A stretch of 63,904 nucleotides of DNA, counting the filler, from Octopus bimaculoides (Eukaryota): NCBI RefSeq assembly GCF_001194135.2. It is 8 parts of 8 records of this genome, joined end to end, with 100 filler letters (N's around TTAATTAATTAA, not from the genome) between each part and the next. Parts side by side here need not be neighbours in the genome. Positions count along the whole stretch, not along the records: positions 33,299 to 49,339 come from NC_068982.1; 7 more parts are not named here. One strand, given 5' to 3'. The position numbers and the translations under genes are program-made. Positions 1 to 63,904 of the stretch are shown here, piece after piece. Position 1 is the stretch's first letter; each line of letters begins with the position of its first letter. The notes beneath the pieces are model-generated. The model had not been told where the DNA came from and searched no databases. It worked only from the letters and a program-made list of their open reading frames with translations.

Positions 1-13229: not shown

Positions 13230-14469
13230 TCATATATACATACACATACACACACATACATATATAAACAACATCATCATCATCGTTTAATGTTTGCCTT
13301 CCATGCTGGCATGGGTGGGATGGTTTGACAGGAGCTGACCAGGCAGGTGCCTGTACCAGACTTCTGTGTCTGTTTTGGCAGGATTTTTGCAGCTGGATGC
13401 CCTTCCTAAAACCAACAACCACTCAGCAGAGTGGACACATACACACATAAACATATATACACCTTAATGGTTTCAGTACAGTTTCCTTCTGTCAAATTCC
13501 ACTCACAAACGTTAAGTAGAGAGAAGTTATTCAAGGTAGCATGTACTAAGGGAAGGGGGGTTGTCAAACAGAACCCAAGACCATGTGGTTGAGAAACAAG
13601 CTTCTTACCACACAGCCAAGCCTGCACCTATGTTCGACAAAAGCATTAATGGCTAATATTCTATGGAGAGCAAAGGGCTTAAGTGAGATCGCTTATGATT
13701 TTGGGTTGATTTAAGCAATTATAGTTCCAACATACAAATTTCAGGTTGTTCACCAAAGCAAGAAAGAACACCAATTCCATCGACAATCTTTAGAAACATG
13801 GTGAAGAAAGGAAATCCCAAATGTTTCGAAATTTTAAATCTGAGGATAATATGTCCTTACAGTCGAATAGGTATTGTGATCCATGGGAGACCTCTATAAG
13901 GTCTTTGCACCTGTGAGAAATAGCAGTCACCTTGCCCTTCATAAATACTCCCCCTCCCCACTTAGTTGTAGGGGTTTTTTCCTCGTTCTTTTTTCAGTTT
14001 TAGAAGTTACTGAGTGATCACACTAATGCCAGTGCCTACCACCACCAAATAAAAAAAAAAACACCCAGTATGCACCATAAAGTGGTTGGTGTTAGGAAGG
14101 TCATCAAGGATTTCGATGCAACCCTTTAGTTTGCTGGATGCTATCAAACCATCCAACCCATGCCAGCATGGAAAACAGATGTTAAATGACAATGATGGGG
14201 GTGATGATGATGGTGGTGGTGGTGGTGGTGGTGGTGATTGTTTCTCAAATTACACCTTAACATCAATTTCGGTGGGGAAAAGGGTTAAGTCGAATGCATT
14301 AACCCCATTGCTCAACAGGTCCTTATTTTATTGACCCTGAAAGGGTGAAAGGCAAAGTCAACCTCAGTGAAATTCGAACTCAGAACGCAAGGACAGATGA
14401 AATGCTGCAAAAGTAGTTTGCCCAGCATGCTAACGATTCTGCCAGCTCAGCGCAGTATCACACCTTAAC

Positions 14470-14686
14470 ATTATTTACATTTGACAGATATTTGTCCTCA
14501 TCTTGTTTGTTATTAACACCACATTTCAGCTGATATACCCTCTAGCCTTCATCAGGTTCTCATTCCTAAGGTATTTTTCAAAGTTGTTATTATTATTATT
14601 ATTATTATTCAGGTCACTACCTGGAATTGAACTCGGAATCTTGGGGTTAGTAGCCCGTGCTCTTAACCACTACGCCATATGCCCAT
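14470..14686 (-). mobile_element. tRNA-headed SINE carrying a hammerhead-like motif (family D)
   Basis: Minus strand: tggcgtagtggttaagagcacgggctactaaccccaagattccgagttcaattccagg (A/B boxes), (AAT) linker, then cctgatgaaggctagagggtatatcagctgaaatgtggtgtt and tail gatgaggacaaatatctgtcaaatgtaaataatgt. Homologous to 50181-50421. Confidence 0.8.
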
Positions 14687-15086
14687 GTAAATAATGTACC
14701 TAATTCCTCATCTCTTAAATATAGAACTGTACACCTTAAACGTCTTAAATGAGAAGCAGACACACTGAATAATGTACTCATAAAACACACTCTTCAAATG
14801 ATGGAAGATGGACACAAATAGAATATTTTCCATTACAGGTCTGCTTGATTAGAGCTGACCCGAGATTAAACAACAACAACAACAACAAAGGGAGACAGAA
14901 ATTGCAAGAGTAAGAAAAGAAGCGATTATTATTAGGCAGAGGTCAGATCATGCAGAGCTGAGTAAAAGCCAGCCAGCCACACACCACATCTAAACAGCAG
15001 AAGAGGAAAAAATAGCCGTACACTATACTTGCATATTCAGCAGATTTTTACTACATCAGCTTAGAATGTTAAATGAATGGTAAAAC

Positions 15087-15131
<45 letters not shown>

Positions 15132-15144
15132 AAAATTCTAAACA

Positions 15145-15340
15145 TTGGTCATCTCAAAGGAAAGACACACTGGAGAAGATAGTTCCTGATCTACAAAATG
15201 ACAGGAGAAGTTGGGGATGAGATGCCTTTCCTCATAGGCTTTCTGTGATTTTGACTGACCTGACAACTGACTCTCTCGCAAAATTGCACCATCCTGCCTC
15301 GAGGAAGAGCAAGGGATACACAAGATAGTAAAGCCCTAGA
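15145..15340 (+). mobile_element. Highly decayed RTE-like RT C-terminal fragment
   Basis: Frameshifted GHL..KDTLEKIV...KMTG.VG resembles RTE GH..R.D.LEK....K..G; weak. Confidence 0.35.
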
Positions 15341-15782
15341 TACATGTTGCTCCAGAGGATGGGATGGGCATGGTTGGAACAACTTGGTCATAAATTTGTT
15401 CAATCAAGTTTGGTCTGGAACTAATAACAACAAAAAAAAAAACACAACATAACTAATAGTTAACACTGCATCAAGTCAATGGAGCTGGAGTTCAATACAG
15501 AATTTATATATATATATATATAATCATTGCCATCTTTATATATATATAGTAATAATAATAATAATCCATGGATGGAATTTATAAATATTTTAATGCATCA
15601 CTATGCATATTTCTACAAATCACGTTTCTTACAATCATAGTCCATATTCCTGGGATAATTACAGTACAATGTGTGATACCCANNNNNNNNNNNNNNNNNN
15701 NNNNNNNNNNNNNNNNNNNNNNNNNNTTAATTAATTAANNNNNNNNNNNNNNNNNNNNNNNNNNNNNNNNNNNNNNNNNNNN

Positions 15783-15891
<109 letters not shown>

Positions 15892-15905
15892 CATTATTAT
15901 TAATG

Positions 15906-16105
15906 TGACGAGCTGGCAGAATCGTTAACACGCCGGGCAAAATGCTTAGCGGGATTTCGCCCGTCCTTACGTTCTGAGTTCAAATTCCGCCGAGGCCGAC
16001 TTTGTCTTTCGGGGTTGATAAATTACGTACCAGTGAAGCACTAAGGTCGATGAATCGACTAGTCCCCCCACAAATATGAGGCTTTGTGTCTCCTGTAGAA
16101 AGGGT
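15906..16105 (+). mobile_element. tRNA-derived SINE (family B: ggcggcgagctggcagaatcgttagc... head)
   Basis: gagctggcagaatcgttaacacgccgggcaaaatgcttagc...ttctgagttcaaattccgccgaggccgactttg, with (ATT) tail. Other copies near 4030-4260, 4470-4670, 6330-6430, 14270-14455, 22215-22415, 22440-22640, 43580-43770, 43900-44085, 49500-49740, 50671-50885, 61215-61400, 61490-61670 (all -) and 39126-39290, 43311-43470 (+). Confidence 0.85.
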
Positions 16106-17249
16106 TATTATTATTATTATTATTATTATTTTATGAACAAAATAATGAATTCAATTGTTACCTCTTGAAGTTGTGTATAAACAGCTAAAAGTGATAGGAT
16201 ATGTAATTTATATATAATGTATATATACTGAAAATGTGATTTACTTTATCTTGAAGAACAGCAACATCGACAACAACAGTAACAACAGTTGTCAGAAAGT
16301 TTGTAACTGTACAGAAAAAAAAACTAGAGGAAAGGGACCAGCCGTTAAAATAATTAAAATAATCTTAAATGAAATTTTAAAAATAAAGATAATTTTATAT
16401 GGATTCGAGCGATTTTCGTATCGTTATTAAATTCGTTAAAATTCTCTTAAAGTTAATAGAATCGTCATTTTATGGCTTTTCGAAGTAATAAATTACCATA
16501 TAATATTTGTTTAAAGATTTTATTTTTTCTGCTTTAAAAGTGAATTTTGAAAAAAAAATGGATAAATGCTTAATATAGTGTCGGTCACATGTTACCAAAC
16601 ATTTCACGCCAGTGATGTAAATATTTATTATTCATTATTTTGACAAATTTATGAACGTGCTTTCCATTTATTGAAAACCAATTTTTGGTTGGTTTTGGTT
16701 TATTTGTTTTTGCTTTCTTTTAGGTTCTTTTTTTTTTGTTGTTGTTTTTTGTTAATATCGAGTTCTTCTAAATTAAATTAATTTTCTTTTCTAACTTTTC
16801 AAAAGAATCCAAAAATCCAGAAAGTGCTTTCTTCTGCATTAGTTTTCTATGCATGAAACTATTTTGATGGAAATTCTCCGATCTGAAAAGTGTTTCATTT
16901 TTATTTGGAACGTTCTTAGTTATTGCTTATATTGGGAGCGACACTACAATAGTCTCTCTTATTCTATACAAGTGTGGCATTTAACCTCTGATTGACAATG
17001 CTTCTCACGTAACCACTATTTATTTTATTACCACCTAGTTTAGGAGGTGTGTTATTAATTTTTACCCTAGTCATTATTTGTCCCAGTTAAATTGTTATCA
17101 GTATAATTTTTTTTTTTTACTTGAGACTGTAAAAATAAACATCGGGGGTCGGTGTTTCAAAGTCAAAAATAACTCGAATACAACCAAATTGGCCTAGCAC
17201 TTTTCGGCTTGCTCTCGGAATGTTCTTTCCAGTTCATATCTCTTTAATG

Positions 17250-17588
17250 ATCTGCATGTGTATATCACTGATTTTGCCCCTGGTCTTGGATTTGCAGAAG
17301 CATTGTAAGTAAAACCTCTCTTCCACCACATCTGTTGGTAAATGCTTGGACTTCTACTGATGTTTTTCTTTTATTAATGCAGTCATTGCTTATTACTGAT
17401 GTGGTGTCAGTTGTTCCATTGCTACTACAACTACAGTTTGTTGCTACGGGATTGGAGGTGGGTGAATGACATTGGTAATGAATTCCTCGCTTTCGCTGAA
17501 GATTTTGTGTGTCTGGTAGAGGTATTACTATCGCTGTTTGCTGCTGTTTGGCATACTGTCGCAGCTGGTGCTATTTTTCTAACTGTAC

Positions 17589-17637
<49 letters not shown>

Positions 17638-17760
17638 AGTGATATTGCTGATTATTAGTGAAACTGCAGCATTGTGTGGTGGGGAATGACACTTTTCCCT
17701 TAAAAATTGTCTCTCACATATGTGCCCACCTAACATGCCGGCAAGCTCAAAAGCAAGGCC
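17250..17760 (-). mobile_element. Probable second L1/Tx1 ORF1 fragment (degenerate zinc knuckle + Asn/Thr/Ser-rich tail)
   Basis: Minus strand CF*ACRHV..GHI (decayed CCHC knuckle), then NNNN/STVRKIAPAATVCQTAANSDSNT low-complexity coding-like sequence, fused directly to the broken RT of the adjacent Tx1. Confidence 0.35.
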
Positions 17761-20511
17761 AAACTACCGACGACAAGCACCGACATTTTCACTCAAACCT
17801 TGACAACAATCTTAAACTCTGTGTTTAACAGAGTAAAGGGTAGAAAAGTCCCTTGAACATCCCCATTGTCGACATATTTTCTCAGCAGTGTCATCGTATC
17901 CCGGCTAACAGTTCTAGGAATTCTCCCATTTTACTGCTAGTTACGGTAGACGTCTGTCAAGAGACAGCCAAGCAAGTCCGACATGAACTCACCGGGTGAT
18001 TTGTGCAATCGCTTATCGCCTCCCGTATTTCAGCAGCTATCATCGGCCTTTCGCAGAACCTTGCGTTTGCTGCCGACAGCCGCAGCAGGCCGTCTAGTTA
18101 CAAACTAAAATCCGCTGTTGTCATTGACCCATCTGTCTCCCCAAACAGCCGCACGGAGTGCTGCTGGAAAGCCACACACATCTGCTCGAAACCGAATAGC
18201 AAGCTTCCGTCTCGATCCGTCAAAGACCCGATAGTGGTTTCGTTACCACGTCGCGCCTCCACCGTTCGGGCCCATCGGACGGTTTTAATTCCCTCGTGTT
18301 TTGCCTCAAAAAAGTGGTCAAGAGCCATTCTAGCCACTGGCATGTCGGTCGCAATTCCTTTACTAATCACCTCTTATAGTTTGCTAACTAGTTCTCTCTG
18401 TAATCTATTTCTCTCTGTTGCTAGCTCTTTGCTAAACACTATAGATTCTGCTCCAATCTTCCTCTTCAGGACGTTCCACCACCTGTTGTTGAAGATTTCC
18501 CCCGTCAATTGCCGCTCATCTAGCTCGCTAATACGGTCCCTGTAGTCTTTACGTCTTTGTAGTCATTGCGTCCCAGTAGTCATTGCGTTCAACAGCAAGT
18601 AACTGGCTCCCTGTCTACGGGGCCTATCTAAATCGATTGTGCAGGTCATAAATTTGTAATCTGTAAAGCCGATCAATTTGAATTGTGGACACCCTACCTT
18701 GTACTTATCTGCTGACTTAACAAATACTCTATCTACATACGATCTGGATGACCCGTTATGGTTGCTCCATGTCCACGCTGGCATATCAGAGAAATCCAGT
18801 AGATACCTGTCAAACAGCTGGAAGTTTCTGAATAGATTTCCGAGGTTTTGCACCCACTTTTGCTATACATTAACTCTCCCACGTTCTTTCTGTGCGTCCA
18901 AAATACAATGCCAGTCCCCCACTAGTACTAAAGTGCGAGACGTTCCCAAGAAAGTTTCTTGACGTCTGAAAAAATATGACTTTCCAGTCCATGTCGGGAC
19001 GTAAGGTACACCTCTGTCGAAAGGTACACCTCTGTTATTCACATCTAGGACCACCAACCTACCATCGAGGTCCAAGAAGATAGCCCGTACTTTGAGAGCT
19101 AAAGATTTTCAGAATAGCACTGCTAAACTGCCACCCGCTCCTGACAGACTACAAAATGAAAATGTCTCAAAGTTGTCGAAAATGGAAACTAGCACATGCC
19201 CTCAGGAAATCCCGAACATTTACTCTAAGTACAGCCATTTAGTTTAGAGAAAAGTGAATGAAGTTACTTGCCTTCGTTTTCGTGGATGACTGTTGAAACA
19301 GCCTTCTTTTTGGCTGAGGAAGAATGAGGAAAGGTTTCTCCAGTAAGCTTTTGTGGGGTTGCTTACTAAGCCCTCCGATTTCCTGGGAGAATTTCTTTTA
19401 TATCCAGACACGTATTCGCATTCTGTCCGATGGTGTTTACGAGAGAAGTTGAGCAAAACCTTCCCCACTTGTCATAATGTTTTTACTGCTAATTACTTCC
19501 TCAGTCAATTCAATGTTGCTCTTTTGAACAACAGTGAAATCGATAAAGAAAATAAGTACACGAGTGAGTAAGTTGCTGTTCATTCTGTTGTTCGGGCGTT
19601 TCATTTTGTTTTCGTGATTTTTATTCGTTTGTGGTTGTGAGCGTTTGTAAAAGTTAGTTTTCTTGATGTGATGAAGGTGTTGGTGTTGGTGTTGTTGCTT
19701 TTAGTATTAGACTTTGTAGAAGATTTTTTTTATACGGCTGTCATTGTCTTATCCCCTTCATTTTGAGCCGGCCTCTATTTCTTTGAGTTTGAGTCTTCCT
19801 CTTATCCTCGACAAAGGCCTTTTGGTGCGATTTCAGCTGAAATCAGATTTTCATCTGAAAATGCCTTCAAGATGTGTGGCCCTTCAGTGCTGCACATATA
19901 TAAAGGAAAACAGTATGGGACAGCAGTTGATATACGTAGGGGCTAGCAAGGAGCCAGAAGAATAGCAATAATTACTTGAATGTCCCAGACCTTTATAATG
20001 ATTCCCTATTATATGAGTAAACGGTTTACTCGAATTCGACTCAAGAACGTACTGGTTCATCGATGTATGGCATGAATCTTAAACCATTCTGAAGGAGCAT
20101 GGAGATACTGTGGAGCTCAAGACCACTCCACAACTCAACAGGTCTAAAATTCATATGGAATTTCAGATACTGGTTTTTCCAGAAGAAATAAATTTAAGTT
20201 TCCTCTCTCTGTGACAAACTTATTCATACACAATGGCTTTTTGCTCAGAGTTAGTTTTTGTCAGGTGGTTTTTCAATATCATGTTTGTACTGGATTGCCT
20301 TACCTTTCAGATCTTGTACCGAATGCACTGTTCACTGGCTAGCTGTCCTCAAAAAAGGTAAATAGTTGTTGTCGTGATTTTTATGTTGTTATTACTGTTG
20401 TTGTTGTTGCTACTGCTGCTGTCTTCTAGACAGTTTTTGTTACTACTATTGTTGTCGATGTTAATGTTAATGACTACATTCTTGTTATCGTTTTCGCTCT
20501 TGTTGTTGTTT

Positions 20512-20580
<69 letters not shown>

Positions 20581-20603
20581 ATTGTTGTTGTTGTTGTTGT
20601 TGT

Positions 20604-20644
<41 letters not shown>

Positions 20645-20900
20645 CTGTTTCTGCTATTGTGCATATTGTTGTTTTTGTCATTATTGTTGTTGTCACTGTC
20701 GTTTCTAGTTTCAGGAAACACTCAAAAGCAGCACATACCAGTCATAAACTCAAATATTACTAGACCCAATAACCCCAAAACTGTCACACCCAATAATCGA
20801 CACAGCATTAACCATCTCATGACTAAAATCAAGACTTTTCAGTAAATCAGCAACAATTTATCAACAATAAAAAAAGCCTGATTTCTGTTCCTTGTATCAG
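17760..20900 (-). mobile_element. Decayed L1/Tx1-clade LINE: ORF1 remnant, ORF2 APE endonuclease and start of RT
   Basis: ORF2 start MAVLRVNVR at about 19238; endonuclease motifs DLDGRLVVLDV, LVLVGDWHCILD, WTWSNHNGSSRSYVDRVFV; RT start KSPG...LLTDVYRN..NGRIPR...TLLRK...FLPFTLLNTE. ORF1 remnants LRFMPYIDEP/SRIRVNRL and a decayed knuckle near 19870-19910; poly-Thr/Ala N-terminus. Multiple stops and frameshifts. Confidence 0.85.
20512..20645. repeat. (GTT)n/(GCT)n microsatellite within the Tx1 ORF1 N-terminal region
   Basis: Direct reading; a second (GTT)n run lies at 17589-17637. Confidence 0.95.
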
Positions 20901-22689
20901 GCTGGTCTAGCATTTACACAAGTCAGACCACCCACCCCATTCGTCTCTTCACCTCTCGTCATCTTTGCTGTGTTCAACCACCCTCAGGTCCTGCACTAAC
21001 AATTATTCGCAGTACTTCTTCCCCAGCACATTGTCTCTCTGTAATCTTCTGCCTGTTCTTTTTCTCTACGGAGATTGAGCAGCACCAATTTAAGTGAAAT
21101 ATTGGCAGTATGAACTTTCAGGAATGTTCAAGAGCTGGCTAGAATTTCCTAGAACTTTCATATACTTTTTAGAATTTTCAAGAAATTTCAGTAATATAAA
21201 TAGTAATATAAATATAAGGACGTTAACAAGTGGATAAGTCTATCTTCTAAGATACTGCTAGAACCTGGCAGATACATTTTACCGTTTTTATTGCCAATTT
21301 ATGAAATCAAAAGTGAAAAACTACTCTGCGGCAGCATTCACTAAAATGTATGAGATCTACAAGGAATATTTCGGCATGCTGGCCGGGGATCAAGACCAAC
21401 TCTAAGGAACACATTTTACCAGCGAGCGTTGAAGTACAGTTTTTAGTTGTTTCTATAGTGGAATTTTTATATTAAAAAATGTTTTAGAATTTCAAAAGTT
21501 TAAATTTTTTTCTAACTTTCCAATGTTATAAAAAAAAATATCCGATATAAAATATGTTGCGAGAACGTTTTATATCAAGTGTGAAATAAATTCTTTTTCC
21601 TTCATGACAGTTTTATTTTGTTCTTTCATAGAATAATAAAGAGGAGAAATGAGAAAAATGGAGTTCGCTATCCCTTGGATTTGATGAGTATTCCTTGACC
21701 TCTCTAGTAATTATTACTTCTGTATGGGTAACCCTTATATATGTCGGGCTGGCAAGAATGCATTTGCTATTATATATCTAAACTTTTCATCTGTCATCGC
21801 CTTGGTTCCACACTGCATTGAACTTTAAAATGTACAGCTAAAAAATTATTCAAAGATGAGTCGTTGACAAATTTTTATGAGAATGATCAGAAAATATATA
21901 AAATGAATGGAGCCAAATAAAGAAATATGCGCTCATAGTAATTTGTTAATGGGAAGAAAGAAACTTTTAGATGAAATGCTAATAAAGTAAAGATTGATTT
22001 TATGTTTTGATCATTAAGTTAATATAGTAAAAGATGGTAAGTTATTTAAATCAAAGTTCTAGATGTATATGATCCTGTTAAGTTGCTCTAGGATGTTAAT
22101 ATAGACTAGGAAAGTTATATGGGTTGAAAGAGTATTAGTTGCAATTGGTAATAAACTATTCATCTATATGAGAATCTCATATTAAGTTTCCGTTGTACTC
22201 GTAATATTGATTTCATATTTTGGTACAAGGCCAGAAATTCTGGAGGAAGGATAAGTTGATTACATCGACGCCAGTACTCAACTGTTACTTCTTTTATCAC
22301 CCCGTAAAGATGAAAGTTGAAGTCGACCTCGGCAGAATTCGAACTCAGGACGTAAAGACAGATGAAATGCCGCCGGGCATATTGCTTGACATGCTAACGA
22401 TTTTGCCAGCTTGTAGACTTAATTGTACTCGTAATATTGGTTTCAAATTTTGCCACAAGGCCAGTAATCCTGGGAGAGAGGGGTAAGCCGATTACATTGG
22501 CCTCAGTGTTCAACTGGTATTTTTTTAACGACCCTGAAAGACATGAAAGACGAAGTCGACCTCAGCGGAATTCAAACTTAGAACATTAAGACGGATGAAA
22601 TGCCGTCAAGCATTTTACCCAGAATGCTAACGTTTCTTATTTCTTTACTGCCCACCAGGGGTTAAAGAGAGGAGAGAGGAGGAGGGTTA

Positions 22690-24590
22690 GATGGAGAGGG
22701 GAGGAAAGTTGAGCTCATGTGGCGCAAAGGAACGAAGAGAGAAGATTAATCCCTATTCACGGTGAAGACGGGAGTCCAGATGGCACCTGTGCAAGGACAA
22801 TCCGAACACAGACAAGTGTTGTAAAGAATGACTGGTAGAGTGAGACCGGGGTGTCGTTTCCGAGTCTAATGTCTCGGAGGTGTTCCGCGAACCAGTCAGC
22901 CAAGCGGCGTCCCGTTTGACCGATGTATAGAGAAGGACAGAGAGAGCAGGAGATGCAGTAGATGACGTTGCTAGAAATGCAGATGAAGGAGTCAGTGACA
23001 TGATAGCGTCGATGATGGGTGCCTGTAAGGAGGGTAGTGTTGGAGAGGTAAGGGCAAGTGCAGCAGCATGGGCGGGAGCACCTAACGAGCTGGGTTAGGA
23101 GTTTAGGTTAGGGAAGANNNNNNNNNNNNNNNNNNNNNNNNNNNNNNNNNNNNNNNNNNNNNNNNNNNNNNNNNNNNNNNNNNNNNNNNNNNNNNNNNNN
23201 NNNNNNNNNNNNNNNNNNNNNNNNNNNNNNNNNNNNNNNNNNNNNNNNNNNNNNNNNNNNNNNNNNNNNNNNNNNNNNNNNNNNNNNNNNNNNNNNNNNN
23301 NNNNNNNNNNNNNNNNNNNNNNNNNNNNNNNNNNNNNNNNNNNNNNNNNNNNNNNNNNNNNNNNNNNNNNNNNNNNNNNNNNNNNNNNNNNNNNNNNNNN
23401 NNNNNNNNNNNNNNNNNNNNNNNNNNNNNNNNNNNNNNNNNNNNNNNNNNNNNNNNNNNNNNNNNNNNNNNNNNNNNNNNNNNNNNNNNNNNNNNNNNNN
23501 NNNNNNNNNNNNNNNNNNNNNNNNNNNNNNNNNNNNNNNNNNNNNNNNNNNNNNNNNNNNNNNNNNNNNNNNNNNNNNNNNNNNNNNNNNNNNNNNNNNN
23601 NNNNNNNNNNNNNNNNNNNNNNNNNNNNNNNNNNNNNNNNNNNNNNNNNNNNNNNNNNNNNNNNNNNNNNNNNNNNNNNNNNNNNNNNNNNNNNNNNNNN
23701 NNNNNNNNNNNNNNNNNNNNNNNNNNNNNNNNNNNNNNNNNNNNNNNNNNNNNNNNNNNNNNNNNNNNNNNNNNNNNNNNNNNNNNNNNNNNNNNNNNNN
23801 NNNNNNNNNNNNNNNNNNNNNNNNNNNNNNNNNNNNNNNNNNNNNNNNNAGTGAGGTCGCACCGATACAGTCGTCAATATAACGACCATATAGTTTGGGA
23901 GTGGGACTAGTGAAACTTGAGAATATTCGGGCCTCAACGTAGCCAACGAACAGTTTTGCATAGTTGGGACCCATTCTCGTTCTCATAGCCATTCCCGAGA
24001 CATGCTGGTAAAATCACCCGTGAACGAGAAGCAATTAAGTAAGAGGGCAAGTTCGGCCAGATGAAGAAGTGTGGATGTGTCGAGTTGGGGGTTGGGTCGA
24101 AAGTCAAGAAAATGTTGGAGTGCACGCAGCCCCTCGTGATGAGGGATCATCATGTATAAGCTCTTGATGTCAAGACTGAAGAGAAGTTTAGAGGGGCCAG
24201 GAAGGAAGGAGAAAGAGTTAAACAAACGAAGAGCACGGTTGGTGTCATGGATGTGAGAGGGGACGGAAGCCATTAAGGGGGTAAGAACATGATCAAGATA
24301 TCTGGAGATGAGTTCGGTGGGGCAGTTGCAGGCGGAGACGATGGGGCAGCCAGGGTTGTTAGGTTTGTGGATTTTGAGGAGGATTAAATTGTGGGGGTGC
24401 GAGGGGTGTGAAACATGATGTTGGAGGCGGTGGGGAAGACGGGAGGAGGTGATGAGGTCATGAATAGTGGAGGACACAGTCTGTTGGTAGTTGGGCGTGG
24501 GGTTGGAGGACAGGGCAGTAGAAGGAAGTGTCTTGAAGTTGGCGGAAAGCTTCCGCCTTGTAGAGGTCCGCACGCTACACCACTACGGCT
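22690..24590 (-). mobile_element. Penelope-like element, Neptune-type (RT + C-terminal GIY-YIG), 5'-truncated, with internal gap
   Basis: RT motifs LKIHKPNNPGCPIVSACNCPTELIS, LFSLDIKSLY, GMAMRTRMGPNYAKLFVGYVE, LYGRYIDDCIG. After the gap: CSRPCCCTCPY...SNVIYCISCSLCPSLYIGQTGRRLADWFAEHLRDIR (Cys-rich linker + GIY-YIG). Frameshifts present. Confidence 0.9.
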
Positions 24591-24593
24591 CAT

Positions 24594-24810
24594 TCTGATC
24601 TTTACGTCTTATTATTTAAAATTTTTACAATTCTAGAGTATTATAATAATAAAACATTATATATTTATTGTGATAAAACTAGTATTACATAAACTTGATT
24701 ATTGCTAAATGCATGAAATCACTGGTTTTATCACAATAAATATATAATATTCTATTATTATGATATTGTAAAACTGTAAAAATTGTAAATAATGAAACGT
24801 GAAAATCAGA
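24594..24810. repeat. AT-rich fold-back palindrome (~90-bp arms), MITE-like
   Basis: Left arm tctgatctttacgtcttattatttaaaatttttacaa...ttattgtgataaaactagt is the imperfect reverse complement of actggttttatcacaataa...aatgaaacgtgaaaatcaga. Confidence 0.75.
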
Positions 24811-25662
24811 CTAGGTTGGAATTTCATTGATTAATATATTCTTCTAAATACAATCATAAAAACTCGGATATATATATCAGTTGAATATCGGTACGCCCGG
24901 CAAACTGTCATCTAAGCTACATACGGATTGATCAAAACTGTATTCCAAAAATTCTGTTTGTTGGCACCTTCTAAGAGGTACAAAAAGGAAGAAGTCAGTC
25001 ATTTTATTACAGTTGTCAAGAATTCAACTGTCAGTTAAATATATTTTGAAATCTAATGATTACTACGAATGTATGAAAGCACAAATTGAACTTTATGAAC
25101 ATTACTAAATATTTTTTAAATCTTTAACACACTTCAACATTGTAAAAAAATTTATATCTTTTTAAAATATCATAATAAAAAACGTGAAAACCAGACTGTT
25201 TTAACTTTTTTCAACTGATGTGTTTTCTGTACTCTGGTTATTATTATTTTCTTGTCTACGTTTTGTTTGCAATGTCCTGTACCCAGATATGCACCTATTT
25301 ATACAGGTAGACGTAGGTATGCACATACCTGTACGTATATATGCATATACTCATTTATTATTTGTTTTATATATATATATATATAGATAGATATAATCAT
25401 AAATATATAGGGATTGACAGTAACCTGCTTCTCCAACATACTGAGAATTCAGAAATAGCAGTCAAAGAACTACTGATTTCAAAACTACAAATTATTACTC
25501 CAGATTGATAGCGATATTTCTGATACACACAGAACAAAAAACAGTAGAGAAGAGTAAAAAAACCACCTGCCTTTAGTTCATACTGAGCTACCCGGCAAAA
25601 TTGTTAATTATTAATTTTATTACTAATTGACGATTCCCTGCCCTGCATATCTATATATATAT

Positions 25663-25669
<7 letters not shown>

Positions 25670-25743
<74 letters not shown>
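25670..25743. repeat. (AG)n microsatellite
   Basis: Direct reading. Confidence 0.95.
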
Positions 25744-25747
<4 letters not shown>

Positions 25748-26099
25748 CATAAAGTTCTACTTCGGTTATGAATGACCATGGGATTGCGCCTAGAAAGTTA
25801 CTCTCCAAGGGGTTGTTTGTGAAAGACCAGCAATCGCCATGCTTGTCAGGCTTCCCTTTTCACATATATGTACGTATGTATGTATGCCTGTACGTATGCA
25901 TAATTACTCGCAAGATTACTCATAAATAGATGCGATTTCCAAGACTCAGATACCATCGATTTCTCGAATGTAACTTGCGACTCCAGGATATCATCGTCCT
26001 GGGCCCTCTTCCAGACGAGCGGCTATGTACTACTATAGGCACGATGGCGCTGCTATCAAACTGTAGCAGTTATACCGTTCAGTTGTTTAGAGTTATCTG

Positions 26100-26900
26100 T
26101 GACGTGAAGAGGGACGTCTTACATAGGCAACAACTTGTTTTTTATGTCATCATTGAGTTTTACTTCCTACAACTTTCACAAACGCATTCATTCTCCGATC
26201 TATACCAACAACCTGGCGAGGCTCGCCTGCTGCGTCGACACAACATAGGAGTAGCAGATGCCAGTGGCGAGCATTGTAACGCTAGGAGCTGCTTCCCAGT
26301 AGAAATCTAGTTTGCATCTAGCAAAGCAGGTCCTAGCCAGTAAGGTGGAGTCTAGTCACGATCTACTATTCTTAAAGGGGTCAAGAGGATTAGGAACTAT
26401 TCGAACAGTAGATTTAAAACTGTAGAGTTAACAAACAAGAAACTGGTCATAAAATTTGAAAACTGGAACGTCTGGATAATATGGCTGCTTGTCAGAAAAA
26501 ATTAAGGATATCGGTAGCTCTAGGAAAGCAACTTTTATAAATAATGATCTCTAAAGATTCAGCGTGGACACAACCATCCTTCATGGACACACTAAAGGAG
26601 AAATACTACTAGTTTTACTGGCAAGGAAAGATCTCTGATTAACCCACAGAGCCTGAAGTTGGTTCCGCAGTAAAGAACGGTCTGCTAAATATAGTAGAGT
26701 AGCTGAGTACAACTGAATTGGGAAGAAATAGGCAGCAATGGCTCAGAACAACTCTTGACTCTCCAATTGCGCACCACTACAGGCCCAGTCATTTTAGGAA
26801 AATATGTTATCCCTTGTCAGCAACATTTTTGGCAAGAAATAACTCATTTTGGCAGAGTTTGAATGCCAAGGTTGGTACAAGCCATGATTGATAACCTCCT
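26100..26900 (+). mobile_element. Decayed RTE LINE 5' region (UTR + APE endonuclease remnant)
   Basis: Remnants KFENWNV, RKATFINNDL.RFSVD, EVGSAVKNGLL, EQLLTLQLRTTTGPVILG resemble the RTE endonuclease (WNVRT, L.R..VDIAAL, GVGFAVK, ERLLTLRL.T..GPVTL). Confidence 0.6.
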
Positions 26901-28368
26901 GCCTTGGCTTTTATATTGTCAACAAAAGGGATTTTATTGGACAGCGACTTAACGGTCATTCAACGTGACTTGTACATTCAACACTAACCTCAGAACAAAG
27001 CCCAAGAACAATAGAGTGAATATATTGTATATAATATATATATATATATATATANNNNNNNNNNNNNNNNNNNNNNNNNNNNNNNNNNNNNNNNNNNNNN
27101 NNNNNNNNNNNNNNNNNNNNNNNNNNNNNNNNNNTATATATATGTATATATATATTGTTTTGTACCATATAATTTATGTTACCGAAATGTTTCATGCTGA
27201 AAACTTTTCCAGAAGAGAGAAATAAATTAACAATCATCGAGCGTGTCTAAATGGGAAACTATGGCTGCGACTTTTTGCTACTAGAAGTTTCAGAAATTCG
27301 GTACGTCACCTTAGATGCAATTTCTAAGTTTCAGGAGCCCCGATAGCAAAAAGCCTAAGCTATTTTTTTCCTTGCAACTATGTTCGATTATTGCTGATTT
27401 ACCTCTTCACTTTTGGAAAGTTTTTCAGCATGAAACCATTTGGCAACATAAATTGAAACAATATTAATAATATTATAATATTATGAAACAATATTTATAA
27501 TAATTATCTATATAAAACACAAACGCATACACTCATATATACACACACATTGATCTCCTACGGCGTTTTCGTAGAGCAAATTCCACTTACAATACAGTAA
27601 CATATATATTAACGTCAGAGTCAGTACTAATATCAAAAGGTAGAATTTATCCCCACGTAAGCGTAAATGTTCTGTTAGAACAAGCTATACTGCGGGAGAT
27701 TCCCTGAGAGAAACTTTCATATTGACTTTTTGTGCAAAATGCACTGTTGTTTATATCGCTAACTGGGAGATAAATCCCCGCTACCTCCAGCGTCGAGACC
27801 ACCAGATCATGTAATTTCGACCTTGCTTAGTTTTGGGCGCTAGAGGTGGTAGCGATTCATCTCCCCGACAGATTCATATAGTTTGACCGTGCCAGAATAG
27901 GCGCTGATGTCCCGATTAGCCAGTGAGATTGTTAGCAAATATTTATTAGCAACAAAGGCAGTATTAATATCGAGAGATAATATCTATCCACTCTAATTTC
28001 CATCCCTACAATATATCATTGAGCAAATGTTTTGTGGTCCGTGTTCCTTCGGTAGATCTAATTAATGGCTTTGATGTAAGGCATTAAGTATGTTCACTTT
28101 AGCATAACTGTCAGTGTCGCGCGAGTGACATATGCATTAAAATAGATCCATTCCTACTTTTACTAAAATAAAGATCACCTATATTCTAATGAGTTACATG
28201 TCATTCATATGGTACAAATACACGATTGTAGGACTTGAGCATTATCAGCATTTTACTCTAATCTATTTTCTTCATACGCACCTCCACTAGCATCCAGTTC
28301 TTTCCGTTCACATTTAAATAAAATTGCATATGTATGTATGTATGTATGTATGTATATGTGTGTATGTA

Positions 28369-28453
<85 letters not shown>

Positions 28454-28924
28454 NNNNNNNNNNNNNNNNNNNNNNNNNNNNNNNNNNNNNNNNNNNNNNN
28501 NNNNNNNNNNNNNNNNNNNNNNNNNNNNNNNNNNNNNNNNNNNNNNNNNNNNNNNNNNNNNNNNNNNNNNNNNNNNNNNNNNNNNNNNNNNNNNNNNNNN
28601 NNNNNNNNNNNNNNNNNNNNNNNNNNNNNNNNNNNNNNNNNNNNNNNNNNNNNNNNNNNNNNNNNNNNNNNNNNNNNNNNNNNNNNNNNNNNNNNNNNNN
28701 NNNNNNNNNNNNNNNNNNNNNNNNNNNNNNNNNNNNNNNNNNNNNNNNNNNNNNNNNNNNNNNNNNNNNNNNNNNNNNNNNNNNNNNNNNNNNNNNNNNN
28801 NNNNNNNNNNNNNNNNNNNNNNNNNNNNNNNNNNNNNNNNNNNNNNNNNNNNNNNNNNNNNNNNNNNNNNNNNNNNNNNNNNNNNNNNNNNNNNNNNNNN
28901 NNNNNNNNNNNNNNNNNNNNNNNN

Positions 28925-29444
28925 CCTCCTTAGCAGGATCCGAGAATGCAACAACACATGTGACCTCAGTGACCACATCGTAGGTAGCATGGATGTAGTA
29001 TCACTGTACCCTTCTATTGATGTGGACTTTGCTATTGACAGATGTGTGGAGATAATTTGTGAGAGTGATATGATATTTAATAATGTGGATGTGTATGAAC
29101 TAGGCCTCTTCCTGACCCTGACTTGTATTAATGAATACCTGTCACGGAATAACTTTGAGTATGCTTGTCCCACCCGCAACAAACGAGGTAGACCACCTAC
29201 CATTACCTCAGCATACAAAAAGACCCGCTGTGAACGCTGGCATGGCTGGACGAAACCAAACCACCCACCTTCAGATGCACACGACATCAGAATTACTGTA
29301 GCACACGCTATTGGTGTAAGCCTTAAAACCACACTTAAAAATCATATTTTTAAGTTCAACAGCAAACTATATAAACAGGAGAAAGGCGGTGCTATTGGAG
29401 TAGGGATCGCCGGTGATGTTGCTAACCTCTTCATGGTATGGTGG
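28925..29444 (+). mobile_element. Penelope-like RT fragment with insertion-in-fingers, Naiad-like; open between two gaps
   Basis: 173 stop-free codons: motif A VGSMDVVSLYPSID and motif B KNHIFKFNSKLYKQEKGGAIGVGIAGDVANLFMVWW, about 131 aa apart versus about 60 in the Neptune element of this window. Confidence 0.8.
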
Positions 29445-29597
29445 NNNNNNNNNNNNNNNNNNNNNNNNNNNNNNNNNNNNNNNNNNNNTTAATTAATTAA
29501 NNNNNNNNNNNNNNNNNNNNNNNNNNNNNNNNNNNNNNNNNNNNACAAACACACAGACACACAATACACACACTACACACACATACACACACACACA

Positions 29598-29637
<40 letters not shown>

Positions 29638-30030
29638 CACATACATATATATACGACGGGTTTCTTTCAGTTTCCGTCTACTAAGTCCACTCCTCACAAG
29701 GCTTTGGTCGGCACGAGGCTATAGTAGAAGGCACTTGCCCAAGGTGCCACGCAGAGGGGCTGAACCCGGAACTACGTGGTTGGGAAACATGCTTCTTATC
29801 ACATAGCCACTCACACATATACCACGGGCTTTTTTTCAGCTTCCACTCACAAGGCTTTGGTCGACCCGAGGCTATGGTAGAAGACAGTTGCCAAAAGTGC
29901 CACGCGGTGGGACTGAACCCAGAACCACGTGATTGGGGAGCAAACTTCTTACCACGCAACCACGTCTGAAATATAATTCCAGCCTATCGCCTAACTACGA
30001 CTTCGATGGCTTTTCTGTCGTTGTTTTTGT

Positions 30031-30138
30031 ATAACAGGTGAGGGTGATATCACAGGTGATATAACAGGTGAGGGTGATATCACAGGTGATATAACAGGTG
30101 AGGGTGATATCACAGGTGAGATAACAGGTGAGGGTGAT
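30031..30138. repeat. 30-bp minisatellite (ataacaggtgagggtgatatcacaggtgat x3.6)
   Basis: Direct reading; near-perfect period 30. Confidence 0.95.
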
Positions 30139-30272
30139 CTTGTCTTGATAAGTTATCATCTGAGGATATTTGTTGCTGATAAAGCCCAAGGACGCTGAAA
30201 TTCATCACCGCCGATAGACGATTCTGATCTGTTGCTGATATTTTCCTGTGTCTTTTTTAACACTGTACGTCC

Positions 30273-30317
30273 AAACGAGATGCTTTCTAGAGACGAACAC
30301 CGTAGCTCATCAGGTTT
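30273..30317 (-). ncRNA. Type I hammerhead ribozyme-like motif, stem II damaged
   Basis: Minus strand aaac-CTGATGA-gctacggtgttcgtctcta-GAAA-gcatc-TC-gttt. Stem I (aaac/gttt) and helix III are present; the stem II closing pair is mismatched. Confidence 0.5.
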
Positions 30318-30642
30318 TCAACGATGTACATACTTTAGGTATAATACACAGAATACTATTTTGAACTAATCGTTGTAGTTTAGTGTCAGATATCAAACAA
30401 ACAATTTTACTGGCTACTTGAAAAAGATGGAATAGATTTATGAATTAGGGGTCAGGGGTTGGGAGAAGGTTAACTTGGAATTAAGGGTGTTGACTATATA
30501 TGGGGATGGGGTTCGAGGGGCCGTTTTCATGTGATCGTGCCTTCAAATCTCTGTTGTCAGCTTGTAGAAAGAGGTTTGACATTCTTCGGTTTCTGCGTGT
30601 GATGTTTGATGGATTTCTTAGGAATGTCTCAAAGTGAATTTC

Positions 30643-30644
<2 letters not shown>

Positions 30645-30704
<60 letters not shown>

Positions 30705-31380
30705 ATAGACATAACCACACATAGACATACAGCCGTTTGCACACTGTCGCACGAACAGGAGCGCGCGCAGCACGCACGCACACACACACACACACACACA
30801 CATACACACGCACACTCACACACACTCACACTCACAGACACACACACACACATAGTGTAAAGGAGCAGAGAAACACACACGCTGACACACACACACGCTA
30901 TGACATACACTTACACGCAAACCTACACATCAGTACGCACACATGTTCATACACACACACACACACACACACATAAATGCTCATACACGCACAAACACAC
31001 AGATACCCACGTATACACGCACTCATATACATCCACTCACAAGCTGAGACTTATGCACAGAGAACACGCATACACATACACGTACACACACACACACACA
31101 CACACACAGACACACACACACACACACGCACGCACGAATACAAATGCATACATGGAAGCACACACGCCACGCACAAATACACACGTAAACACAAATTCAC
31201 ATGCATGCTGACACACACACACACACAGACACACACGCATACACACACACACACACACAAACACATACACGCTGTTGTACAGACACATACTCCCAAGTAC
31301 ACACACACATACTCTCTCACAAGAACAGATACATACACACACATATACATGCATACATGCACAGACAGATTCTCACGCAT
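30645..31380. repeat. Degenerate (AC)n-rich simple-repeat tract
   Basis: Direct reading; source of spurious His/Thr and Cys/Val ORFs. A similar tract lies at 56500-56950. Confidence 0.9.
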
Positions 31381-31469
31381 GCGTAACTGAGAGTCTGTAG
31401 TCCGCCGTCTCGAAGAAGAAGAAAGTTAAGAAACAGATCGGGAAATAACTGCATACATACATACATACA

Positions 31470-31545
31470 TGATGGCCGTCCACTCATGACCGAGGAAGAC
31501 CATTGGCGACCTTCAGGAACATTGTGCGCTCTAGGACTAACTTAT
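31470..31545 (-). mobile_element. RTE 3' UTR end (same family as 35745-37470)
   Basis: Reverse complement matches agcgcacaatgttcctaaaggtc...ttttcctcggtcacgagaggacggccatc at 37410-37470. Confidence 0.8.
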
Positions 31546-31564
31546 ATTTTGCATACATACATAC

Positions 31565-32431
31565 AGGCGTAGGAGTGGCTACGTGGTAAGTAGCTTGCTT
31601 ACCAACCACATGGTTCCGGGTTCACATGGTTCCGGGTTCACATGGTTCCGGGTTCACATGGTTCCGGGTTCACATGGTTCCGGGTTCACATGNNNNNNNN
31701 NNNNNNNNNNNNNNNNNNNNNNNNNNNNNNNNNNNNNNNNNNNNNNNNNNNNNNNNNNNNNNNNNNNNNNNNNNNNNNNNNNNNNNNNNNNNNNNNNNNN
31801 NNNNNNNNNNNNNNNNNNNNNNNNNNNNNNNNNNNNNNNNNNNNNNNNNNNNNNNNNNNNNNNNNNNNNNNNNNNNNNNNNNNNNNNNNNNNNNNNNNNN
31901 NNNNNNNNNNNNNNNNNNNNNNNNNNNNNNNNNNNNNNNNNNNNNNNNNNNNNNNNNNNNNNNNNNNNNNNNNNNNNNNNNNNNNNNNNNNNNNNNNNNN
32001 NNNNNNNNNNNNNNNNNNNNNNNNNNNNNNNNNNNNNNNNNNNNNNNNNNNNNNNNNNNNNNNNNNNNNNNNNNNNNNNNNNNNNNNNNNNNNNNNNNNN
32101 NNNNNNNNNNNNNNNNNNNNNNNNNNNNNNNNNNNNNNNNNNNNNNNNNNNNNNNNNNNNNNNNNNNNNNNNNNNNNNNNNNNNNNNNNNNNNNNNNNNN
32201 NNNNNNNNNNNNNNNNNNNNNNNNNNNNNNNNNNNNNNNNNNNNNNNCACATGGTTCCGGGTTCACATGGTTCCGGGTTCACATGGTTCCGGGTTCACAT
32301 GGTTCCGGGTTCACATGTTTCCGGGTTCACATGGTTCCGCGGCACCTTGGGCAAGTGTCTTCTACTATAGCCTCGGAGTAACCAAAGCCTTGTGAGTGGA
32401 TTTGGTAGGTGGAAACTGAAAGAAGCCCGTC

Positions 32432-32467
<36 letters not shown>

Positions 32468-32590
32468 CTAGAATATAAGTACTAGGCTGCCAAAGAATAA
32501 GTCCTGGGGTCGATATTTGCTCGACTAAAAGGCGGTGCTCCAGCATGGCCACAGTCAAAATGACTGAAACAAGTAAAATAGTAAAATAAA
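31565..32590 (+). mobile_element. Family A SINE with internal 16-bp tandem expansion spanning a gap
   Basis: Normal head at 31565, then (catggttccgggttca)n at 31608-32337, normal body resuming at cggcaccttgggcaagtg, and 3' part to about 32590. Confidence 0.85.
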
Positions 32591-32603
32591 ATAGTATACA
32601 TGC

Positions 32604-33090
32604 ATACATTTCCTCACCCAGGGAGCAGGAACGGCTGAGTGTGCTGCCCAGGTAGACAAACTTGTCTACTACCTTCAGAATTGTTTCTTCAACCAAGATA
32701 GCTGGTTCCACATATGGTTCCACATATGGTGCAGGCTGGAACATTACAACAGTCTTGTCCAGGCTAATGCCAAGTCCAAATGCTTTGCAAGAAGCAGAAA
32801 TGCAATTCATGAGTATTTGCCTGTCATCCACTGTATGAGTGACTAAGTCACAGTCGTCTGCATAAAGGAGGTCACGAATAAATGACTGGAGAACCTTTGA
32901 ATTGGCAGCAAATCAGCGAAGATTAAAGAGGCAACCAGAAGATCGATATCTGACATAAATTCCCAGAGAGCTAACCTTAGCAAAAGTATGAGTAAAAGCA
33001 GCAGCAAANNNNNNNNNNCGATATCTGACATAAATTCCCAGAGAGCTAACCTTAGCAAAAGTATGAGTAAAAGCAGCAGCAAAGTACAAG
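32604..33090 (-). mobile_element. RTE-BovB-like RT fragment
   Basis: SLYFAAAFTHTFAKVSSLGIYVRYRSSGCLFNLR..IRDLLYADDCDLVTHT...KVVDKFVYLGSTLSRS; homologous to 36300-36720. Confidence 0.9.
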
Positions 33091-33145
33091 GAAAAGAGAC
33101 ACATACATACATACATACATACATACATACATACATACATACACA

Positions 33146-33198
33146 TTCGGTTGGTGCATAATTATTGCGGCTTTTTTCAATAAATTTTATTCAACAAA
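33146..33198 (+). mobile_element. mariner-type TIR end next to a gap
   Basis: ttcggttggtgcataattattgcggcttttttc resembles Hsmar1/Made1-type TIRs (ttaggttggtgcaaaagtaattgcggttttt). Confidence 0.55.
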
Positions 33199-33483
33199 NN
33201 NNNNNNNNNNNNNNNNNNNNNNNNNNNNNNNNNNNNNNNNNNTTAATTAATTAANNNNNNNNNNNNNNNNNNNNNNNNNNNNNNNNNNNNNNNNNNNNGG
33301 TGGGATGAGCTTATGAGGGGGTGTTGACGATGAAGGGGGAAGGAGAAGGTGGATGTAAGAGAGGGGGAAAATGGGTATGGGAGGGGAGAGAAAGAGAGGA
33401 AGAGAGGAGAGAGGGTGGGTATAAGAGAGGGAAGGTGGATTGAGAGAGGGGGAAGGTGGGTATGGGGGGAGAAAGAGGGGGAC

Positions 33484-33515
<32 letters not shown>

Positions 33516-34487
33516 GTATATCGCTAAGTTTTTAGTTATTATTAATCTCAAGGCTGTTTCTCACCTGATGACGTGTTTTAATAATATGCCAAATGTATAC
33601 TTTAGTACAGCCTGACCGACTTTATCAGGTCAAAATATATCCGGGTTTTGGTATTTGTTCTGGCATTTCGTGGAATTTGGGCAGTTACGTATTTCCGAGC
33701 CGTTGAACGTTTGACAAAAATTTCATTTGTGACACATCCCATTTTCCGCTTTTTTTTTTTCGTCTTTCTTTTGTTACACGATCTTATTCCGCCCCGTTTG
33801 TTATTCTTTTATGTTTTCTTCCACTCTCACGGTCTCTTCGTCTTCTGCACTCGAACAAGCTATAGGTAAGTCAAAATTTAACAATCTAAGGGAAGTAATT
33901 AGATATAACTTATCAGCAGAGTTATTTTCCTTTATGGCTAAAAAAACTGAGCGTCTAAATATCAAAGTTGAGAAAATGTTTAAACTAAACGTATGTAAAC
34001 CATTAGATTTTATTTGTATTTTAAATAAACGTTATTTGAAAGAAATACAATGTTTTAAACTGATTATAAAATGCAATGTAAGTAGTTAACTTCGCACCAG
34101 ACGCATATTTGCCGTATTTCAGTAAACATAGTTTATTCCTAAACAATTTTGTCGAAATACTTTTACTTTAACCCTAATAAATATACTCTAAAACTTAATC
34201 CTAACAAAAGCACAGCTCTTAAATTTTAAATTCTATTTTCTAAACGTCTCCTTCGTTGATTTTTTTTTTAATGGTGTGATGCAGCTGTCTCGCATACGAG
34301 AACGCCTCATGTTTTATTCCTATATTAAATTTTTTTTTAAAACTCAAAGAAAAATCATACATACATGCATGCATGCATGTATACCTACCTACCTACCTAC
34401 CTATCTGCCTACCTACCTACCTACCTACCTCCCTACCTCCCTACCTCCCTTCCTACCTCCCTACCTCCCTACCTACTTACCTACCTG

Positions 34488-34618
34488 CCTACCACGGGAC
34501 AGTGGTACTGACGTTTATAGTTCCAAGAAGACATCTCTTCCAGCTGGCTAACGACACACATTCTGGAAGAGATGTCTTCCTGGGGCTATAAACGTCAGTA
34601 GCACTGTCCCGTATAGGA
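34488..34618. repeat. Hairpin of ~55-bp inverted arms (fold-back family F)
   Basis: cgggacagtggtactgacgtttatagttccaagaagacatctcttccag / ctggaagagatgtcttcctggggctataaacgtcagtagcactgtcccg with a 19-nt spacer. Confidence 0.9.
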
Positions 34619-34731
34619 CGCCACTCATTGTTGGCAATTATTTGTTACGATTCCGTATTGCTACTGTTTACATCACGCTCAGAGGTTTAATAATAATAAT
34701 AATAATAATGATAATAATAATAATAATAATA

Positions 34732-34768
<37 letters not shown>

Positions 34769-35408
34769 TATATATACATATATATATCCCTATATATATA
34801 TATATATATNNNNNNNNNNNNNNNNNNNNNNNNNNNNNNNNNNNNNNNNNNNNNNNNNNNNNNNNNNNNNNNNNNNNNNNNNNNNNNNNNNNNNNNNNNN
34901 NNNNNNNNNNNNNNNNNNNNNNNNNNNNNNNNNNNNNNNNNNNNNNNNNNNNNNNNNNNNNNNNNNNNNNNNNNNNNNNNNNNNNNNNNNNNNNNNNNNN
35001 NNNNNNNNNNNNNNNNNNNNNNNNNNNNNNNNNNNNNNNNNNNNNNNNNNNNNNNNNNNNNNNNNNNNNNNNNNNNNNNNNNNNNNNNNNNNNNNNNNNN
35101 NNNNNNNNNNNNNNNNNNNNNNNNNNNNNNNNNNNNNNNNNNNNNNNNNNNNNNNNNNNNNNNNNNNNNNNNNNNNNNNNNNNNNNNNNNNNNNNNNNNN
35201 NNNNNNNNNNNNNNNNNNNNNNNNNNNNNNNNNNNNNNNNNNNNNNNNNNNNNNNNNNNNNNNNNNNNNGTGCAGTTACTGTTAATACCTAATTTAGAGA
35301 ATTAACATTGCTTGTTTTCACTTTTTCGATATCAGTGAATAATTTCACTGGAAAAAGATACATAAGGTTGCCAAGAATTTATCTCTCTCATCGCAGATCG
35401 GTGGCTAT

Positions 35409-35453
35409 CGGACGCTGACGAAGGGAAATAACCCTGAAACCCGGGTCCGTTCG
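35409..35453 (+). ncRNA. Minimal type I hammerhead ribozyme with intact catalytic core
   Basis: cggacg-CTGACGA-aggg(aaataa)ccct-GAAA-cccggg-TC-cgttcg: 6-bp stem I (one G-U), 4-bp stem II, palindromic helix III (acccgggt), GUC cleavage site after 35447. Confidence 0.85.
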
Positions 35454-35744
35454 TGCTACAGATCACGATGAGAGGGATAACTTCCCTTGGCAAAACAAAC
35501 AGGACACAGAAGTGTGTCGATAAGCCAGCTGGAGGAGATGTCCTCCTGGGGCTAAAAGCAACAGTAACATCCACCCCTAGGGGTCAGCCACATTTAAGTG
35601 GCAATATACTTCACCTTTTATATATATAGTTTTCTACTATATCGTTGGGCCGACCAAAGCCTTGTTAGTAGATTTGATAGATGGAAACTGAAAGAAGGCT
35701 TCCATATGTATGTATGTATGTATGCATGTATGTAATCAGACGCC

Positions 35745-37470
35745 GAAGATGGTATTTGTGCTGAGGGCCTGCAATTTGGTGGTGACCACATCACAGTCCC
35801 TTCATGAACTTATTAGTGTAATCTGGAGGGATGGTGCGATGCTTAAGGACTGGAAGGATGCGATTATTCTTCCTCTCTATAAAGGAAAGAGAGCCAGAGT
35901 AGAGTGTGGCAACTACAGAGATATAACTCTACTATCAGCTGTTGGCAAGGTTCTGGCAAATATTCTTCTTACCCTCCTGAATGGGTGTTTTGTAAATGAT
36001 GTCCCATCTAAATCTCAATGTCGTTTCCGATGGATATGATTTTTACAGTGAGACAGATGCAGGAGAAGTGCTATGAGCAGAATATGGATCTTGTCCAGGT
36101 ATTCATTGATTTAACTAAGACCTTTGATACTGTGAATAGGGCCTCCCTATGGAAAATACTTGGCAAACTTGGTTGTCTGGATTACTTTGTATCTATAATC
36201 AAATCATTTCATGATGGGATGGAGGCTTGGGTCAGTGTTGGTGGTGGCATGGCGAGACCCATTCCAGTAGAGACTGGGGTCAAGCAGGGTGTCATCATTG
36301 CCCCAATTCTCCTTTCATTGTATTTTGCTGCTACTCTTACTCATGCTTTTGCTGTGGACAGCTCTCCTGGGATATATGTTAGGCATCGATATTTTGGCCA
36401 TTTTTTTAACCTACGTCGATTTCTTGCCAATTCAAAAGTTTTCCAGTCTCTTATTCGTGACCTCCTTTATGCAGATGATTGAGAGTGACTTAATCACTCA
36501 TACAGCGGATGATATGCAACTACTTGTGAATCATATTTCTGCTTCTTGCAAGGCACTTGGACTCAGCATTAACCTGGACATGACTGTTGTAATGTTCTAG
36601 CCTACATCAGGAAACCCATATGTGGAACCAGCTACCTTGGTTGAAGGAACAATACTGAATGTGGTAGACAAGTTTACCTACCTGGGCAGCACACTCAGCC
36701 GTTCTTGTTTCCTGGATGATGAAATATCTTTCAGGATGCAGAGAGCAACTGATTCCTTCAGGTCTCTTGAGTCTTATGTCTGGTCCCAACATGACATCAC
36801 AAGGCGAACAAAAATTGCTGTGTACCGTGCATATGTACTGACATCGCTCCTTTACTCATGTGAGACATAGACTGTTTACAAACGTCATGTAATGGTCCTT
36901 GAACGCCTCCATCAGAGATGTTTGAGATACATTCTGAATGTTGGCTGGACCTCAAAAACTCCAGATACACAGGTCCTGAGGAAAGCCAATATCCTGAGTA
37001 GTGAGGCAATGGTGTACAACTGGACACCTTGTTAGAATGAATGATAGCAAGATCCCTAAACAGATGCTATATGGGGAACTTGTTAGTGGAAAGCGACCTC
37101 GGCAGAAGCCAAGACTGCGATTTAAGGATTGTGTAAAGTTCTCATTATGGCATGTGAAATGCGGGAAGCTTACTGGGAGAGTAATGCTTGTCATCGCCAT
37201 GGATGGAGGAAACATGTAAAGGAGGGAGTCGATACCTTTGAAAGAGCATGCATTCTTCATGAAGAATTTAAGCGTGCTGCTCGAAAACGTATTGCTAGTG
37301 CAACGAATGGGGAAAGTATGGCCTGCAATGTTTGCAGTCGTGTATGTTTGTCAAGAGCAGGGCTCGTTAGTCACCAACGAAGCCACAAGTGTAAAGGATA
37401 AGGTAGTCTTGAGCGCACAATGTTCCTAAAGGTCAGTAATGGTTTTCCTCGGTCACGAGAGGACGGCCAT
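35745..37470 (+). mobile_element. RTE-BovB-like LINE, 5'-truncated (RT + C-terminal C2H2 finger + 3' UTR)
   Basis: DWKDAIILPLYKGK, CGNYRDITLLS, FIDLTKTFDTVNR, GVKQG, LLYADD, FTYLGS, TGHLVRM and CNVCSRVCLSRAGLVSHQRSH; several stops and frameshifts. Confidence 0.95.
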
Positions 37471-38077
37471 CCTGTATGTAATGCATGTATGATTATATAT
37501 ATATACATGTGTGTATGTGTATTTATATATGTATATGTGCCTCTATGTATGCATATGAACATATATGTGTGTGTGTGTGCGTATACATGCATACATACAT
37601 GCACGCACGTGCCCCATCCCCACATGTATCTTGTGAATGATATTTCCAACCGAGACGTTACAACCGTCTCTGTTGCTGACATTTATCAACGGTCTCTCCC
37701 TTTGTGCTAATGCGCCATTTTCTATCATTAATAAAATTGTCGGCATTTTTGATGACACGGGTATGCTAGTTAATAAATAAATAAATAAATAAATAAATAA
37801 TGAATAAATAAATAAGTAAACTATAAATATTTATAAGTAGCGTTGGTAAAATGTCGATAATAAGCGACTAATAAACATGTCGCATAAAGTACCTTCTAGT
37901 ATTTAGTTACTGCCCTATACGTCACGAAATCAATTCTCAGCACGATAAACTGTCTTTTATCCATATCTGGATCGATAAAATATAGTGCCTGTCAAGTACT
38001 GGGCCATTCGAACATGTCCGTTACTTGTCACAATAGCACTTGAAACATTATACCATTAGCGGTCAATATGGTAGATA

Positions 38078-63904: not shown

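What the first reader, a model, noticed from the sequence alone, without database searches (positions are those of the whole stretch)
35368..35575. Intact hammerhead ribozyme at the tip of a hairpin inside a fold-back element
Seen: a textbook minimal type I HHR (35409-35453; CUGACGA, GAAA, GUC, stems I and II fully paired, loop-less palindromic helix III) is the loop of a ~38-bp-arm hairpin (35368-35405 / 35455-35493), followed by a family F arm (35500-35575). Established: loop-less palindromic helix III is typical of PLE-associated HHRs that cleave as dimers. Inference: a non-coding element that looks like a MITE but carries a conserved self-cleaving RNA, i.e. a possibly undescribed retrozyme-like or PLE-derived family. 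Novelty cannot be confirmed without database searches.
Basis: partly seen in the sequence, partly recalled or inferred. Interest (0 to 1): 0.9.

Follow-up and report, generated by a model that had tools for sequence, protein, structure and literature searches.

The report
Octopus hammerhead-ribozyme repeat element
The hammerhead self-cleaving RNA motif is real and conserved, but it lies inside a roughly 330-base non-coding octopus retroelement of an already known general kind (retrozyme or Penelope-related), not in a DNA fold-back transposon.

Summary
Positions 35409-35453 carry a complete type I hammerhead (HHR): CUGACGA, GAAA, U-C cleavage site after 35447, a 6-bp helix I, a 4-bp helix II and the palindrome ACCCGGGU as helix III. 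It sits at the tip of a 126-nt hairpin. Zero of 300 simulated pieces gave even a relaxed match.

The "fold-back/MITE" reading does not hold. I found two full homologues in Octopus vulgaris. The unit's ends are not inverted repeats.

A covariance model built only from the O. vulgaris hairpins finds the window copy at 43 bits (E about 3e-8). All 34 modelled pairs hold in all three copies, and 18 carry compensatory changes. In O. vulgaris the core pair C3-G8 is replaced by U3-A8, and helix III stays palindromic (ACAUGU, ACGCGU).

The window's "fold-back F" copies are head-to-head, 5'-truncated copies of the unit; one carries a dead HHR.

Best reading: a non-autonomous HHR retroelement, probably mobilised by Penelope-like elements. 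It is a new member of a known kind. Rfam does not detect it, and its activity is untested.

The parts
35295..35367 (+). 5' domain of the repeat unit. It includes the small hairpin AGUGAA-UAAU-UUCACU at about 35333-35350.
   Evidence: Homologous to the 5' domains of the O. vulgaris copies L006 5632->5553 and L007 30871-30917. nhmmer covers hmm positions 1-343 over 35290-35622.
35368..35408 (+). Left arm of the long hairpin. It is the closing stem that extends helix I, and it ends in the internal loop UAU (35406-35408).
   Evidence: Fold. All modelled pairs hold in the three copies, and many carry compensatory changes.
35409..35453 (+). Type I hammerhead ribozyme. Helix I 5' strand 35409-35414; core CUGACGA 35415-35421; helix II with its loop 35422-35435; GAA 35436-35438; helix III palindrome ACCCGGGU 35439-35446; C17 at 35447 (predicted cleavage after this base); helix I 3' strand 35448-35453.
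   Evidence: Sequence; descriptor scan and simulations; covariance-model match at 43.4 bits, E = 3e-8; covariation.
35454..35493 (+). Right arm of the long hairpin.
35494..35628 (+). It holds four local hairpins: GACACA/UGUGUC 35503-35518; GGAGGA-GAUG-UCCUCC 35531-35546, set inside AGCC/GGCU; CCCC-UA-GGGG 35574-35583; GCCAC/GUGGC 35587-35602. It ends in TATATATATA.
   Evidence: Collinear homology with L006 and L007. Seven-sequence alignment with compensatory changes in the GAUG hairpin. Fold.
38452..38749 (-). An older, decayed, nearly full-length copy of the same unit. Its hairpin (38572-38707) carries a dead HHR: CCGAGGA (U4->C), a broken helix II (AUAG/CCCA), and a helix III that is no longer palindromic. 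Its helix I, CUGUA/UGCAG, is of the O. vulgaris type.
   Evidence: nhmmer hmm 32-338, E = 1.3e-16; weak covariance-model hit; sequence.
38757..38868 (+). An inverted, 5'-truncated copy of the 3' domain. It lies head-to-head with the decayed copy and produces the 'fold-back' I2.
   Evidence: (I2).
34493..34640 (.). Two 5'-truncated 3'-domain fragments lying head-to-head (minus-strand arm about 34493-34565, plus-strand arm 34563-34640).
   Evidence: (D16, D19).
34732..34809 (.). A (TA)n/(CA)n microsatellite running into the 460-N assembly gap that ends 25 nt upstream of the unit.
   Evidence: The O. vulgaris copies are flanked by (TA)n on both sides.

Best explanation
Positions 35295-35628 are one solitary copy of a roughly 300-340-nt non-coding retroelement family found in octopus genomes.

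Anatomy. The sense RNA has three parts: a short 5' domain, a 125-nt hairpin whose tip is a canonical type I hammerhead ribozyme, and a 3' domain made of several small hairpins that ends at a (TA)n tract.

Shown here:
- The unit, its defined ends and its (TA)n setting.
- Conservation of the HHR core.
- Compensatory maintenance of helices I, II and III and of the long closing stem between species.
- The existence of 5'-truncated and head-to-head inverted copies.

Inferred:
1. The family spreads through an RNA intermediate by target-primed reverse transcription.
2. The enzymes most likely come from Penelope-like elements. Those elements carry HHRs, prefer microsatellite targets and typically leave inverted 5'-truncated partner copies.
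3. The HHR cuts the sense transcript after C35447. Two copies would pair through the palindromic helix III to form a double hammerhead; a monomer would do so weakly, through a 2-bp helix III closed by a CCGG tetraloop.
4. After cleavage, the roughly 40-bp extension of helix I would hold the two products together. That would favour religation or circularisation, as in retrozymes.
5. This particular copy is probably an inert insertion product rather than a master copy.
For: HHR anatomy and statistics.

Organism. The only database relative of the ORF that spans the element is an Octopus bimaculoides protein. It translates a second copy with the same hairpin-plus-3'-domain order. The neighbouring LINE RT is closest to O. 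vulgaris proteins.

Homologues. L006 5632->5296 and L007 30871-31173 are collinear with the window unit and equally spaced.

Independent model test. Model R1 was built from the two O. vulgaris hairpins only. It finds window 35367-35493 full-length at 43.4 bits, E = 2.9e-8.

Covariation:
- 34 pairs, with 100% of 102 cells paired.
- 18 pairs carry changes on both sides; 0 of 500 shuffles reach this.
- Slid controls give 32-42% paired cells and 1-3 such pairs.
- Only 44-50% of paired columns are identical between the window and O. vulgaris copies.

Core. CUGACGA becomes UUGAUAA or UUGAAAA, i.e. C3-G8 becomes U3-A8. This natural covariation is described in PMC4209133, and PMC11167929 summarises that the C3-G8 pair is needed for cleavage. 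Helix III is a palindrome in all three copies.

Dimer prediction.

3' domain structure and covariation.

Retroelement signatures:
- Ends that are not inverted repeats, and (TA)n flanks.
- 5'-truncated, head-to-head copies.
- A decayed copy with a dead HHR.

Literature on PLE insertion architecture, microsatellite bias and solitary retrozymes: PMC8557442 and bioRxiv 10.64898/2026.07.22.740005.
Against: - No autonomous partner was identified. The only RT in the piece is LINE-type.
- No tandem (retrozyme-type) arrangement was seen in the three loci. The 460-N gap hides what lies upstream of the window copy.
- Only three full copies, one decayed copy and one copy inferred from a protein were available, so the covariation rests on few sequences. 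The alignment was fitted by the model.
- No Rfam hammerhead model matches.
- Position 10.1-11.1 is A-U rather than the usual G-C.
- The predicted monomer MFE is an inactive alternative pairing, 7.6 kcal/mol more stable than the active fold.
- Neither of the two truncated copies starts at the cleavage site.
- Cleavage was not tested.
Confidence: 0.7

Rival explanations
1. A LINE-mobilised SINE that carries a hammerhead, like the SMalpha/Sjalpha elements of schistosomes. The 3' domain and (TA)n tail would be recognised by a non-LTR (LINE) reverse transcriptase, not by a Penelope-like element.
For: The unit has defined ends, a microsatellite tail and 5'-truncated copies. A LINE RT lies 130 nt downstream. 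SMalpha is a 335-bp SINE-like element with a type I HHR (PMC8490949).
Against: The adjacent LINE is itself 5'-truncated, and a different SINE-like repeat and a microsatellite separate it from the unit. The head-to-head pairs duplicate the same 3' region, and the unit inserts into (TA)n; both are signatures reported for PLEs (PMC8557442). HHRs are a hallmark of PLEs and their derivatives (PMC4209133; bioRxiv 10.64898/2026.07.22.740005).
Confidence: 0.17
2. A DNA-level fold-back or MITE-type transposon that captured a ribozyme in its loop.
For: A long hairpin. Fold-back copies of 'family F' lie nearby (I2, D16, D19). The heptamer TTGCCAA/TTGGCAA occurs at several arm ends.
Against: The hairpin arms are not conserved between copies, yet they stay paired through 18 compensatory pairs. 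The unit's ends are not inverted repeats. Similarity between the hairpin arms and the F arms is not significant (best p about 0.014 before correction for 10 tests). The fold-backs resolve into head-to-head truncated copies of a directional unit.
Confidence: 0.03
3. A host-domesticated, single-copy cis-acting ribozyme (as with the amniote intronic HHRs), with the repeat context incidental.
For: The core and all helices are intact at this locus.
Against: The same unit occurs at unrelated loci in two species, with different flanks, and as decayed and truncated copies. No gene context is visible in the piece.
Confidence: 0.03
4. A chance match to the hammerhead consensus.
For: No Rfam hammerhead model scores it.
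Against: 0 of 300 simulations matched. It is homologous, collinear and covarying in two O. vulgaris copies.
Confidence: 0.01

Closest known systems
Non-LTR retrozymes of animals (Cervera & de la Pena 2020, PMC7229834; Li et al. 2026 preprint, 10.64898/2026.07.22.740005)
   Same: A non-coding unit within 170-400 nt and with GC below 50%. A canonical type I HHR: helix I of 6 bp with a looped extension, helix II of 4 bp, and a short palindromic helix III. A highly self-paired RNA. Solitary 'monomer' copies are known to be dispersed. The family is related to PLE terminal repeats.
   Different: No tandem array was seen in the loci examined. The copies share fixed 5' and 3' ends set in (TA)n. circRNA was not tested.
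SMalpha / Sjalpha SINE-like retroposons of schistosomes (Ferbeyre 1998 and Laha 2000, cited through PMC8490949)
   Same: A dispersed non-coding unit of about 335 bp with an internal type I HHR that has a weak helix III.
   Different: No sequence relation is known, and no Pol III A/B boxes are evident here. This family has the (TA)n setting and head-to-head truncated copies.
Minimal HHRs in Penelope-like element pLTRs (PMC4209133; Lunse et al. 2017, cited in PMC8490949)
   Same: A palindromic helix III that implies dimeric action. The U3-A8 core covariation. A microsatellite-biased, inverted and truncated insertion architecture.
   Different: PLE minimal HHRs have a long helix II (5-8 bp) with a bulged nucleotide and a short helix I, without a long closing stem. 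Such a minimal HHR does exist in octopus, in a different 150-nt repeat (L009, L010). The window motif is of the canonical type, and no PLE ORF or pLTR is present.
Newt satellite 2 / axolotl retrozyme HHRs
   Same: A helix III of 1-2 bp closed by a palindromic tetraloop, cleavage as a double hammerhead, and a need for an internally looped helix I extension (PMC6155905, PMC7229834).
   Different: Those are tandem satellite arrays in amphibians, and the sequences are unrelated.
MITEs / fold-back DNA transposons
   Same: A hairpin-forming DNA, and nearby inverted-repeat copies.
   Different: No shared TIRs, no target-site duplication, a directional unit and 5' truncations.

Membership tests
Hammerhead ribozyme, type I | Conserved core: C3 U4 G5 A6 N7 G8 A9, G12 A13 A14, the A15.1-U16.1 pair, and H17. 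| tested here: met
   CUGACGA ... GAAA ... U-C at 35415-35447; descriptor scan.
Hammerhead ribozyme, type I | Three helices around the core, with helix I open-ended. | tested here: met
   Helix I has 6 bp, helix II 4 bp and helix III is a palindrome. The dimer MFE forms the double hammerhead.
Hammerhead ribozyme, type I | Helices supported by compensatory changes among homologues. | tested here: met
   helix I has 4 of 5 pairs with double changes; helix III's third pair is AU, GC or CG; helix II shows G-C to G-U changes; the core C3-G8 becomes U3-A8. Only 3 sequences were available, and the alignment was fitted by the model.
Hammerhead ribozyme, type I | A match to a curated Rfam hammerhead covariance model. 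| tested here: not met
   No hammerhead family is listed at gathering score or at E<=10 on 530 nt and on 63 nt. The reason was not determined.
Hammerhead ribozyme, type I | Loop 1 / loop 2 tertiary contacts. | tested here: inconclusive
   The internal loop UAY lies 5' of the 6-position helix I, and loop 2 is A-rich with 5-6 nt (AAAUAA, CAACAA, CAAUA) in all copies. The resemblance to the Schistosoma HHR is recalled from memory, not tested.
Hammerhead ribozyme, type I | Site-specific self-cleavage. | not testable with these tools
   Needs transcription and cleavage assays.
Non-LTR retrozyme | A short non-coding unit (170-400 nt), GC below 50%, with a type I HHR. | tested here: met
   Units of 334, 337 and 303 nt with GC 0.40-0.43. 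No Pfam domain in the overlapping ORFs.
Non-LTR retrozyme | Head-to-tail tandem repeats, so that two HHRs release a unit-length RNA. | tested here: not met
   There is no tandem similarity around the window copy. L006 and L007 hold single units between (TA)n tracts. The 460-N gap upstream leaves the window copy incompletely tested.
Non-LTR retrozyme | Expression as linear and circular RNA. | not testable with these tools
   No transcriptome data were available.
Penelope-like element (autonomous) | An ORF with a telomerase-like RT and a GIY-YIG endonuclease, flanked by pLTRs. | tested here: not met
   The only RT in the piece is LINE-type (RVT_1; closest solved structures are R2 and LINE-1 ORF2p). 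No GIY-YIG domain was found.
PLE-mobilised / PLE-derived non-autonomous element | Insertion signatures: a microsatellite target, 5' truncation, and an adjacent inverted 5'-truncated copy. | tested here: met
   (TA)n flanks. Head-to-head truncated copies at 34493-34640 and at 38452-38868. The criteria are taken from PMC8557442.
PLE-mobilised / PLE-derived non-autonomous element | Sequence identity of its terminus with an autonomous PLE of the same genome. | not tested
   The octopus genomes could not be searched as a whole. Only about 124 kb of O. vulgaris was sampled.
MITE / fold-back DNA transposon | Terminal inverted repeats shared by copies, and target-site duplications. | tested here: not met
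   The 5' and 3' ends are not inverted repeats. The arms differ between copies. No convincing TSD is visible.

The most novel reading that the evidence does not exclude
This would be an undescribed cephalopod family of SINE-like hammerhead retroelements. It would have fixed termini and insert into (TA)n, making it organisationally intermediate between PLE pLTR minimal HHRs and tandem retrozymes. Its canonical ribozyme is kept active between octopus species by compensatory evolution, including the catalytic C3-G8 to U3-A8 switch. That would imply an RNA-level function, such as processing or circularisation of abundant small RNAs in octopus tissues.
Probability: 0.35. Interest if true: 0.55.

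Novelty: new member of a known kind. Interest (0 to 1): 0.4.

Why it matters
The family gives a clean comparative case in cephalopods. No HHR repeat family from cephalopods turned up in the searched literature. The only mention found was a bare count of 235 Rfam Hammerhead_1 hits in the giant squid genome (PMC6962438).

The hammerhead and its 40-bp helix I extension are maintained by compensatory change, while the primary sequence drifts to about 60% identity. The catalytic-core pair switches as a unit. This supports the view that these ribozymes are selected at the RNA level within retroelement lineages.

It also shows that curated covariance models can miss bona fide animal hammerheads.

It adds no new mechanism. 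It does offer a defined substrate for testing dimer against monomer cleavage, and for asking whether octopus expresses retrozyme-like circular RNAs.

Tried and rejected
- Rfam scans of the piece, of 530 nt and of 63 nt: no hammerhead hit. Four viral contigs matching a loose HHR pattern were chance matches and gave no positive control.
- A six-frame concatenated protein query to fish for translated copies: nothing.
- The exhaustive protein-representative search returned P0002-P0005. P0003 and P0004 are translations of an unrelated 58-nt satellite on an ENA contig (L005). P0002 and P0005 are unrelated repeat proteins.
- An exact 26-mer scan of the JGI metagenome contigs: none.
- Exact-protein look-ups for the window's RT ORF and for P0001: not on record.
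- The idea that the hairpin arms derive from F-family termini: not significant.
- A tandem-repeat test of the flanks: negative.
- Three ENA loci carrying related LINE RTs (L011-L013): no family member and no octopus SINE, so they are not octopus.
- A second HHR-core-like string in the palindrome 41851-41994: helix I is poor, so it is probably chance or an assembly artefact.
- Weak covariance-model hits at L007 20678-20731 and window 40916-40962: degenerate or chance.
- Pfam on 20 ORFs of the piece: only RVT_1.

Full report
**Observation.**
The piece (33299-49339) is eukaryote-like scaffold sequence with N gaps and microsatellites.

At 35409-35453 the plus strand reads CGGACG-CUGACGA-AGGG-AAAUAA-CCCU-GAAA-CCCGGG-U-C-CGUUCG. 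That is a complete type I hammerhead:
- all invariant core bases;
- helix I of 6 pairs;
- helix II of 4 pairs;
- the palindrome ACCCGGGU as helix III;
- cleavage predicted after C35447.

The surrounding 126 nt (35368-35493) form a hairpin of -61 kcal/mol, z = -7.4. Its arms extend helix I through a small internal loop.

A descriptor scan finds this as the only full HHR in the piece, and 300 simulated pieces gave no match even to a relaxed descriptor.

Thermodynamic prediction:
- The monomer prefers an inactive alternative pairing (CGGAC with GUCCG), at -60.5 kcal/mol against -52.9 for the active fold.
- Two molecules together have the double hammerhead, with an 8-bp helix III, as their minimum (-126.5 against 2 x -60.5).

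No Rfam hammerhead model reports the motif at any threshold tried. I could not establish why.

**Organism and neighbours.**
The minus-strand ORF that runs through the element has one database relative, an 'uncharacterized protein' of Octopus bimaculoides. This protein matches our frame -2 over the 3' domain (23 of 24 residues). After a frameshift it matches frame -1 over the hairpin's right arm and the HHR (26 of 30). It therefore translates a second copy with the same order of parts. Its only differences inside the HHR fall at 35443-35448. The most parsimonious reading is G16.2 to A and C17 to A; this is an inference.

Downstream of the element lie a SINE-like repeat with a (TATG)n tail (35629-35735; at least 10 copies in 79 kb of O. 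vulgaris) and a 5'-truncated, frameshifted LINE. The LINE's RT is RVT_1, its closest solved structures are R2 and LINE-1 ORF2p, and its best relatives are O. vulgaris proteins at 78% identity. No GIY-YIG domain or PLE ORF was found in the piece.

**The family.**
The LINE relatives gave access to about 124 kb of the O. vulgaris chromosome assembly (L006-L010). I extended the descriptor to allow the known U3-A8 core variant. It then found two HHRs, each at the tip of a 125-nt hairpin and followed by an 'F arm':
- L006 5632->5296, minus strand;
- L007 30871-31173, plus strand.

Three homology blocks are collinear and equally spaced with the window: the HHR tip, the 3' domain, and a terminal TATATATATAGTT.

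The repeat unit is therefore 5' domain + HHR hairpin + 3' domain.
- Lengths are 334, 337 and 303 nt, with GC 0.40-0.43.
- Identity is about 60% between the window and O. vulgaris copies and 74% between the two O. vulgaris copies.
- The two ends are not inverted repeats of each other.
- Both O. vulgaris copies sit between (TA)n tracts.
- The window copy ends in (TA)n. Upstream, a (TA)n tract runs into the assembly gap, which ends 25 nt before the unit.

**Structure conservation.**
A covariance model built only from the two O. vulgaris hairpins (A2, R1) finds window 35367-35493 over its full length at 43.4 bits, E about 3e-8.

On the three-sequence alignment:
- All 34 modelled pairs are standard pairs in all three sequences (102 of 102 cells).
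- 18 pairs show changes on both sides; 0 of 500 shuffles reach this.
- Sliding the partners by 1-3 columns gives 32-42% pairing and 1-3 such pairs.

Paired columns are only 44-50% identical between the window and O. vulgaris copies. Helix I is CGGACG/CGUUCG in the window, against CUGCA/UGCAG and CUGCA/UGUAG in O. vulgaris. Helix III is ACCCGGGU, ACAUGU or ACGCGU, always a palindrome.

In the core, the only differences are at the free position N7 and the joint change of C3-G8 to U3-A8. C3 and G8 pair in the active ribozyme: single changes abolish cleavage and a double change partly restores it (summarised in PMC11167929). U3-A8 is a described natural variant (PMC4209133).

Caveat: there are only three sequences, and the model made the alignment. 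However, the window sequence played no part in defining the structure.

**The 3' domain and the 'fold-backs'.**
Seven sequences of the 3' domain align. They share:
- a hairpin with a constant GAUG loop and a covarying stem (GGAGGA/UCCUCC, GGAAGA/UCUUCC, GGAAAA/UUUUCC, AGAGGC/GCCUCU);
- an enclosing stem;
- a terminal GCCA...UGGC hairpin.

A profile of the whole unit shows that the window's fold-back 'C' is a nearly full-length minus-strand copy (38749->38452) lying head-to-head with a 5'-truncated plus-strand 3' domain (38757-38868). Fold-back 'A' is two truncated 3' domains lying head-to-head.

Copy C carries a dead HHR: CCGAGGA, a broken helix II and a non-palindromic helix III. It still has an O. 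vulgaris-type helix I. The family is therefore old, has subfamilies, and decays after insertion.

**Interpretation.**
Several features together point to a non-autonomous retroelement copied from RNA, not a DNA fold-back transposon:
- directional units with fixed ends;
- 5' truncations;
- head-to-head duplicated 3' parts;
- a microsatellite setting;
- an HHR on the sense strand.

Microsatellite targeting and an adjacent inverted 5'-truncated copy are characteristic of Penelope-like elements (PMC8557442). PLEs and their derivatives are the animal elements that carry HHRs (PMC4209133; 10.64898/2026.07.22.740005). PLEs occur in cephalopods (PMC8557442, PMC6962438). I therefore favour PLE-dependent mobilisation, but no partner was found.

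The architecture of the HHR is that of retrozyme-type canonical type I motifs, not of PLE minimal HHRs: a 6-bp helix I with a looped extension, a 4-bp helix II with a 6-nt loop, and a short palindromic helix III (PMC7229834, PMC6155905). Octopus also has PLE-style minimal HHRs, in a different 150-nt repeat (L009, L010).

How it most likely works (inferred):
1. Two copies pair through helix III and cleave after C17.
2. The long helix I keeps the products together, which would favour religation or circularisation.
3. Solitary genomic copies such as this one are probably inert products.

**Novelty.**
The kind is known: HHR-bearing short retroelements, in solitary and tandem forms, with dimeric cleavage and U3-A8 covariation. 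I found no report of this family or of cephalopod retrozymes in the searchable literature. Dfam and Repbase could not be queried. I rate it a new member of a known kind and of moderate interest.

Noticed in passing
L009:22738-22890 (+) and L010:7096-7246 (-): A different octopus repeat of about 150 nt (87% identity between the two copies). Each copy follows an (ATA)n or (CAA)n tract and carries a Penelope-style minimal hammerhead: GACAC-CUGAUGA-A-GGCUG...CAGCC-GAAA-CG-U-U-GUGUU, with the loop-less palindrome ACGU as helix III. There is no copy in the window piece.
   Followed up: partly
window 41851-41994: A perfect 72+72-nt palindrome directly after the N gap. It holds the core-like string CUGAAGA-G-AUUGCA-AGAG-UGCAAU-GAAA on both strands. 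Helix I is poor, so this is probably an assembly artefact or chance.
   Followed up: partly
window 35629-35735: A SINE-like repeat ending in (TATG)n. It is very abundant in O. vulgaris (at least 10 copies in 79 kb at about 80% identity) and directly abuts the HHR element.
   Followed up: partly
window 35740-37820: A 5'-truncated LINE broken by frameshifts. Its RT carries YADD, it has a C-terminal CCHH-like motif, and it ends in microsatellites. Its closest proteins are O. vulgaris RT fragments (78% identity).
   Followed up: partly
window 39741-39970 and 41043-41272: A pair of 230-nt inverted repeats, 97% complementary and 1072 nt apart (I1). This is an unclassified element with long terminal inverted repeats, and no Pfam hit in its ORFs.
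   Followed up: no
window 46747-46854 and 47060-47194: Two direct repeats of about 110 nt, 81-84% identical and spaced 313-340 nt apart (D13, D18). They may belong to a short tandem duplication.
   Followed up: no
L010 about 7250-7330 (minus strand, upstream of the minimal-HHR repeat): A tRNA-like segment with box A-like and box B-like motifs (GGCATAGTGGCA...GAGTTCGAATCC) next to the minimal-HHR repeat. It may be a tRNA-derived SINE head.
   Followed up: no
L005 (ENA contig ctg47993, 554 kb): A 58-nt satellite array called as ORFs of 974-1705 residues. It gave spurious protein hits to the element's ORF.
   Followed up: yes
window 35409-35453: The Rfam 15 hammerhead models do not report this intact, conserved type I HHR even at E<=10 on a 63-nt input. 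Curated covariance models can miss animal HHRs with a loop-less helix III.
   Followed up: partly
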